From Deltaproteobacteria bacterium (lineage in GTDB: Bacteria; Myxococcota_A; Polyangia; Polyangiales; Ga0077539), in NCBI GenBank assembly GCA_947477565.1, contig CANJUR010000001.1, forward strand, positions 27,996-91,995: a stretch of DNA of 64,000 nucleotides. Direction: 5' to 3'. The notes under the pieces are model-generated. The model had not been told where the DNA came from. It saw only the letters and a program-made list of their open reading frames with translations, and made no database searches. Made by a program: the position numbers and the translations under genes. Positions 1 through 64,000 of this stretch are shown one piece after another (the stretch's first letter is position 1; every line of letters begins with the position of its first letter).

Positions 1-1
1 G

Positions 2-547
2 TCGGGCTGCCTCACGGACGTATCCGACACGGTCGCCCCGACGATCAGTCGCCCCTGCGCCCCCGTCGCGGCGGGAACCGTCAGCGGAACCTCCCTCACC
101 TGGGCATCCTGCCGCGTCTCCCCGCCCGCGCCGTGCAGCGGGACAAGCTGCGGCCCGAGCAACGCGCAACCCAACTGGGCGCAGGCAAACTCCCAGGACA
201 CCCTGTCGAGCGCAGGCTGCCTCACGAACATCAGCAGCTGGGACGGGGTGTTCTGCAGGTCGGGGTTGTGCGGGTTCGTTCCGGGTACCGGCGCTCGGTC
301 CAACCTCACGTGGGATCAGGTGCTGCCGACGATGACCTTCGGCTCGACGGCCTACGGCGCGGCGGGTACCACGCTGACGCCGACCGAGCACATCGTCCCC
401 GACGCCTTCAACGACGTGTGCTCGGGCGTCTCGGTGACCGCCGTCGCGGTGCGCACCGAGTGCGGCGTCGCGTCGGCCCGAGGAAACGTTTGCGCTCGCC
501 CGCGCTGTATCGCTAGTCTCATGCTCTCACTTCGGAGTAACGAACCA
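2..547 (+). CDS. Partial (cut by window edge) Cys-rich secreted-protein-like coding region; no in-frame stop before the downstream PEBP gene
   Basis: Frame 2 is open from nt 2. Third codon positions are almost all G/C until about nt 486 (SGCLTDVSDTVAPTISRPC...AGCLTNISSWDGVFCRSGLCGF...TECGVASARG). The bias then collapses (aac gtt tgc gct ... tca ctt cgg agt aac gaa cca) just before ATG 548. Same frame as ORF-track entry 248..1207. Confidence 0.35.
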
Positions 548-1207
548 ATGATCAAGACGCGATGGATGGGGGTGCTGCCGCTCGGGCTCGCCTTGTTTGG
601 TTGCAGCTCGGAGGCGACGTCGCCCGCCGACGCGGCGACCCCGATCGACACCCCGGCGATCGGCACCCCCGATGTTCCCGCTGCGGTTGATGTCCTCCCT
701 CCGGTTGATGTCCCCGCTGCGGTTGATGTTCCGCCGGCGATGTTCACGCTCACCAGCACCGCCTACGACGAGGGCGGGACCATCCCGCGCACCCACGCCT
801 GCACCGCGCAGATGGGCGGCAACATCTCGCCGCCCCTCGCGTGGTCGGGCGCCCCTGCCGGTGCCATGAGCTTCGCAATCTTCTTCAAAGACCAGACGAC
901 GGCCTTCCGCCACTCGGCCATCTACGACATCCCGAGTTCTCTCAGCGAACTCCCCGAGAGCGTCGCCCGCACCGCCATGCCCGCCAACGTCCCCGGAGCG
1001 CGGCAACCCCGCGGCTATCCCGGCACGGTCGGCTACGCGGGCCCATGCCCCGGCACCCGTCACACGTATCGCTTCACGATCTACGCGATCGACGTCGAGG
1101 CGATTCCCGAACTCACGCCGACCTCCAACCTCACCGCGGTCGAGGCTGCGTTCGTGGCGCACTCCCTCGGCACCGCCACCCTCACCGGTTCGTACACCCC
1201 TCCCTGA
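548..1207 (+). CDS. YbhB/YbcL-type PEBP (Raf-kinase-inhibitor-like) family lipoprotein
   Basis: Internal ATG of ORF 248..1207 gives a lipoprotein signal, MIKTRWMGVLPLGLALFGC. The C-terminal part carries PEBP blocks recognised by eye: GGNISPPLAWSGAPAGAMSFAIFF, SAIYDIP, GYAGPCPGTRHTYRFTIYAID. Confidence 0.8.
   Translation: MIKTRWMGVLPLGLALFGCSSEATSPADAATPIDTPAIGTPDVPAAVDVLPPVDVPAAVDVPPAMFTLTSTAYDEGGTIPRTHACTAQMGGNISPPLAWSGAPAGAMSFAIFFKDQTTAFRHSAIYDIPSSLSELPESVARTAMPANVPGARQPRGYPGTVGYAGPCPGTRHTYRFTIYAIDVEAIPELTPTSNLTAVEAAFVAHSLGTATLTGSYTPP
671..739 (+). repeat. 18-bp in-frame tandem repeat (about 4 copies) in the PEBP lipoprotein linker
   Basis: gatgttcccgctgcggtt / gatgtcctccctccggtt / gatgtccccgctgcggtt / gatgttccgccggcg encodes DVPAAV-DVLPPV-DVPAAV-DVPPA. 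Confidence 0.8.
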
Positions 1208-1299
1208 CCTCGACGCGCGCGCTGCCCTTTCACCCCGCTCGCCGCGGCTGTCCTCGCAGCCATCGAGGCATACCTGCGCGGGCTCCCTCCGGGTCACCT

Positions 1300-2040
1300 C
1301 GCCGCCGACTACCGAAACGCACCTGCCTTCTCGCCCGAGGATTCGCTCGATCACGGCGCGCGCCATGATGACGGCGATGAAGCGGATCCTCCCCTCGCAG
1401 CGAAGGGCACGCGGGCAGATTCCAGCACCATACGCGGTGCATCAACGCGGCCCGGTCGATGCTCGCCGCGGGCTTCGCGGTTGCGGGCCAGCCGCTCAGC
1501 GTTGCCATCATCCAGCCATCTTCGTGGACGAGTCCCGTCACTGTCGCCGTCGCCGCGCCATCCTTCGTCGGCCCCGGCGCTTCCGCATCCGTCGCGCGCG
1601 CTGAAGCAACGACGCATTCACACTTCACAACCGCCAGCGGGGGCAGCGAGACGACTACCGATCGCCACCGTTGGGCGAGCCACGTCGCGCGGCAGCCACT
1701 CGCGCCCCGCGTCATCATGCGCGCCGATCACCACGCTCGCATGCAGGTCGAACCCCTCCAACGCTCCCACTTGCGCCTTCGGTGATCGTCGCCCGGAGCG
1801 CTCCGAACTGCTCACGACTCCTCGAGAAGCTGCGGTCCCAGGGCGTCGATTTCGTCGGTCTGTACTCCGCCGGCGAACTCTTCCGTCGCGGTGAACGGGC
1901 GCCCTCGAAGGCGCGAAGCAGAGAGAGCTTCGCGGTGCGCAGGTACAGGCCTCGCGGCAAAGCTTGCTGAAGAAGTTCCGTCATCGGTTTCACAACGGGT
2001 TCTGAGCATCGGTTGTTGGAGCCTCGGCGCATCGGCAACT
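1300..2040 (-). pseudogene. Frameshifted, 5'-truncated remnant of an IS91-family (Y2/HUH) transposase, C-terminal part only
   Basis: Three minus-strand ORF fragments in different frames (1715..2038, 1618..1815, 1230..1718) read in order MTELLQQALPRGLYLRTAKLSLLRAFEG / VGALEGFDLHASVVIGAHDDAGREWLPRDVARPTVAIGSRL / DGWMMATLSGWPATAKPAASIDRAALMHRVWCWNLPACPSLR. This parallels the IS91 C-terminal blocks as I recall them: GFSLHAGV..A..R..LERLCRYI.RPA....RL and P..F.ARLAALVP.PR..L.R.HGV.APN...R. No intact N-terminal catalytic part is present. Confidence 0.45.
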
Positions 2041-2191
2041 CAAGCGGTCCGTACCCCTGCAGCCGAGCCGAACTGTCAAAGTCGGGCCCTGCGAACGCGG
2101 CGTCAGTGACTCAGGCGTCGTATGCTGTCGACCCGCGGCGCCGACCCGATAGGGCGCCGACGAGCTTCGCCGAAAGGAGTCCGCAACACCC

Positions 2192-3652
2192 ATGTCCGAG
2201 CACCACACCGCCCTCCCCCGCGCCCCGTTTGCGCCCGGAGGGCCGTTTGAGATCGATCACGATCGCGCCCGCAAACTGCTGACCGTCGCCCTCTCGCAAG
2301 GCGGCGACGCAGCCGACCTCTTCGCCGAGTACGGCGTCGGAGCCTCGATGGTCCTCGAGGAGGGCATCGTGAAGTCCGCCAGCCGGGGCGTGTCCGTCGG
2401 CGTGGGTATTCGCGTGCAGCGCGGGTTCGCCGCGGGCTACGCGTACACCGAAGACCTCACCTGGGAGGCCCTCTTGCGCGCCGCTCGCACCGCCGCGCAG
2501 ATCGCTCGCGGCGAGGCCCGCGACGTCGCCGAGGTGACCGACCGCACGCACCCCGAGCGCTACCTCGTCGCGGTCCCGTCGATCGTTGTCGCCGGGGCTG
2601 GCAAGCGGGATCTACTGCTTCAGTCCGACCGCACCGCCCGCGCCGCAGACTCCCGCGTGCAGCGCGTCGAGGCGTCCATCAACGAGTCCGTACGCGAGTT
2701 GCTCATCGCCACGAGCGAAGGGCGATTCGTGCGCGACGTGCAGCCGATGCTGCGCTTCGGCGTGCGGGTCATCGTCGAGCGCGAAGGCAAGCGCCAGTCC
2801 GGGAGCTCCGGCGGTGGCGGCCGTGTCGGGATGGAGTACTTCGACCAGCCGGGTAAGTCCGTGGACGACCACGCACGCGAGGCTGTGCGACTCGCCGTCG
2901 CGATGCTCGACGCGCGGGAGGCGCCTGCCGGTGAGATGGAGGTGGTACTCGGCCCGGGCGACGCGGGGATTCTTCTGCACGAAGCGGTAGGTCACGGCCT
3001 CGAGGCGGACTTCAACCGCAAGGGCGTGAGCAACTACTCGGGCCGCATCGGCACCGCGGTGGCTTCCTCTCTCTGCACCGTCGTCGATCGCGGCGACCTC
3101 GACCACGGCCGCGGATCAATCAACGTCGATGACGAGGGCTTCACCCCGACGAGCACGACGCTGATCGAGGACGGACTGCTCCGCGGGTACCTGCACGACA
3201 CGTTCTCGGCGCGGCACTTCGGTCTCGCACCGACGGGCAACGGCCGACGCGAGAGCTTCCGCGCCACGCCGATGCCGCGCATGACAAACACACTGCTGCT
3301 GGCGGGTCCGCACGACCCCGAGGAGATCATCCGCTCGGTGCCTAACGGCATCTACGCGCGGCGCTTCGGCGGCGGTCAGGTGGACATCGCATCCGGCGAT
3401 TTCGTGTTCTCCCTGAGCGAGGCGTACCTCATCGAGAACGGAAAGATTACCGCGCCGGTGAAGGACGTGAACCTCATCGGCAACGGCCCGGACGCGCTAT
3501 CGAAGGTCACCATGCTGGGCACCGACCTGCAGATCTCCGATGGCATCTGGACCTGCGGCAAGGAAGGGCAGAGCGTCCCCGTGGGCGTCGGCTGCCCCAC
3601 GATCAAGATTTCGTCGATGACCGTCGGCGGCACCGCCGTCCAGGGACGCTGA
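2192..3652 (+). CDS. tldD: Metalloprotease TldD
   Basis: 486 aa. HEAVGHGLEADF (HExxxH-type) motif, plus conserved tail blocks RMTNTLL, GGQVDIASGDFVF and WTCGKEGQSVPVG. Confidence 0.9.
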   Translation: MSEHHTALPRAPFAPGGPFEIDHDRARKLLTVALSQGGDAADLFAEYGVGASMVLEEGIVKSASRGVSVGVGIRVQRGFAAGYAYTEDLTWEALLRAARTAAQIARGEARDVAEVTDRTHPERYLVAVPSIVVAGAGKRDLLLQSDRTARAADSRVQRVEASINESVRELLIATSEGRFVRDVQPMLRFGVRVIVEREGKRQSGSSGGGGRVGMEYFDQPGKSVDDHAREAVRLAVAMLDAREAPAGEMEVVLGPGDAGILLHEAVGHGLEADFNRKGVSNYSGRIGTAVASSLCTVVDRGDLDHGRGSINVDDEGFTPTSTTLIEDGLLRGYLHDTFSARHFGLAPTGNGRRESFRATPMPRMTNTLLLAGPHDPEEIIRSVPNGIYARRFGGGQVDIASGDFVFSLSEAYLIENGKITAPVKDVNLIGNGPDALSKVTMLGTDLQISDGIWTCGKEGQSVPVGVGCPTIKISSMTVGGTAVQGR

Positions 3653-3661
3653 GGAAGACAC

Positions 3662-5020
3662 ATGGGAACCAACCAGGACGACATGCTCCGCGACCGCGCC
3701 GACACGGTGCTCCGCCGCCTCCTCGACGGCGGCGCCACCGACGCGAAGGTGGTCGCCCGCGCCGGTCAGGACCTCTCCGTGCGCGTCCGCCTCGACGAGG
3801 TCGAACTCGTGGAAGAGGCGGGCACGTGCTCCATCGCGGTGCGCGCCTTCAAGGGCAAGCGCGTCGCGACGAGTTCCACCAACGACCTCACCGCCGATGG
3901 CCTCGACCGCCTGGTGCGCGACGCCCTCGAACTCTGCGACCTCTCGCAGGAAGATCCGTACGCGGGCCTGCCGGACCCCGATGATCTAGCGAAGTCCTGG
4001 GAAGACCTCGGGCTCCACGACGCAGCGTGCGACGGCGTCGATGCCGACGACGCGGTGCGCCGCTGCCAGCGCGCAGAGAGGGCAGCCCGCGCGCACGACC
4101 CACGAATCAATAACAGCGAGGGCGCTTCCTTCGGGCGCACCTCTGGCGGCTTCTACATGACCACGAGCGGTGGGTTTCGCGGCGGCTACCGCGGCAGCTA
4201 CGCGTCGCTCGCGGTCTCCCCGGTGGCCTCCGACGAGGGCGGCAAAAACCGCACGGCGGGCTACTGGTCGGCGCGGCGACAACTGGCCAACCTTGAGTCC
4301 GAGGAGGCCATCGGCATCGAGGCCGCGCGCCGCACGGTGGCCCTGCTCGGCTCGAAGCGGGTACCCACGACGACGGCGCCGGTGGTCTTCGACCCCGACG
4401 CGGCACGCGCCCTGCTCGGCGCGTTCGCGGGCTGCGTCACCGGCGACGCGATCTACCGACGGAGCAGCTTCCTGCTCGACCAGATGGGCGAGCGGGTCGC
4501 GAGCGATCTCATCACCATGGTCGACGATCCGCTGCGCCACGGAGGCCCCGGATCGCGGCCCTTCGACGGCGACGGCCTCGCCGCGCGGAAAAACGTCGTG
4601 GTGGAAAACGGCGTGCTCAAGACCTGGCTGCTGGACACCTACGGGGCGCGCAAACTCGGTCTGAAGAGCACCGGGAGTAGCGCGAGCAGCACCGGGTCGG
4701 GCGCGGGCGTGTCGAACTTCTACCTGCTGCCCGGCAAGCAGACCCACGCGGAGATCGTGCAATCGACGAAGCGCGGGCTCTACGTCACGGGAATGATGGG
4801 CTTCGGCTTCAACGCCGTGACCGGAGACTTCTCGCGCGGCGCAGTGGGCTACTGGATCGAAGACGGCGTGCTCGCGTACCCCGTCTCAGAGGTCACGATC
4901 AGCTTGAATTTCCGCGATCTCTTCAGCGCCATCGATGCCGTCGGCGACGATCTCGACCTGAAGAGCGGCGTCGCTTCGCCGACGATTCGTGTGTCTCAGA
5001 TGACCATCGCGGGCAGCTGA
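3662..5020 (+). CDS. pmbA: TldD partner protein PmbA/TldE
   Basis: 452 aa, starting 9 nt after tldD. TldD/PmbA-fold blocks are present (FDGDGLAARKNVVVENGVLKTWLLDTYGARKLG; GLYVTGMMGFGFNAVTGDFSRGAVGYWIEDG) without the HExxxH motif. Confidence 0.85.
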   Translation: MGTNQDDMLRDRADTVLRRLLDGGATDAKVVARAGQDLSVRVRLDEVELVEEAGTCSIAVRAFKGKRVATSSTNDLTADGLDRLVRDALELCDLSQEDPYAGLPDPDDLAKSWEDLGLHDAACDGVDADDAVRRCQRAERAARAHDPRINNSEGASFGRTSGGFYMTTSGGFRGGYRGSYASLAVSPVASDEGGKNRTAGYWSARRQLANLESEEAIGIEAARRTVALLGSKRVPTTTAPVVFDPDAARALLGAFAGCVTGDAIYRRSSFLLDQMGERVASDLITMVDDPLRHGGPGSRPFDGDGLAARKNVVVENGVLKTWLLDTYGARKLGLKSTGSSASSTGSGAGVSNFYLLPGKQTHAEIVQSTKRGLYVTGMMGFGFNAVTGDFSRGAVGYWIEDGVLAYPVSEVTISLNFRDLFSAIDAVGDDLDLKSGVASPTIRVSQMTIAGS

Positions 5021-5039
5021 GAAGGGATCAACGGAGCGC

Positions 5040-6404
5040 ATGTCTCTTGACCTGGTCTGTCACGCGGCCCGACTCCCTGAGCTCGGCGCCGGCGAGCGGG
5101 ACGCGTTTCTGCTCTTTGACATCACCGGGCAGTCGCCCAGCCCGACCTCTGGGCCGGGCGAAGAGGCGCGTGCTCCGTTGTGCCTCGCCATCGCCATCGA
5201 CGCGTCAAGCTCGATGCGCGGCGGGCGCTTCGCGCTGGCGCTCCAGGCCACACGAAACGTACTCGCCTCGCTCGGTCCGCAAGACCGCGTCGCCGTCATC
5301 ACGTTCGACAAGAGCGCTCACGTGGCGGTGCCACCGGTGCCCTTCGACGCCGCTGGCGCGGAGGCCGCCCGGCACGCACTCGACCGCCTCACCACGGGCA
5401 TCGGTACCAACCTGGGCGCTGGGTGGCGCGAGGCCAGCGAGGCCGTGCTGCGTGTGGTGGTTCCGAACGCGGTGCGCCGGGTGCTGCTGCTGACGGACGG
5501 GTATCCTTCGCGCGGCGAGACCCAGAGAGATGCCCTGCGCGCACAGGTGATGGAGGGCCACGCGAGGGGCGTGGAGACCAGCATCGTCGGGCTCGGTGAT
5601 GGCATCGACGACGGCCTCTGCGTGGCCCTCGCCGAGGCGGGCGAAGGACGATTCCACTACCTACGCGAAGAGAGCGCGCTGGCGGAGATCGTGAGCGCCG
5701 AGGTCGAGGGCGCACGAGCCCTGGTCGCAACGGACGTCTCGCTCGACGTGCAACTCACGCCGCGGGTCGAGCGCGCGGAGATTCTCCATCGGTACCCGTG
5801 CAAGCCGGGCGATCGCTCGCTTGACGTGCGCATCGGGAGCGTCGCCCGGGGCGCTGCGCGCGCGGTTCTCCTCTCGGTCTCGCTCAAGGACGGCACGCCC
5901 GACGCGATGCTCGGCTTCGCGACGGCGCGCGGCCGGGTGGTGCGACCTGCGACAGGTCGGCCGACGTCCCCGGGGTACGGGAACGACAAGCCAAACGCGA
6001 AGGCCGCGCTGGCCCAGCTTGAGAACATGGAAGACAGCACCCGAGTGACCCTGTTGCTGCCCCCCGGTGGCGGCCCCGAGGTGTCGCGCCGACGGGTGGC
6101 CCTCGAACTCCTGGTTCAGCGCACGCTGGCAGAGGTACGCGCGGCCTGGGACGGCCTTGATCGCGGCGACCGTGTGGCCGTGACTCGTCGCCTTGAACGC
6201 GCGCGCGGGCTGCGTCGGCTCTTCATCGAGCGCTCCCTGGTGCGCGACGAAGAGCTACTGCTGCTTCCCAACGTTGACGCGGTGGAGCGGGCGATGTTTA
6301 GCCCGGGCGCCGAGTCGAATGAGGCTCGGCGCCACTTCAACTCCCTGGCGCACAACACCCAGTTGAGCTTCATCGGGGTGCTCCCAAAACCGCAGAAACG
6401 CTAG
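5040..6404 (+). CDS. von Willebrand factor type A (vWA) domain protein with an uncharacterised C-terminal half
   Basis: MIDAS-type DxSxS motif (AIDASSSMRGGRF), then TFD...GIGTNLG...VLLLTDGYPSRGE. Starts 19 nt after pmbA on the same strand. Confidence 0.75.
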   Translation: MSLDLVCHAARLPELGAGERDAFLLFDITGQSPSPTSGPGEEARAPLCLAIAIDASSSMRGGRFALALQATRNVLASLGPQDRVAVITFDKSAHVAVPPVPFDAAGAEAARHALDRLTTGIGTNLGAGWREASEAVLRVVVPNAVRRVLLLTDGYPSRGETQRDALRAQVMEGHARGVETSIVGLGDGIDDGLCVALAEAGEGRFHYLREESALAEIVSAEVEGARALVATDVSLDVQLTPRVERAEILHRYPCKPGDRSLDVRIGSVARGAARAVLLSVSLKDGTPDAMLGFATARGRVVRPATGRPTSPGYGNDKPNAKAALAQLENMEDSTRVTLLLPPGGGPEVSRRRVALELLVQRTLAEVRAAWDGLDRGDRVAVTRRLERARGLRRLFIERSLVRDEELLLLPNVDAVERAMFSPGAESNEARRHFNSLAHNTQLSFIGVLPKPQKR

Positions 6405-6406
6405 CG

Positions 6407-7216
6407 CTACATCCGCTTCTGGAGCTTCGCCAGAATCGTCGCCGCGCCGTGGTGAAACGCCTGCGGAGCGGTGCGCTTCACCCACCACAGCAGTCGGCCC
6501 TCGGCATGCGGAAGCACGTAGAGTTGCCCTGCAGCAGCCCCGTCCAGAGTCATTCGCGCGACGTCGTCCGCCGTCCACTTGCTCTTCGCCATCATCTTCT
6601 CGGCCATGCCGCGGCCCTTCGGGTCACCGCCGCGCGAGCCCTCTATGATGTTGGTGGGAAAAAACGACGGGCACAGCACAGTCACCCCGACGCCCGTGTC
6701 CATCAGCTCGCCCGCGAGCGTCTCGGAGATCGCAATCACCGCAGCCTTGGTGGCGTTGTAGGGTGCCATCGTCGGCGCGCACGCGATGCCCGCGAGGCTC
6801 GCCACGTTGATGACATGACCGGTCTTCTGCCGACGCATCGCCGGGAGAAATGCCTCACACCCGTGGGCCACTCCCAGCAGGTTCACCCCGACGATCCAGC
6901 TCCAGTCGGCGCCGCTCACGGTGCCCATCTCCCCGGCGACCGCGACGCCTGCATTGTTGATCAGCAGATCGACGCCGCCGAGGCGCTCCTGCGCGAAGCG
7001 TTCGAGGTCATCGACCGATTCGCGCTTCGAGACGTCGCAGACGAAGCTTTCCATCGGCGCGCCAGGGAGCAGCGCTGCGGTCTCCCGCAAGCCTTCGTCA
7101 CGAACGTCCGCACCGACGATTCGAGCCCCGCGCCGAGACAACTCGACGCAGAACGCCCGCCCAAGCCCGCTGCCCGCGCCGGTCACCACTGCCCTGGGAT
7201 GCACCACCATCGTCAT
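6407..7216 (-). CDS. Short-chain dehydrogenase/reductase (SDR) family oxidoreductase
   Basis: TGAGSGLGRA nucleotide-binding motif, NNAG, catalytic YNATKAA (Y-x3-K); 269 aa. Confidence 0.85.
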   Translation of the reverse strand: MTMVVHPRAVVTGAGSGLGRAFCVELSRRGARIVGADVRDEGLRETAALLPGAPMESFVCDVSKRESVDDLERFAQERLGGVDLLINNAGVAVAGEMGTVSGADWSWIVGVNLLGVAHGCEAFLPAMRRQKTGHVINVASLAGIACAPTMAPYNATKAAVIAISETLAGELMDTGVGVTVLCPSFFPTNIIEGSRGGDPKGRGMAEKMMAKSKWTADDVARMTLDGAAAGQLYVLPHAEGRLLWWVKRTAPQAFHHGAATILAKLQKRM

Positions 7217-7219
7217 GAC

Positions 7220-9757
7220 TCACCGCCCTTCGGATGCACTTCGACCCGCGAAACGTTCGGCGCCCTCGCGCCCCCACCATTCCAGGTACCGCTGTTGGGC
7301 CCGCTCGCGCTCGCGCCGCGGGAGGTTGTAGTAATACCCAAAGAACTGCCCTGTAAGCTTCTTCAGCTCCTCGCTGGCCTCGTGACGGAGCGCTCCATCG
7401 ACGTGCAGCAACGAGTCGATCAGCCATTCCACGCGGTGGTGCTTCGACGCCTCGCCCCACCAGTCGGTCCAGTGTTGCGCCGTCGTTCCGAAATCCTGCC
7501 GGGCGATCAGAACGAGCGCCCGCTGCGCCGCGAGCGCCAATGGCCCATCGCGGTCGGACAGGGCCGCCATGAGCACCGGTACTGCATCGGCGTCGCGCAG
7601 TTCGCCCAGCGCCAGCGCCGCTCGCCGCCGGATGAGGGCCGAGTCTCGTGGCTCGCGCAGCGCCGTGCGAAGCGTGGCCCCGACCGCGACGAATTCAGGG
7701 AAGCGACGGTGTGCCCGCAGCACCTCCAACACCGCGGGAAGGAGCGTCTCGTCGTCCCCAAGCACCATGGCGGTCAGCGCAGGCAGCGCTGAGGGGTGCG
7801 CGACCTTGTGGAGACATAGCAGCGCGCAGAAGCGTCGGTCTGCGTCGTCGCTGGCGAGAGCCCCAAGCAGCGCCGGCACCGCCGACGGACCAAACAGCAG
7901 CGCCAACCGCAACAGCGGTCCGCTGTCCTGCATCGGAGGCATCTTCGTAAACGGCGCTGTACGGGTGAGCGTATGCGGCCCGGGAAAGAAGCGAAAAACC
8001 GCTGCGAGGGCGCGATCACCCATGCCGAGCAGCGTCGCGGCGGTGCGCTCGGGGAGCGTCCCGCTCCGGGCGACTTCTTCCACGAGACGGTCAGCCTCGG
8101 CGTCGCCACGATCGGTGGGCCGGGGCTTCACTCTGGGCTGTGCCGGGGTTGCCGCTGCGACCGACAGATTGCGGCTCGCGACCCCTGCGAACACCGCCGA
8201 GCGAAGGGCCGCTGCGCGAGCTTCGCGGTCGGGTCCGACCATCCGCGAAGGCCGAGGCATCGGCGGGAGCGTCGGCTCACGCGGAACCACATTGGGCACC
8301 GGGGCGCTCGACCGCTTGCGCTCGACGATCAGCCGCGCAAACGCCGAGGCGCAATCCTCGGCGAACAGCCCGAGGGCTCGCAGATCAAGCGGCGTGATGG
8401 CATCGGCTCCGAGGTCGGCCCAGAGCAGGAGCGTCACCCGCCCGCGTAACGTCAACGGAACCACCGCGGCCTCGGGCACCATCGGCCGTCCGAGGCGCAC
8501 GGCAAACTCGCCCTCCGGCGTGCCCAGCAACTTCACGATGGCCGGCTCACGGGTGTTCTTCACGGCCGCGACCGCGGGCAGCGATTGCATCGACAGCGTC
8601 GTTGCGCGGAGCGCTGCGCCCTCGACTCCCTCGCCGCGAGCCGCGAGCCCCTCCAGCGCGTCGCCGTGGACGACACAGAGCGCGGCGTACTTCCAGTTTT
8701 CAAGGACGTGCGAGAGCAACGCGTCGATGACCTCCTCGCGATCCTTCGCGGCGACGAGCCGACGCTGCGCCTCGGTGAGGTGATCGAGCGGCGGCAGCGC
8801 AGCGCCCATCCGACGCACAGCGTCCCCGATGGGCGCTTCCGGCAGCGGACGCGTCGCCGGCGGCGGCGAAGAACGCGGCATCGTCCCGGGGACTGTTGTG
8901 CGCTGGTGAGGATCCTCGACGAACCTGGGCGGAGGAATCGACGGCCGGGTGCCCGGCGGCTTTTGACTATAGGGGTCTGTCCAAACCGATACCGGCGTCA
9001 CCTCAACGGCTGGCGGCTCCATCGCGGCGAGCGTTTTTGTAACGTGAGGCGACGGATCTGCCGGGGTGGTCTGCGCGCCGACGGGATGCTCTTCGTCGTC
9101 ATCATCATCGTCATCGAGCATCGCGGCGAGTGCAGCAAACGCGGAATTGGCGGCCTTCGACGGGGGTGCGACGGATGGGGGCGCGGACGGGACGGAGGGC
9201 CGTGGGCTCGGGAGGGTAATCGTCGGGGACGGACCCGCTGCGAGGCTGTTGAGCCGCTCGGCTAGACGCAGGAACCGCGGCGACAATGGCTGCTGGTAAT
9301 ACCGCCAGAGTGCCCACGCGAGGCGAAACGACGTCACCGCGCGCACCTCCACCGGTAGCCCCGCGGAACTCTCGAGCGCCCGGCGGGCGCTGGCGTCGAG
9401 GTTCTCTGCCGCGACCACGACGAGCTTTCCTCCCAACACCGCGAGCGGGACGACTTGATACCGCGCCGCAAGTTCGCGTGGGAGACGAGTCACCGCCGTG
9501 ACATCGGCCGCGAGCACCTCGTCCCGTGCGGCTGGCGGTAGCCCCAGCAGCGCAGCGCAGTAGCCGGACAGGGTGTCCTCGCCGAGGGCATCGACCTCAA
9601 GGAGGTTCGTCTCGAAGTCGCCCCCGGAGATGACCTGACGCTGGATCGCTGCGTCGATTTTTCTCGGCGAAACGACCTGATCGTGGGTGAGAAGCGCGGA
9701 GAGTAGGGACATCGTCAGCGGCTCGCGTTCGCCCGTCAGCGACGCGGGGTTTTTCAA
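7220..9757 (-). CDS. Multidomain protein: N-terminal T2SSE_N (GspE/MshE N-terminal-like) domain, Pro-rich and poly-Asp linker, GAF-like middle region, C-terminal HEAT (PBS-lyase-type) repeats
   Basis: N-terminus is LLSALLTHDQVVSPRKIDAAIQRQ...RLPRELAARYQVVPLAVLGGKLVVVAAENLD. The linker contains DDDDDDDEE. The middle has a GAF-like block ...AAVVPLTLRGRVTLLLWADLG. The C-terminus has repeated LPALTAMVLGDD.../AVPVLMAALSDRD... units. The start may instead be MSLLSALL at 9712. Confidence 0.6.
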   Translation of the reverse strand: MKNPASLTGEREPLTMSLLSALLTHDQVVSPRKIDAAIQRQVISGGDFETNLLEVDALGEDTLSGYCAALLGLPPAARDEVLAADVTAVTRLPRELAARYQVVPLAVLGGKLVVVAAENLDASARRALESSAGLPVEVRAVTSFRLAWALWRYYQQPLSPRFLRLAERLNSLAAGPSPTITLPSPRPSVPSAPPSVAPPSKAANSAFAALAAMLDDDDDDDEEHPVGAQTTPADPSPHVTKTLAAMEPPAVEVTPVSVWTDPYSQKPPGTRPSIPPPRFVEDPHQRTTVPGTMPRSSPPPATRPLPEAPIGDAVRRMGAALPPLDHLTEAQRRLVAAKDREEVIDALLSHVLENWKYAALCVVHGDALEGLAARGEGVEGAALRATTLSMQSLPAVAAVKNTREPAIVKLLGTPEGEFAVRLGRPMVPEAAVVPLTLRGRVTLLLWADLGADAITPLDLRALGLFAEDCASAFARLIVERKRSSAPVPNVVPREPTLPPMPRPSRMVGPDREARAAALRSAVFAGVASRNLSVAAATPAQPRVKPRPTDRGDAEADRLVEEVARSGTLPERTAATLLGMGDRALAAVFRFFPGPHTLTRTAPFTKMPPMQDSGPLLRLALLFGPSAVPALLGALASDDADRRFCALLCLHKVAHPSALPALTAMVLGDDETLLPAVLEVLRAHRRFPEFVAVGATLRTALREPRDSALIRRRAALALGELRDADAVPVLMAALSDRDGPLALAAQRALVLIARQDFGTTAQHWTDWWGEASKHHRVEWLIDSLLHVDGALRHEASEELKKLTGQFFGYYYNLPRRERERAQQRYLEWWGREGAERFAGRSASEGR

Positions 9758-9790
9758 CGATCGCGTATGCGCTAGAGCTCTGTCAACGCA

Positions 9791-10558
9791 TCATCGCGTT
9801 GGCCCGTCGAGATCACCCCGAAGCACCGAGAGCGCGGTGAGAAACGCCGCTGCGGTGGTTTCTGCCCGCAGGATTCTCGGCCCCAGCGTCACCGGCGCGA
9901 ACCCCGCCGCCAGCGCCGCCTCGACTTCCGCGGACTCGAACCCTCCTTCGGGCCCCGCCAGGACCTCGAAGGGCCGCCCCTCGGCGGTGCCCTCGACCGC
10001 CGCGCGCAGCGATGCCGTCGCGCCTTCCCAGGCGGTCAGCCGCACGGGCGACCCGATCGCGAGCCCCCCCGCGACTGCACACAGGGCCACCAGCGTCTGC
10101 GGCGCCTCGATGACTGGCACGTCGGCGCGACCGCACTGCCGGCTGGCCTCTTCGGCGATGCGCTCCCAGCGCAACCGCCGCGACGCCCACCGCTCGGGCT
10201 GCTCTCGCGGAATCGACCTCGACGTAAACATCGGAACGATCACCGCGACGCCCAACTCCGTCGCCTGCCGCACGATGAGGTCCATCTTGTCGCCCTTCGG
10301 CACCCCTTGGATCCATCGTACCCGCGCCCGGTCGGCGCCCACTCCCACGACCGCCGGACCCGTCCATCCGAGGAGCACATCGCCCCGGCCGAGGCGTAAG
10401 ACCTCCGCCGGGCGCTCGCGCCCGATCCCGTCGAAGGCCGTCACGCGATCGCCGACCCTCACCCGCGTCACGCGCACAAGATGGTGCCCGCGATCGCCGT
10501 CAACCACGAGCGCCGTCGCAGCCAGTGCGGCCGGATCGACCCACACGCGCTCGCTCAC
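9791..10558 (-). CDS. rsmE: 16S rRNA (uracil1498-N3)-methyltransferase RsmE
   Basis: 255 aa; HHLVRVTRVRVGD PUA-like N-terminus; C-terminal EGGFESAEVEAALAAGFAPVTLGPRILRAETAA. Has a 4-nt overlap with prmA. Confidence 0.85.
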   Translation of the reverse strand: MSERVWVDPAALAATALVVDGDRGHHLVRVTRVRVGDRVTAFDGIGRERPAEVLRLGRGDVLLGWTGPAVVGVGADRARVRWIQGVPKGDKMDLIVRQATELGVAVIVPMFTSRSIPREQPERWASRRLRWERIAEEASRQCGRADVPVIEAPQTLVALCAVAGGLAIGSPVRLTAWEGATASLRAAVEGTAEGRPFEVLAGPEGGFESAEVEAALAAGFAPVTLGPRILRAETTAAAFLTALSVLRGDLDGPTR

Positions 10559-11415
10559 GGCCGATGGAATTCCATCGCGATCCAGTCGCCCTCGCCGGTC
10601 ACTTCGGCGAGCGCCATGCCTTGCGCGAGGTACGCCTCGGTGAGCAGCGCACGCTGCGTGGCGAGGATGCCGGAGAGGATGAGCACGCCCGTCGGAGCGA
10701 CCCTCTCGACGACGGCCGCGGCATAGGGGACGAGAACGCTGGCCTCGATGTTTGCGACGACCAGCGTCGATGTCTCCGGGACCACGTCGAAGCCGCCCAC
10801 TCGCAAGTCGATGCGCTCAGCGAACCCGAGCATGGTGGCGTTCTCGACGGCACTCTCCACGGACTCGCGATCGATGTCGCACGCGATCGCGCGGGGTAAC
10901 CCATGAAGCACCGCGACGAAGGCGAGGATGCCAGAGCCGCAGCCCAGATCGAGCAGGAGGTGATGACGACCGGCGAGCGTCTCGCGCTCGACTCCCTGCG
11001 CCGCCAGGGTGGTCGATGGGTGCTGCCCGGTGCCGAAGGCGCGCCCTGGATCGAAGCGCATCAAGAGGTCACCGGGCAGCGGCTCGTATTCGGTCCAGGA
11101 GGGCACGACCACCACCCGCGAAGTGATTCGGGTCGGTTTCCAGTGTTCCTTCCAGCCGTCGCGCCAGGCGTCACCGATGACGAACTCAAGCCGCGCCTCG
11201 ACCGACGGACCGAGGCTGGCCAGCGCCTCGCGCGCCAAGGACTCGTCGCTGAAGCTCGCCACCAGGGTGACCCCGCGGGCGCCGCCCTTCTGCAGCGTCG
11301 TCCCATCGCGCTCCTCGATGCACTCGGCGCCAGCCATGCTCAAAAGGCCGACCAGGGCGTCGGACTCGGAGGGTTCGGTCTCAACGATCACCAGCGGAAA
11401 ATTGGGTTCGCTCAT
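10555..11415 (-). CDS. prmA: Ribosomal protein L11 methyltransferase PrmA
   Basis: FDPGRAFGTGQHPSTTL and SAM motif LLDLGCGSGILA; 286 aa; classic prmA-rsmE pairing. Confidence 0.9.
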   Translation of the reverse strand: MSEPNFPLVIVETEPSESDALVGLLSMAGAECIEERDGTTLQKGGARGVTLVASFSDESLAREALASLGPSVEARLEFVIGDAWRDGWKEHWKPTRITSRVVVVPSWTEYEPLPGDLLMRFDPGRAFGTGQHPSTTLAAQGVERETLAGRHHLLLDLGCGSGILAFVAVLHGLPRAIACDIDRESVESAVENATMLGFAERIDLRVGGFDVVPETSTLVVANIEASVLVPYAAAVVERVAPTGVLILSGILATQRALLTEAYLAQGMALAEVTGEGDWIAMEFHRP

Positions 11416-11513
11416 CGCGGCGGAACCCTAGTCGCCGTCGGTCGCGCGTCGCAAGCCGCGCCTGCCACGGATCGTTCGCTCCCCATCGTGAACCGGGATA
11501 AGGTCCGGCGACC

Positions 11514-13940
11514 ATGATCGGCGACCCAGCGGAAATCCCGATCCCTGAGGCTTTGCGCACGCAATACCGGGTGAGCTTCATTCGCTTCCAGAGCCCGACC
11601 GCGGCGCTCTTCGAGGGTGTTGACCCGGAGCACGGAAGCACCGTTCTCGTGAAGGTGATGCGCCCTGATCCGACCGCCTCGCCGGCCGACCGGCAGCGCG
11701 TGCGGCGCGAACTCCAGAAGCTCGTTCAACTGCGCCACCCTGCCCTCGTCCCCATCCTCGATCTCGGCGAAGAAGACGGCCTCCACTGGATCATTCGCCC
11801 CTTCGTCGTTGGCGAAACTCTCTCGGAGCGCATCGCGTCGCGCGGTCGGCTCTCGCCGGTCGAGGCCGCCACCCTTGGTTTGCACCTCGCCGCGGGCCTC
11901 GGAGAGCTGCACCGCCATGGTTTGCTTCACCGCGACCTCCGCCCTGGACACGTTCTGCTTGGACAAGACGGCGGCGTGTATCTGATCGACGCCGGGCTTG
12001 GCCGCACGCTGGTCTCCCCCAATGGCCGCGCGCTCGTCGGCTGCCCGGGCTACGCCGCACCGGAGGCGATTCTCGGTCGGCTCATGAGCTTCCGTTCCGA
12101 CCTCTACGGCCTCGGAGCCGTGCTGTACGAGGGACTCTCCGGCATGCCGCCGTACATGGCGCTCGACCCGCAACGCATGATGCAGCTTCAGTGCGAAGCC
12201 GACCCCGAACCGCTCGACGCGTCGTTGCCGCCGGAGCTCACTCGGCTGGTCTCGACGTTGCTGGCCCGCGATCCACGCGAGCGTCCGATGAGCGCCCAGA
12301 TCGTCGAGCGGCAGCTTGAGCCAATGGTGTTCTCGATCTCTCCGGCCGGGCCGGAGGAAGAAAACGAACCAGGCGAACGAACCCTGATGACCGACTCGGC
12401 CGAAGGGTTTGTCAGCCCCGCAGGGCTCGTTTACGAAGCACCGGCACCGCAGATCACCGCGGCTCCACCCGTATTTCGGGTTCCAACTCCTGCACCGGCG
12501 GCGTTGATCCGGGGGCCAGTCAGCGCTCCGGCTCCGGTCTTCAAGCAAACGATGATGGGCACGTCGCCGAACCTTCCAGCAGGGAGACCTGGGCAGAGCG
12601 CCCGCGAATCGCATCGCTCGACGCCCGACGCACTCCCCCGAGAAGCGCTCGACTTCGAGGATGTCGTTGACACCCACCTGAACGAAGTTTCGCGGGTGTT
12701 CGGAATTCCATCGAACGCACGGGTAGCGGGCGGCAGCGCGATTATCCCGCTAGCGCCTGAGACGGATCCTGAGAGCGCTCCTCACATGGCTCCGCCGACG
12801 TATCAGCAGACACCGGTGGGGGCAGCACCGATGGCCTCGGGAGGGTTTCCTCAGCAGGGACAACATTCTCCTCCGAGTCCGCAGTTTGAGTCTCCCGCAA
12901 GCCACACCGTTGCGATGGACGCGCGCCCTGCGGCGTTCCTGAACTACGGGCAGCCAGGGCAACCCATGCAGGGACAACCCATGCAGGGGCAACCACACTG
13001 GTCGCCGTATGGCCCGGGCCCGGGCGGACCGGGACTCAGCCCGATGTCGGCCCCGATCGCCGCGCCGCCGAAATCAAGTGCGCTCGGACTGCTCGTGGGG
13101 CTCATTGGACTTGTGGCCGTCGCGGGCGGTGGTGGCTACCTCGCTGCGCGCGCCCGACGTGCGCACAACCCCACGACCCCGGCACTCTCGGTTACGCCAG
13201 AGAGCCCGCTCGTACAGCTGCCCATGCCCGTGGAGCCGTCAGCGTCCTCCGATGCCGAAACGTTGCTCGTCGCGACGGATGTCCCCTCGTCGGCCCAACC
13301 CGACCTGCCCCCTGTGGTCGTCGCCTCCCCAGAGGTGGTGCCCGCGATCCCCCTGCCTATCCCGGTTCCTGTGCGTGCCGATGCAGGAACCGTCGCACCA
13401 TCTCCGCGGCCCGCACCCGTCGCGCGCGTCCACCCTGTGGCGCACGTCACTCCCCCGCGGCCCGTCGTGTCATCCCCGCGGCCCGTCGTGTCATCCCCGC
13501 GGCCCGCGCCCGTCGCGCGCGGCAACTCGGTGGCGCACGTCACTCCCCCGCGGCCCGTCGCAGCCGCGCGGCCGACAGCGACCGGAGATGCTGGGGTGGC
13601 CGTTACCCCGCTCACCGACGCGATTCGTCGGCAGGACTGGACCGCGGCCCGGCGACTCCTCGCCGATCAGCTCCGCGCGCACCCAAACGACGCCGCGGCG
13701 CACGCTCAACTCGGGTACGTCCTCGATCGACTGGGGGACTCCTCCGGGGCGCTCGCGGAGTATCGCTCGGCCACCCGGCTCGATCGACGCAATACCCGCT
13801 ACTTCCATCGCCTCGCGGACCTCCAGGTCGCCACCGGCGATCGGGCGGGTGCCATCGCGACGCTCCAGCAGATCCTCCGGATCAACCCCGCGGAGCCCGC
13901 GGCCCGAGCGAGGCTCGATCAACTCCAGGGTGCACACTGA
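11514..13940 (+). CDS. Ser/Thr protein-kinase-fold protein (degenerate catalytic motifs) with a Pro-rich region, one TM segment and C-terminal TPR repeats
   Basis: Hanks subdomains are recognisable (VLVKV, RRELQKLVQLRHPALV, HRDLRPGHVLL, IDAGLG, GYAAPEA, DLYGLGAVLYE). A hydrophobic stretch follows (ALGLLVGLIGLVAVAGGGGYL). C-terminal TPR-like units: AAAHAQLGYVLDRLGD..ALAEYRSATRLDRRN..YFHRLADL. Confidence 0.8.
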   Translation: MIGDPAEIPIPEALRTQYRVSFIRFQSPTAALFEGVDPEHGSTVLVKVMRPDPTASPADRQRVRRELQKLVQLRHPALVPILDLGEEDGLHWIIRPFVVGETLSERIASRGRLSPVEAATLGLHLAAGLGELHRHGLLHRDLRPGHVLLGQDGGVYLIDAGLGRTLVSPNGRALVGCPGYAAPEAILGRLMSFRSDLYGLGAVLYEGLSGMPPYMALDPQRMMQLQCEADPEPLDASLPPELTRLVSTLLARDPRERPMSAQIVERQLEPMVFSISPAGPEEENEPGERTLMTDSAEGFVSPAGLVYEAPAPQITAAPPVFRVPTPAPAALIRGPVSAPAPVFKQTMMGTSPNLPAGRPGQSARESHRSTPDALPREALDFEDVVDTHLNEVSRVFGIPSNARVAGGSAIIPLAPETDPESAPHMAPPTYQQTPVGAAPMASGGFPQQGQHSPPSPQFESPASHTVAMDARPAAFLNYGQPGQPMQGQPMQGQPHWSPYGPGPGGPGLSPMSAPIAAPPKSSALGLLVGLIGLVAVAGGGGYLAARARRAHNPTTPALSVTPESPLVQLPMPVEPSASSDAETLLVATDVPSSAQPDLPPVVVASPEVVPAIPLPIPVPVRADAGTVAPSPRPAPVARVHPVAHVTPPRPVVSSPRPVVSSPRPAPVARGNSVAHVTPPRPVAAARPTATGDAGVAVTPLTDAIRRQDWTAARRLLADQLRAHPNDAAAHAQLGYVLDRLGDSSGALAEYRSATRLDRRNTRYFHRLADLQVATGDRAGAIATLQQILRINPAEPAARARLDQLQGAH
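13404..13560 (+). repeat. Nested in-frame duplication (two 64-nt copies with a 93-nt period, plus a 21-bp x2 tandem) inside the kinase-like gene
   Basis: The 64-nt copies at 13404-13467 and 13497-13560 are nearly identical (ccgcggcccgc[a/g]cccgtcgcgcgcg...gtggcgcacgtcactcccccgcggcccgtcg). ccgcggcccgtcgtgtcatcc occurs twice (13455-13475, 13476-13496). Encodes PRPAPVARVHPVAHVTPPRPVVSSPRPVVSSPRPAPVARGNSVAHVTPPRPV. Confidence 0.85.
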
Positions 13941-13987
13941 CGTCTTGGTGCTTCGCAGGCGGAGCCCGCCGGGGCTACGATGAGTCC

Positions 13988-14863
13988 ATGCGTATGTATC
14001 GATCGGTCCGGTTCTTCGTGGTGGCGGGCGCCCTGTCACTCGGCTGCTCGTCGAGTTCACCCGAACCGATGGTGGACGCAGGGTCTACAGACCTCGGCTC
14101 AACAGACACCGGCACCGTGACCGATCGCGGAACCGTCACCGATCAAGGCTCCCCGGATACCAGCAGCGCAGCGAACTGCGGCGGCACCCTCGGCGCGTGC
14201 AACGTGGTCACCAATGCGAACTGCGCCGCCGGGGAAGGCTGCTACGCGGGCCGCAACGCCGACGGTGGTGTCGGCGCGAGTTGCGCGTCTGCAGGCAGCC
14301 GCGGGTGGGGCGAGGCGTGCTCCTCCTCCAACGGTTGCCGAGAGGGGTTCGCGTGCCTCGGGACACCAGGATCCTGCGTGAAGCTCTGCTGTCAAAACGA
14401 CAACGCATCCTGCCGTGACTCGACGCGCGGCGGACGGCCCGGCGCGGTCTGCGCAGGCACGGTAACCGGCAGCGATATCCGCACATGCATGGAGATTTCC
14501 AGCTGCGATGTGTACGCCGCGAGCGGCAACCGCTGCCCGGTCGATCGGCCGCGCTGCGACATCATCGCCAGCGATGGGACGACCAACTGCTTTCCGCAGG
14601 AAGCCGGCGCCGCGCCGGGCGCCGAGGGCACCGTGTGTTGCACCAACAACCGCTGTCAGCCAGGGCTGGTTTGCGTCCCGCGCGACACGACGATGGGCGG
14701 CGTCGCGTGCGTGGCAGCGATGCCCAACCGGGTCTGCCGACGGGCGTGCAATCCCACCCTCACCGGCGCCGATGCGGGCGCCGTGTGTCCCGATGGTCAG
14801 GCCTGCTCCCTGCGCTTCAACGACACGCCGGAGACCTACGGCGCCTGCGCTCCAACGCCCTGA
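13988..14863 (+). CDS. Cys-rich secreted lipoprotein, function unknown
   Basis: Signal and lipobox MRMYRSVRFFVVAGALSLGC, a Ser/Thr/Asp-rich linker (TVTDRGTVTDQG), then many Cys in a Gly/Ala-rich mature part. High GC3. Confidence 0.6.
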   Translation: MRMYRSVRFFVVAGALSLGCSSSSPEPMVDAGSTDLGSTDTGTVTDRGTVTDQGSPDTSSAANCGGTLGACNVVTNANCAAGEGCYAGRNADGGVGASCASAGSRGWGEACSSSNGCREGFACLGTPGSCVKLCCQNDNASCRDSTRGGRPGAVCAGTVTGSDIRTCMEISSCDVYAASGNRCPVDRPRCDIIASDGTTNCFPQEAGAAPGAEGTVCCTNNRCQPGLVCVPRDTTMGGVACVAAMPNRVCRRACNPTLTGADAGAVCPDGQACSLRFNDTPETYGACAPTP

Positions 14864-16356
14864 GCAGAAGCGCGCGGCGGTTCCGTAGACGCCGCGCCAG
14901 AGTCGAGCCGACACCCGATGCGCGCCAGCGCAAGGCGGCGGCGAACAGCATCGGAGCCTGAGTCCGACGCGATCCACGCCACGACCGCGCCGCGCGGGGT
15001 CGCGCTGATCGCAAGGTCTACGATGCCCTCCGGGTCCACGGGGGCGACCCCGAGGTCCGCAAACCAGCGCATCGGAGCGCGGGGCGAAGCACTCCCGATC
15101 GACACCAGGCCGCGCGGATCGTCCGAGGGCGAGGCCCGCTCGCCGAGCACCAGCGCGCCGTTGGGGCTCCAGGCGATCAGCGGATCCCACATCGAGCCAG
15201 CGCTCCGACTCGCGTTCGGGCCCGCCGCGGGAAGCACAAGCACCTCGACAAGGCCACCTTCAGCACCCAGCGCCGGGGCCGACCGACGAGCGGTCAATCC
15301 CCAGGGCGAGACCGCCGGACCCCAGTAGCCAGGACCCGCCAGAACCCGCGTGCCGCGAGACAGATCTAGCGCGGGCGATCGCATCATACCTGGCAAGGTA
15401 TTCCTTGAAGTACTGAGGGTGATTCCCGCTTGTGTCCACACTCCCGCAGCGGCGCCGTCGGCGACCGTCCATGCTGCGATCAGGCCATCGCTCGTGACGG
15501 CGAGGCTCGCGCTGGGCTCGCCGCGGCCGTCGTCGCGCGCCTCGTGGGTTAACTCCAGAGGGGCGCGCACGGACCGACCATTACCGTCGAGAAACCAAAG
15601 GCTTTCGCGACGCGCAGGGGCGATCCCGGGCCCCGTCACCATGGACTCACCGAACACCACCGCAGTGCCCCCGGGCCAGGTCACCGGGGCAGCATCGATG
15701 TCCATCGCACCCGTCCCTTCGATGGCGCGGGGAGGGAAGAGCAGCCGACCGTTGACGCCGAAGCGGGTCAGTACAATCCCGCGGCCCGCGGGACCGCTCG
15801 CGTCATGGGCATCTCGCTCGTACGAGAGCACCGCGGCGTCGTTTTCGCGGAGCACCAGCGATGCGTCCGGCGCGAAGCCTGGTCCGTCCGACACGGTCGG
15901 AACCTCGCCCTCCCACTCGACCCACCGTGATGCCGGGAAGGAGAAGCCCTGTCGGCCCCGCAGCGGACGGCCGAGCGTGACCAGCGCCACGGAGCGCTCC
16001 CCACGGCTCGCCAGCGCCACCTGCAACGGAATCATCGAGCCAGTGTTGAGATCAACGAGACGGACCGGTCCGTCCATGGAGCAGGAGGTCCAGGGCGCCG
16101 GGAGCGCGTCCGGGGCGACTGGGAGCGACGCGCTGCCGTCGGCCACGGCGAGAGCGGTGCGCTCGAGAAGGAAGTCCTCGGTGGTCATGTCGCCAAATCG
16201 GGTGAGCCGCGCACCGACCATGTCGGTCACCCCGAGAGCCATGGACTCCACCAGCGGCGAGGGCTCCCTCGGGGCGTGCGGGCGCGTGGCCGGCTGCGCC
16301 GATACGATCGACGCAGCCAGCGCCGTAGTCGCAGTGGCGAGCGCGATCCGACGCAT
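14836..16356 (-). CDS. Secreted protein, function unknown
   Basis: Internal ATG (16356) of ORF 14836..17100 gives the signal peptide MRRIALATATTALAASIVSAQP. The upstream 248 codons of that ORF are antisense to the ABC-F gene and were rejected. Confidence 0.55.
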   Translation of the reverse strand: MRRIALATATTALAASIVSAQPATRPHAPREPSPLVESMALGVTDMVGARLTRFGDMTTEDFLLERTALAVADGSASLPVAPDALPAPWTSCSMDGPVRLVDLNTGSMIPLQVALASRGERSVALVTLGRPLRGRQGFSFPASRWVEWEGEVPTVSDGPGFAPDASLVLRENDAAVLSYERDAHDASGPAGRGIVLTRFGVNGRLLFPPRAIEGTGAMDIDAAPVTWPGGTAVVFGESMVTGPGIAPARRESLWFLDGNGRSVRAPLELTHEARDDGRGEPSASLAVTSDGLIAAWTVADGAAAGVWTQAGITLSTSRNTLPGMMRSPALDLSRGTRVLAGPGYWGPAVSPWGLTARRSAPALGAEGGLVEVLVLPAAGPNASRSAGSMWDPLIAWSPNGALVLGERASPSDDPRGLVSIGSASPRAPMRWFADLGVAPVDPEGIVDLAISATPRGAVVAWIASDSGSDAVRRRLALARIGCRLDSGAASTEPPRASAQGVGAQAP

Positions 16357-16407
16357 CTGAGCTGAGCCATTGGGCACCGTGCGAGATGCTCTGGCAACTA
16401 TCCAGCG

Positions 16408-18381
16408 GTGACGTTCGGACGCCGGAGGCATTGCCGGACGGTCTACACTGATTCCGTGACTGCACTGACCGTTGACCATGTCGCCCGACACCTGGGCTCT
16501 TCGCAGATCCTCAAGGACGTTTCCCTGACCATCGACCTCGGCGAACGCGTCGGGCTCATTGGCGCCAATGGCTCGGGCAAGAGCACGCTCGCGCGCATCC
16601 TCGCGGGCGTCGAACCGCCAGACGGGGGCACCGTCGCGCGCCGTCGCGGGCTGCGCACGATGATTCTCTCGCAAGAGCCCGAACTCGACGAAACCATGAC
16701 GGTCTTCGAGGCCGCCGAGTCGGGCCTGACACACTGGCGCGACGCGACGCTCCGCTTCGAGGCCATCGCGCACCTCATCGAGCAAGCGACGCCCGATCGG
16801 GATGCGCTCCTCCACGAGCAGTCCGAGCTGGCCACGCTCATCGAGACCCTCGGCGGGTGGGACCCGCGGCACCGAATTCAGTCCTTCCTCGATCGCCTCG
16901 GGCTCACGCGACCCAACGACGTCGTGGGAAACCTCTCCGGCGGCGAGCGTCGGCGCGTCGCCCTCGCCCGGCTGCTCGTCGCGGCCCCGGACATCGCCAT
17001 TCTCGACGAGCCCACCAACCATCTCGACGCCGACTCCGTGGCCTGGCTCGAAGAGTGGATCATGCGGGAATTCCGCGGCGCGATGATGATCATCACGCAC
17101 GACCGATACCTCCTCGACCGGGCGGTCACCCGCATCGTCGAACTCGACCTCGGTGCGGTGACCTCGTACCCCGGCCGGTACCGCGACTACCTCGCGCTGC
17201 GCGCCGAGCGCCTCGCTCTGGAGTCACGAATCGAGGCGCGCCGGGTCAACACCCTGCGACGGGAGCAAGAGTGGCTCGCGCGTGGCCCTGCGGCGCGTAC
17301 CACCAAGCAGCAAGCCCGCATCCAGCGGGCGCACGAACTCTCGGACGTGATCGCCGGCGCGAAGCGCGATGTGGTGAAGATCAACCTCGAGGGCGCACTC
17401 GCCAGGGGCGGCAAGCGCATCCTGGAGTTTCGCGGAGCGGGCCTGACCCTCGGCGGGCGAACGATGTTTCACGACCTCGACCTGATACTCACGCCGGGCG
17501 AGCGCATTGGAATTGTCGGGCCCAACGGGGCGGGCAAGACCTCGCTGTTGAAGCTCATCCTGGGCGAGCTCGCACCGACGACGGGCGAGGTCGTGGTGGG
17601 CCTCAACACGAAGGTCGCTTACTTCGACCAGACCCGCGGATCGGTAGATCTGGAGAAAACGGTACTCGACCACTTCACCGCCGACAGCGACCGGGTGCGC
17701 GTGGGCGACCGCTGGATCGAGCCGCACGCATGGCTCGACCGCTTCGGCTTCGACGGGGCGCGGCAACGACAGAAGGCCGCGATGTTGTCCGGCGGCGAGC
17801 GCGCTCGACTGGCCCTGGCGCTGCTGCTGCGAGGCGAGGCCAACCTGATCCTGATGGACGAGCCCACCAACGACCTCGATCTGGCGACGCTCGCGGTGCT
17901 GGAAGATTTTCTACTCGACTGGCCAGGCACGGCGCTCGTGGTGAGCCACGATCGGTACTTCCTCGATCAGGTCGCGACGTCGATTCTCTCTTTCGAGGGC
18001 GAAGGCGATGTGGTGCACGACCACGGCGATTGGGACGCCCACCGCGAGGCCCGCGACCAGCGCCGCGAGGCCCGCAAGGCAGCCGCGCGAGGCCCGGCGC
18101 GCACCGCCGATGCGCGACGCTCTGCGTCGTCGGAGCTAAAGGCTGCGAAGGCCCTGACGCCCCCGGAGGTGAAAGAGTTGGAATCCCTCCCGACGAAAAT
18201 TGACGCTGCCGAAGCCGAGGTGTCGCGCCTGGAGGCGCTGCTCGCCAGCGCGGATTTCTACTCGGCCAGTAGCGGCGACGCGGTGACCGTCACGTTGGCC
18301 GCCGCGGACACTGCGCGTCAGCAAGTCGAGACGCTCATGGCCCGCTGGGAAGTGCTCGAACTCCGCCGCGCTCCGCGCTGA
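16408..18381 (+). CDS. ABC-F family ATPase (Uup/EttA-like, no membrane domain)
   Basis: Two nucleotide-binding domains: Walker A GANGSGKST and GPNGAGKTS, signatures LSGGERRR and LSGGERAR, Walker B ILDEPTNHLD and LMDEPTNDLD. C-terminal charged coiled-coil tail. Alternative GTG start at 16456. Confidence 0.9.
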   Translation: MTFGRRRHCRTVYTDSVTALTVDHVARHLGSSQILKDVSLTIDLGERVGLIGANGSGKSTLARILAGVEPPDGGTVARRRGLRTMILSQEPELDETMTVFEAAESGLTHWRDATLRFEAIAHLIEQATPDRDALLHEQSELATLIETLGGWDPRHRIQSFLDRLGLTRPNDVVGNLSGGERRRVALARLLVAAPDIAILDEPTNHLDADSVAWLEEWIMREFRGAMMIITHDRYLLDRAVTRIVELDLGAVTSYPGRYRDYLALRAERLALESRIEARRVNTLRREQEWLARGPAARTTKQQARIQRAHELSDVIAGAKRDVVKINLEGALARGGKRILEFRGAGLTLGGRTMFHDLDLILTPGERIGIVGPNGAGKTSLLKLILGELAPTTGEVVVGLNTKVAYFDQTRGSVDLEKTVLDHFTADSDRVRVGDRWIEPHAWLDRFGFDGARQRQKAAMLSGGERARLALALLLRGEANLILMDEPTNDLDLATLAVLEDFLLDWPGTALVVSHDRYFLDQVATSILSFEGEGDVVHDHGDWDAHREARDQRREARKAAARGPARTADARRSASSELKAAKALTPPEVKELESLPTKIDAAEAEVSRLEALLASADFYSASSGDAVTVTLAAADTARQQVETLMARWEVLELRRAPR

Positions 18382-19957
18382 CCGCAGCGCAACGCGCAAC
18401 TGCTTCGGGCCGCGCCTCGGCACGAAGAATCAAGACCTCGTGACGCCCCGGTGGATCAACCTGGGCGTAGTGGTCGCTCTGGAAGGCGCCGTGAACGACG
18501 AAGCGCCACCCGGAGGAGAAGCGGCCCATCGAGGACGACGGCACGACGAACCACGTCGGGTGCCGCGCGAGCAGGAGGTGGCAGAGGCGCGCCTCGCCCG
18601 CGATCGGTAGATGGACGAGCGTGTGGTCGTTGAGACCGACGAGATCGACGGTGACCCGATCGCCGAAGTAGCGGGATGCGCCGGCCCCCTCGACGGCGAC
18701 CACCGCGTTGGGCGCAGTGTGCGCCGCGATGATCAGCGCGGGCGCGGTGTGGAAGGTCGCGATGTCTCGGCACTGCGCTGCGTGCAGGGCCCGCGCAGCG
18801 AACAACGAAGGCAGCACCGCGAACACCGCGGACGCGGCAGCAAACCCGGCGGCGAGCCGCGGACGAGGGAGTTTTTGGGCGGCGACGGCATCTACGATGG
18901 ACTGCATACCGAGCGCCGCGGGCCACCAGAGCAGCAACAAGAAGGGGTAGAGGTAACGCCGGAGATAGAGCAGCACCGCGGGGTTGAGCGCGCGACTCGC
19001 GAGCACGCCCAATGAGGGTGCGATGATGAGCGCCGCCAAGGCCCATCCGGCCCGCGGTGCACGGGTGCGCGCTCGGACGAATCCCGCAACCACGAGACCG
19101 AGCATCAACACCGCGACAAGCACGCCGTCCTCCGTCAGCGTGGCCCACACGAACGCGACGGAACGGGGCAGATCGACGTGGTGGGCCTTCGCGTAGAAGG
19201 TGTTGGGCAGCGGGTGCCCGGTCACGACGAGATCGTATGTCATCCATACCATCGCCGCGGCCGCCGTCGGCGTCGCGAGCGCACATGTCTGCGGGACCAT
19301 CGCGCGCCGCCCCGTAGCCCAGCCCAGGACCAGCAGTGCAGGGGCACACGCCGCGCACTCCGGTCGCGCGAGCGTGGCAAGAGCGAGCATGACGCCAGCG
19401 CGGAGGGGACGGCCCGTCAGCAGCGCCGTGAACGTCATGGAAAGAAGCAGCGCCGTGAGGGTGACCTCCATTCCGCTCGCGGCGCTGGTCGCCCACCAGG
19501 GTCCGAGCGGGGCGATGATCGCCATGAGCAACGCGACGCGGGCAGAGGCACCGTGACCCACAACGCTCCGCGCCAGGACGCCCGCCGTCACGCCGCCGAT
19601 CACTGACGCCGCACCCTTGAGAAGGAGCACGACAGAGAGGCCGGTGACCTGCGCGATGAGCAGCACCCCAGCGGCGCAGAGCATCCAGAGAGGGCTACTG
19701 AACCCGGCCTCCGGATCCGCGGGATTGTAGGTCGGCAGACCATCCCGAAGCAGTCCCCGCGCGTAGTCGAGATGGATCCAGGCGTCGTCGAGGGGAAACT
19801 CCGCGCGGGTCACCGTGGAGGCCCCGCACAGCACCACCGCGCAGAATCCGATCACCGACGACAACAGTCCGCCGAGCAGTAGCGTGCGCCCGCGGATGGC
19901 AGGGCGCGCGCCACTCACACGCACACACCCGCCCGACACACGAGCACCCCACAGCAC
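18335..19957 (-). CDS. Polytopic membrane protein, GT-C-fold glycosyltransferase-like (ArnT/PMT-like); function tentative
   Basis: About 10 or more hydrophobic segments. N-terminal loop motif EFPLDDAWIHLDYARGL resembles the DD/DE loop-1 motif of GT-C enzymes. C-terminal soluble domain. Overlaps the upstream Cys-rich gene by 43 nt if ATG 19957 is used. Confidence 0.5.
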   Translation of the reverse strand: MLWGARVSGGCVRVSGARPAIRGRTLLLGGLLSSVIGFCAVVLCGASTVTRAEFPLDDAWIHLDYARGLLRDGLPTYNPADPEAGFSSPLWMLCAAGVLLIAQVTGLSVVLLLKGAASVIGGVTAGVLARSVVGHGASARVALLMAIIAPLGPWWATSAASGMEVTLTALLLSMTFTALLTGRPLRAGVMLALATLARPECAACAPALLVLGWATGRRAMVPQTCALATPTAAAAMVWMTYDLVVTGHPLPNTFYAKAHHVDLPRSVAFVWATLTEDGVLVAVLMLGLVVAGFVRARTRAPRAGWALAALIIAPSLGVLASRALNPAVLLYLRRYLYPFLLLLWWPAALGMQSIVDAVAAQKLPRPRLAAGFAAASAVFAVLPSLFAARALHAAQCRDIATFHTAPALIIAAHTAPNAVVAVEGAGASRYFGDRVTVDLVGLNDHTLVHLPIAGEARLCHLLLARHPTWFVVPSSSMGRFSSGWRFVVHGAFQSDHYAQVDPPGRHEVLILRAEARPEAVARCAAVSAERGGVRALPSGP

Positions 19958-21516
19958 CCCAGGCTACCGGTGCATGGCCCCCCGGCGGCCGCGCAGCAGC
20001 GGAGCGTACCCACGACATCGGTGCACTCCCGCGCGCCCGCACAGCACTCCGGCGCCGCCGCCCCGGGCGTACAGACAACCGCCTCGCCCAGCGTGCACGG
20101 CGCCACCTGGCACGCGCCACCCCGACAATCCAACGCACCGCAGCAGTCGCCCGCAGACGCACACGGCTCGCCCTCGACGTTGCAACACCGACCCGCCTCA
20201 CAACGAAGCGCCCCACAGCAGCCGTCATCGACGGTGCACTGCGCGGCGGTCAGCCCGCAACAGCGAATCGCCCCCCCGCGCGCCGCACAAATGCGCCCCC
20301 CGTTGCAGCACGCCACCGCGCCCGGCGTGCAGACCTCCCCTGCGCCGATCGCGCATGCGGGCGGGCGACACACGCCGGCCGTGCAGGTGAGTCCGGCGCA
20401 GCAGTCTGCGGCGCTCGCGCAGGTCTCGGCGGACGAGCGGCAGACGCACCGACCGCCCACACAACTCAGCTGACCACAACACTCCGCAGCGCTCGCGCAG
20501 CCTCCCTCGGCCGCGCGACAGCAGACGCCGGAACCCACCGCGCCGCCGCAAACAAGCCCAGCGCAGCACGCCGACGCGGCCATACATGGGCTTGCGACGG
20601 CACCACACGCAGCGACCACCCGGGCGCAGCGACCGCCCACGCACCCAAGCCCCGCGACGCATGCGCCGCCCCGGACGCAGCACGCCTGCCCCTCGGCGCC
20701 GCACGTCGTCGCCGCGCACGCACCCACGTCGCAAAGATTTCCCGCTGCGCAGGCCGCGCCGCAGAGGCCACAATGTCTGGCGTCTCTACGCACATCGACG
20801 CACCCGCCGCCGCAACAGGTCAGTCCGGTGCCGCAGGCGGTTGCCCCGGCGCAGCACGCCTGCCCGCTGCCACCGCAGGTGACAGCCGGCCGCGCGCACA
20901 CTCCACTCTCGCAGGCCAGGCCCGCGGCGCAGGGCGATCCTCGGGCGCAGCACGCCTGAGCCTCTGCGCCGCACGCCACCCGCGGACGACAGACGCCCAC
21001 GAGACAGTCGAAACCACCGTTGCAACGGCTGCCCTCACAACAGTCCTGACCGCTCGCACCGCAAGGCGGAATCGGCGCGCACGCGAGCGCCACGCACCGA
21101 AAACCCGCAGCGCAAAGATCACTGGCGCAGCACGGCTGCCCGGCGCCGCCGCAGGTCACCGGGGTTGCGCAGCCGCCGCTCAAGCAGACGAGGCCCTGGG
21201 CGCAGCGCACACCGTCACAACACGGCTGCCGGACGCTGCCGCAGCTCGGGGCGCTCACACAAATCTCGCGACTGCACGCCGAGCCCTTCTCGCACGCCTC
21301 GCCGGTACAACAGAGCTGACCGACCACGCCGCAGAGCGACGACCCGCGGTCGAAGCCACCCGCGTCCAGCACCCCAGGATCGCCCCGAGCGACGCGCCCC
21401 TCCGCACAGCCACAGAGCACCGCGAGGGCCGCCAGGATCCATCGGCCCGCGCTCCATATCGTCAGCATCTCCGTGCCGCTCTCTACGCGCTCCCTGCGTC
21501 CGGGGACAACCGCCAC
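19915..21516 (-). CDS. Lipoprotein made of tandem 6-Cys (knottin/granulin-like spacing) modules
   Basis: Likely start is ATG 21468 (MLTIWSAGRWILAALAVLCGC). At least 7 units of about 30-32 aa follow, with pattern CG-x3-Q-x-CC-x4-5-C-x5-6-C-x4-C, then shorter C-x6-CC-x4-C-x4-5-C modules. Hand count is about 98 Cys in 533 codons. Confidence 0.65.
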   Translation of the reverse strand: MAVVPGRRERVESGTEMLTIWSAGRWILAALAVLCGCAEGRVARGDPGVLDAGGFDRGSSLCGVVGQLCCTGEACEKGSACSREICVSAPSCGSVRQPCCDGVRCAQGLVCLSGGCATPVTCGGAGQPCCASDLCAAGFRCVALACAPIPPCGASGQDCCEGSRCNGGFDCLVGVCRPRVACGAEAQACCARGSPCAAGLACESGVCARPAVTCGGSGQACCAGATACGTGLTCCGGGCVDVRRDARHCGLCGAACAAGNLCDVGACAATTCGAEGQACCVRGGACVAGLGCVGGRCARVVAACGAVASPCMAASACCAGLVCGGAVGSGVCCRAAEGGCASAAECCGQLSCVGGRCVCRSSAETCASAADCCAGLTCTAGVCRPPACAIGAGEVCTPGAVACCNGGRICAARGGAIRCCGLTAAQCTVDDGCCGALRCEAGRCCNVEGEPCASAGDCCGALDCRGGACQVAPCTLGEAVVCTPGAAAPECCAGARECTDVVGTLRCCAAAGGPCTGSLGCCGVLVCRAGVCV

Positions 21517-21549
21517 CCTGCATTCGCTCTGGTGTATGGTGCGCCGATC

Positions 21550-22560
21550 ATGACGCGTTCACGCCACTTCGATTGCCGCCGCCTCCTCGCCCTCTCGCTC
21601 GTCCTGGGCGCGTGCGGCGGATCCGCTGGCTTCAACCCACCGGTCGCCTACACCTCGGCACAACTCAACAGCGCCGCTCGGCCTGGCCTCCCCGAAGAAG
21701 ACGCTTCCTCCCCTGCCGCAGTCGCTCGCCCCACGTATCCAACGCCCGGCGAGGCAGTCGCGGCGCCTCGCCCAGCTGCAATCCGTGTGATTCACGCATC
21801 GCCCGATCGCGCCGCCGCTGCCGTTGACCTGTACTTCGACGATCTTCCCACGCCGATCGCCACCGCCGTCGCGTACCGCTCCATCGTGGGTGCCGTCGAG
21901 GTACCCGCCGGTGAGCACGCCATTCATGTTCGCCCCGCAGGCGCGGCGGTCACCGTGCCCCCGGCCTTCACTGGCCACACCCCGGCGCTCGAAGCTGCCC
22001 ATCGATACACCGTCCTCGCGCACGGCCTCGTCGGCGGCGCTGCCCCGCACGCCCTCGCCCTCACGGCCGACGCCGACGCCACCGCGGTCCCTGCTTCTGG
22101 CACCGCCCACGTTCGCTTCTTCCACGCCGTCGTCGGCCTCGGCGCGATCGACCTCTGCATCCCAGGCTCCCCGGCACGCCCGGCCATCGCCGCACTGCCC
22201 GCCGTCGGCGCACGGCCCGCCGTCGCCGCACAGGCCGCGCACCCGGCCGTCCCCGCCGCCGCCATCGTCGAAAACGTCGCCTACGGCGCCTTCGCGAGCG
22301 TCGATCACGACGGTCAGGCCAGCCATTACGTCCCGGTCCCCGCGGGCACACCGATCACCCTCCAGATTCGCGCCCATGCCCCGCGCGCCTGCGCCGGCGC
22401 CCTCCGCGGAACCGTCGTCGTCCCTCGAGCCGACCAGTCCGTCGCCACTTTAGTCGCGGTCGGTCGCACCACGGCTCCGGTTTCCCCCCGCTCGCTGCTC
22501 GTCTGCTCCGACGGCACCTATGAAGGCGCGCCGACCTGCACGCCTGTCGCGATTCGCTGA
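21550..22560 (+). CDS. DUF4397-like lipoprotein
   Basis: Internal ATG of ORF 20773..22560 gives MTRSRHFDCRRLLALSLVLGAC (lipobox). Two repeats of the pattern IRVIHASPD..AVDLY.DD... / VRFFHAVVGLGAIDLC... are typical of DUF4397 as I recall it. Confidence 0.55.
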   Translation: MTRSRHFDCRRLLALSLVLGACGGSAGFNPPVAYTSAQLNSAARPGLPEEDASSPAAVARPTYPTPGEAVAAPRPAAIRVIHASPDRAAAAVDLYFDDLPTPIATAVAYRSIVGAVEVPAGEHAIHVRPAGAAVTVPPAFTGHTPALEAAHRYTVLAHGLVGGAAPHALALTADADATAVPASGTAHVRFFHAVVGLGAIDLCIPGSPARPAIAALPAVGARPAVAAQAAHPAVPAAAIVENVAYGAFASVDHDGQASHYVPVPAGTPITLQIRAHAPRACAGALRGTVVVPRADQSVATLVAVGRTTAPVSPRSLLVCSDGTYEGAPTCTPVAIR

Positions 22561-22561
22561 C

Positions 22562-23599
22562 TCAATCGACCGGGCGCACCGCCGCCCGGAGCTTCGCCAC
22601 CTCACCCCGCTCGCCCAGCACGATCAACGTGCTCCCCGGCGTGAGCATCTCCTCGGCGCCCGGATTGAAACGATACGTCCCGTCTTCCGCGCGCACCGCG
22701 ACCACCAACACGTCACAGATCTTTCTCAGCGACGCCTTGCCCAGTGAGTGGTTGGCCACGGAGCACCCGCTCGTCACCGTCGCCTCCTCGATGCGCAATA
22801 CGTGCTTCGGATCGCGCAACATGTTGTCCAGAAACTCCGTCACGTTCGGCCGAATCATCTCGCTCGCGAGGCGCATTCCACCGATGCGATGGGTCGAGAC
22901 CACCTTGTCCGCGCCGGCCTTCCGGAGCTTTGGTTCGGCGCTCGTTTCGACCGCCTTGGCGACGATTCGCAGCCCCGGATTGAGCCCGCGGGCGCTCAGC
23001 GTGATGTAGAGATTCTCCGGGTCGCCGGTGACCGCCGCGACGAGTCCGAAGGCGCGGTCGATACCGGCCGCCTTGAGCGTCGCGTCTTCCGACGCATCGC
23101 CGACCAGATACAGCAAATCGCCCTGCTCTTTGTACAGTGCCTTGAGCGCGACTTCGTCGGCGTCGATGACCACGAACGGCGTCTGCGTAAGACGAAGCTC
23201 GTTGATGACCTGAGAGCCCGTGCGACCGACGCCACACACGATGACGTGCCCGCTCATTCGATCAATGGTTTTTTGCATTCGATTGCTCTTGAAGAGATCA
23301 CGCAGCTCACCCTCGACCACGAGGGCAGTCACCACCGACGCGAAATACACGACGGTGCCGGTGCCGGTGACGATGAGCAACATCGTAAAGGCTCGAGCCC
23401 AGGTGACCGTCTCCATGCCCGGAAGCTCGCCGAAACCGACCGTGCTCAACGTGATCACCACGTGAAACAAAGCCTGAAACCACGTCCACCGCCCGCCACC
23501 CAGATGGTGAATCACCATCGTGCCGCTGATGATGGTGAGGAGCAGCAACCCCGACGCGACCTTGATTCTGCTGGTAATTTCGCGCATCGCCGGGGACAT
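22562..23599 (-). CDS. Two-TM potassium channel with cytoplasmic RCK (TrkA-N/TrkA-C) domain
   Basis: Selectivity filter TLSTVGFGE; Rossmann motif [13 protein letters not shown]; C-terminal TrkA-C-like segment. Confidence 0.85.
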
Positions 23600-23725
23600 C
23601 CTTCGAACACACCCGAGGGCGCGCTGTCGACCCCCACGCCAGCCGAGCGAGCGCGCTTTGCCAGGTTTTCGACCACCCCAGCGCGATCACCCTATAGGTC
23701 GTCGCAAAGGACATCGCACGCCCCT

Positions 23726-24358
23726 ATGCCGACCAAGGTTCATGTCATCGATCACCCGTTGGTGCAGCACAAGCTCTCCCTCATGCGGAGGAAGGAGACC
23801 CCGACGAGCGAGTTTCGCGCGCTCCTCGAGGAGATCTCGATGCTGCTCGCGTACGAGGCCACCCGCGACCTCGCGCTGACAAAGCAGCGCATCGAGACCC
23901 CGCTCGAGTTTGTCGATGCACCCGTGCTCGACGGCAAGAAGGTCGTGATCGTATCCATCCTGCGCGCAGGCAACGGCATCCTCGATGGGATGCTGAAGAT
24001 CGTGCCGTCGGCGCGGGTCGGGCACATCGGCCTCTACCGCGACCACAAGACCCTTCAGGCCATCGAGTACTTCTTCAAGGTTCCGTCGGACATGGCCGAC
24101 CGTGACGTCATCGTGGTGGACCCGATGCTCGCCACGGGCAACAGCGCCGTCGCCGCTCTCGACCGGCTCGTGAAGACCGGCCCCCGATCGATCAAGTACG
24201 TCTGCCTGCTCGCGGCCCCGGAGGGCATCGCGGTCTTCCATGCGCAGCACCCCGACGTGCCGATCTACACGGCCTCCATCGACCGTTGCCTCAACGAGAG
24301 CGGCTACATCCTCCCCGGCCTCGGCGACGCAGGCGACCGCCTTTTCGGCACGAAATAA
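23726..24358 (+). CDS. upp: Uracil phosphoribosyltransferase
   Basis: [25 protein letters not shown] motif [13 protein letters not shown]-terminal [16 protein letters not shown]; 210 aa from the internal ATG of ORF 22748..24358. Confidence 0.92.
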
Positions 24359-24361
24359 CCG

Positions 24362-26623
24362 CTACCGCGGCGTCGCGAAGCGCTCCTTCAAGAGCGCTCC
24401 GACGGCGTCGCGCGCGCTGTCGTCGTCGTACCCGAATCGCGCCTTCAGCACTGCCAACGTAGAATTCGCCCGCGCCAGCGCGTCGGGTTCGAGCCCGCCC
24501 GCACCCTCCGAGAGAATCACCTCGAGGTCGCGCGCCACCGCCGTCACCTGCGTGCGGTGCTCCTCAAAGAACACCTCCCGAAGCTTCGCAATGTGCTGGG
24601 GAAAAAGCCCCTTGCCGGGCAGCATCTGCCCCGGGTGGTCAATCGCCCACGCGGCCACGCGCGAGATGAGGTTGCGCCGAAACTCCTCGTGCGAACCGCC
24701 GAAACCCAGCATGCGCTCGATGTCCCGCATCATCGTCTCGTCCGCAGGCTCGGACTTGCGCGAGACACGGTTCTCGATCGTCTCGCCCTTGGTCCAGGCC
24801 GAAACGTGGAGCACGTAGCGCTCGAAGACATCGTCGTAGCGGGCCTCGTCGGCGAAGCCCGTGGCGCTGCGCAACTCGTCCTCCAGCGAGTCCAGCAACC
24901 GCCCGCGCAGCGCCTTCAAGAACCACTTCGGGTCCTGGTATCCCCCCGCGGCGGTCTCCTGCCGCAGCCACTCGAACTCCCCGATGCGAGCGCTGAGCTC
25001 CGCTAGACCGTCGAGCACCGCGAAGGGCGACAACACCTTGTACGCAGGCACCTGCGCGGCATCGAGAATCAACCCGCGAATCTCCCTCGGCGAAGCCCCG
25101 CTGCGCCCCTCGTAGTTCGCCTGCCGCTCGGTCTCCCGGTACACCGCCTCGATGCCCGCGCGTAGCTCGCGCGCCTGCTCCTCGACGTAGCGCGACGGAA
25201 CCTTCCCGAGCGCCAGCAGGTCAGCTTTCTCCATCGGATCGAGCGCCCCCAGGACGCTCGCCAGCGGCTTCGGGAAATCCGCCAACGTCGGCTTGCGCAG
25301 CCGCGAGAGCACCGCGAAGAGCGCAGCCATCTCCGTCGCGTGCGGGGCCACCGGACGGCCTACTCCAGGCGCAACCTGGCGATCGTAGATCTCCTTCTCC
25401 AGGGTCCAGTCGAGGAGGTACGGCGCGCGCACCAGCTCGAGGCGACCGCGAAACGACGCGTACTCCGGGTGCTCGCGAAACGCCTCGAGATGCCCCTCGT
25501 TGCTGCTCCCGATCATCACGAGATTGGGCACAAGGTTGGACGTCGTGAGCGCGACCTCGCCGGTCTCGATCATCAGCAACAGGTACTTCCATGCCTCGAG
25601 CGGGCGCTTGAGGAGGTCGGAGTATTCGAGGAGACCCCCGGCGGCATCGACGAGCTCGCCGAAGGGCTCGAAGAGCGCGCTGTTCTGCAACGACGGCGGC
25701 AGCGCACTGAGCGAGCGCGAGGCCGTCACCTGCCGCTCCTTGGCGTCAACAGCCATCTGCGGGCCGAGGGTCACCGCACCGGAGCGATACCGCCGCGACA
25801 CGTACCAACGCTCGACCTGAACGTGCGCGTACACCCGCCGGAGATCGCCCCGGTACGCGGTGAAGAGCGCCTCGAAGACCTGCTGCGACTTGTGCGACAA
25901 ACCGCCGCGCCACAAGAACTGCGGCGGCCCCTCGCCGTCGCGCTCGCCCCCCGCGAAGGTGTCCTGGAGCAGCTGCTGGCGCACCTCCCGAGGCAATAGC
26001 AACAGCGGGTGGTCGCGCAGTTCGCACAGAACCTTGGCGTCAATGTCGCGTTCGTCGAGGTGGGCGTACGTCTCGCCGGGCGCCGGACCATCGTCCTTGC
26101 CGCCGCCGCCGAACCCGAAGCCGATCTTCGCGTTGTCGGTGCCGCGACCCCGCGGAAACACCCAGTTGAACTGATAGAGCGCGCCGTCATCGGAGTGCGA
26201 GTACGCCTCCATCGCGCGCATGACGCTCGCCGCGAAGGTGCTCTTGGCGCTGCCGTTGGGGCCGTGAAGAAGCACCAATCGGTTGACCGCGCCGAGCCGC
26301 GCGAAGTTCGCCAGCGCCCGGTACACCTCGGCCTGCTGGGTCTCCTGCCCGATGAGCGCATCGCGCTGCCCGACGTCGTCCTCCCAGGGCAGGTCGAAGA
26401 GATTCCATCGGGTGAATCGACCGTACGGGCGCACGACCTCGTGGGTGCCGTAGTGATCGAAGAGGTCGCGCAGCCACCGCGCGGCGTCGCGGCCGTACCG
26501 CCGGGGGGTCGCCGCATACAGGTCGAGGTACTCGTCGAAGCTCATCACCCGGCGCGCCCCCGAGAAGCGCTCCCGCTCCCGCTCCAGACCCGCGCGCACG
26601 GCCTCTACCGGGTTGTTTTTCAT
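24362..26623 (-). CDS. prkA: PrkA-family AAA+/serine protein kinase
   Basis: Start at ATG 26623 (MKNNPVEAV...); the longer ORF N-terminus overlaps tsaE and was rejected. Walker-A-like LLHGPNGSAKST; conserved PrkA blocks LLEYSDLLKRPLEAWKYLL and IGSSNE. 753 aa. Confidence 0.85.
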   Translation of the reverse strand: MKNNPVEAVRAGLERERERFSGARRVMSFDEYLDLYAATPRRYGRDAARWLRDLFDHYGTHEVVRPYGRFTRWNLFDLPWEDDVGQRDALIGQETQQAEVYRALANFARLGAVNRLVLLHGPNGSAKSTFAASVMRAMEAYSHSDDGALYQFNWVFPRGRGTDNAKIGFGFGGGGKDDGPAPGETYAHLDERDIDAKVLCELRDHPLLLLPREVRQQLLQDTFAGGERDGEGPPQFLWRGGLSHKSQQVFEALFTAYRGDLRRVYAHVQVERWYVSRRYRSGAVTLGPQMAVDAKERQVTASRSLSALPPSLQNSALFEPFGELVDAAGGLLEYSDLLKRPLEAWKYLLLMIETGEVALTTSNLVPNLVMIGSSNEGHLEAFREHPEYASFRGRLELVRAPYLLDWTLEKEIYDRQVAPGVGRPVAPHATEMAALFAVLSRLRKPTLADFPKPLASVLGALDPMEKADLLALGKVPSRYVEEQARELRAGIEAVYRETERQANYEGRSGASPREIRGLILDAAQVPAYKVLSPFAVLDGLAELSARIGEFEWLRQETAAGGYQDPKWFLKALRGRLLDSLEDELRSATGFADEARYDDVFERYVLHVSAWTKGETIENRVSRKSEPADETMMRDIERMLGFGGSHEEFRRNLISRVAAWAIDHPGQMLPGKGLFPQHIAKLREVFFEEHRTQVTAVARDLEVILSEGAGGLEPDALARANSTLAVLKARFGYDDDSARDAVGALLKERFATPR

Positions 26624-26666
26624 GGCCTTCGAAAGGTACGCGAGGCAACCCTCGGAAGCCACGCGG

Positions 26667-27143
26667 TTACGCCCGCCGCGCGGCCTCCCACTGCGCCGCA
26701 ACCGCCCGAAGCGCCTCCGCACGGGGTCCCGTCGCCGTGAGCGCGAGCGACCGCTCACCGGGCCGCGCGGGCGTGAGCGTCGCCCACAGGACGTCACGCG
26801 GCAGAACCCCCGGGAGCCGGTCGGCCCACTCGACCAGGAGCAACCCGTCCGCCGCCCGCTCGACGAGACCGATCTCCGCGAGTTCATCAGCGTCGGCCAG
26901 ACGGTAGAGGTCGGCGTGGTGCACCGGCAGACGCCCCGAGTGCTCGATCACGACCGCGAACGTCGGAGAGGTCACCCGGATCGTCGGTGGGACGCCTGCG
27001 CCGCGTGCGATGGCCTGCGCGAAGTGGGTCTTTCCCGCGCCCAGGGCGCCGAGGAGGGCGATGACGTCACCGGCCTCCGCGGCGACGCCGAGAGCGCGGC
27101 CGAGACGACGGAGCGAGGGTCGGCGAAGGAGCAACGGAGCCAT
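26667..27143 (-). CDS. tsaE: tRNA t6A37 biosynthesis ATPase TsaE
   Basis: GDVIALLGALGAGKTHFAQ, VTSPTFAVV, HADLYRL; 158 aa. Confidence 0.88.
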   Translation of the reverse strand: MAPLLLRRPSLRRLGRALGVAAEAGDVIALLGALGAGKTHFAQAIARGAGVPPTIRVTSPTFAVVIEHSGRLPVHHADLYRLADADELAEIGLVERAADGLLLVEWADRLPGVLPRDVLWATLTPARPGERSLALTATGPRAEALRAVAAQWEAARRA

Positions 27144-27149
27144 CGGGGA

Positions 27150-27584
27150 TTACGGTCCTTGGTATGGGCCGAAGGTGGCGCGGAGGAAGGTAAAGACGTC
27201 CGCGCGCTGGGCGTCTTCGAGAGCGATCATCGGCATCCTGCGACCGCCATCACGGACGATCCGCTGGATCGACTCGTCGGTGCTCGCCGGCACCTCAAGA
27301 CGCAGGTCGGGCCCGTCGCCCGAACCCGCACCGCGGGCGCCATGACAAATGGCGCACGAGCGGCGAAACACGACGCTTCCGCGGGTGACAGCGGGGTCGA
27401 TGTCCGTCGGGATGTCCGCGCCCTGATCCGCCGCGTCGAGCACCGTGTCGAGCGCCGCGGCATCGGACGGGCTCACCGCCGCGGGCACCTCACCCGCGCA
27501 GGCCGAGAAGAGCATCAGGACGAAGAGTGTGAAGAGAGATCGCACGATGGTGAGAGGGCACACCGGCGGTCGAGGGGTCGTCAA
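27150..27584 (-). CDS. c-type cytochrome (class I-like), probable lipoprotein
   Basis: Signal and lipobox ...LFVLMLFSAC; heme-binding CAICH; distal Met candidates in GGRRMPMI. Confidence 0.75.
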   Translation of the reverse strand: MTTPRPPVCPLTIVRSLFTLFVLMLFSACAGEVPAAVSPSDAAALDTVLDAADQGADIPTDIDPAVTRGSVVFRRSCAICHGARGAGSGDGPDLRLEVPASTDESIQRIVRDGGRRMPMIALEDAQRADVFTFLRATFGPYQGP

Positions 27585-28939
27585 GAGAGTCGTACCGGCG
27601 CGGCAACCCAGGGGAGGGTCGCGGTGCCGGTGTTCATCCGTTCGGCGCTGACGCCCGACAGGGCACGCAAGATCGCGTGAAAGTTGCCCGTCGCCGACCA
27701 GGCCCCGGCCTTGAGGCGGGCCACCGGGACGCCGTCCTCCACGGCCACGCCACCCTGAACCGGGTTGTTGAAAGCCCCGGTCGCCTTGTTTGCCGAGTGG
27801 ATGCCGAGCAGGTCGGTGAGCACCACCGTGCGCCCCGGCGCCAGCTTCATTCGCGGCGTGTTTCCCTCGGGCATGTCGAGGTGTCCCATGCCCACCCGCA
27901 CCGGCGCTTCGCTCGCGTCTTCGGCCATCAAGGGCAGCCGGAATCCGTTGCCCGTCGAGGCGCCGCCCCAGGCCACCTTCGCCGAGCGGCGGTCGGCCAG
28001 CAGCGTTCGCAGCACCCCGCGCTCCACGACGGTCTTGCGCTGTCCAATGACGCCCTCGTCATCGATGACCGCACCGGCTAGCGACGCCGTCGCGCCGCTG
28101 TCATCGAAGAGGCTGAAGATCGGCGAGCCGACCACGTCGCCCACGGACGCGCGGGACAGCCCGGAGACCACCCGATCGAGCCCGACTCGCTCGAGAAAGA
28201 GCGAGCGCAGAAGCGACTCGAGGAGCCGCGGATCGATGATGACGGTGACCTCGCGCGGACCGCCCAGCCACTCGGCGACGGTGACCTCCCGCGGCGGCAG
28301 CCCCACGATCAGCTCGCGCCCGAGCGAACGAACGTCCTGCTCCGTGGGCGCGGCGGTTCCGGAGAGGGAATCCCACTCGTTGCCATCGACCATCAAGAAC
28401 GCCGAGCCCACGGTGCTCGCGGACAACACGGTCGCGCCGCGCGCCGTCGCCATCGCCCGCCACGTGCGCCCGACCTTGAGAACCCCATCAAGGACGACCT
28501 CCGGGCTCGCCGCGGCGGCGCGGGCGGCCTCGGCCATGCAGACGGCGAGCGCGCGAACCTGCGCGGGCCGATCGATCATCGCGGCGACGGCGTCGTCCCA
28601 TCCGCGGCCGTCCGGCGGCGTCTCGTGCAGCACCGCGAAGTCCTCGAGCGCGTCGGGCTGTGCGGCGGAGAGCGACCGCAGCAACGCGCCCGCGGCGTCG
28701 TCGATGGATGATCCCGTCGTGGCAGCGATGGCCAACCGACCGCCCTTGCGGGCCCGCATCGCCACCCGCCACGTGTCGCACTGCAACTCCGGGATCAGCG
28801 CCCGACCTTCGATGGCATACGACACCTGATCGGCGCGCTCGACGCGCACTTCGACGTCATCGGTCACTGCGGCGACCCGCGCGCGAACCGCCTCGGCCAG
28901 CGCACGCACGGAAGCGAAGGCAACGTTCATCGAGGTCAT
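27581..28939 (-). CDS. Divergent PmbA/TldE-like protein (second copy in the window)
   Basis: 452 aa, TldD/PmbA-fold tail (VVLTDLLGIHSANKATGAFNNPVQGGVAVEDG), no HExxxH. Lies 3 nt downstream of the tldD-like gene. Confidence 0.7.
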   Translation of the reverse strand: MTSMNVAFASVRALAEAVRARVAAVTDDVEVRVERADQVSYAIEGRALIPELQCDTWRVAMRARKGGRLAIAATTGSSIDDAAGALLRSLSAAQPDALEDFAVLHETPPDGRGWDDAVAAMIDRPAQVRALAVCMAEAARAAAASPEVVLDGVLKVGRTWRAMATARGATVLSASTVGSAFLMVDGNEWDSLSGTAAPTEQDVRSLGRELIVGLPPREVTVAEWLGGPREVTVIIDPRLLESLLRSLFLERVGLDRVVSGLSRASVGDVVGSPIFSLFDDSGATASLAGAVIDDEGVIGQRKTVVERGVLRTLLADRRSAKVAWGGASTGNGFRLPLMAEDASEAPVRVGMGHLDMPEGNTPRMKLAPGRTVVLTDLLGIHSANKATGAFNNPVQGGVAVEDGVPVARLKAGAWSATGNFHAILRALSGVSAERMNTGTATLPWVAAPVRLS

Positions 28940-28942
28940 CGT

Positions 28943-30475
28943 TCAGGCCTCAAAGGTGAGGTTGACCCATGGGGAAGCGCCCAGGCGCACGAAGGTCGGG
29001 CCGCCCTCGGTCACCCGGCGCAACTGCGTTCCCTTGCCGCAGAAGCCCACGCCGTGGCAGTCGATCGGACCTGCATAGCCCTCCACGGTCTTCAGGCAAC
29101 CTGCTGTAAGTGCAGTGAAATTCCCAGGAAGAATCATCTCTCCGGTCAAGCTCCCGTCGCGCACGAGGTAACCATACTGGGTGGACGACGACATGCCCTC
29201 CTTGGACACCGCGCCGCCCAGCGAGCCGTGGAGCACGACCCCAAGCGTGACGCCCCGCAGCAGCTCTTCGAGGCTGTCCACCCAGTGCTCGCCGCGCTCG
29301 GGGCAGAGCACCGTGTTGCGCATCCGCACGATGCGTCGGTCGCCCAGTTCGGAGAACCCGTTGCCCGTCGGCGCCACCCCGAATCGGTGCGCCGTTTCTC
29401 GGGAGTGCATCATCCCGACGATGTGACCGCCGGAGACCAGCTCCGCCGCCCTCACCTCGACCCCTTCGTCGTCGATAAACTCCGTGCCGAAGCCCTTGTC
29501 CGCGACGGGTGTTCCGTCGCCGTCGGGCGCCGCGCTGTCGATGATACGGACCACCGCCGACCCGAGCGGAGACACCAGCGCGACGCCCGCCGGGGAGACG
29601 ATGGCGCTGTTTCCCGACCGCACGATGTCGGCCTCGATCGGGTGCCCGAGACCCTCGTGGATGAACACCAACGCCGACTTGTGCAGCACGTAGTGGGTCA
29701 CCGCAGTGAGCTCCTCGGCGGTCATCGGCCGCGCGTCGAGAAGGCGCACCGCGACGTCGCGTTCGTCGGCCAACTCCTGGGCCACGGCAGGCGCGAGCCG
29801 CCCCTCGACGTCCACGTACTGCGCCAGACCGCCGACGTCTCCGAAGCGCACCCGCGTACGCGCCTGCTGCTCACCGCGCAGCGCGCGAAACACCACCTGC
29901 ACGAACCCGATGGTCATCACCTGGGTCTTGAACACCCCGTCGGTGTCCGCGATCCACTTCTCCTCGACCTGCTCCCAGGCCCATAGCTCGGGCACCACCC
30001 GCACGTCCGACGTCGAGCCCGCCGCTGCGAGCGCATCCACCGCACGCGCAAGAGCCTCGAGGCGCGGCGTCAGATCGACGTCCCGCGGGTCATCCGTCGG
30101 GGCGATGCCGTATCTCTCGCGGGTCGGGTTTGGAATCGCCGCGAGCCCGAAACCGGGGTCTGCGGGCTCCGCCGCGAGCGCCTCCACGCCGCGATCGATC
30201 GCCGTGCGCAGCGTCTCGACGTTGGCGTCGCCGGCCTTGATGCCGACCTGGCGTCCACCCTCCCCGACGAGCCTGATCTGCACGGCGCTCTTGACCGAGG
30301 CGGGCTTCACCATCCGCTGCCCGGACGCCAGTTGGTGCACCTCGCACTTGAAGACCCGCTCGTACACGGCGTCCGCATAGGTGGCCTTGGTTCGCGCGTA
30401 ACGGAGCGCGGACTCCAGCGCCGGCCGCACCGCCGCGTCGCCGCGCGGCACCGGCGCGTCATGGCTATTCAACAT
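28943..30475 (-). CDS. Divergent TldD-like metalloprotease (second copy in the window)
   Basis: 510 aa. HEGLGHPIEAD motif, FIDDEGVEV, RFGVAPTGNG, RMRNTVL. Clearly diverged from the tldD at 2192..3652. Confidence 0.75.
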   Translation of the reverse strand: MLNSHDAPVPRGDAAVRPALESALRYARTKATYADAVYERVFKCEVHQLASGQRMVKPASVKSAVQIRLVGEGGRQVGIKAGDANVETLRTAIDRGVEALAAEPADPGFGLAAIPNPTRERYGIAPTDDPRDVDLTPRLEALARAVDALAAAGSTSDVRVVPELWAWEQVEEKWIADTDGVFKTQVMTIGFVQVVFRALRGEQQARTRVRFGDVGGLAQYVDVEGRLAPAVAQELADERDVAVRLLDARPMTAEELTAVTHYVLHKSALVFIHEGLGHPIEADIVRSGNSAIVSPAGVALVSPLGSAVVRIIDSAAPDGDGTPVADKGFGTEFIDDEGVEVRAAELVSGGHIVGMMHSRETAHRFGVAPTGNGFSELGDRRIVRMRNTVLCPERGEHWVDSLEELLRGVTLGVVLHGSLGGAVSKEGMSSSTQYGYLVRDGSLTGEMILPGNFTALTAGCLKTVEGYAGPIDCHGVGFCGKGTQLRRVTEGGPTFVRLGASPWVNLTFEA

Positions 30476-30544
30476 CGGCGACAGGGTATCAGGTTCCGGC
30501 GTGATGGCAGAGCGCGACGGAGCGTGGCATCACGCCCCGCAGCG

Positions 30545-31354
30545 ATGAACACCGCAGCTGCACTCGTTACCGATGACTTCACCCATCGCACCCTGCAACG
30601 CGTCGGCAAGCGGGTGCACCGGATGGGCATCGCCTGCAACTACGGCCTCGACGCAGACGGCTTCGCGGCCGCCCTCGACCGCGGCGCCAACTACTTTTTC
30701 TGGACACCCATGCGCGCCGGAAAGATCACGCCGGTCTTGTGCGAGGCGCTGCGGCGAGATCGCGAACGCTACGTGGTGGCCAGCGGCCCGACGCTCGCCG
30801 TCACCGGCGGCAACGTCACCCGCGGCGTCGAGTCGCTCCTAAAGAAGCTCCGCACCGATTACCTGGACGTGTATCAATTGTTCTGGGTGGGGGTGACCGC
30901 CTCTTGGCGCGACGCCACCGCAGACGCTCTCGCGAAGCTCAAGGAGCAGGGAAAGATTCGCGCGGCGGCGGTGTCCATCCACGACCGCCCGCGGGCCGCC
31001 GAGCTGAGCCTCGACGAGCGCCTCGACCTGCTGATGATCCGCTACAACGCCGCGCACCCCGGCGCCGAGCGGGACATCTTCCCGCGCTTCGAGGTGCGCC
31101 GACCGGACGTGGCGGCCTACACCGCGACCGACTGGCGCAAGTTGCTCAAGCGCCCGTCCGGCTGGGTGGGAAAGGTCCCCGACGCCGGCGACTGCTACCG
31201 CTTCGCGCTGTCGAGCCCACACATCGACATGGTGATCTCCGGCCCCGCCGACCGCGCGCAAATGGAGGCAAACTTCGCCGCCCTCGAGCGCGGACCGCTC
31301 AGTCCAACCGACGATCAATGGCTGCGCGAGTTTGGAAAGATCGTGCACGGATGA
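30545..31354 (+). CDS. Aldo/keto reductase family oxidoreductase
   Basis: Internal ATG of ORF 30332..31354. Blocks LDRGANYFFWTPM, LRTDYLDVYQLFWV, IRAAAVSIHD, IDMVISGP. Confidence 0.65.
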   Translation: MNTAAALVTDDFTHRTLQRVGKRVHRMGIACNYGLDADGFAAALDRGANYFFWTPMRAGKITPVLCEALRRDRERYVVASGPTLAVTGGNVTRGVESLLKKLRTDYLDVYQLFWVGVTASWRDATADALAKLKEQGKIRAAAVSIHDRPRAAELSLDERLDLLMIRYNAAHPGAERDIFPRFEVRRPDVAAYTATDWRKLLKRPSGWVGKVPDAGDCYRFALSSPHIDMVISGPADRAQMEANFAALERGPLSPTDDQWLREFGKIVHG

Positions 31355-31434
31355 TTCCTTCGAGAAATATCTTGCGTCCCTGCGCGGTGGGTGTAGAAGG
31401 GCGGTCCCTCACGGGAAGCCGTGCGTGGGTGGTT

Positions 31435-31512
<78 letters not shown>

Positions 31513-31552
31513 TTTTGGTGGTCGGCCCACTCCACGCACGGTTCTCCGCGAA

Positions 31553-31585
31553 GGATCCCCTCCCTGAATGTCCGGGAGAGGGATC
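31553..31585 (+). other. Imperfect hairpin about 40 nt downstream of tRNA-Pro
   Basis: ggatcccctccc-tgaatgtcc-gggagagggatc: about an 11-bp stem with one bulged A. A tttt run directly follows the tRNA CCA end. Confidence 0.4.
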
Positions 31586-31633
31586 ACCGCGGGCCTTCGT
31601 TCAATCCACTCCCCAGCTCCACCCCGGTGACGC

Positions 31634-32413
31634 ATGGACCTCTTACCTGATACGGTAATCCCGATGCCCCCGCTGTTGTTGCTCAGCAACGACGACGGCG
31701 TCCACGCGGAGGGCCTCCGCCTCCTTGCCCGCGCGGTCGAGCACCTCGGCGACGTGGTGATCGTGGCCCCGGCCTCCGAGCAATCGACCCGCTCCCACGC
31801 GCTGACTCTGCATCGTCCGCTTCGGGTGCTGTCCGTCGGGGCCGCGGTCTGGTCCGTGGACGGCACGCCCGCGGACTGCACGTACGTCGCGCTGCACCAC
31901 CCGACGATGCTCCCGCGACGCCCGACGCTGGTGCTGAGCGGCATCAACCACGGCTCCAACCTGGGCGGCGATGTCTTCTACTCGGGCACCGTCGCGGCGG
32001 CGCGCGAGGCGGCCTTCCGGGGCGTCCCGGCGATGGCCCTCTCGATGCCATCGGGCGCTGACCCTGCGCTCTGCGCGGCGCTTGCGGTGCCGTTCGTGGC
32101 TCGGCTGCTCGCGGCGCTCGCGCAGACGCCCGGGGAGCCCACGCCACTGCTCAACCTCAACTTCCCCAACGGCGAGCCAAAGGGCACTCGCAGCACGCGC
32201 CTCGGGGTGCGGGCGTACGAAGATCTCGTGGAGGTCCGGCACGACCCGCGGGGCCGCCAGTATCTCTGGATCGGCGGCCCCAGCGTGGACCATCCGCTCG
32301 TCGTGGGAAGCGACACGGAGGCGTTCGATGCTGGGTTCATTTCGCTCTCGGCGCTGCGGCTCGACATGGACACGACCGCCTTCGCGCCGCTGCTCGACGC
32401 CGTCGCGGGGTAA
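31634..32413 (+). CDS. surE: 5'/3'-nucleotidase SurE
   Basis: LLLLSNDDGVHAEGL, SGINHGSNLG, YSGTVAAAREA. A more typical start is ATG 31664 (MPPLLLLSNDDG). Confidence 0.9.
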   Translation: MDLLPDTVIPMPPLLLLSNDDGVHAEGLRLLARAVEHLGDVVIVAPASEQSTRSHALTLHRPLRVLSVGAAVWSVDGTPADCTYVALHHPTMLPRRPTLVLSGINHGSNLGGDVFYSGTVAAAREAAFRGVPAMALSMPSGADPALCAALAVPFVARLLAALAQTPGEPTPLLNLNFPNGEPKGTRSTRLGVRAYEDLVEVRHDPRGRQYLWIGGPSVDHPLVVGSDTEAFDAGFISLSALRLDMDTTAFAPLLDAVAG

Positions 32414-32461
32414 CGCGGAGAGGTTGCGCGCGAGGGTGGGTACGGGCACCAATGCCCCACC

Positions 32462-32980
32462 ATGACCGACCTGTTCGCACTGGTTCGTGACGTACCTGAC
32501 TTCCCCAGGCCCGGTGTCCTCTTCAAGGACCTCACCCCGCTCTTCCGCGACGCCGCGGCTTTTCGGACGCTTATCGATGCACTCGCAGCCCCGTACCGGG
32601 ACGCAAAAGTCGATGCGGTGCTCGGTATCGAAGCGCGCGGCTTCATCCTGGGCGCGGCGGTGGCGCTTCGCCTCGGGGCCGGCTTCGTCCCGGCCCGCAA
32701 GCCCGGCAAGTTGCCCGCGCTCACCGACCGCGAGGCGTACTCCCTCGAGTACGGCCACGACGCCCTCGAACTCCACGTCGGCAGCTTCGCCCCGGGTGAT
32801 CGGGTTCTGCTGATCGACGACGTCATCGCCACCGGCGGAACCGCCCGCGCCGCACTCGCCCTCGCTCGCCGACAGCAGGCAGAGATCGTCGGCGCGGCGT
32901 TCGCAGTGGAGATCGACTTCCTCCGCGGACGGGATGTGCTGCCGATCGACGTCGCCGTCACCAGCCTTTTGCACGTGTAG
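32462..32980 (+). CDS. apt: Adenine phosphoribosyltransferase
   Basis: DFPRPGVLFKDLTPL, GIEARGFILG, PRPP motif VLLIDDVIATGGTA; 172 aa. Confidence 0.92.
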   Translation: MTDLFALVRDVPDFPRPGVLFKDLTPLFRDAAAFRTLIDALAAPYRDAKVDAVLGIEARGFILGAAVALRLGAGFVPARKPGKLPALTDREAYSLEYGHDALELHVGSFAPGDRVLLIDDVIATGGTARAALALARRQQAEIVGAAFAVEIDFLRGRDVLPIDVAVTSLLHV

Positions 32981-33013
32981 AAGCCGCGCGGCGGTCTGCG
33001 CTACCATCGGCTC

Positions 33014-33673
33014 GTGCAATGGATGGTGTTCTCCCTCCTGGTGGTCGGTAGCTCGGTTGCTTCGTTCGCTGCTCGCGAGCGACGGTTTCGGCGTCGGTGG
33101 CAAAATGTCGAACTACCCGCGATCACCGTCGGCCGCGGCGCATACCGCGAGGGGACAGCCTCCGGCGCGATGATGCCGAGCGCCCCGCTCGCCCTCCGAA
33201 TCGCCGCCCTCAGCTGCCTCGTCTACGGCCGCGGCGTGACGACGGCGCTCGTCACCACGGCGCTTTTCCTCGCGGGCCTGCCGCTGCGCGCGGTCGCGGA
33301 GACAACGCTCCACGGCCTTCTCGGCTACCTCGCGGGAGGCTACGGTTTTGGCGCCATCGCGGCGATCGTCCTCGCGGCGCTGGCCCTCGGCGCGGGCAAT
33401 GACCTGCTGTTGCGCAACCACCGCCACGCCTTCCGTCGCACGCGCAACATCGCTGTGGCATCGCTCGCGCTGCACGGGCTCGTCTGGGCGAACATCACCT
33501 TCCACGGTCACATCGTCGCAAGCTCGGCTCGAGACGTCGCGACCTCCCTCGCCCACGCACGCGTCATCGCCGCAATGGCGTTCGGGCACGCAGGGCTGAT
33601 GCTTGCGCTGGCCTACGCGTACCGGGCGCAGCTCTCGGCCCTGACGCCCGCCGAGCGCAAGTTCGAACTCTAG
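33014..33673 (+). CDS. Integral membrane protein, function unknown
   Basis: 219 aa with about 5-6 hydrophobic segments and high GC3; no motif recognised. Confidence 0.5.
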   Translation: MQWMVFSLLVVGSSVASFAARERRFRRRWQNVELPAITVGRGAYREGTASGAMMPSAPLALRIAALSCLVYGRGVTTALVTTALFLAGLPLRAVAETTLHGLLGYLAGGYGFGAIAAIVLAALALGAGNDLLLRNHRHAFRRTRNIAVASLALHGLVWANITFHGHIVASSARDVATSLAHARVIAAMAFGHAGLMLALAYAYRAQLSALTPAERKFEL

Positions 33674-33677
33674 CCAA

Positions 33678-34163
33678 TCAGCTCTTCGCGATCGCCACGT
33701 CTACGAGCGTCGGCGTGAGCAGTCCGGACAGCACCCGCGGATCAAGCCCCAACAAGAACCCACGACTGCCGCCGTTGAGGTACACGCGCGGCAGCTCGAG
33801 CACCGTGCGCTCGACGTACACCGGCATCGCGCGGCGGGTGCCCAACGGGCTCGTTCCGCCGACCTGATAGCCCGAGTGCCGATCGGCGACCTCGGGCTTG
33901 CACGCCTGGACGCTGCGCGCGCCGACGAGCCGTGCAAGTTCCCTGGTGCTCACCTCGCAGTCGCCGTGCATCAGCACCACCAGCGGGCGCTTCTGGTCGT
34001 CTTCCATCACCAGCGTCTTGATCACCGCGTGCTCGTCAACGCCCAGTTCGCGCGCCGAAACCCGGGTGCCGCCCCGGTCTTCGTAGCGGTAGAAATGTGC
34101 GGTGTAGGCAATGCCCTGCTGCTTCAGCAGGCGCGTGGCGTTGGTGCTCGGCGCGCGCTCCAT
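33678..34163 (-). CDS. ybaK: YbaK/EbsC-type Cys-tRNA(Pro) deacylase
   Basis: Start ATG 34163 (MERAPSTNATRLLKQQGIAY...). Blocks AVIKTLVM, CEVSTRELARLVG, HSGYQVGGTSPLG, VYLNGGSRG. Confidence 0.8.
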   Translation of the reverse strand: MERAPSTNATRLLKQQGIAYTAHFYRYEDRGGTRVSARELGVDEHAVIKTLVMEDDQKRPLVVLMHGDCEVSTRELARLVGARSVQACKPEVADRHSGYQVGGTSPLGTRRAMPVYVERTVLELPRVYLNGGSRGFLLGLDPRVLSGLLTPTLVDVAIAKS

Positions 34164-34170
34164 CGCTCGC

Positions 34171-35163
34171 TCACCGAGGGAAGAGGGCGACGCGCAGACC
34201 GTGGTCGGCGACCGTCGGCGCACCCGACCCACGGGTGCATTGCATCCGCATCGGAATCAGGTCCTGGTACCAACTCACCACCACCGCTGATTCACCCGCG
34301 TCCACGGAGATCCAGCGCAGACCGACCTCGCGGCCGATGGCGACCGATCCCTTCAGTTCGGCCACGTCGCGCTGCACGCGGTAAAGCTCGACGCGGGCGT
34401 CCGCGCAACTGCCGCGCGAGACCGCCGCCCAACGACCGGCGACGTCCTCCACATCGAGGCCCAGAGCAGGCTCGTAGCCCAGAAGGTCTACGCCCCGCGT
34501 CAACTCTACGTCCGCCAACAGCGCCACCGGAACCGTCCGTCGCGGCTCGACACGCAGCACGACGCTCGCCCTCGTCACCGCCGGCGCAGGCTCGATCACG
34601 CCCTCCCTCGAGCGGCGAAGCATCGACGTCAGCGCCCACTCCGACGCCGCGGCCTCCGTCGCGCTGGCTTCGCGCTCGTCTCCCGCAAACCCCGTCGAGG
34701 TCACATCAATCGCGCGCCATCCCACGCCCGCATCCCCCGCGGCACCGGGCCAGACCACTGTTGCCCCGCCGGTTCGCGGCAGCAGCGACATCGTCGACCC
34801 CGGTGGTATCCACCGCACCGGGTGACGTGCCACCACCGCCGCGCCCGAGGCGCTCCACAGCACCCAGCGCATCTCCGCGCCGGTGGCGTCCTCCGCAGGT
34901 ACCGCCACCGCGCTACGAACCTCCCCCTCGATCCAAAGCGAGGGAGAAACCGCGGCGGTGCGAGCCTCGGCGGACTGCCATGGCCCCTGCACCGCGACCA
35001 ATGGTGGCGGAGGCGGAGACGCAGTCGTCGGCGGAGGCACGTCCGTCGTCGCCACATCGACCGGAGCCACAGGCATCGGCACCCGGGGCACCCGGGGCAC
35101 CCGATGACGGCAGCCCAACACCGACGCGAGCGCCACGGCGAGCACGGAGACCCGAAGGTTCAT
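34171..35163 (-). CDS. Lipoprotein, function unknown
   Basis: ATG 35163 gives MNLRVSVLAVALASVLGC (lipobox), then (RVP)x3 and a Pro-rich linker. ATGA overlap with the upstream formyltransferase-like gene; ends 7 nt before ybaK. Confidence 0.6.
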   Translation of the reverse strand: MNLRVSVLAVALASVLGCRHRVPRVPRVPMPVAPVDVATTDVPPPTTASPPPPPLVAVQGPWQSAEARTAAVSPSLWIEGEVRSAVAVPAEDATGAEMRWVLWSASGAAVVARHPVRWIPPGSTMSLLPRTGGATVVWPGAAGDAGVGWRAIDVTSTGFAGDEREASATEAAASEWALTSMLRRSREGVIEPAPAVTRASVVLRVEPRRTVPVALLADVELTRGVDLLGYEPALGLDVEDVAGRWAAVSRGSCADARVELYRVQRDVAELKGSVAIGREVGLRWISVDAGESAVVVSWYQDLIPMRMQCTRGSGAPTVADHGLRVALFPR

Positions 35164-36068
35164 CCGTCTACCCTGAGCAGGCCGGGGAGCAGCCCCGCAA
35201 TGCGTTCGCCGGTCACTACGGTGTCGTCCTCTTCGCTCCGCGCTCGCGTGAGCAACACGGCCTCGCCGTCGCCGCACGCCACCACCACGCCGCTCGGTAG
35301 CCACGCCACGTCGCCCGGCTCAAGGCCGCGCGGCGGGTTGGGAAAAGGCTCGGCTTCGAGCACCACGAGGGTTCCCTCGCCCAGGCCCGTGAAGGCCCCG
35401 GGGTCGGGTGAGGCCGCCCGGATGCGGGCGATCACCCGCGACGCTGGATGATCCCAGAGGATCTCGCAGTCATCGTCCGTAGGCCGCGGAGCCTCCGTCG
35501 CGCGGGCACTATCTTGAGGCGTCCCAGGGTCGGTGTACTTCCCCTCGGCGATGCCGCGCACCACGTCGCGCACGGCCTCCAGCGAGGGTCGGTCGAGCGC
35601 GCGCGCGAGCATCCATGCATTGCCCCGCGGCGGCACCGGCACACGGCGCTGCAGGAGTATCGGCCCGCTGTCATACGCATCCGTGATGCGGTGCACGGTC
35701 ACCCCGGTCTCGGCGTCTTCCCGGTAGAGCGTCCAGAAGTACGGATCGGCCCCGCGGTGCCGCGGGAGAAGCGAGGGGTGCACGTTGATGCCACCGTGCG
35801 GCGCCAGCGCGATGAGCGGCGCAGGAATGCGTCGCGTCCAGAACCAGCTGACGATCAGGTCGGGCTCCGTCGAGGCGAGCAGCGCCTGCACGCTGGGCTG
35901 GGTGACGTCGGGCCGCGCCAGGAGCGGTGCACCGGTCTCCGCGAGCGCGCGTCGCAGACGGGAGATACCCGGTGAATTGGGGCGCGAAATGCACGCGCCG
36001 ACGAGTTGATAGCCTTCGCGCAGGAGCATCAGGGCGCCGAGCGGCATGCCCAGGTAGAGAATCCTCAT
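35160..36068 (-). CDS. Formyltransferase family protein (Fmt/ArnA-N-like paralogue with Formyl_trans_C-like tail)
   Basis: ATG 36068 (MRILYLGMPLGA...). Catalytic block GGINVHPSLLPRHRGADP plus DSGPIL. The Fmt-type N-terminal PDRPAGRGKK loop is not evident. No def/rsmB neighbours. Confidence 0.7.
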   Translation of the reverse strand: MRILYLGMPLGALMLLREGYQLVGACISRPNSPGISRLRRALAETGAPLLARPDVTQPSVQALLASTEPDLIVSWFWTRRIPAPLIALAPHGGINVHPSLLPRHRGADPYFWTLYREDAETGVTVHRITDAYDSGPILLQRRVPVPPRGNAWMLARALDRPSLEAVRDVVRGIAEGKYTDPGTPQDSARATEAPRPTDDDCEILWDHPASRVIARIRAASPDPGAFTGLGEGTLVVLEAEPFPNPPRGLEPGDVAWLPSGVVVACGDGEAVLLTRARSEEDDTVVTGERIAGLLPGLLRVDG

Positions 36069-37720
36069 GGTTCGTTTCCCCCGAAGGTGTAGAGCCCCCA
36101 GGGGACCAGTTCGGCGAACGGACACTCGCCTCCCAGCACCCTTGGCTCAAGCGCGCGATCGGGCTCCGCCGCGCCCAGGTCAGCCATCAACAACAGCGCC
36201 GTGCGGCCGCCGAATCCCCCCGCCAGGGAGCGCATCGCGACCAGGGCATTTTGCTCCGCGCGGAGCACCGCGTCTTCGAGCGAACCCGGCTCCGCGAGCG
36301 CCTGAGCATAGGGAGTGAGCCGCGTCGCCTCGGATCCCCCGAGGGCCACTCGCGACGACGACTGCGCCGCCGTCGAAGCCGCCGCGAGCGAGCGCGTCAC
36401 GCCGCCCTCGATGCGACGAAAACCGAGCGGCGCCAGCACTCGCGACTCCAGCCGCGCCATCAGGTCAACGCGAAGCCCGGGGAGAATCCACCAGGCCGAC
36501 GCTCGCGCGGACTCTTCTTCCGCCACGCGCCGCAGCCGCGCAGTCCACCCCGCGGGGTTGTCGGACTCGCCGCGCACCGCGGTCCAGGCCGTGCGCAGTT
36601 CGATCAACGCCGCGCGGGTCGCGAGCTTCATTCGTTCGGAGGGCTCGCCCAGGGACGAACCCCGCGCCAGCGTGTCGCGTAGCCAGGGAAGTTGCATCGG
36701 CCCGGCCACGAAGCGGGCCACGAAGGCGTCACGGTCGGGTGCCGGGTGCGTGCGAAGCGAGCGGATTTCCGGGAGAAGCGCGATGACCCGTACGGAGCTG
36801 GACAAGATCGTACGCCATCGAACGATCTCCCTCGCATCGACCGGCGCGGCGGAGGGCGGAATCGACGGTGACCGCACCGGGGCCTCGGCCGCACGGGACC
36901 AATCGAGAGCCGCGGGCTCGGGCACGAGCGGCGGCGTAAGGGGAGAGGAGAATACGACTACGGTGTCGTCGTCGACGCGGTCATCGGTCGGGTCCGGGAG
37001 GTCGAGCCAGCCGAAGACCGCACGGGTGAGCGCGTCGGGACTGAACGACCGCCCGGCGAGTGAAGAGACCAGCGAGGCCGGGTCGCGGGTGACCGTCGGC
37101 GGTGCGCCAAGGTTTACGTGTTGGGTAAAACCGTCCCGGAGCGCGGGGGCGAGCGCGGGGATCCCGGCAGCGGAGGCGGCGGAGGCGGAGGCGACCACGG
37201 AGAGAGCGCGCTCTCCGCAAGCGGCCAGGAGCGCGGCAAACTCGGCGACGCCAGCTTCGTCGGCGCGTCGGCCACGGCGATCGATCTGCCGATGCAGTTC
37301 GTCAACGACCAGTACGAGGCCGGAGTGGCCCACGGTGCGTGCGCGGAAGATCCAGCCACCGAGGTGGCGCAGGAGACCGCCACCGCGATCGTCGTAGAGA
37401 CCGCCCGGCGCGCGGGCCTGTGTGAGCGCGAACTCCACAGCGTCGTGGATGCGCGCGACGATTTCCTGCATGGGGGCATCGCCCGGGCGGAGTCGCACAA
37501 CCAGTGGCGGGTTCGTCTCGGCACTCAGGGAGCGGGCGATGTCGTCGAGGTGACCGACGCGCACGGCGCGGGAGCCGCCGACGAGAAGCAGGGTGGCTCC
37601 GCCGTCGGGCCGAGGACGCAGGGACTCCGAAGACGGTACGGGGGCGCTCACGAGAACGGCGCGCAGGGTAGAGGGCGTGGGCCCACCGTCGCAAGGGCAA
37701 CGACGAACTGGATTGTCCAT
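36065..37720 (-). CDS. Hypothetical 551-aa protein with a degenerate P-loop-NTPase-like N-terminus
   Basis: ATG 37720 (MDNPVRR...). TLLLVGGSRAVRVGH sits where a Walker A would be, and LVLVVDELH is Walker-B-like. The rest is unrecognised. ATGA overlap with the downstream formyltransferase-like gene. Confidence 0.5.
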   Translation of the reverse strand: MDNPVRRCPCDGGPTPSTLRAVLVSAPVPSSESLRPRPDGGATLLLVGGSRAVRVGHLDDIARSLSAETNPPLVVRLRPGDAPMQEIVARIHDAVEFALTQARAPGGLYDDRGGGLLRHLGGWIFRARTVGHSGLVLVVDELHRQIDRRGRRADEAGVAEFAALLAACGERALSVVASASAASAAGIPALAPALRDGFTQHVNLGAPPTVTRDPASLVSSLAGRSFSPDALTRAVFGWLDLPDPTDDRVDDDTVVVFSSPLTPPLVPEPAALDWSRAAEAPVRSPSIPPSAAPVDAREIVRWRTILSSSVRVIALLPEIRSLRTHPAPDRDAFVARFVAGPMQLPWLRDTLARGSSLGEPSERMKLATRAALIELRTAWTAVRGESDNPAGWTARLRRVAEEESARASAWWILPGLRVDLMARLESRVLAPLGFRRIEGGVTRSLAAASTAAQSSSRVALGGSEATRLTPYAQALAEPGSLEDAVLRAEQNALVAMRSLAGGFGGRTALLLMADLGAAEPDRALEPRVLGGECPFAELVPWGLYTFGGNEP

Positions 37721-37750
37721 CGGACCAGCGCTCCCGTAACATTGGGGTCC

Positions 37751-38167
37751 ATGGCGATGACTCAGCCTCCTACCTTGCGGACCATCCGGGTCGTGGCCGC
37801 GGTGATCGAGCGTGACGGCCGATACCTCATCACCCAGCGGCGTCCGACGGCAGTTCTGCCTCTTTTGTGGGAGTTTCCGGGAGGGAGGGTCGAGGAGGCG
37901 GAGTCGGACTCCGCGGCGCTGCGGCGCGAGTTGCGCCACCGGCTCGACGCGGACATCGATGTCGGGGCGCTGATCTCCTTCGTGACGCACACCTACGAGA
38001 CCTACTCCGTAGACCTGCACCTATACGATTGCGACCTTCTGGGCGACGGTCTGCGGGCCGCGGCCGTCAACGCCTTCGAGTGGGTCAGTTCAGCGGACTT
38101 TGAGCACTACCCCTTCACGCCCGCAGACGAGGCCTCGATGGCTCGACTGTTGGGCGTCGATGGCTGA
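37751..38167 (+). CDS. Nudix (MutT-like) hydrolase-fold protein with a degenerate Nudix box
   Basis: IRVVAAVIERDGRYLITQRR....LWEFPGGRVEEAESDSAALRRELRHRLDADI. The GX5EX7REUX part is present, but the usual EE-x-G is H-R-x-D. Confidence 0.75.
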   Translation: MAMTQPPTLRTIRVVAAVIERDGRYLITQRRPTAVLPLLWEFPGGRVEEAESDSAALRRELRHRLDADIDVGALISFVTHTYETYSVDLHLYDCDLLGDGLRAAAVNAFEWVSSADFEHYPFTPADEASMARLLGVDG

Positions 38168-38960
38168 TTCTGCGCCCGGTACCCACCTCCCCCATATGGC
38201 GTCCTCAATGAAGCAGTGCACGGTTTGTGGCGCGCCGATGCCGCCTGGAGAGGGGGTCTGCGGTCATTGCGGTCGCGCCCATTACGCCGCGACCTGCGAG
38301 CACTGCGACCAGCCGGCTCCGACCCTCGTCCGCGGAGGCACGGTGATCTGCTCCGGATGCGGCGGCACTCGCGGTCCCCTTTCCAGCGTGCCGCTCAACC
38401 TGGTGGGATCGGCGCATCGCGTCGGCGGCGTGCTCACCAGCGTGCTCGCCTGGGCGGTGCTCCTCGGAGGCATCGCCTTCGGTGGGCTCGTCGGCGTGGT
38501 GGTCGCGCTTTTAGCAGCAGCGCTCAGCGTGTCCGCCTGGGTGGGCTTCGGCACCGGTGTCTTGCTCGGTGGCATCGCGGCTCTCACCGGGCTGCTGCTC
38601 CTCTCGGTGAGCCGACGGCTCCGGGCGCACGGCGTCGCGGCCCAGGATTCCGCAACGGAGCAGGCCATCCTGGCGATGGCGGTCTCTCGCAAGGGGGTGC
38701 TGACCACCACCGAGGTGGCGCAAAACCTCCGACTGCCCCTGCGAGATGCCGACCGACTGCTCTCGTCGATGAGCGAGCAGGGCCGGGCGCAGCTTGAGGT
38801 CAACGGCGAGGGGTTGCTGCAATACACCTTCCGCGGGATGTCCCTCGGCGAGCGCACGGGCGTGCGTATAGACAGCTCCGACCCTGCGGCGGAGGCGCGA
38901 GCGCGGGTCGATGAGGAGTTCGAGGCGATGTCGGCGCGGCACCGTGAGGGGCGTTTCTGA
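38160..38960 (+). CDS. Double zinc-ribbon / multi-TM / C-terminal winged-helix-like protein
   Basis: CTVCGAPM...CGHCG and CEHCD...CSGCGG motifs; about 3 hydrophobic segments; C-terminus AVSRKGVLTTTEVAQNLRLPLRDADRLLSSMSEQGRAQLEV. Overlaps the Nudix gene by 8 nt. Confidence 0.55.
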   Translation: MADSAPGTHLPHMASSMKQCTVCGAPMPPGEGVCGHCGRAHYAATCEHCDQPAPTLVRGGTVICSGCGGTRGPLSSVPLNLVGSAHRVGGVLTSVLAWAVLLGGIAFGGLVGVVVALLAAALSVSAWVGFGTGVLLGGIAALTGLLLLSVSRRLRAHGVAAQDSATEQAILAMAVSRKGVLTTTEVAQNLRLPLRDADRLLSSMSEQGRAQLEVNGEGLLQYTFRGMSLGERTGVRIDSSDPAAEARARVDEEFEAMSARHREGRF

Positions 38961-39015
38961 TCTGCCCTCTGCCCGAATCGGGACGAGCCGCACTCGGTGG
39001 GCTACGGTTACTTTC

Positions 39016-39861
39016 ATGGGTGCGCACCGCCTCTTGCTGTTGATTTTGGGTCTCTCGCCTGGGTGTGCGGACTCGGCCGCTCGGCCACCGCCCCTGCCCT
39101 GCCCGGATGGTTCGTCTTGCATCGGCACAAACCCCACTACAATCGGTGGCGGAACGGTTCAGGCCCCCGACGGCGGAACCCCCACGGGGGGAAGCCTCGC
39201 CCGCTACAACCTGGCCGGTAGCGTCGTCGTGCTCAACCAGGTTCCGCCGACCGGGACGGTCACCCGAACGGGCGTAACCGGCTGGACGATTCGCGCCGTC
39301 GATGATCTCAGCGCCACCGCGATGACCGGCGCCGACGGGACGTTCACGCTGACCGGGGTGCTGCCCACGCTGGCCGATGCGGGCGTCCCCGTCATTGGCG
39401 TGCGCGCCGTCCCGACGAGCCGCGCCTCCTTCGGGGCATACCGGGAGCTGCGCGCAGGGGGCGGGAGCGTGACGCTCGAGACGTTCGGATCCGAGCGCGT
39501 GCTGGAGTCTGTCGCAGGACAAGGCGGCGCACCCTCGGCAGACCTCGGGCACGTGGTGGTGCAGATCGCCGAAGCAGCCGATCCGGGCGTCGGTGTGTCG
39601 AGCGCGGTGGTCAGCGCGAGCACGGCCTCGACTACGTTCTATGACAGCGACCTGATTCCGGGACAGCTGACGCCGTCCATCGCGGGCACCGGACGCCGGG
39701 GCTTCGCGCTGGTACTCAACGTCCCGGCAGGGGACGACACCAACGGCTCCACCGTGACCCTCCGCTTCCAGGTTCCCGGTGCAACACCGGTTCCCGAAGC
39801 GATGACGGTGCGGGTATTTCCCAACACCCTCAGCTGGGTGACGGTCCGCGTCGCTCGCTGA
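39016..39861 (+). CDS. Lipoprotein with a carboxypeptidase-regulatory-like (beta-sandwich) segment, function unknown
   Basis: ATG 39016 gives MGAHRLLLLILGLSPGC. The TGADGTFTLTGV motif is typical of CarboxypepD_reg-like folds. Confidence 0.5.
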   Translation: MGAHRLLLLILGLSPGCADSAARPPPLPCPDGSSCIGTNPTTIGGGTVQAPDGGTPTGGSLARYNLAGSVVVLNQVPPTGTVTRTGVTGWTIRAVDDLSATAMTGADGTFTLTGVLPTLADAGVPVIGVRAVPTSRASFGAYRELRAGGGSVTLETFGSERVLESVAGQGGAPSADLGHVVVQIAEAADPGVGVSSAVVSASTASTTFYDSDLIPGQLTPSIAGTGRRGFALVLNVPAGDDTNGSTVTLRFQVPGATPVPEAMTVRVFPNTLSWVTVRVAR

Positions 39862-39870
39862 CCGCCGCCG

Positions 39871-40995
39871 TCACGCGCGCTCGGTCGGATCAACCCCGGC
39901 CGCCGACGGGTTCTGTACCGCAGCGAGGCGTTCGAGCAGCGCGCGTCGGATCGGCCGCTGCCAGATCGACCCAAGGGCTGCGGCGGAGACGATGCGCGGG
40001 GTGATGCGCCCACGCAGACGGGCAACACGCTCCGCGGCGAGACGGAGCCGTTCGGCAAATGCACCATCGGCCCGGGAGCGGGCGGCGAGCGCGCAGTGGG
40101 CGCGGTCCTGAGCATCGGGATCGCTGCAGATCAACAGCAAGTCGCACCCCGCGCTGACGGCGAGGATGGCGGACTCCTCGACGGGCCAACGGTCACTGAC
40201 GGCACGCATCAGGAGGTCGTCGGAGACCACCACCAGGTCGGTTCCGCGGGCGAGGTCGTCGCGCAGCAGCGTGGTCATCACAGCGTGCGAGAGCGTCGCC
40301 GGAACCGTCGCGTCGAGCGCGTCGAAGCGCACGTGCGCGGTCATCACCGCATCGACTCCCGCGGCGATCGCCGCACGGAAGGGCGCAAGTTCGACTTCCT
40401 CCAGACGGTCCAGGCCGTGCGGCAGCACCGGGAGTTCGTGGTGGCTGTCCGTCGCCGTGTCGCCGTGTCCGGGGAAGTGCTTGGCACACGCGAGCACAGA
40501 GCCCGCCTGGAGCCCAGCGATCGCCGCGGTGGCGTGGCCCGCGACCACGGCAGCCGAGCGCCCAAAAGCGCGGTCACCGATGACGGGGTTCGCAGGGTTG
40601 CTATCGACGTCGCACACGGGCGCGAGGTTGAAGTTGATGCCGATCGCCGCAAGCTCTTCTGCGAGCGCGCGGTGGAGATCGTATGTGAGCGTACGATCGT
40701 CGATGACGCCGAGGGTGCGCGCAGACGGCAGCGTGACGACCGGATCGCGCAAGCGGGTGACTCGACCGCCCTCCTGGTCGAGGGCGATGAGCGGTGTGAG
40801 CTTCGCCGCTGCCAGGACGGCGGCGCAAAGGTCGCGCACCTGCGCTGGGTCGGTGATGTTGCGACGAAAAAAGATGGTGCCCGCGAGGCGACCCTCGGAG
40901 AGGCGCGCGGAGATGGCCGCCGGGAGCGCGAGGCCATCGAAGCCACCGACGAGAACAGCGCCCGCGGCGAGGTCGTGGGAGTCCATGCGCCGCAT
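39871..40995 (-). CDS. nagZ: Beta-N-acetylhexosaminidase NagZ (GH3)
   Basis: ATG 40995 (MRRMDSHDL...). LIALDQEGGRVTRL, NFNLAPVCDV, KHFPGHGDTATDSH. Confidence 0.85.
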   Translation of the reverse strand: MRRMDSHDLAAGAVLVGGFDGLALPAAISARLSEGRLAGTIFFRRNITDPAQVRDLCAAVLAAAKLTPLIALDQEGGRVTRLRDPVVTLPSARTLGVIDDRTLTYDLHRALAEELAAIGINFNLAPVCDVDSNPANPVIGDRAFGRSAAVVAGHATAAIAGLQAGSVLACAKHFPGHGDTATDSHHELPVLPHGLDRLEEVELAPFRAAIAAGVDAVMTAHVRFDALDATVPATLSHAVMTTLLRDDLARGTDLVVVSDDLLMRAVSDRWPVEESAILAVSAGCDLLLICSDPDAQDRAHCALAARSRADGAFAERLRLAAERVARLRGRITPRIVSAAALGSIWQRPIRRALLERLAAVQNPSAAGVDPTERA

Positions 40996-41053
40996 CGAAA
41001 CACGGATGAACCCGCGGGTGGAGCGCAGTGTTCGCGGGAGACTCGTTGCCTCG

Positions 41054-41944
41054 ATGGGGGATCCTTCCCTATACTGGGAAGCGGTGCTGCTGCTTCGTCG
41101 TTCATCCTTGTTGGTCGCGTGTCTCGGGTCGCTCGGCATCGGCTGTACCGGCGCGGGGCCAGACGCCGTACTCGACGCGGATGTCGTGTCGCGCTCCGAG
41201 GGCATCGTGTTCGTCGAGCGGGTCAACGACGGTGGCGGGGCACGCGTGCACGTCGGCGGACGCTTCTTCCGCTCGCAGGGTGTACGGGCCGAGGCGCTGC
41301 CCGAACTGGTCGGAGCCCCGCCGAGCGCGGTGGGCGGTGGGTGCGTCGAGCGTGGCGCCATGGGTGAAGGGCTCGACTCGACGCAAGCCGAAGTTCAGTT
41401 GCTCGACGTGGGCGCCATCGACGCGCGCGCCGAGGCCCTCACCACCCGCATGTCGCCTCACCGCCTCCCCGACCTCTGGAACGTCGTCTCGGGCGTGGTC
41501 TACGGTCTCGACGGGGAGCTCCCGCAGGGCGCGTGGCAGTTCAGCAGCGCAGGGGACTCTACGACGCAGCGCGGAGCGTTCGACGTGAGCGGTGCACCGC
41601 CGGAGCCCATGGCCGATCTGCGCTTCGGCGACGATGCGCTTCCAGTCTCGGTGGGTTCGGCGGTGGCGTTGCCCCGCCACGGTGGGCTCTCGCTGCGCTG
41701 GTCCCGCGGCGCCTCGACGGACCGCGTCGCTGTGGTCTTCGAGGGCGCGGGCACGCTGTCCTGTAGCGCGCGCGACGACGGAGTATTCGACTTGGAGGCA
41801 TCGCATGCCGATCGCGTGCGAGAGCTCCTGCGGCAGGGCGGCACCGTGTCTGTCCATCGGCTTCGGGTGATCCCTTTCTCGATGAGCGGCATCGACCGCG
41901 CTTCGCTGGTGTTCGATCAGGTCGTACGCGTCCGCGCGGAGTGA
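41054..41944 (+). CDS. Lipoprotein, function unknown
   Basis: The internal ATG of ORF 40166..41944 gives ...LLLRRSSLLVACLGSLGIGC. The upstream part of that ORF is antisense to nagZ. Confidence 0.5.
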   Translation: MGDPSLYWEAVLLLRRSSLLVACLGSLGIGCTGAGPDAVLDADVVSRSEGIVFVERVNDGGGARVHVGGRFFRSQGVRAEALPELVGAPPSAVGGGCVERGAMGEGLDSTQAEVQLLDVGAIDARAEALTTRMSPHRLPDLWNVVSGVVYGLDGELPQGAWQFSSAGDSTTQRGAFDVSGAPPEPMADLRFGDDALPVSVGSAVALPRHGGLSLRWSRGASTDRVAVVFEGAGTLSCSARDDGVFDLEASHADRVRELLRQGGTVSVHRLRVIPFSMSGIDRASLVFDQVVRVRAE

Positions 41945-41955
41945 TCGGTCGGCGT

Positions 41956-44900
41956 TTAGCGACCGCGTAGGGCTGCGAGCGCTTCGGCACGCACAGTCGA
42001 ATCAGGGTCGTGGTCGCGAACCTGCTGCAGCGTGGTGGTTACCAACGGATCGGTGCGCTCCGCGAGAAGTCGCAGCGCGGCGCGCCGAACCCATGCGTAC
42101 GGATCGCGCAACGCGGCATCGGCCAACGTCGGCGTTGCATCGGGGGAGCGAGCGGCGGACTCCACGGCATGCAACCGATCGGACCAACTCGCGCGACCCT
42201 CAACCCGGGCCAACACGGCGGGTAACGCGCCCGAGGATTCAATCGGCGCAGGCGCCTCGGCGAGGAAGCGGGTGGCGATGAGCCGCAGCGTAGGGTCGTT
42301 CGAGTTGGCGGCCCCGCGAAGGATTGCTCGCCCCGCGGGGTCGGCGGTCTGGCCGATCAACCGCAGCAGTGTGGCATCCGTCGCTCGCGGCGAGATCGGC
42401 CAGGCCGAGACCAGTGTCGGAGCGAGGCCGGCGAGTACGCGAACGCGGGCCGAGCGAACGGCCGATGTGGTGTTCGCGACGGGTTGCGCGACCAGTGGGG
42501 CGAACGCCGCAGGGCCATCGAGGGCGTCCAGAACCACTGCGCGATGTGCCGGATCAGCGAGTGCGACGCGGAGGGCCGACCCCGCGAGCGACTCGTCGCG
42601 GAGGAGCACCGCCACGGCATCCTCGGCGGACGGCGGCAGACGGAGAAGCGAAGCCATCATCATCGGCGCGCTGTGCGCGGAGCCAACGTCGCGCCATGCG
42701 GAACCCTCGAGTAGCGGACGCCCGCGGGCGCTGCGAGCGAGCGCGCTGGTGGCGATGTCGGGAAGGGAGGTTCCGGCTGGGGCGGCGGTGTGGGACGGAA
42801 GGTACACAGCCGCCCACAGCGAGGCGCGAAACGCGGGCAGCGCGAAGGCGAGCGGTCCCTGCGCGGCGAGCGCGGCCCCGCGCGACCATGGTCCCGATGC
42901 GCCGACGGACGAGAGCGTCGCGATCACCTCGGCCCCGGGCGGAGAAAGCGCCGACCAGGCGACGACCGCCGCCGCGCGGACCACACCATCGGGCTCGCGC
43001 GCAATGACCGACGCGAGCAGCGGACGCGCAGACGTCGCGTGGCGAGCGGCCAGGGCGAGCGCAGACATCGCCGCAGCGTCGGCGGAGTCCGTTCGCTCGA
43101 CGGCCGCGCGCAAAGCAGGCTCCACCGACGGCCCCGGGAGGCGACCGAGGGCCCACGCCGCCAGCGTCGCCGCGACGGCGTCGTCCCCGCGAAGCATCGC
43201 AACCAATGGCGGTACCGCGCGCGCATCGGCGCACGCCACTGCCGCGCGTAGCGCCTCAACGCGGGTGGTGCCATCGACGTCCGGATGGGACGCGACCCCC
43301 AGCAGCGACTGCACCGCGTCGGGCGTCTGCAGTGCGCCGAGTAGTTTCACCGCCAACTGCTGACGCTCAACGCCCGGCTCACCGAGCGCGTCGAGCAGTG
43401 GCCGCACCGCGCGCGCAGACAGACGCCGGAGTCGTTGCCGCGCCGCCGTCCCGCGCTCGGTCTCGCCCTCCGCGAGGGCCTCCACGTCCGGGCGCAGCCA
43501 ACCCAGGAAGAGCTCCGTCTGAAGTCGGCGGAGCACCGCGCGGCCCGGCGTCGCAGCGCTGGCAAGCGCAAGATCGCTCGCGAGAGCGTCGGCGTTGTGA
43601 GTCGCGATGGCGACCTGCACCGCGATGCGACCGGCACGCCCGACAAGGTCGTCGTCCGACGAACGACGCACCACGCTGCGAAGCTGATCCACGGCCTCGG
43701 CCGCCTCGCCGCGCGCCAGATAAATGTCCGCGAGACGCAGCGCGCTGCCGAAATCGCGGTCGTTGAGCGAGAGGGCACGGCGGTAGGCGCCGACCGCGCG
43801 ATCCAACTCGCCGCGGGCGCGATAGAGGTCACCCAACTCGCGGTGGCCGGACGCGTCGTCGGGGTTTAGTTCGACAGCGCGCGCCGCGAAGGCCACTGCA
43901 TCGACGTCCCGGTGCAGCGCAAGCGCGTGACGAGCCAGGCGCGGGAATAGCTCTCGGCCGCGACGTGGATCGATGCCGATCACGCGTTGTAGGGCCTCGA
44001 TCGCGCCCGCGAGGTCGCCCCGCTCGGCGCGCACCCGCTCGATCGCCAGCCAGGCGCGCGCGTCCGCGGGGCGCAGTGCCACGACGCGAAGCAGCGCCCG
44101 CTCGAGGTCGGCCTGCCGATGCAGGCGGGCGTAGACCTCCACGAGATCGAGCGCGGACTCCAGTGCCGTCGCATCCGCGGCAAGCGCCGCCTCCAGCCGG
44201 GTGGCCTGGGCAGGGAGAATACCAAGGAGATTCCATAGGTTGGCGACGCGGGCGCGGGCCTCGCCACGGAGATCCGCGTCGACCGTCGGTAACGCGATGA
44301 GCGATCGCCAGGTCACCACCGCACCCGCGAGGTCGCGCGACTGCTCCTGCGCCTGCGCGAGAAGCCGAAGCGCGGCGGCGTCGTCGGGCCGAGACTGCAG
44401 CGCCGCGCGGAAAGATGCGATCGCCTCGGGCAGCAGATCGTGCCGTACGTACACCTCCCCCAGCGCTCGGTGGCCATCGTGCGGCGTGCGCGCCCGATCC
44501 CGGATGCGCTGCCACATCGCTACCGCCCGCGGCCGATCGCCCTGCTCCCAGTACCGCTCGCCCAATGATTCCAGCGCCGACGAATCACCCGGATCGATCT
44601 GCACCACCCGCTCCGTCTCCCGCGTCGCGAGATCGCGCGCCCCGAGGGCCGCTAACGCCTGCGCGACCTGCTCGTGCGCCTCGGCATCGCCGCCCGCGCG
44701 CTGCCCCGCAGTCATCAGCGTCGCAATCGCTTCGGCGCGGCGTCCGGCGCGAGCGAGATCTTCCGCGAGGTCGATGACGTAGCGTACCTCCCGGGGCACC
44801 GCCGCCGCCAGCGACCGTCGCGCCGCCAGGGCCTCGTCAATGCGACCCGCCTGCGTAAGCGACTGCACCAGCGCCACGTGCAGATCGACGTCGCGCGGAC

Positions 44901-45978
44901 GCAGCGCGAGCGCCCGACGCAGCGTACGGACAGCGGCATCCACCTGGCCGAGCGTCCCGTACCGACGCCCGAGGAAGGCCCATCGCTCGGCGGTCGCGCC
45001 AGGAAGGCGTTCGAGCGAGGCGACCCACTCCCCGAGGTCTTGCCGCTGCTCATGGATCTCCGCGAGGGCTTCGTAAACGTCTCGCTCAAGGGCGGGCGAC
45101 GAGGCCGATCCGACGAGCGCCCTGCGCAGCGTGGCCTCCGCCTCCGCGGGACGACCCGCCCGTAGTTGCGCGACACCAAGCTGTCGGAGCACCGCAGGCT
45201 GCACGCGCAAATCACCCGCGAGGGAGCGCGCGACGACCTCGAGTTCGGTCACCGCCTCGGGCCACCGCTGCCGCGCCACGAGGAGGTCTGCCAGCTCACG
45301 TCGCACGGACGCGCTACCGGGCTGAAGCACCGCAAGTTCGTGCTGCACCGCGTGGGCGCGCGGTAGGTCGCCGGACGCCACTGCGAGATCCATCACTACC
45401 CGCAAGATCTCCGCGCGGTCGTCGCGCGACACCGACAGCGCGAGCGCTCGCTCGTACGCAGTGCGCGCTTCAACGGGGTGTTCGAGCTGCCGATGCAATG
45501 CGCCCAGCGATCGCCACGTCGCCGCGCGGGTCGATCGTTCGACCACCGAACGATCGAGCGCCGCGAGGGCCTCCTCGAAGCGCCCAGCGTCGCGCAGAAC
45601 CTCCCCTCGGAGGAGGTCCGCGGTGCCCGGTGCGGCGCCCGCCCGGCGGGCCTCGAGCGTCGCAAGAAGCCCATCCGACGAACCGTCCCGCGCGCGCACC
45701 ATCCGCAGCAGCGTCGGGAGCATCGGGAGGCCCTCCTCGGGATCGCTCATCGCCAGGGCGGTGAGGCGCTCGATCGCAGCATCGCGCGCGGAAGTCCCGG
45801 CGACCGGCGAAGCAGGCGGTGCAGCCAATGGGCGCGACGGGCGCGGGGCAGAAGGAGCGCGGACGCGAGGGCGGACAGGGCTGCGTGGGCCGACGTCCCA
45901 GTCCTGCGCGGCCGCCGGGGCGGCGATCACAACGAGGAGGGAAGCCAGGGTCCAGACACGACGAAGACGGGCACTCAC
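41956..45978 (-). CDS. 1340-aa secreted TPR-repeat (N-terminal two thirds) plus HEAT-repeat (C-terminal third) protein
   Basis: Signal peptide MSARLRRVWTLASLLVVIAAPAAAQ. Dozens of 34-aa TPR-like units (e.g. AHEQVAQALAALGARDLATRETERVVQIDPGD). C-terminal HEAT-like units (ARAVPPLVAMLRGDDAVAATLAAWALGRL; VRRAALRLLAER..). Confidence 0.7.
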   Translation of the reverse strand: MSARLRRVWTLASLLVVIAAPAAAQDWDVGPRSPVRPRVRAPSAPRPSRPLAAPPASPVAGTSARDAAIERLTALAMSDPEEGLPMLPTLLRMVRARDGSSDGLLATLEARRAGAAPGTADLLRGEVLRDAGRFEEALAALDRSVVERSTRAATWRSLGALHRQLEHPVEARTAYERALALSVSRDDRAEILRVVMDLAVASGDLPRAHAVQHELAVLQPGSASVRRELADLLVARQRWPEAVTELEVVARSLAGDLRVQPAVLRQLGVAQLRAGRPAEAEATLRRALVGSASSPALERDVYEALAEIHEQRQDLGEWVASLERLPGATAERWAFLGRRYGTLGQVDAAVRTLRRALALRPRDVDLHVALVQSLTQAGRIDEALAARRSLAAAVPREVRYVIDLAEDLARAGRRAEAIATLMTAGQRAGGDAEAHEQVAQALAALGARDLATRETERVVQIDPGDSSALESLGERYWEQGDRPRAVAMWQRIRDRARTPHDGHRALGEVYVRHDLLPEAIASFRAALQSRPDDAAALRLLAQAQEQSRDLAGAVVTWRSLIALPTVDADLRGEARARVANLWNLLGILPAQATRLEAALAADATALESALDLVEVYARLHRQADLERALLRVVALRPADARAWLAIERVRAERGDLAGAIEALQRVIGIDPRRGRELFPRLARHALALHRDVDAVAFAARAVELNPDDASGHRELGDLYRARGELDRAVGAYRRALSLNDRDFGSALRLADIYLARGEAAEAVDQLRSVVRRSSDDDLVGRAGRIAVQVAIATHNADALASDLALASAATPGRAVLRRLQTELFLGWLRPDVEALAEGETERGTAARQRLRRLSARAVRPLLDALGEPGVERQQLAVKLLGALQTPDAVQSLLGVASHPDVDGTTRVEALRAAVACADARAVPPLVAMLRGDDAVAATLAAWALGRLPGPSVEPALRAAVERTDSADAAAMSALALAARHATSARPLLASVIAREPDGVVRAAAVVAWSALSPPGAEVIATLSSVGASGPWSRGAALAAQGPLAFALPAFRASLWAAVYLPSHTAAPAGTSLPDIATSALARSARGRPLLEGSAWRDVGSAHSAPMMMASLLRLPPSAEDAVAVLLRDESLAGSALRVALADPAHRAVVLDALDGPAAFAPLVAQPVANTTSAVRSARVRVLAGLAPTLVSAWPISPRATDATLLRLIGQTADPAGRAILRGAANSNDPTLRLIATRFLAEAPAPIESSGALPAVLARVEGRASWSDRLHAVESAARSPDATPTLADAALRDPYAWVRRAALRLLAERTDPLVTTTLQQVRDHDPDSTVRAEALAALRGR

Positions 45979-46038
45979 GGGTGCAGTCTAGCGCCCGGCG
46001 CTGGCGATCCACGCGGCTCCAGTGCGAACCTTTCCGCC

Positions 46039-47016
46039 GTGACCGACCTCACCGTCCACCCAACGCCGCTCGTGCTCGCCGAACAGGTCTCCCGCGCCGT
46101 CGGCTGCGACGTCTGGGTCAAGCGCGACGACCAGACCCACCCCCGTTACGGCGGAAACAAGGTGCGCAAGCTGATTCCGCTGCTGGCGGAGGCGCGGGCG
46201 AGCGGGGTGACCCACGTGCTCACCGCGGGCGCCGCCGGGTCGCACCACGTGCTCGCGACGGCCGTGCACGCGGGCGCCCTGGGCCTCCGGGTAGAGGCCG
46301 CCCTGGTGCCGCAGCCCGCTTCCCCCCACGTCGAGGAGATGCTCCGCGCCTCCGCGGCCCAGGCCTCCAGGCTCCACCCGTGCGCCAATTTTCCCGCTGC
46401 GTTGGCCACCCTCGCGCTCCGAGCCCTCGCGCTGCGAGCCCGCGGTGCACATCCACGCATCATCCCGATCGGCGGCAGCAACGCGCTCGGCTCCTCGGGC
46501 TACCTCGACGCGCAGTTCGAGCTCGCTGCGCAACTCACAGCGATGGGCATCCCCCGGCCCGACGTGCAGGTTTGCGCCCTCGGCTCCGGCGGAACGCTCG
46601 CGGGCCTCCTCGCAGGCTGCGCCCTCGTCGGGGACGTCGGCGAGGTCTGGGGCGTCCGCGTCACACCACCCCTCGCGACACCCGCCTGGCGCCTCCGCGC
46701 ACTCGTCCGCGCAACGCTTCGCCTCCGGGGATCGCACCTCGAACCTCCTCCGCTGCGCATCTTCGAGGACGCACTCGGTGGTGGCTACGGCGTACCCACG
46801 GACGATGCCCGCCGGGCCCGTGATCTTTTCGCCCGCGACGACCTGATGCTCGACGACACCTACACCGCCAAGGCCGCCGCCGGGCTGCTCGCCCTCGCCC
46901 GCCGCACGCCACGCCGCTACCTCTTCTGGCAGACCCTTTCGTCTGCGCCTCTCGGTCCCCTCGTCGGGTCGCCGGCGCGCGCGCTCGGCCCAGATCTACG
47001 TTCATTGCTCCGATAA
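46039..47016 (+). CDS. ACC deaminase / D-cysteine desulfhydrase family PLP-dependent enzyme
   Basis: GTG 46039 (VTDLTVHPTPL...). VWVKRDDQTHPRYGGNKVRKL (PLP-Lys block), LTAGAAGSHH, IPIGGSNALG. Confidence 0.75.
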   Translation: MTDLTVHPTPLVLAEQVSRAVGCDVWVKRDDQTHPRYGGNKVRKLIPLLAEARASGVTHVLTAGAAGSHHVLATAVHAGALGLRVEAALVPQPASPHVEEMLRASAAQASRLHPCANFPAALATLALRALALRARGAHPRIIPIGGSNALGSSGYLDAQFELAAQLTAMGIPRPDVQVCALGSGGTLAGLLAGCALVGDVGEVWGVRVTPPLATPAWRLRALVRATLRLRGSHLEPPPLRIFEDALGGGYGVPTDDARRARDLFARDDLMLDDTYTAKAAAGLLALARRTPRRYLFWQTLSSAPLGPLVGSPARALGPDLRSLLR

Positions 47017-47037
47017 TTCTCCCGATCGCAGGGAGAA
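47017..47037 (+). terminator. Candidate stem-loop immediately after the stop codon (7-bp stem, no U-tract)
   Basis: ttctccc-gatcgca-gggagaa begins at the first nt after TAA 47014-47016. Confidence 0.3.
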
Positions 47038-47097
47038 ACCCGCCCGTTCGGCACGGGGCAACGCGACCGCCCGCCCGATCAGACCATCCAACTCGGC

Positions 47098-48246
47098 ATG
47101 CAACCGAGCACCCAGGGGTCGCTTGACACCACGGCGGAGTCCAAGGCTTGTCTCGCGACCGTGATCTCCACCCACCTCGCCGACACCGTCCCGGGGGCTC
47201 TCTCGACGGGCATTTCGGAGCCCGTGGGGGTCTTCTTCGCTGCGGTGCGCGCCCGCGTCGATGCCCGGCTGCGTGAGGTCATCGCGGACTGCGAGGCCTT
47301 CACCCGCGAGGCAGCGCCGGACGCCATCGGCATGGTCGAAGCGGCCCGCGATCTCACCGTTCGCGGAGGCAAGCGCCTGAGGCCCGCGCTGCTCGCGGCG
47401 GCCGTGACGTGCATCGATCCGAGCGCCTACCCCGACGCCGTGACCGATCTCGGCGCCGCCCTCGAACTCCTCCAGACCTACCTCCTCATCCACGACGACT
47501 GGATGGACGACGACCCCGTGCGCCGCGGCGCCCCGTCGGTGCACGTCGCCCTCGCCGCACGCTTCGGCGACCGTCACATCGGTGCGAGCGCAGCCATCCT
47601 CGCAGGCGACCTCATGGGCACCCTCGTGCACGACCTCGTTGGGCGCATCGAGCTTCCCGCACTTCGACGGCGTGCCGTGCTTCGCGCATTCACGCGGATG
47701 GAGCACGAGGTGATTCTCGGTCAGTGCCTCGACGTGACCCACAGCCCGGACACCGACCGGGTGCACCATCTCAAGACCGGAAGCTACACAGTGCGCGGTC
47801 CGCTCGTGCTCGGCCTGGAGGTGGCGGGCGGAGGCGATGACGCGAGGCGCGCCCTCGACGCCTACGGCACGCCACTCGGGGTGGCGTTTCAGCTCCGTGA
47901 CGACATGCTCGGCGCCTTCGGAACCGAAGCCGAGACCGGCAAGCCCGTCGGCGGTGACTTCCGCGAAGGCAAGCACACCGCACTGGTGCAGCACGCGGTC
48001 GCTCACCTCGGAACCGCTGGCGCGGCGGAGCTGGGCTCGCTCCTCGGCCGACGCGACGCCACCGACGCGGAGATCGCCCGCGTACGTTCGCTCATCGAGG
48101 CCTCCGGTGCACGGGAGCAGGTCGAGGCGCGCATCCGTGCGCTGCGCGAGCAGGCTGTCGCGGCGTTGCACACCGACGCCTTGCGTCCGGCAGGCCGCGA
48201 GCTGCTCACCGCGTTCGCTTCGCTCATGACCGAGCGGCGGCAATGA
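47098..48246 (+). CDS. Polyprenyl diphosphate synthase (FPP/GGPP synthase family)
   Basis: First Asp-rich motif LIHDDWMDDDPVRRG, second FQLRDDMLGAFG, GKRLRP and KTGSYTV blocks. Confidence 0.85.
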   Translation: MQPSTQGSLDTTAESKACLATVISTHLADTVPGALSTGISEPVGVFFAAVRARVDARLREVIADCEAFTREAAPDAIGMVEAARDLTVRGGKRLRPALLAAAVTCIDPSAYPDAVTDLGAALELLQTYLLIHDDWMDDDPVRRGAPSVHVALAARFGDRHIGASAAILAGDLMGTLVHDLVGRIELPALRRRAVLRAFTRMEHEVILGQCLDVTHSPDTDRVHHLKTGSYTVRGPLVLGLEVAGGGDDARRALDAYGTPLGVAFQLRDDMLGAFGTEAETGKPVGGDFREGKHTALVQHAVAHLGTAGAAELGSLLGRRDATDAEIARVRSLIEASGAREQVEARIRALREQAVAALHTDALRPAGRELLTAFASLMTERRQ

Positions 48247-49139
48247 CATCGACCGCGCACGGGAAGGTCATCCTCCTCGGCGAGCACGCGGTGGTGTTTG
48301 GCGCCGACGCCCTGGCCGCGTCGCTCTCCCCAGGGGTCGAATGCATTGCGCGGCCCTCCCCCGGCGGGACGGTGCTCGCCGTCGCCCCGTGGGGGGTGTC
48401 ATTTCGTCCCGATGATGGCTCCGAACTCGGGCGCGCCGTCGGTGACCTCTGCGCCGCAATGGGCGTCCGAGACGCGGCGCTCGCGCTTACCCTCCACCTC
48501 CCCGGCGGCGGCGGGCTGGGATCGTCCGCGGCCATGGGCGTGGCCTGCGCGCGCGCCCTCGCCGAGATGCACGGACGCACCCTCCGCGACGACGAGTTGC
48601 TCGCCTTTGCGCTCGGCTGGGAGAAGGTCTTTCACGGCAACCCTTCGGGGGTGGATCACACCCTCGCGGCGCTCGGGGGAATAGGGCTCTTCAACCGGGC
48701 CACGGGGCTGCGACGCGTCCCGATGCGCGGGGCGCTGCGGTTGTGCATTGGGGACAGCGGCGAGCGGGCCTCGACGCGGGAGATGGTCCATCGCGTGGCT
48801 CGCCTGCGAGAGCGCCTCCCGGCCGCGACCGACCAAACCATCGAGTCCATCGGAGCGGTCGCGCGCGACGGGGCGCTCGCACTCCAGGAAGGCGACGCGA
48901 AGTCCCTCGGAAACTTCATGAACCTCAACCAAAACCTCCTCGCCGCCCTGCTGGTCTCCAACGAGCGGCTGGAAGACCTCTGCGCGGCAGCGCGGGCGGC
49001 GGGCGCCCTCGGGGCGAAGCTCACCGGCGCGGGGGGCGGCGGTTGCGTGATTGCGCTGGCCCCCGGCCGCGAAGACGATGTACTTGCCGCGTGGCGGGCA
49101 GCAGGGGTCGATGGGCGGGTGGTGGAGGTGGGACGGTGA
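48243..49139 (+). CDS. mvk: Mevalonate kinase
   Basis: GKVILLGEHAVVFG, GHMP motif PGGGGLGSSAA, KLTGAGGGGCVIAL. ATGA overlap with the synthase gene. Confidence 0.9.
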   Translation: MTSTAHGKVILLGEHAVVFGADALAASLSPGVECIARPSPGGTVLAVAPWGVSFRPDDGSELGRAVGDLCAAMGVRDAALALTLHLPGGGGLGSSAAMGVACARALAEMHGRTLRDDELLAFALGWEKVFHGNPSGVDHTLAALGGIGLFNRATGLRRVPMRGALRLCIGDSGERASTREMVHRVARLRERLPAATDQTIESIGAVARDGALALQEGDAKSLGNFMNLNQNLLAALLVSNERLEDLCAAARAAGALGAKLTGAGGGGCVIALAPGREDDVLAAWRAAGVDGRVVEVGR

Positions 49140-50125
49140 CGGAGTTCTTCGCGCGAGCGCGCGCCAACATCGCGCTCAGTAAGTACTGGGGGAAGGCCGA
49201 TCGGGCGCTCAATCTACCGGCGGTTCCGAGCCTCTCGCTCACCCTCGACGACCTCGTGACGGAGACCACAGTGGCGCGCGACGCCTCCCTCGCGCACGAC
49301 CACATCGAGCTCGACGGAGTGCTCCGCGCCGGCGACGAGGCCGGCACCCTCAGCGCCTTCCTCGCGCTGGTACGTGCACGCGCCGGGGTGCCCGAAGGGG
49401 CACCGGGGACCTTCCTCCGCGTCCGTTCGCACAACCGTTTTCCGACTGCCTCGGGCCTCGCGTCGAGTGCCTCGGGCTACGCCGCCCTCGCTGCAGCCGC
49501 CACCGCGGCGTACGGTCTCGCGCTCGATGACCTGGCCCTCTCGGCGCTCGCCCGGCGGGGCAGCGCTTCGGCCGCGCGCAGCGTGTTTGGCGGCTGGGTA
49601 GAGCTGCCCGCGGGCACTCCGGGCGACGACACCACCGGCGCGCGCCCGCTCTTCGCGCCCGACCACTGGGACGTCGCCATGGTGCTCGCCCTCGTCGACC
49701 GCGGACCCAAAGACATCGCCTCCCGCGACGGCATGCGCCGCACCGCGGAGACCTCCCCCTACTACGCCGCATGGCTCGCCACTGCGCCGCTGCTTCACGC
49801 CCGCGTCCGCGCCGCGGTGACCTCCCGCGACCTCGAGGCCACCGGCGACGCGATGGAGGCCAGCACCATGGCGATGCACGCCAGCGCGTGGGCCGCGCAA
49901 CCCGCCGTGCGCTACGCCCGCGGAGTGACCCTCGACGTTCTCGATGCCGTGCGCGCCCTGCGCCGGGAGGGCGTCGGGGCGTGGGCGACCATGGACGCCG
50001 GTCCGCACGTGAAGGTGCTCTGCGCCGTCGGCGAGGCAGAATCCGTCGCGGCGCGCCTCCGAACGACGCCCGGCGTGCTGGAGTCGCGCATCGCGCGGCC
50101 CGGTGCGGGCATCGAACGTCCGTGA
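49136..50125 (+). CDS. mvaD: Diphosphomevalonate decarboxylase
   Basis: GTG 49136; ARANIALSKYWGKADRALNLPAVPSLSLTL, FPTASGLASSASG, TMDAGPHVKV. GTGA overlap with mvk. Confidence 0.9.
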   Translation: MTEFFARARANIALSKYWGKADRALNLPAVPSLSLTLDDLVTETTVARDASLAHDHIELDGVLRAGDEAGTLSAFLALVRARAGVPEGAPGTFLRVRSHNRFPTASGLASSASGYAALAAAATAAYGLALDDLALSALARRGSASAARSVFGGWVELPAGTPGDDTTGARPLFAPDHWDVAMVLALVDRGPKDIASRDGMRRTAETSPYYAAWLATAPLLHARVRAAVTSRDLEATGDAMEASTMAMHASAWAAQPAVRYARGVTLDVLDAVRALRREGVGAWATMDAGPHVKVLCAVGEAESVAARLRTTPGVLESRIARPGAGIERP

Positions 50126-51093
50126 TCGTCAGCGCTCCGGGAAAACTCATGCTCGCGGGGGAGTACGCCGTCCTCGACGGTGGCGACGCCTGGTGCCTCG
50201 CCGTCAACCGCCGCGCCCGGGTCGATGCCGCGCCCGCCCCTGAGGCGTTTACTCCTCCCGAAGCGCGGCAGGCGTGGGCGCGCGCGGTCGCCAGCGGGCT
50301 CCTTCGAGAGATGCCCACCGACGGTGCCGCCCGATTCGACCTGAGCGCCCTCGGCGGCGGCGGACGGAAGCTCGGCCTCGGCAGCAGCGCCGCAGGCGCC
50401 GTCGCCGGGCTCGGATGGGCCGTGGCGCAAGAGCGTGGGGCGGCGGCGCTGCGAGATTTGATCCCGCAGATGGCGCAGTGCGCGCGAGAGGGCCACCGCG
50501 CGGCGCAGGGCGGCGGCAGCGGCGTCGATGTGCTCACCGCCGCATACGGCGGCCTCGTGTGGGTGCGCTTCCCGGAGGGCCCCGGTGGGGTTCCTGCGGT
50601 GGAGCGGCACGCGCTGCCGGAGTCACTGGTGTGGCGGGTGTTCTGGTCGGGGACGGCCGTGCGTACGTCGGAGATGATCGCGCGGGTGGAGGCCCTCCGC
50701 GCGGCGGATGCGAGCGCCCATCGCGGGGTGATGGACGCCATCAACGCAGGGACGACGGACTTCGGGCGCGCGGTGTCGTCGGGAAATGCGGCGGCGGTGG
50801 TGGCGGCCGCGCGGGCGATCGGCGCGGCGATGGCGGCGCTCGGAACGCGAGCGTCGGCGCCGGTGGTCACCCCTCCGATGGCGCGGCTCGCGGCGCGCGC
50901 AGAGCAGTTCGGGGCCGCGGTGAAGCCGTCCGGCGCGGGAGGCGGAGACGTGGTGGTGGCCTTCGCGCAGGATGCGTCGGCGATGGACGCGGTGCGCGCC
51001 GCCGCGATCATCGAAGGATTCGAGGAGGTCGATCTCGCCGCGGACGGCGACGGGGTCGTCGCAACAGACACACGAAACGGGTGGGTGGCATGA
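50122..51093 (+). CDS. mvaK2: Phosphomevalonate kinase
   Basis: GTG 50122; SAPGKLMLAGEYAVLDGG, KLGLGSSAA, KPSGAGGGDV. GTGA overlap with mvaD. Confidence 0.85.
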   Translation: MIVSAPGKLMLAGEYAVLDGGDAWCLAVNRRARVDAAPAPEAFTPPEARQAWARAVASGLLREMPTDGAARFDLSALGGGGRKLGLGSSAAGAVAGLGWAVAQERGAAALRDLIPQMAQCAREGHRAAQGGGSGVDVLTAAYGGLVWVRFPEGPGGVPAVERHALPESLVWRVFWSGTAVRTSEMIARVEALRAADASAHRGVMDAINAGTTDFGRAVSSGNAAAVVAAARAIGAAMAALGTRASAPVVTPPMARLAARAEQFGAAVKPSGAGGGDVVVAFAQDASAMDAVRAAAIIEGFEEVDLAADGDGVVATDTRNGWVA

Positions 51094-52406
51094 GTCGGAC
51101 TTCAAGAATCCCGGGCTTCTACAAAGAGTCGGTCGAGTCGCGGCGGCGACTGCTGGCGGAAGCCGCGGACCTCGATGGACCGGAACTCACCCGCGTCCTC
51201 GCCGGGGGCGGTCTCGACGTCACCACCGCAGACAAGACCGTCGAAAACGTCGTCGGCGTCTATGCCCTGCCCTTCAGTGTGGGGCTCAACGCGCGGGTCA
51301 ACGACCGGGACTTTCTCGTTCCGATGGTGGTCGAGGAGCCATCCGTGGTGGCCGCGGCGAGCAATGCCGCGCGGATGATTCGCGAGGGCGGTGGGTTCGT
51401 GGCGGAGAGCGATCCGCCGTGGATGATCGCGCAGGTGCAGCTCTGGGAAGTGGCCGACCCGCGCGCGGCGGAGGCCCGCATCGTGGCTGCACGCGACCGT
51501 CTGCTCGCCCTCGCGGACAAAGCCGTGGCGGGCCTGGTGGCGCGCGGCGGCGGGGCGCGGGAGATCGAAGTGCGCGACCTCGGCGACGGGCTCTTCGTGG
51601 TGCACATCCTGGTGGACGTGCAGGACGCGATGGGCGCCAACCTGGTCAACACCATCGCCGAGCGCCTCGCGCCGGAGATCGCCGCGCTGGCCGGCGGGCG
51701 CGTCGGGCTGCGCATCCTTTCGAACCTCTGCGATCGGCGGTGCGTGCGGGTGCGCGCGCGGGTCCCCGCGGCGATGCTGGCAACGGACGCGCTGCCCGGG
51801 GACGCAGTGCGCGACGGCATCGTGCTCGCGTCCCGGTTTGCCGAGCGTGACCCCTACCGCGCCGCCACGCACAACAAGGGCATCATGAACGGCGTCGATG
51901 CCGTGGCGATGGCGACGGGCAACGACTGGCGGGCGATCGAGGCCGGCGCGCACGCCTTCGCGGCACGCAACGGGCGCTACGAGCCGCTCTGCACCTGGCG
52001 CGCAGGCGACGACGGGGCGCTCGTCGGGACGATGGAGATCCCGCTGGCGTTCGGCATCGTCGGGGGGACGCTGCGGGTGCACCCTTCGGCGCGGCTCGCA
52101 CTGAAGCTGCTCAGCGTGCGGTCGGCGCAAGAGCTCGCGATGGTGGCAGCCTCCGTCGGGATGGCGTCCAACCTTGCGGCGCTTCGGGCGCTGGCGACGG
52201 AGGGCATCCAGCGCGGGCACATGTCGCTGCACGCGCGCGGAGTGGCGATGGCCGCCGGGGCGAAGGCCGACGAGATCGAGCGCGTGGCGGAGACCATCGC
52301 GGAGGCGTGCAACGTGACCCTCGACGCGGCGCGCGCGGCGCTCATCCGGCTGCGGGCGCCCCTGGAGACGGGGGCGGCGCGGTCTGTCGGTCGGCAAATA
52401 GATTGA
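51090..52406 (+). CDS. mvaA: Class II HMG-CoA reductase
   Basis: ATG 51090; ENVVGVYALPFSVGLNARVNDRDFLVPMVVEEPSVVAAASNAARM, DAMGANLVNT, ATHNKGIMNG, GGTL. ATGA overlap with the phosphomevalonate kinase gene. Confidence 0.9.
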   Translation: MSRTSRIPGFYKESVESRRRLLAEAADLDGPELTRVLAGGGLDVTTADKTVENVVGVYALPFSVGLNARVNDRDFLVPMVVEEPSVVAAASNAARMIREGGGFVAESDPPWMIAQVQLWEVADPRAAEARIVAARDRLLALADKAVAGLVARGGGAREIEVRDLGDGLFVVHILVDVQDAMGANLVNTIAERLAPEIAALAGGRVGLRILSNLCDRRCVRVRARVPAAMLATDALPGDAVRDGIVLASRFAERDPYRAATHNKGIMNGVDAVAMATGNDWRAIEAGAHAFAARNGRYEPLCTWRAGDDGALVGTMEIPLAFGIVGGTLRVHPSARLALKLLSVRSAQELAMVAASVGMASNLAALRALATEGIQRGHMSLHARGVAMAAGAKADEIERVAETIAEACNVTLDAARAALIRLRAPLETGAARSVGRQID

Positions 52407-52441
52407 TCGCGGGGCGTGCGAGCCCGATAGGGTGCTGAGCG

Positions 52442-52900
52442 ATGATGTCCTTCGAGAGCTTTGTTCGGCTCGGCTGGAGCTTCTTCCGGACGGTACTGCG
52501 GGGTCTCTTCCCGCGCCGGTCGCAGCTCCCACGGTTCGAGGCGCAGTACCGCCCCGATGGGGTGCTAAGCACTGCGCCTGCGGAGGTCGCGGTGCAGGAG
52601 CAGGCACAGCGCTGCTTCGCGTGCGGGGCGTGCGATGTGGTGGCGCTCGAGCGCGGGGAGTTTGGCGCCCTCGGACCAGGCGGCCCGATGGGCTTCGTGG
52701 TGGGCGTCACTCGCCAGGCGGGACTCGACCTCGGGGCGGCCGCGGACGTGACGCCAGCGCTGCTCGGGGCGCTGACCGAGGCGTGCCCGGTGCAGGTTCC
52801 CTTCGTGGCGCTGGTCGATCTGGTGCGGCGGCGGCGCAGTGAGGCCGATGGCGTCGCGCACGCGGCGGGGACGGCGCGGACCGCGCTCCCGGGGGCGTAG
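52442..52900 (+). CDS. Small protein with a single CxxCxxC...CP ferredoxin-like (Fe-S binding) signature; function unknown
   Basis: 152 aa, high GC3. CFACGAC plus a distal EACP resemble one half of the HdrD/GlpC-type 4Fe-4S motif pair. Starts 35 nt after the HMG-CoA reductase gene. Confidence 0.45.
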   Translation: MMSFESFVRLGWSFFRTVLRGLFPRRSQLPRFEAQYRPDGVLSTAPAEVAVQEQAQRCFACGACDVVALERGEFGALGPGGPMGFVVGVTRQAGLDLGAAADVTPALLGALTEACPVQVPFVALVDLVRRRRSEADGVAHAAGTARTALPGA

Positions 52901-53088
52901 TCGAAGCGTTCGTCCCCGGTCGACCGTCGTCCGCCACACCGCCCCCCCACCGGTGAATCATTGAACGCCCGCCACCGCTGGCGCATCACCTCTCCCATGT
53001 GGCACTGCTCCAACCGCTCCGCCCATCTCCGGCGCACGGCAGCCTTCCCGCTGGTCGGCGTCGAGCAAGCACTCCAAACGCCCACTCG

Positions 53089-54642
53089 ATGAACGCCCCC
53101 ACCCAGGACGCCCCAACCCGCCCTTCTGCCCTTCCGGGAAACCCGATGGGCCTCGTCACGCTCTTCCTGCTCTTCATCGTTGGCATCTCCTACATCGGCC
53201 TGGGCACCGAAGATGTCCGCGCCCCTGGGATGTTCTCGGTGATGGTCGAGTACAGCGTCTGGATCGGCCTTCTCCTGGTCGCGATGCTGCGTTCGCCGGG
53301 CGCGACGCTGCGGGTGAGCGACCCTTACCTGATGATGCTTGGCCTGGGGTTCAACTTCCTGGTGACCCCCGGAATCCTCTGGCTGCACGGCGCTGAACTA
53401 GAACGACAGTGGTTCGAACTCGGTCGCATCCGGATGGAGATCTTCATCCAGCTGCAGTGGCTGCACGTCATGTTCATCCTCGGGCTGAGCGCGGCATACT
53501 TCGCCCTCGCGCCGCGGCATCGCTTCATCTCCATCGCCCGCGATCCCGACGTCGCGCTCCCCAACAGCACCCCGTGGATCGTCATGGGTCTTCTGCCCTT
53601 CCTCATCGGCGTCGTGCAGCGCGTGATCACCACCGGCTCCTTGTCCGCGACGCAGAACTACGGCGAGATCTGGGCCAACGACTACGCCGCAGCCACCGCC
53701 GTCCACGCCGAGGGCGGGAGCGCGCTCGTGGCCTCGCAGTTCGTCGGCAAGGTGTGGTTTCTCCCGTGGCTGGCGCTGGGCATCGGCGAGGGGCTTCTGC
53801 TCGCCAGGCTCCTGCGGGAGAAGCGCCTGCTACCGCTCGTGTTGTTCGCGCTACAGGCTCCGGTGCTGCTCTTCCTCAACTCCGGCGGTCGCAGCGTCAT
53901 CGCCGCGCCCTTCCTCATCGCGGTGCTCGTCGCCGACGTGCTGGTCGGACCCATCCGTTGGCGCTGGGTGCTCAGCATCGGCGCCGTCGCGATGGTGTTT
54001 CTCAACTTCTTCGGCATCTACCGGGCCTACCGGGAGCGTGACTTCGGCGAGGCCTTCGCGATCGCCAACGAGCGCTTCAGCTCGGTCTCGCGCACCGAGA
54101 GCCTCTCCGCGGAGGGCCCCATCATGCTGATGAAAGAGCACTTCGCCATCGCGTGGACCGACGCCACGAACTACACCCGCGGGGTCTCGTACTTCAGCGA
54201 GTCGATTCTCTCGCTCCTGCCGCAGCAAATCGTCCCGGAGAAGCTCCGGTACATGAACACCTCGGCCTTCCTCTCCCGGGAGTTTCTCGGCGGGGCGGCG
54301 GACGTGGGCGCGGGCATCGCCGGGGCGATCATCGCCGACGGCTACATGATCGGCCGCGAACTCGGGGTGATCGTCCTCGGGGTGGTTCTCGGCGGCATCG
54401 GTGGGGGCATCAGCCGCGCGCTCGCCACGGGTAGCCAGCAAGCGGACGGGCAACCGATGCTCTGGCAGGTGGTGCTTCTGGTGTCCTGGTCGCTCCAGGG
54501 CATTCCCTTCTTCCGCAACGACCTCTCGGTGGTCGTTTCGCAGCTGGGCTCCGTGGTGGTGATCCCCTCGGTGCTCTTCGCGCTCTGGGTCGGCCTCACG
54601 CCCAACAGCCCGTGGGCGATCCGCGTCTCCAACCGGGAATGA
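53089..54642 (+). CDS. Polytopic membrane protein (10 or more predicted TM segments), possibly Wzy/O-antigen-polymerase-like
   Basis: Start at ATG 53089 (MNAPTQD...). Hydrophobic segments run along the whole length, with one larger loop. The functional call is a guess from topology only. Confidence 0.45.
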   Translation: MNAPTQDAPTRPSALPGNPMGLVTLFLLFIVGISYIGLGTEDVRAPGMFSVMVEYSVWIGLLLVAMLRSPGATLRVSDPYLMMLGLGFNFLVTPGILWLHGAELERQWFELGRIRMEIFIQLQWLHVMFILGLSAAYFALAPRHRFISIARDPDVALPNSTPWIVMGLLPFLIGVVQRVITTGSLSATQNYGEIWANDYAAATAVHAEGGSALVASQFVGKVWFLPWLALGIGEGLLLARLLREKRLLPLVLFALQAPVLLFLNSGGRSVIAAPFLIAVLVADVLVGPIRWRWVLSIGAVAMVFLNFFGIYRAYRERDFGEAFAIANERFSSVSRTESLSAEGPIMLMKEHFAIAWTDATNYTRGVSYFSESILSLLPQQIVPEKLRYMNTSAFLSREFLGGAADVGAGIAGAIIADGYMIGRELGVIVLGVVLGGIGGGISRALATGSQQADGQPMLWQVVLLVSWSLQGIPFFRNDLSVVVSQLGSVVVIPSVLFALWVGLTPNSPWAIRVSNRE

Positions 54643-54651
54643 ACGCGCTCG

Positions 54652-55314
54652 CTACGCCGTGGGCGTAGGCGTCGGGGCGCTGGCCTTCGCCGTCGTCCGG
54701 GGGCGCGGGAAGTACCCCTCCGCGGCCGAACGTCCGATCTCCTGCACCAGCGCGCCGTAGGTCTTCTCGACCTGTCGCCGCCACGCGTCCGTCGCCTTCG
54801 CCACCACCGTCGCGGCCTTCGCTGCCTCGGTGCGGGCGTCGTCCACGGCGGTCACGCCCTCGCGCCACGCCTTGAGCCCCGCGACGAGCGCGGGCAGCAG
54901 CGCCTTCCGTGCCTCGTCGGCCTTCGGGAGATGGGCCTCCGCGCGGTCTTTGAGTTCCTTGTAGCGCCGCTCCTGCTCGTCGAGCGTGGCGGCGGTGTAG
55001 TAACTGATCCCGTGGGGGAAGAGGTCGGTGTAGGGCGCCTCCCGGGCCGAGTGGACACCGCGGCCCGCGAGGCGATTGCGCGCCTCCTGGGTGGCCGTGT
55101 CGAGCGTCGCGTCGGCGGCGTCGCGATCGGCGAGGGCGTCTTCGGTCGCCTCGTCGGCATCGGCGGCGGCGCGCGCACTGGCCTTCAGCGTCGCGGTGGC
55201 CCCCGCCACGGACTCCGACAGCACCGCAAACCCCGCGCGCCGCAGCCTCCTGGCCACGTAGCGCCCGTACTTCACCCGCACATCCGCCACCGCACTGTCC
55301 CTGGGAAAATGCAT
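54652..55314 (-). CDS. Ala/charge-rich, probably alpha-helical hypothetical protein
   Basis: ATG 55314 (MHFPRDSAV...). High GC3; no motif recognised. Divergent from the ABC operon across the 43-bp repeat region. Confidence 0.45.
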   Translation of the reverse strand: MHFPRDSAVADVRVKYGRYVARRLRRAGFAVLSESVAGATATLKASARAAADADEATEDALADRDAADATLDTATQEARNRLAGRGVHSAREAPYTDLFPHGISYYTAATLDEQERRYKELKDRAEAHLPKADEARKALLPALVAGLKAWREGVTAVDDARTEAAKAATVVAKATDAWRRQVEKTYGALVQEIGRSAAEGYFPRPRTTAKASAPTPTPTA

Positions 55315-55440
55315 CGACCGATCTCCATCCCTCCGAAGGGCCGATCGGCGACACCGTGCCGCCACGCCCCCCGAAGATGCCTCGACCATATCGGCGTAGC
55401 GCGACGCTTCGCAAGCGCCTTACGGCCCGGTTGGCAACCT

Positions 55441-55566
55441 GGTCACGCTGTACCAGAGCGCACATGGGCCCGTGCAGCGGCCCGGTCACGCTGTACCAGA
55501 GCGCACAAGGGCCCGTGCAGCGGCCCGGTTACGCTGGACCAGGGCGCACACGGGGCCCGTGGGAAG
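55441..55566. repeat. Three direct 43-bp tandem repeats (third copy degenerate) in a divergent intergenic region
   Basis: 55441-55483 is ggtcacgctgtaccagagcgcacatgggcccgtgcagcggccc. 55484-55526 is identical except for one base (t to a). 55527 onward reads ggttacgctggaccagggcgcacacggggcccgtggg. Each unit contains the GCAC..GGGCCC..GTGC imperfect palindrome. Confidence 0.85.
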
Positions 55567-55686
55567 TCTATGCACGGGCCGCAACCGCCGAACCCGGGGG
55601 ATGGAGCGCGCCGTCCGACGCCACGCGACCGCTCTCCCCGTCGAGTGCCCACCCCACGGAGAGAACCCGCATCGACGGCGCGGGCG

Positions 55687-56628
55687 ATGGTGATAGCGTC
55701 CGCGGCTGTGAAGCTACGGGTCCGATCGCTATCGCGGCGCTACGAGGGGGTCACCGCCCTCGACGACGTCACCCTCACGATCCCGGAGGGGCGCACGGCG
55801 CTGCTCGGGCCCAACGGCGCTGGGAAGAGCACCCTCCTCAAGTGCGTACTGGGCCTCGTGCGCCCCAGCAGCGGCGAGATCGAGGTGCTCGGCATCGACC
55901 CGCGGCGCGATCCGCTCGGCGTGCGCGCCCGTATCGGGTACATGCCCGAAGACGACGCGCACCTGCCCGACCTCACCGCCGTCGAACTCTGCGCATACGG
56001 CGCCGAACTCGCGGGCCTCCCGCCCAACGAGGCCATCGACCGCGCGCACGCCGCCCTCTTCTACGTCGGCATCGACGACAAGCGGTACATGCCCGTGCAG
56101 GGCTACTCCACCGGCCTCCGCCAACGCACCAAGCTCGCCGCGGCCATCGTCCACGACCCCGAACTTCTCTTCCTCGACGAGCCCACCAACGGGCTCGACC
56201 CCGCCTCGCGCGAAGAGATGCTCTCGCTCATCGCCGACCTGCGCGACCGTCGCGGGTGCAGCGTGGTGCTCTCCACGCACCTCCTCGCGGACGTCGAGCG
56301 CGTCTGCGACCACGTCGTCGTCCTCAACGCCGGCAAGGTCGTCGCCGACGCGCCGCTCGCGGAGGTGCTGGGCGTCGGCGATGGGCGGTACCTTGTGCGC
56401 GTGAAGCCCGTCGCCGAGCGCTTCGCCGGCTTCGAGCGCGCCCTCCACGACCGCGGCTGCAGCAGCACCCCCTCCCCGGACGCCCGCGGCGAATGGATCA
56501 TCCGCCCCCCCACCGTCGATGACCCGACGCCCATCTGGGAGGCCGCACTCCAGGCGGACGTTCAGGTGCGGCACCTCGCTCTTCGCAAGGCCTCCCTCGA
56601 CGAGGCATTTCTCAGGCTGCTGGCGTGA
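55687..56628 (+). CDS. ABC transporter ATP-binding protein (ABC-2/DrrA-like, with C-terminal extension)
   Basis: Walker A GPNGAGKST, signature YSTGLRQR, Walker B LLFLDEPTNGLD, H-loop STHLL. Start at ATG 55687 within ORF 54931..56628. Confidence 0.88.
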   Translation: MVIASAAVKLRVRSLSRRYEGVTALDDVTLTIPEGRTALLGPNGAGKSTLLKCVLGLVRPSSGEIEVLGIDPRRDPLGVRARIGYMPEDDAHLPDLTAVELCAYGAELAGLPPNEAIDRAHAALFYVGIDDKRYMPVQGYSTGLRQRTKLAAAIVHDPELLFLDEPTNGLDPASREEMLSLIADLRDRRGCSVVLSTHLLADVERVCDHVVVLNAGKVVADAPLAEVLGVGDGRYLVRVKPVAERFAGFERALHDRGCSSTPSPDARGEWIIRPPTVDDPTPIWEAALQADVQVRHLALRKASLDEAFLRLLA

Positions 56629-57563
56629 CCTCACCGATGGCAACCCCCACTACGAAGCCCGCTGCCTCCCCCGTCGGGGTGGTTCACTCCCTGGCGTACT
56701 CCCGCTACGCCGGACCACGCCGCTCGCCCAACTTCACCCCGCTGGTCATCGCGAGATACGCGTTGATGGCGCAGCTTCGTCAGCGCGGCGTGAAGGTGGC
56801 ACTGCTCCTGGGGGTGCTGCTGATGGCCATCTTCGCAGCGGGAATGGGCTTCAAGTGGGCACTGCCCACGCTGGCGAGCGGGGCGATGTTCGGGGGGGCG
56901 CAGAGCAACCCCGCACAGCTTGCCGCGATCGTGCGGGAAGGCGAAGCGGACGTCCTCTCCATGACACTCCGGACGCAGTTTCTACCGACCTTCCTGTTGG
57001 TGCTCTGGTGCGGCGCGGGGGCCATCTCCGCCGACCTGATGGCGGGCGCTTTCCAGTTTCACTTCTCCCGCCCGGTGAGCCCCGGGCGCTACCTCGCCGG
57101 CCGCATGCTCTCCGCCTCCGGATGGTCCCTCGCGCTCTCCTTCGGAACACTCCTGGTCTTCGCCCTCGAGCGCCTCGCGTTTCAATCGACGCCGCTCGGG
57201 GCTGCGCGGGCCTTCGGCCTCGGCGCCGTGGTGGTGTTTCTCGAACTCTCTTCCCTCTCCGCGGTCGCCCTCGGGGTGTCCTCCCTCACCCGCCGCAAGG
57301 GGCTGTCGCAGGCCATGTTCGCGGCCATCGTCTTCGCTGGGTGGGTGCTCTTTCGCAGCCTCGGGGCGCTGCTCCGGACGCCGTGGGTGAAGACCCTCGA
57401 TCTGGTGTCCTGCGTCGATGCGATGGTGTCGCAGTTCAATGGTGACAGCCCACTGCACGGCGCGCGGGCGGCCATCCCGGCGCTCGCCTGGTTGGTCTGG
57501 ACGGCGGGGTCGCTCGGCCTCGCGGCGTGGCGGCTGTCCCGCGCGGAGGTCAACCGGGGATGA
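56625..57563 (+). CDS. ABC-2-type permease-like membrane protein
   Basis: 312 aa with about 6 hydrophobic segments. GTGA overlap upstream and ATGA overlap downstream. Confidence 0.6.
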   Translation: MTSPMATPTTKPAASPVGVVHSLAYSRYAGPRRSPNFTPLVIARYALMAQLRQRGVKVALLLGVLLMAIFAAGMGFKWALPTLASGAMFGGAQSNPAQLAAIVREGEADVLSMTLRTQFLPTFLLVLWCGAGAISADLMAGAFQFHFSRPVSPGRYLAGRMLSASGWSLALSFGTLLVFALERLAFQSTPLGAARAFGLGAVVVFLELSSLSAVALGVSSLTRRKGLSQAMFAAIVFAGWVLFRSLGALLRTPWVKTLDLVSCVDAMVSQFNGDSPLHGARAAIPALAWLVWTAGSLGLAAWRLSRAEVNRG

Positions 57564-58498
57564 GTGCAGTGCTGGAATTCGTGGGTGTCTCGAAGTGGTA
57601 CGGCGCGGTGCTGGGGCTGCGCGACGTGAGCGTGCAGATCGGCGCGGGCATCACCGGGCTGCTCGGTCCCAACGGCGCGGGCAAGAGCACGCTGTTGAAG
57701 TGCATGACCGGCGAGGTGCGACCGAGCCGCGGCGAGGTGCGGATGTTCGGCCGCCAGGTGCCCGACACGGAGGTGTTTCGTCGCCTCGGGTACGCGCCGG
57801 AGATCGAGGTCTTCTTCGAAGAGCTGACGGGCCGCGAGTTTGTCGCCCACCTCGCGGAGATCTCGGGGTACGGGCGCGCCGAGGCCGACCGCCGGGCCGG
57901 AGCGGTGCTGCAGCGCGTGGGCCTGGAGTCCGCGATGAACCGCCGGGTCAGCACCTACTCCAAGGGCATGCGGCAGCGCACCAAGCTGGCGCAGGCGATC
58001 CTGCACGAGCCCGAGGTGGTGCTTCTCGACGAACCCATGACGGGCCTCGACCCGCTCGGGCGAGCGCAGATGGTGGCGTTGATTCAGTCCCTGGGCGCAG
58101 AGGGGCGCACGGTGGTGGTGTCGAGCCACATCCTCGACGAGGTCGAGGTGATGACCCGGGAGATCGTGGTGCTCTACCAGGGACAACTTCTCGCGCAGGG
58201 CGACCTGCACGCCATCCGCGGGCTCATCGATCGGCACCCGCACCACCTCGCGATACGCACCCCGAAGCCGCGCGAACTCGCCGCCGCGCTGGCCCCGGAG
58301 GCCTTCGTGGTGGCGCTGCGCTTCGAAGGCAACGATCAGCTCATGGTGGAGACCCGCGACCCCGACCGCTGCTACTCCGCGGTGCCGCGCATCGCAAAGG
58401 AGCACGGGGTTCCGTTGCTCGCGCTCACCTCGCCGGACGACAACCTGGCGGCGGTGTTTCGCTACCTGACCCTGGGCGCGCGCGGGGGTTCGGCGTGA
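57560..58498 (+). CDS. Second ABC transporter ATP-binding protein
   Basis: MSAVLEFVGVSKWYG, Walker A GPNGAGKST, signature YSKGMRQR, Walker B VLLDEPMTGLD, SSHIL. The start comes from the ORF-track frame (57527 + 33 nt). Confidence 0.88.
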   Translation: MSAVLEFVGVSKWYGAVLGLRDVSVQIGAGITGLLGPNGAGKSTLLKCMTGEVRPSRGEVRMFGRQVPDTEVFRRLGYAPEIEVFFEELTGREFVAHLAEISGYGRAEADRRAGAVLQRVGLESAMNRRVSTYSKGMRQRTKLAQAILHEPEVVLLDEPMTGLDPLGRAQMVALIQSLGAEGRTVVVSSHILDEVEVMTREIVVLYQGQLLAQGDLHAIRGLIDRHPHHLAIRTPKPRELAAALAPEAFVVALRFEGNDQLMVETRDPDRCYSAVPRIAKEHGVPLLALTSPDDNLAAVFRYLTLGARGGSA

Positions 58499-59220
58499 GC
58501 GCGGCGCTCTCCATTGCGCGGGTATCGATTCTGCGGGCGGTGCGTCGGCCGAGTTCATGGTGGCTCTCCGCGCTGGCCTTCCTGCCGGCGCTGCTGGGCG
58601 GATGGCTCGGCGCGACGGGGTACGACGCGCTCTCCGTCCCGGCGCCGCTGCTGGTGTACGTGGCCGCACCCCTGCTGGTGGTGCCGTGGGTGGCCGGCGT
58701 GCTGGGCGAGGCCTTCGAGCGACGCACGGTGATCTATTGGTTCGTGCGGCCCGTGGCGCGGCCGACGGCGCTGCTGGGCGAGTGGCTTGGCGCAGCCGCC
58801 GCCGTCGGGACGGTGCTGCTGCTGGGCGGCGCGATGCTCGCGGTGGCCAACGCCCTCACGGGCAACGCAGCCATCTCGTCGCTCGCCCGCTTGCCGCTGG
58901 CGATGTTCGCGGAGGCGGTGGCCCTGGCGGGCTTCTCCGTCGGCGTGGCGGCGATCGCGCCGAAGCACCCGGTGTCCGTGGCGATCGGCGCGCTCGCGGT
59001 CACCGAGGTGGCGCTCCCGTCGCTCTGGGGGCCGCTGCAGGGCGTGTCGCTCTCGCGGCAGGTGTTGATCCTCGCGGGCATAGACGCTGCGCCGCTGCTG
59101 AGCAGCCTGGTGGGCGAGGCGCCGACGCCCTCCCTCGCGATGGCGCTGTTGGTGCTCGGGCTCTTCGTGGCGATTCCGCTCGGTCTGGCGGTGCGCACGG
59201 TGCTCGACCGCGACCTCTGA
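58495..59220 (+). CDS. Second ABC-2-type permease-like membrane protein
   Basis: GTG 58495 (VSAALSIARVSILRAV...). 241 aa with about 6 hydrophobic segments. GTGA overlap with the ATPase gene. Confidence 0.6.
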   Translation: MSAALSIARVSILRAVRRPSSWWLSALAFLPALLGGWLGATGYDALSVPAPLLVYVAAPLLVVPWVAGVLGEAFERRTVIYWFVRPVARPTALLGEWLGAAAAVGTVLLLGGAMLAVANALTGNAAISSLARLPLAMFAEAVALAGFSVGVAAIAPKHPVSVAIGALAVTEVALPSLWGPLQGVSLSRQVLILAGIDAAPLLSSLVGEAPTPSLAMALLVLGLFVAIPLGLAVRTVLDRDL

Positions 59221-59264
59221 GCGGACTCTCCCCCGCCGGGCCCTTCGCGGGTATGGTCCGGGTA

Positions 59265-59738
59265 ATGAAGCTCGCAACCGGACAAATCGCGCCCAACGCC
59301 TCGGGGATGCTCCCCGACCACTCGACCTTCAGCGTCCACGGGGCGCGGGGTAAATCGTTGGTTCTCTTCTTCTACCCGAAGGACTTCACCCCCGGGTGCA
59401 CCCGCGAGGTGTGCAGCTTCCGCGACGCCTTCGGCGAGCTTGCCGCCGAAGGGGCCGTGCGCGTGGTCGGCGTCAGCCGCGATGACGTCGAGACCCACAA
59501 GCGCTTCATCGCCGACCACGGGCTGCAGTACGAACTCGTCGCCGACCCCTCCGGCGAGATGGCCCGGGCCTTCAATGTGCTCCGCCTCGGAGGGCTCATC
59601 CCGTTCCAGAAGCGGGTCACCTACGTCATCGACCCGGCGGGCGTGATCCGCGGAATCTTCCACCATGAGATTGCCGTCAACGCCCACGTCGATGACGTGC
59701 GCCGCTGCCTCGCCTCGCTCCGCACCGCAGTGGTGTGA
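59265..59738 (+). CDS. bcp: Peroxiredoxin Bcp (thiol peroxidase)
   Basis: LVLFFYPKDFTPGCTREVCSFRD peroxidatic-Cys motif; VVGVSRDDVETHKRF. Alternative start at ATG 59253. Confidence 0.9.
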   Translation: MKLATGQIAPNASGMLPDHSTFSVHGARGKSLVLFFYPKDFTPGCTREVCSFRDAFGELAAEGAVRVVGVSRDDVETHKRFIADHGLQYELVADPSGEMARAFNVLRLGGLIPFQKRVTYVIDPAGVIRGIFHHEIAVNAHVDDVRRCLASLRTAVV

Positions 59739-60718
59739 AAGGGGTGAGCGTGAGCGACCTGCGCTTCAGCGTGATCGTGCCGGCGTACAACCGCGCGGGG
59801 ATGATTCTCCGCGCGCTGCGCAGCGTGCTCGCCACCGGCCGCGACGACTTCGAGATCATCGTCATCGACGACTGCTCGACGGACGACACCGCCGCCGTCG
59901 TCGAGGCGCTCGCCGACCCGCGCGTGCGCTTGCTCAGGCAACCCCTGAACGGCGGAGTGTGCGCGGCCCGCAACGCCGGCATCGACGTCGCCCGCGGCCG
60001 CTGGCTGGTGATGCTCGACAGCGATTTCGAGCTGCTCCCGGGCGGGCTCGACGCGCTCGCGGCACGCTGCGACGCGGCCCCGGCGGACGTCGGTAACGTC
60101 GCCACCGTCTGCCGCTGGGATCACGGCCCGGACACCCCCGAGCCCACCCCGACGACCTCGGCGGTGCTCGACTTCCCGGGGTACCTCCGCTTCGTCGCGA
60201 CGCTCGCCGTGAGCGAGTGGTTCAACTGCTACCGCCGGGAGGTCTTCGCAACGATGCGCTTCCCCGGCGGCCGGGCCTACGAGAGCAGCTTCCACCTCGC
60301 CGCCTCCGGCCGCTGGCGCTTCTGGATGTGCATCGACCGGGTGGTGTTGATCCACACCGACGCGACCAACCGCATCACGGCCTCGCCGCCGTTGGCTTTC
60401 GCCCGCCGTCAACTGCGCGACGCCCTCGACGGCGCCGCGGACGCCGACGCCGTACTGCGCGCCTGGACGCCGGAGTTGCGCGCGCACGCCCCGCGGATGC
60501 TCGTGCATTACGAGACGCAGCGCGTGGTGCAGCACCTCCTCGCGGGCCACCGGCTGGAGGCCCTCGACGCATACCTGCACGGCGACGCCGCCCTCCGACG
60601 CTCGGCCCGGCTGACGGGCTTCGTCGCGCTCGGGCTCGTCGGGCCGCGCGCGCTCGCCTACACGCAGGCTTTCGTCTCCGCGCAGCTCCGGCGGCGACGC
60701 GAGACCGCGACCCACTGA
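59735..60718 (+). CDS. Family 2 glycosyltransferase
   Basis: FSVIVPAYNRAGMILRALRSVLATGRDDFEIIVIDDCSTDDT and the LDSDFEL (DxD) motif. Start is ambiguous (GTG 59735, 59744 or 59750). Confidence 0.85.
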   Translation: MKGVSVSDLRFSVIVPAYNRAGMILRALRSVLATGRDDFEIIVIDDCSTDDTAAVVEALADPRVRLLRQPLNGGVCAARNAGIDVARGRWLVMLDSDFELLPGGLDALAARCDAAPADVGNVATVCRWDHGPDTPEPTPTTSAVLDFPGYLRFVATLAVSEWFNCYRREVFATMRFPGGRAYESSFHLAASGRWRFWMCIDRVVLIHTDATNRITASPPLAFARRQLRDALDGAADADAVLRAWTPELRAHAPRMLVHYETQRVVQHLLAGHRLEALDAYLHGDAALRRSARLTGFVALGLVGPRALAYTQAFVSAQLRRRRETATH

Positions 60719-60728
60719 GGCCCCGCCG

Positions 60729-61625
60729 GTGTCCCCCACCGTTGACCAGCTACGAACCTTCCTCACCATCGCCGAAACGCTAAGTTTCCGCTCCACCGCG
60801 CGGGCGCTGGTGGTCGCCCCGGCGGTGGTGAGCGAGCGCGTGCGGCAACTCGAGGCGACGCTCGGGGCGCCGCTCTTCCGACGCACCACACGGTCCGTCG
60901 CTCTCACGGCGCAGGGGCAGGCGTTGATCCCGTTTGCGCGGCGGGCGGTCGAAGCGATGCTCGACTGCGCACACGCCGCGGGCGAGCGGCTCGCGCCTCC
61001 GCACGCGGAGGTCACGCTCGGCGTCGAGCCCGAGGTCGCCGCCCGCTGGGTCGCGCCGCTCCTCGCCCGCTGGGCGCGCCTTCGCGCAGACCTCACCGTG
61101 CATCTCCATGTAGCCGACCACGACGCCCTCCACTCGGCGCTCGTCCGGCAGCAGATCGACGCAGCGGTGCTGGGCCCCACGGTGCGCGACCCCCGGCTGC
61201 TCGCGGTTCCGCTCGTGGGCATCCCGTGGCGCATGGTCGCCGCACCGTCCGCGCTGCGGCGACAGGCGTTGCGCGTCGCCGAGGACACCGCGGCGTTTAC
61301 GTTGCTCGACCGCGCTGCGGCGCTGCCGTGCTTGCGCCCGTGGCTCGACGTCGCGCCCCCGCGGCTGAAGGAGGTGCGCTTCGGCCGGGTGCTCCATCTC
61401 GGGAGCCTCGCGGCCATGGAGCGCGTGGCCCTGGAGGGCGGCGGCGTGGCGGTGCTTCCCGCGCCGATGGTCGCTCGCCACCTTGAGAGCGACGCGCTGC
61501 GGGTGGTCTTCGCGGCGGTGCAACCGTCCACCGCACAGCACTTTGCAGCGCGCCTCGACGACCCGCGGCGGCCGCTGCTCGAGGCTCTCGCGGCGCTCTT
61601 GCGCGACGCCCCGTGGACCAGCTGA
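60729..61625 (+). CDS. LysR family transcriptional regulator
   Basis: N-terminal HTH LRTFLTIAETLSFRSTARALVVAPAVVSERVRQLEATLGAPLFRR; 298 aa; substrate-binding-type C-terminus. Confidence 0.88.
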   Translation: MSPTVDQLRTFLTIAETLSFRSTARALVVAPAVVSERVRQLEATLGAPLFRRTTRSVALTAQGQALIPFARRAVEAMLDCAHAAGERLAPPHAEVTLGVEPEVAARWVAPLLARWARLRADLTVHLHVADHDALHSALVRQQIDAAVLGPTVRDPRLLAVPLVGIPWRMVAAPSALRRQALRVAEDTAAFTLLDRAAALPCLRPWLDVAPPRLKEVRFGRVLHLGSLAAMERVALEGGGVAVLPAPMVARHLESDALRVVFAAVQPSTAQHFAARLDDPRRPLLEALAALLRDAPWTS

Positions 61626-61626
61626 A

Positions 61627-63099
61627 TCAGCCCAGCAGGCCGCGCCAGACGAGCATGCGCAGGTCGGTCATCTCCGCGATGGACGAGCGCACTCCTTCAC
61701 GCCCGTGGCCGGAGTCCTTCACGCCGCCGTAGGGCATCGCGTCCACGCGGAAGGTCGGCCCGTCGTCGAGCACCACGGCGCCGACCTCCAGGCGCTGAAA
61801 CGCCTTCGTCACGAGGGCCAGATCGCGGGTGAAGAGCCCTGCCTGGAGCCCGTACCGGGTGGCGTTGACGGCATCGATCATCGCGTCGGCGTCGCGCCAC
61901 GGGTGCAGCGTCACCGCGGGGCCGAAGAGTTCCTCGTCGCAGAGCTTCATCCCCGGAGCGGCGTCCGCGATCACCGCCGGCGCCACGCGAGCGCCGTCCT
62001 GCGCGCCCCCGACGAGCACCCGCGCACCGCCTGCTACGGCCTCGTCGATCCATCTGCGCACGCGGTCTGCGGCACGGCGGTCGATGAGCGCGCTGCAGAG
62101 CCCGGCGGGGTCCATCGGATCGCTCACCGCGAGCGCCGTCACGCGCGCGCAGAGCCGCTCGGTGAACTCCTTCGCGATCGCCTCGTGGAGGAAGATCCGC
62201 TGTGCCTTGATGCACACCTGCCCGGCGTAGCCGTACCCGCCAATGACGGCGCGATCGAGGGCGCGGTCGAGGTCGGCGTCCGCGGCGACGATGAGCGCGG
62301 CGTTGCCGCCGAGTTCGAGCACCGTCCGCTTGCGCGACGCGAGGGCGCGCAGGTGCCAGCCGACCGCTGCGCTTCCGGTGAAGGAGAGCACCCCGAGGCC
62401 AGGATGGCGCACGAGCGACTCCGCCACGTCCACCGCGCACGGAATCACGGACAATATGGCCGCGGGCACGTCGGTCTCGGCGCACGCGGCAGCGACGACC
62501 TGGGCGAGCAGGGCGGCGGCGAGGGACGCCTGCGGGGCGGGCTTGAGCACCACCGGGGCGCCGACGGCAAAGGCCGGCGCCAGCTTGTGCGCGACGAGGT
62601 TGATCGGAAAATTGAAGGGCGTGATCGCCAGCACCGGGGAGACCGCGACGCGCCGGGTGACCGCCCCGACGGATGCGCCCGCGGGTGTCTGGTCGAGCGG
62701 GATCATTTCCCCACTGACGCGCGTGGCCTCTTCTGCGCCGAGGTGGAAGGTCTGCACTGCGCGATCGACTTCGGCGCGTGCGAGGGCGATGGGCTTGGCG
62801 ACCTCGCGAGCGATGAGGGTGGCGAACTCCTCTCGACGCGCCGCGATCGCGCGCGACACGGCCGCGCAGAGGGCCGCGCGCTGGTAGCCCGGGAGCCGCA
62901 CGGTGGTGGCGAACGCTGCCGTCGCGAGGCGGACGGCCTCCGCCGCGGTGGCTGTATCGGCGAGGGCTACGCGCCCGAGGAGGGCGTCGTCCCAGGGGGC
63001 GCGCACGTCTTCGTGGAGGGAGGTTTCGATCGGTAGGCCGGCGAGCCAGAGGGGAGCGTCCACGACCGGAGTGGTTGCGCGTCCCGGCGGCGGACGCAA
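61627..63099 (-). CDS. NAD(P)-dependent aldehyde dehydrogenase family protein
   Basis: FNFPINL, VLKPAPQ, SFTGSAAVG, LELGGNAALIV, catalytic Cys in GQVCIKAQR, EELFGPA. Confidence 0.85.
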   Translation of the reverse strand: MRPPPGRATTPVVDAPLWLAGLPIETSLHEDVRAPWDDALLGRVALADTATAAEAVRLATAAFATTVRLPGYQRAALCAAVSRAIAARREEFATLIAREVAKPIALARAEVDRAVQTFHLGAEEATRVSGEMIPLDQTPAGASVGAVTRRVAVSPVLAITPFNFPINLVAHKLAPAFAVGAPVVLKPAPQASLAAALLAQVVAAACAETDVPAAILSVIPCAVDVAESLVRHPGLGVLSFTGSAAVGWHLRALASRKRTVLELGGNAALIVAADADLDRALDRAVIGGYGYAGQVCIKAQRIFLHEAIAKEFTERLCARVTALAVSDPMDPAGLCSALIDRRAADRVRRWIDEAVAGGARVLVGGAQDGARVAPAVIADAAPGMKLCDEELFGPAVTLHPWRDADAMIDAVNATRYGLQAGLFTRDLALVTKAFQRLEVGAVVLDDGPTFRVDAMPYGGVKDSGHGREGVRSSIAEMTDLRMLVWRGLLG

Positions 63100-63104
63100 T
63101 CTCT

Positions 63105-63989
63105 TCAGTCGGGGTGTAGCGCCGCTGCGATCTGTCGCGCCGACTCTGCGACACGCGGACCGGGACGCAGAAACATCGGATCGCTCAGCGTGGTGACCCG
63201 ATGCTGACGAACCGCGGGGACATCGAGGCCTGCGAGTTCTTCCCCGAGTTGCGCCCCGTCGGCGTGACCGGTGAGGTCGAGAATCGCCTCCGGGCCTAGC
63301 GCCGCGAGGGCCTCGCGCGGAATCGTCGGGTACCTGCCTCCCGCGGTGACGGCGTTGCGGCCGCCTGCGAGGGTGAGCACCTCATCGATCCATGAGCCGG
63401 GGCCGGCGACGACGAGGGGACGCCGACCGAGGACGACCAGGGTGCGCACCCGCGGTCGCCCCAGGACCCGCGTGCGGACGGCGTCGAGATCGTTCGCGAT
63501 GCGCTGACGGAGCGCCGCGGCCTCTGGAACGCGATGCAGCAGACGGCCCAGCAGGTCGACCCCGGCGAGCATTTCGGCGACGGACTCGACGCGCGGAATC
63601 ACCAGGCGAATTCCGAGCGTTCGCAGCCGGCGCAGCGCGGTGAGGTCTGTCGGCCCTTCGACGCCCACGACGGCGTCGGGCCGTAGCGCTGCGATGCCCT
63701 CGAAGGAGGGGTTGGTCATGCCACCGATACGCGGGAGTCGTGTGACCTCCGGGGGGTAGTCATCGAAGGCCGACACGCCCACCACGCGATCGCCTGCGCC
63801 GAGCGCGAAGACCAGTTCGGTGGCGCTCGGGACGAGGCACACCACTCGCCGCGGCGCTGGGTCCCGGTCATCGAGGGCGGTAAACGACTCTGGCCTCGCG
63901 TCGCGCCCGGGCGCCCTCCCCTGGCATGCGCCGAGGGCGAGCAGCAGCCCCACGGTGCCTCCGAGGAGGCGTCTGCGCGCGGGGCTCAC
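63105..63989 (-). CDS. BtuF/FhuD-type (PF01497-like) periplasmic substrate-binding lipoprotein
   Basis: Lipobox LLLALGAC; RVVCLVPSATELVFALGAGDRVVGVS...ALRPDAVVG; 294 aa. Ends 5 nt upstream of the aldehyde dehydrogenase gene on the same strand. Confidence 0.7.
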   Translation of the reverse strand: MSPARRRLLGGTVGLLLALGACQGRAPGRDARPESFTALDDRDPAPRRVVCLVPSATELVFALGAGDRVVGVSAFDDYPPEVTRLPRIGGMTNPSFEGIAALRPDAVVGVEGPTDLTALRRLRTLGIRLVIPRVESVAEMLAGVDLLGRLLHRVPEAAALRQRIANDLDAVRTRVLGRPRVRTLVVLGRRPLVVAGPGSWIDEVLTLAGGRNAVTAGGRYPTIPREALAALGPEAILDLTGHADGAQLGEELAGLDVPAVRQHRVTTLSDPMFLRPGPRVAESARQIAAALHPD

Positions 63990-64000
63990 CGCGCCTCCAG

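Follow-up and report, generated by a model that had tools for sequence, protein, structure and literature searches.

A formyltransferase paralogue and its divergent Nudix gene, with family-specific neighbours, in uncultured Polyangiales myxobacteria

Layout of the locus

We examined a window of 64,000 nucleotides from a contig of a Deltaproteobacteria bacterium. Four co-directional genes, designated A, B, C and D (ybaK), are closely packed on the minus strand, and a Nudix gene and a putative membrane protein gene are found on the plus strand beyond gene A.

33678..34163, minus strand: gene D, ybaK-type trans-editing deacylase, with matches to tRNA_edit and TIGR00011
34171..35163, minus strand: gene C, 330-aa lipoprotein, predicted beta-propeller
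35160..36068, minus strand: gene B, 302-aa formyltransferase paralogue resembling the ArnA N-terminal domain and Fmt, with Formyl_trans_N and Formyl_trans_C domains
36065..37720, minus strand: gene A, two-domain AAA+/PglZ-like protein, 551 aa from the ATG at 37720
37751..38167, plus strand: Nudix gene (MutT-like, NUDIX_4 by Pfam match), divergent from A
38100..38960, plus strand: Zn-ribbon membrane protein gene downstream of the Nudix gene, with weak DZR and Zn_Ribbon_1 matches

An earlier sequence-only reading had described the four genes as tightly coupled, and its coordinates and junctions were all borne out when the sequence was read again. The stop codon of A overlaps the start codon of B in an ATGA at 36065-36068 ('cca tga gga' / 'atg agg'), and that of B overlaps the start codon of C in a second ATGA at 35160-35163 ('gga tga' / 'atg aac'). 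Between the TGA of C and the ybaK ATG at 34163 there are 7 nt (gcgagcg). Codon-position GC supported the minus-strand frames of all four genes (4/4). Tight spacing by itself does not establish a functional or physical link among A, B and C. Like the earlier reading, we know of no described system of such composition. A gene for tRNA-Pro(GGG) is located 2.2 kb from the locus.

Conservation of the neighborhood

The relatives compared were all metagenome-assembled genomes (MAGs). B-type genes were present in 66 of 121 Polyangiales genomes, representing 15 of 24 families. The stable partner of B proved to be the divergent Nudix gene, which lies just beyond the four-gene segment and was missed by the first reading. 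This MutT-like gene, which has an atypical Nudix box, lies next to B in divergent orientation in 12 of the 20 loci outside f1, the family of the source genome, and adjoins the locus in 12 of 16 f1 loci. The Zn-ribbon membrane protein gene often is syntenic with it (tblastn). B and the Nudix gene are an old pair, kept in uncultured Polyangiales myxobacteria.

Gene A, a single-copy gene in the source genome, was carried by 22 of 24 f1 genomes and was absent from the 16 other families sampled. C occurred at 12 of 19 f1 loci; one f1 clade (L045-L049) does not have it. Neither A nor C was found in the 20 non-f1 loci, and both are family-specific additions. Conservation of gene order in relatives had been suggested as a check on the four-gene arrangement. 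The A-B part of that order was upheld, with A adjacent to B in every f1 locus examined (16/16), and the linkage of ybaK was not, being confined to part of genus g1.

Specifically, ybaK was linked only in the genus g1 genomes G000-G005 and G008. A and ybaK were on separate contigs in G007, which also belongs to g1, and in G009, G010, G012, G013 and G014. A functional unit of four genes, as originally proposed, was rejected on these grounds. A, B and C belong together, and the YbaK gene is a recent neighbor. The assignment of D to the YbaK family itself was correct: the protein scored 86.7 bits with tRNA_edit and 151.4 bits with the TIGR00011 Cys-tRNA(Pro) deacylase model, spanning model positions 1 to 151 of 152. 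This is 2 bits under the cut-off of 153.25, which orthologues in related genomes pass. Since ybaK is not conserved at the locus, this shortfall has no bearing on the module.

It could be argued that the genes form one packed transcription unit with no common function, in which A is a decaying or orphan gene and C an unrelated envelope lipoprotein. The neighbors of B do vary by family (PMI-like, DHH, CstA, amidase and a 1650-aa protein), and the absence of C from the L045-L049 clade is in keeping with this idea. We nevertheless consider it unlikely. The A-B order is preserved throughout the f1 loci despite A identities of merely 30 to 40%, and 4-nt overlaps occur at some nine A-B and six B-C junctions in these loci, start calls being approximate. 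Moreover, about 28 residues of A are invariant among 24 sequences, which is unlike decay.

Identity of the formyltransferase paralogue

The first reading had identified B as an Fmt paralogue, apparently without the tRNA-contact loop and away from def, and it had recommended a search for a canonical fmt-def locus elsewhere in the genome. Such a pair was located on contig C57, where an fmt gene scoring 271.7 bits (cut-off, 201.5 bits) adjoins def, making B a true paralogue. Aligned with that Fmt, B shows 31% identity, and an 8-residue gap falls at the tRNA-recognition loop.

B matched Pfam and NCBIfam models, every NCBIfam score falling below the equivalog cut-off. The scores for ArnA (123 bits), PRK06988 (117.5 bits) and fmt (112.4 bits) were nearly equal, so that sequence alone assigns no substrate to B. 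The best match among solved structures was the formyltransferase domain of ArnA, at 121.7 bits, compared with at most 87.2 bits for any solved Fmt; sugar N-formyltransferases also were among the matches. The alignment pairs residues 10 to 291 of B with residues 14 to 293 of the ArnA N-terminal domain, a UDP-4-amino-4-deoxy-L-arabinose formyltransferase (PDB 2bln, 1yrw and 1z7e). They share a two-domain organization with an Fmt-like C-terminal domain, the 'HxSLLP' catalytic block and the catalytic Asp, and both lack the tRNA loop of Fmt. Unlike ArnA, which bears a fused decarboxylase, B is a stand-alone protein of 302 aa. Relative to ArnA it also has a 4-residue deletion in its first loop, and its locus contains no arn genes. 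The equivalog cut-off for ArnA, which applies to a bifunctional protein of 649 positions, lies far above the score of B. The formyltransferase His and Asp are kept, H97 and D133 being invariant among the orthologues of B; the catalytic Asn95 is replaced by Gly in 7 of 24 B-family sequences and is kept in the source genome.

B might instead be a second tRNA-directed formyltransferase, acting independently of YbaK on a noninitiator aminoacyl-tRNA or under special conditions, with A, C and the Nudix gene as unrelated passengers. It shares the superfamily, the domain order and Formyl_trans_C with Fmt, its score with the fmt model is close to that with the ArnA model, and many of its orthologues are named methionyl-tRNA formyltransferase by JGI. 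These names are automatic, however, and ArnA also bears a Formyl_trans_C-type domain, which therefore is not tRNA specific. The score of B with the fmt model (TIGR00460) is well short of the 201.5-bit cut-off, the tRNA-recognition loop is absent, and B is not beside def. The charge of its C-terminal domain also differs from that of Fmt: net charges are -5 to -12 in f1 orthologues and -11 in the source genome, whereas the corresponding region of the genome's own Fmt carries about +3 by hand count. We judge this alternative to be improbable.

The first reading went further, suggesting that aminoacyl-tRNA is the substrate of two of the four products and that the set works as a module for aminoacyl-tRNA-dependent modification or for translation quality control, with B and YbaK working on related substrates. 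The Fmt-type architecture of B and its 112 bits on the fmt model, the position of ybaK 7 nt downstream of C, and the tRNA-Pro(GGG) gene nearby can be cited in its favor. This theme did not survive comparison. B is nearer to ArnA than to Fmt, with no tRNA loop and an acidic C-terminal domain, and its conserved partner is a Nudix gene rather than a tRNA enzyme. Synteny, with ybaK away from the locus in G007 and five other genera, already weakens the proposal, and we consider it very unlikely.

Gene A and the lipoprotein

The product of gene A starts either at the ATG at 37720 (551 aa) or at the GTG at 37651 (528 aa, as in several orthologues in databases); residues 1 to 25 are predicted to be disordered. 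It matched no Pfam family, no NCBIfam PglZ model and no PADLOC model. The AF2 model (pLDDT, 80.5) was divided into three parts.

37106..37648, minus strand: residues ~25-205, ORC/Cdc6/BrxC-like AAA+ domain
36569..36835, minus strand: residues ~296-384, helical bundle linker (secondary structure of the model)
36068..36568, minus strand: residues ~385-551, PglZ/alkaline-phosphatase-like domain with catalytic residues replaced

Comparison of the N-terminal domain with VIA-align gave 5uj7_C (Z 12.9; rmsd, 3.3; 161 aligned), 1w5s_A (Z 12.8) and the BrxC entries 9zll_A (Z 12.0) and 9zdx_A (Z 11.8). A ruined P-loop with a Walker B-like site had been recognized in the first reading, and this description holds. 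The domain shares its fold (Z 12 to 13) and the acidic Walker B pair (D140 and E141) with BrxC and ORC/Cdc6-type ATPases. Its Walker A motif is degenerate (G48...R54, with no GK[ST]): the position of the Lys in those ATPases is an invariant Arg, and the flanking Gly and Ser/Thr also are gone. At just ~180 residues, the domain lacks a winged-helix domain and the long C-terminal region of BrxC. The linker matched only generic helical bundles.

The degenerate PglZ-like domain at the C terminus was overlooked by the first reading. It has the fold of PorX (7pv7_D, Z 13.4) and of BREX PglZ (9zn5_D; Z 13.1; rmsd, 4.2; 242 aligned), and a profile search from A reached proteins with canonical PglZ motifs (DGxRxD, PTTT, GDHGF and GGASPEEVLVP) at E values of 1e-22 to 1e-12. 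A has neither the receiver domain of PorX nor the partners of BREX PglZ. The Asp of motif I (to T, P or S) and the His of motif III are replaced in all members of the A family, and the stretch with the motif II Thr nucleophile is missing in the source genus. This Thr aligns with T271 of PorX, and the T271V mutant of PorX is phosphatase-null (entry 8thp); mutation of the equivalent Thr in PglZ (T538A) abolished activity (bioRxiv 10.1101/2025.03.26.645558). With the metal and nucleophile residues lost and Walker A crippled, only a binding, scaffolding or regulatory role is left, and A most likely is a pseudoenzyme placed between the Nudix gene and B. That A is instead a remnant or minimal BREX-like antiphage system (a fused BrxC-like ATPase and PglZ) in a defense island is hardly credible: BREX entries are among its best structural matches and its remote relatives include BrxC-PglZ fusions of ~1800 aa (P0131 and P0164), but no PADLOC model matches A, neither a PglX methyltransferase nor any other BREX gene is nearby, its catalytic residues are lost, and the single-copy gene keeps the same neighborhood across the family, amid housekeeping genes.

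C was correctly called a lipoprotein, with a signal peptide and a lipobox whose Cys18 is invariant in 12 orthologues. Two further cysteines, C253 and C309, are invariant. The AF2 model (pLDDT, 83.1) matched sialidase NanA and rhamnose-glucuronate lyase (Z 12.2) and WD40 propellers (Z 10 to 11.7), sialidase and WD40 entries being tied. With identities of 5 to 12% and rmsd values of 4.3 to 4.6 Å, only the general fold is common to the model of C and sialidase/BNR-type or other beta-propellers. No catalytic residues could be mapped onto C from these matches.

A possible origin and role

We propose, with about as much confidence as doubt, that the locus arose by lineage-specific additions to an older unit of two genes, the Nudix gene and B, and that B formylates a non-tRNA substrate. 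The older unit would consist of the MutT-like gene and the formyltransferase paralogue, head to head across the order Polyangiales. In one uncultured family, A (upstream) and C (downstream) would have been added in translational coupling to B. A probably arose from a Myxococcota protein family that combines a P-loop-like domain with a PglZ domain; it may contact B physically, as a binding, scaffolding or regulatory subunit only. C, a lipoprotein with a predicted beta-propeller, would reside in the periplasm and perhaps bind or process an envelope product. YbaK would be a later arrival in one sublineage, doing its usual job independently of A, B and C.

B most likely would N-formylate the amino group of a non-tRNA substrate with 10-formyl-tetrahydrofolate. 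An amino sugar activated by a nucleotide, or a related molecule linked to one, is our best guess. The matches to solved sugar N-formyltransferases hint at a sugar, as does a PMI-type cupin gene downstream of B in 5 of 8 loci from other families (weak matches, 20 to 33 bits); in the source genome, its orthologue is located on a separate contig, C10. The locus itself contained no aminotransferase, dehydratase, glycosyltransferase or flippase gene, which leaves the sugar reading without pathway context here. In family f17, the gene upstream of B encodes a DHH phosphoesterase, a context in which a nucleotide or oligonucleotide substrate would be as fitting as a sugar.

Gene order at the locus and across the Polyangiales

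The window (C1:27996-91995 of the host genome, which totals 6.65 Mb in 252 contigs) has a G+C content of approximately 70%, and codon-position GC supports four genes on the minus strand:

36065-37720, minus strand: A, encoding a 551-aa AAA+/PglZ-like protein
35160-36068, minus strand: B, encoding a 302-aa formyltransferase paralogue
34171-35163, minus strand: C, encoding a 330-aa lipoprotein
33678-34163, minus strand: D, ybaK

The sequence-only reading had described an ATGA overlap at both the A/B and B/C junctions and 7 nt separating C from D, and this is exactly what was observed. The end of D is 4 nt away from a convergent gene. On the other side of the cluster, upstream of A, a MutT-like Nudix gene starts at 37751 and is divergently transcribed. 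The start of A is ambiguous (37652-37750) between an ATG at 37720, which leaves 30 nt between A and the Nudix gene, and a GTG at 37651, which leaves about 100 nt and gives a 528-aa product, the length of several database orthologues. With the ATG start, promoters would have to sit within coding sequence. A scan of 33400-38300 revealed no promoter-like sites and two terminator-like sites, no more than expected by chance. The genes around the locus encode the Nudix protein, formyltransferase, lipoprotein, and YbaK, together with SurE, a phosphoribosyltransferase, and a GH3 enzyme.

In order to assess the conservation of this arrangement, related genomes were compared, all of them MAGs labelled Polyangiales, Myxococcales, or Deltaproteobacteria. 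A is single copy in the host genome and was found in 22 of the 24 genomes sampled from the host's family (f1), representing 10 genera; it was not found in the genomes sampled from 16 further Polyangiales families. Gene order is conserved at the front of the cluster. A is followed by B in all 16 f1 loci (with a 4-nt overlap in about 9, the start calls being approximate), C follows B in 11/16, and in 12/16 the Nudix gene is adjacent to A in divergent orientation. In a second, overlapping f1 set, C was present at 12 of 19 loci and was missing from one clade (L045 to L049). This is not so for ybaK, which adjoins the cluster only in G000 to G005 and G008, all belonging to the host's genus (g1). It lies on a different contig from A in another g1 genome, G007, where C directly abuts the next gene, and likewise in G009, G010, G012, G013, and G014. 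As the linkage is confined to part of g1, ybaK is a recent arrival, and the proposed four-gene aminoacyl-tRNA unit is not supported. The start-stop overlaps had given ybaK the false look of a system member, and the comparative data reveal it to be a recent neighbor.

The product of ybaK itself matched tRNA_edit at 86.7 bits (cutoff, 25.5) and TIGR00011 at 151.4 bits over model positions 1 to 151 of 152, 2 bits short of the 153.25-bit cutoff; orthologues in related genomes score 158 to 176 bits. YbaK edits mischarged tRNA-Pro. A lone tRNA-Pro(GGG) gene is present at 31435-31512 (plus strand), about 2.2 kb from ybaK.

B-type genes, called at 40 to 50% identity with an E value below 1e-40 (a threshold that the cell's own Fmt does not reach), occur in 66 of the 121 Polyangiales genomes (15 of the 24 families). 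In 12 of 20 loci outside f1 (L065, L066, L068, L069, L071, L072, L074, L075, L076, L078, L079, and L080), a Nudix orthologue (62 to 70% identity) is the immediate neighbor of B and is divergently oriented. The pair lies at about 5000-6400 of each locus, is separated by tens of bases, and spans at least 10 Polyangiales families. A and C were absent from all 20 of these other-family loci. A second formyltransferase, distinct from Fmt, is widely conserved in the Polyangiales and is stably partnered by a MutT-like Nudix protein of atypical sequence. The most parsimonious history is that an old Nudix-B pair would have come first, that A would have been inserted and C added in the ancestor of f1, and that ybaK would have been inserted later within g1.

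The Nudix box of the partner (37751-38167, plus strand, and orthologues in L017 to L031 and L065 to L080) reads RE[LVM]x[H/E]RL[G/D], compared with the canonical REUxEExGU. The second Glu is replaced by Arg in 24 of 24 orthologues examined; the first is His in f1 and in L072 and is retained as Glu in most other families. In the other-family loci, the Nudix gene often is followed by a gene for a Zn-ribbon membrane protein. Other neighbors of B include a DHH-family phosphoesterase gene directly upstream in family f17 (L062:5867-7234 and L064:3835-4986) and at L056:4807-5967, a weak PilZ-domain gene after B in L056, and, in family f11, the gene for a protein of about 1,650 aa directly upstream (L070:5845-10779 and L077:24-4997).

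The formyltransferase paralogue and its candidate substrate

Pfam analysis of B revealed Formyl_trans_N and Formyl_trans_C domains. Against NCBIfam models, the protein scored 123.2 bits for ArnA, 117.5 for PRK06988, and 112.4 for fmt, each under its equivalog cutoff; for Fmt (TIGR00460), the cutoff is 201.5 bits. The host genome contains three Formyl_trans_N genes, which are B, a full-domain match on contig C3 that we take to be purN, and a copy on contig C57 that scores 271.7 bits. This last gene is the canonical fmt (C57:13249-14145), directly downstream of def (C57:14245-14700). B had been put forward as an Fmt paralogue provided that it was not the only fmt of the genome; the search for a second copy located this separate canonical gene, and B is therefore a paralogue.

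B shares with Fmt the catalytic Asn-His-Asp of the superfamily (N95, H97, and D133 all are present in the window protein), but it lacks the tRNA loop, has no def gene nearby, and falls under the cutoff. Among 24 B-family sequences, H97 and D133 are invariant, and N95 is replaced by Gly in 7. B is 31% identical to the cell's own Fmt and has an 8-residue gap opposite the loop VGRGNVVTAPP of that protein; in Escherichia coli Fmt, the insertion loop of the N domain contacts the tRNA acceptor arm. A search of PDB sequences placed the ArnA formyltransferase domain at the top with 121.7 bits, compared with 87.2 bits or less for any Fmt. The net charge of the C domain is -11 in the window protein and -5 to -12 across f1, and the same region of the cell's own Fmt carries about +3 by hand count. 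The loop gap, the closeness to ArnA, and the acidic C domain speak against tRNA as the substrate, and the aminoacyl-tRNA interpretation of the locus is largely unsupported. B is a formyltransferase, probably active, that is distinct from the cell's Fmt, and we infer that it formylates a non-tRNA substrate. Genes of the B type regularly are misnamed methionyl-tRNA formyltransferase in annotation.

Nudix enzymes act on nucleoside-diphosphate-linked molecules. Our favored guess for the substrate of B is a nucleotide-linked amino compound, which could be an amino-sugar nucleotide; this is favored by the closeness to ArnA, the acidic C domain, the Nudix partner, and a recurrent phosphomannose isomerase (PMI)-like neighbor. 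The last of these is a PMI-type cupin gene, with weak matches to PMI_typeI_cat (20 to 33 bits), located downstream of B in 5 of 8 other-family loci:

L065:3903-4958, PMI-type cupin after B
L071:5875-7308, PMI-type cupin after B
L075:5895-7436, PMI-type cupin after B
L078:6292-7371, PMI-type cupin after B
L079:3505-4602, PMI-type cupin after B

The host orthologue (about 50 to 56% identity) is unlinked, at C10:4523-5563. The case for an amino-sugar nucleotide is weak, since the PMI matches, the sole pathway hint for a sugar, are marginal and the locus has no pathway genes; no aminotransferase, decarboxylase/dehydratase, or glycosyltransferase gene was found at the window locus. The ArnA formyltransferase domain is the best PDB match of B, yet the NCBIfam models are nearly tied and the pathway genes are absent. 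The DHH neighbor points to nucleotides generally rather than to sugars. Identification of the substrate of B would close a gap in the one-carbon or envelope biochemistry of myxobacteria.

The AAA+/PglZ-like protein and the lipoprotein

Searches of A against Pfam, NCBIfam, and PADLOC families gave no usable match, and its profile matched only coiled coils among PDB sequences. A was modeled with AF2 from 24 orthologues (pLDDT, 80.5), and the model is comprised of three parts:

A residues ~20-205: AAA+ domain of the ORC/Cdc6/BrxC type (AF2 model and VIA-align)
A residues ~296-384: helical bundle (AF2 model)
A residues ~385-551: PglZ-like domain (AF2 model and VIA-align)

A Foldseek search with the entire model returned a low-TM mixture of AAA+ and PorX matches. 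With VIA-align, residues ~20-205 matched 5uj7_C (Z, 12.9) and 1w5s_A (Z, 12.8), as well as the BrxC entries 9zll_A (Z, 12.0) and 9zdx_A (Z, 11.8). The canonical Walker A motif is GxxxxGK[ST]. In the A family it reads G48-[GA]-[TS]-x-A-x-R54-x, with an invariant Arg in the Lys position, no preceding Gly, and no following Ser or Thr. The acidic pair of Walker B is kept, position 140 being D/E and position 141 E/D in 23 of 24 sequences. These motif columns agree with the ruined Walker A and retained Walker B noted from the sequence alone.

The PglZ-like domain matched PorX (7pv7_D; Z, 13.4; 236 residues aligned; rmsd, 6.3) and BREX PglZ (9zn5_D; Z, 13.1; 242 residues aligned; rmsd, 4.2). The Pfam PglZ profile (PF08665) matched neither A nor any of the 24 orthologues, even at E values up to 1, and there was no PADLOC PglZ match to A. 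A search of 1.84 billion proteins with the A profile returned about 24 orthologue-level matches and about 250 further clusters (50% identity), which mainly match the C-terminal domain; the two checked, P0070 and P0051, match the N-terminal domain too. A stems from a family of some 250 unannotated clusters, many with canonical PglZ motifs. The PglZ-domain relatives (P0051 to P0173) are 450 to 1,800 aa long, and those inspected have weak PglZ matches, most without a confident Pfam annotation. P0131 and P0164 (about 1,800 aa) have a canonical Walker A, and BrxC models are matched by P0131 and P0097 (1,365 aa). No canonical paralogue of the P0051 type was found in the host genome. A 686-aa protein encoded upstream of the B homologue in L055 was considered as a further relative and rejected as unrelated to A.

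Further inspection of the relatives revealed the canonical motifs LVDGxRFD, LPTTT, GDHGF, and GGASPEEVLVP in many of them. D40, T78, D174, and H175 are invariant in the canonical relatives. Their profile aligns with Flavobacterium PorX, such that T78 corresponds to PorX T271, the residue altered in the phosphatase-null entry 8thp. Mutation of the equivalent Thr in Escherichia fergusonii PglZ abolished activity (bioRxiv 10.1101/2025.03.26.645558). In every member of the A family, T, P, or S stands in place of the motif I Asp and V, L, A, or R in place of the motif III His; the motif III Asp is retained. The Thr stretch is absent from A in g1, and a P-x-T is left in some other genera. From the Walker A and PglZ motif losses, the ATPase and PglZ halves of A both appear inactive. 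The family nonetheless has 28 positions that are invariant and 36 that are nearly so, with an overall identity of 30 to 40%, and this conservation fits a noncatalytic role better than decay.

For C, Pfam, NCBIfam, and PADLOC family searches gave nothing usable. The N terminus is a signal peptide ending in SVLGC, and the lipobox Cys18 is invariant in 12 orthologues, as are two more Cys residues; by these features, C is an exported lipoprotein. AF2 predicts an all-beta propeller (pLDDT, 83), for which sialidases, rhamnose-glucuronate lyase, and WD40 proteins tied at Z values of about 10 to 12, and Foldseek returned generic propellers only (TM, ~0.3). The model supports a claim for the general fold only.

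Comparison with known systems and proposed role

Every part of the locus belongs to a known superfamily: formyltransferase, AAA+ and PglZ/alkaline phosphatase, beta-propeller lipoprotein, and YbaK. A shares its fold with PglZ but lacks the motif I Asp, the motif III His, and, in g1, the stretch with the Thr nucleophile; it likewise shares the fold and Walker B pair of AAA+/BrxC ATPases but not their Walker A. As it fails the catalytic hallmarks of both PglZ and P-loop ATPases, A is best called PglZ-like and BrxC-like by its folds, and it should be counted in neither family. A BREX system was rejected: the A locus has no PglX methyltransferase or other BREX genes, A has no PADLOC match, and the surroundings are of the housekeeping type.

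We found no paper on a Nudix-formyltransferase pair or on a PglZ-like formyltransferase partner, and literature searches for PglZ with Myxococcus and for formyltransferase with Nudix and Sorangium returned nothing relevant. The locus is best seen as an uncharacterized elaboration, restricted to one lineage, of a gene pair that is conserved in the Polyangiales. A may serve as a subunit for binding or regulation, and the envelope may be where C acts on the product. A complex prediction for A (residues 24 to 551) and B with alignments, run without controls, scored 0.00 and weighs neither for nor against contact between the two. A bolder reading, which we consider improbable, gives A a common ancestry with the BrxC-like AAA+/PglZ lineage known from BREX. 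As a domesticated pseudoenzyme that has lost its ATPase and phosphodiesterase chemistry, A now would serve as a nucleotide-sensing regulatory subunit of the formyltransferase; together, A, the atypical Nudix protein, and the propeller lipoprotein of the periplasm would control a component of the envelope that is N-formylated and so far undescribed, in an uncultured family of the Polyangiales.

To our knowledge, studies of PglZ and BrxC-like domains are almost confined to phage defense and PorX signaling. The f1 locus places a PglZ-like protein outside defense, as a single-copy and apparently dead version that keeps the same housekeeping-type neighborhood throughout f1, where its gene shows translational coupling with that of a metabolic enzyme. 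Two loci of the A relatives (L051 and L052) also have nondefense surroundings, and one of them adjoins purH.
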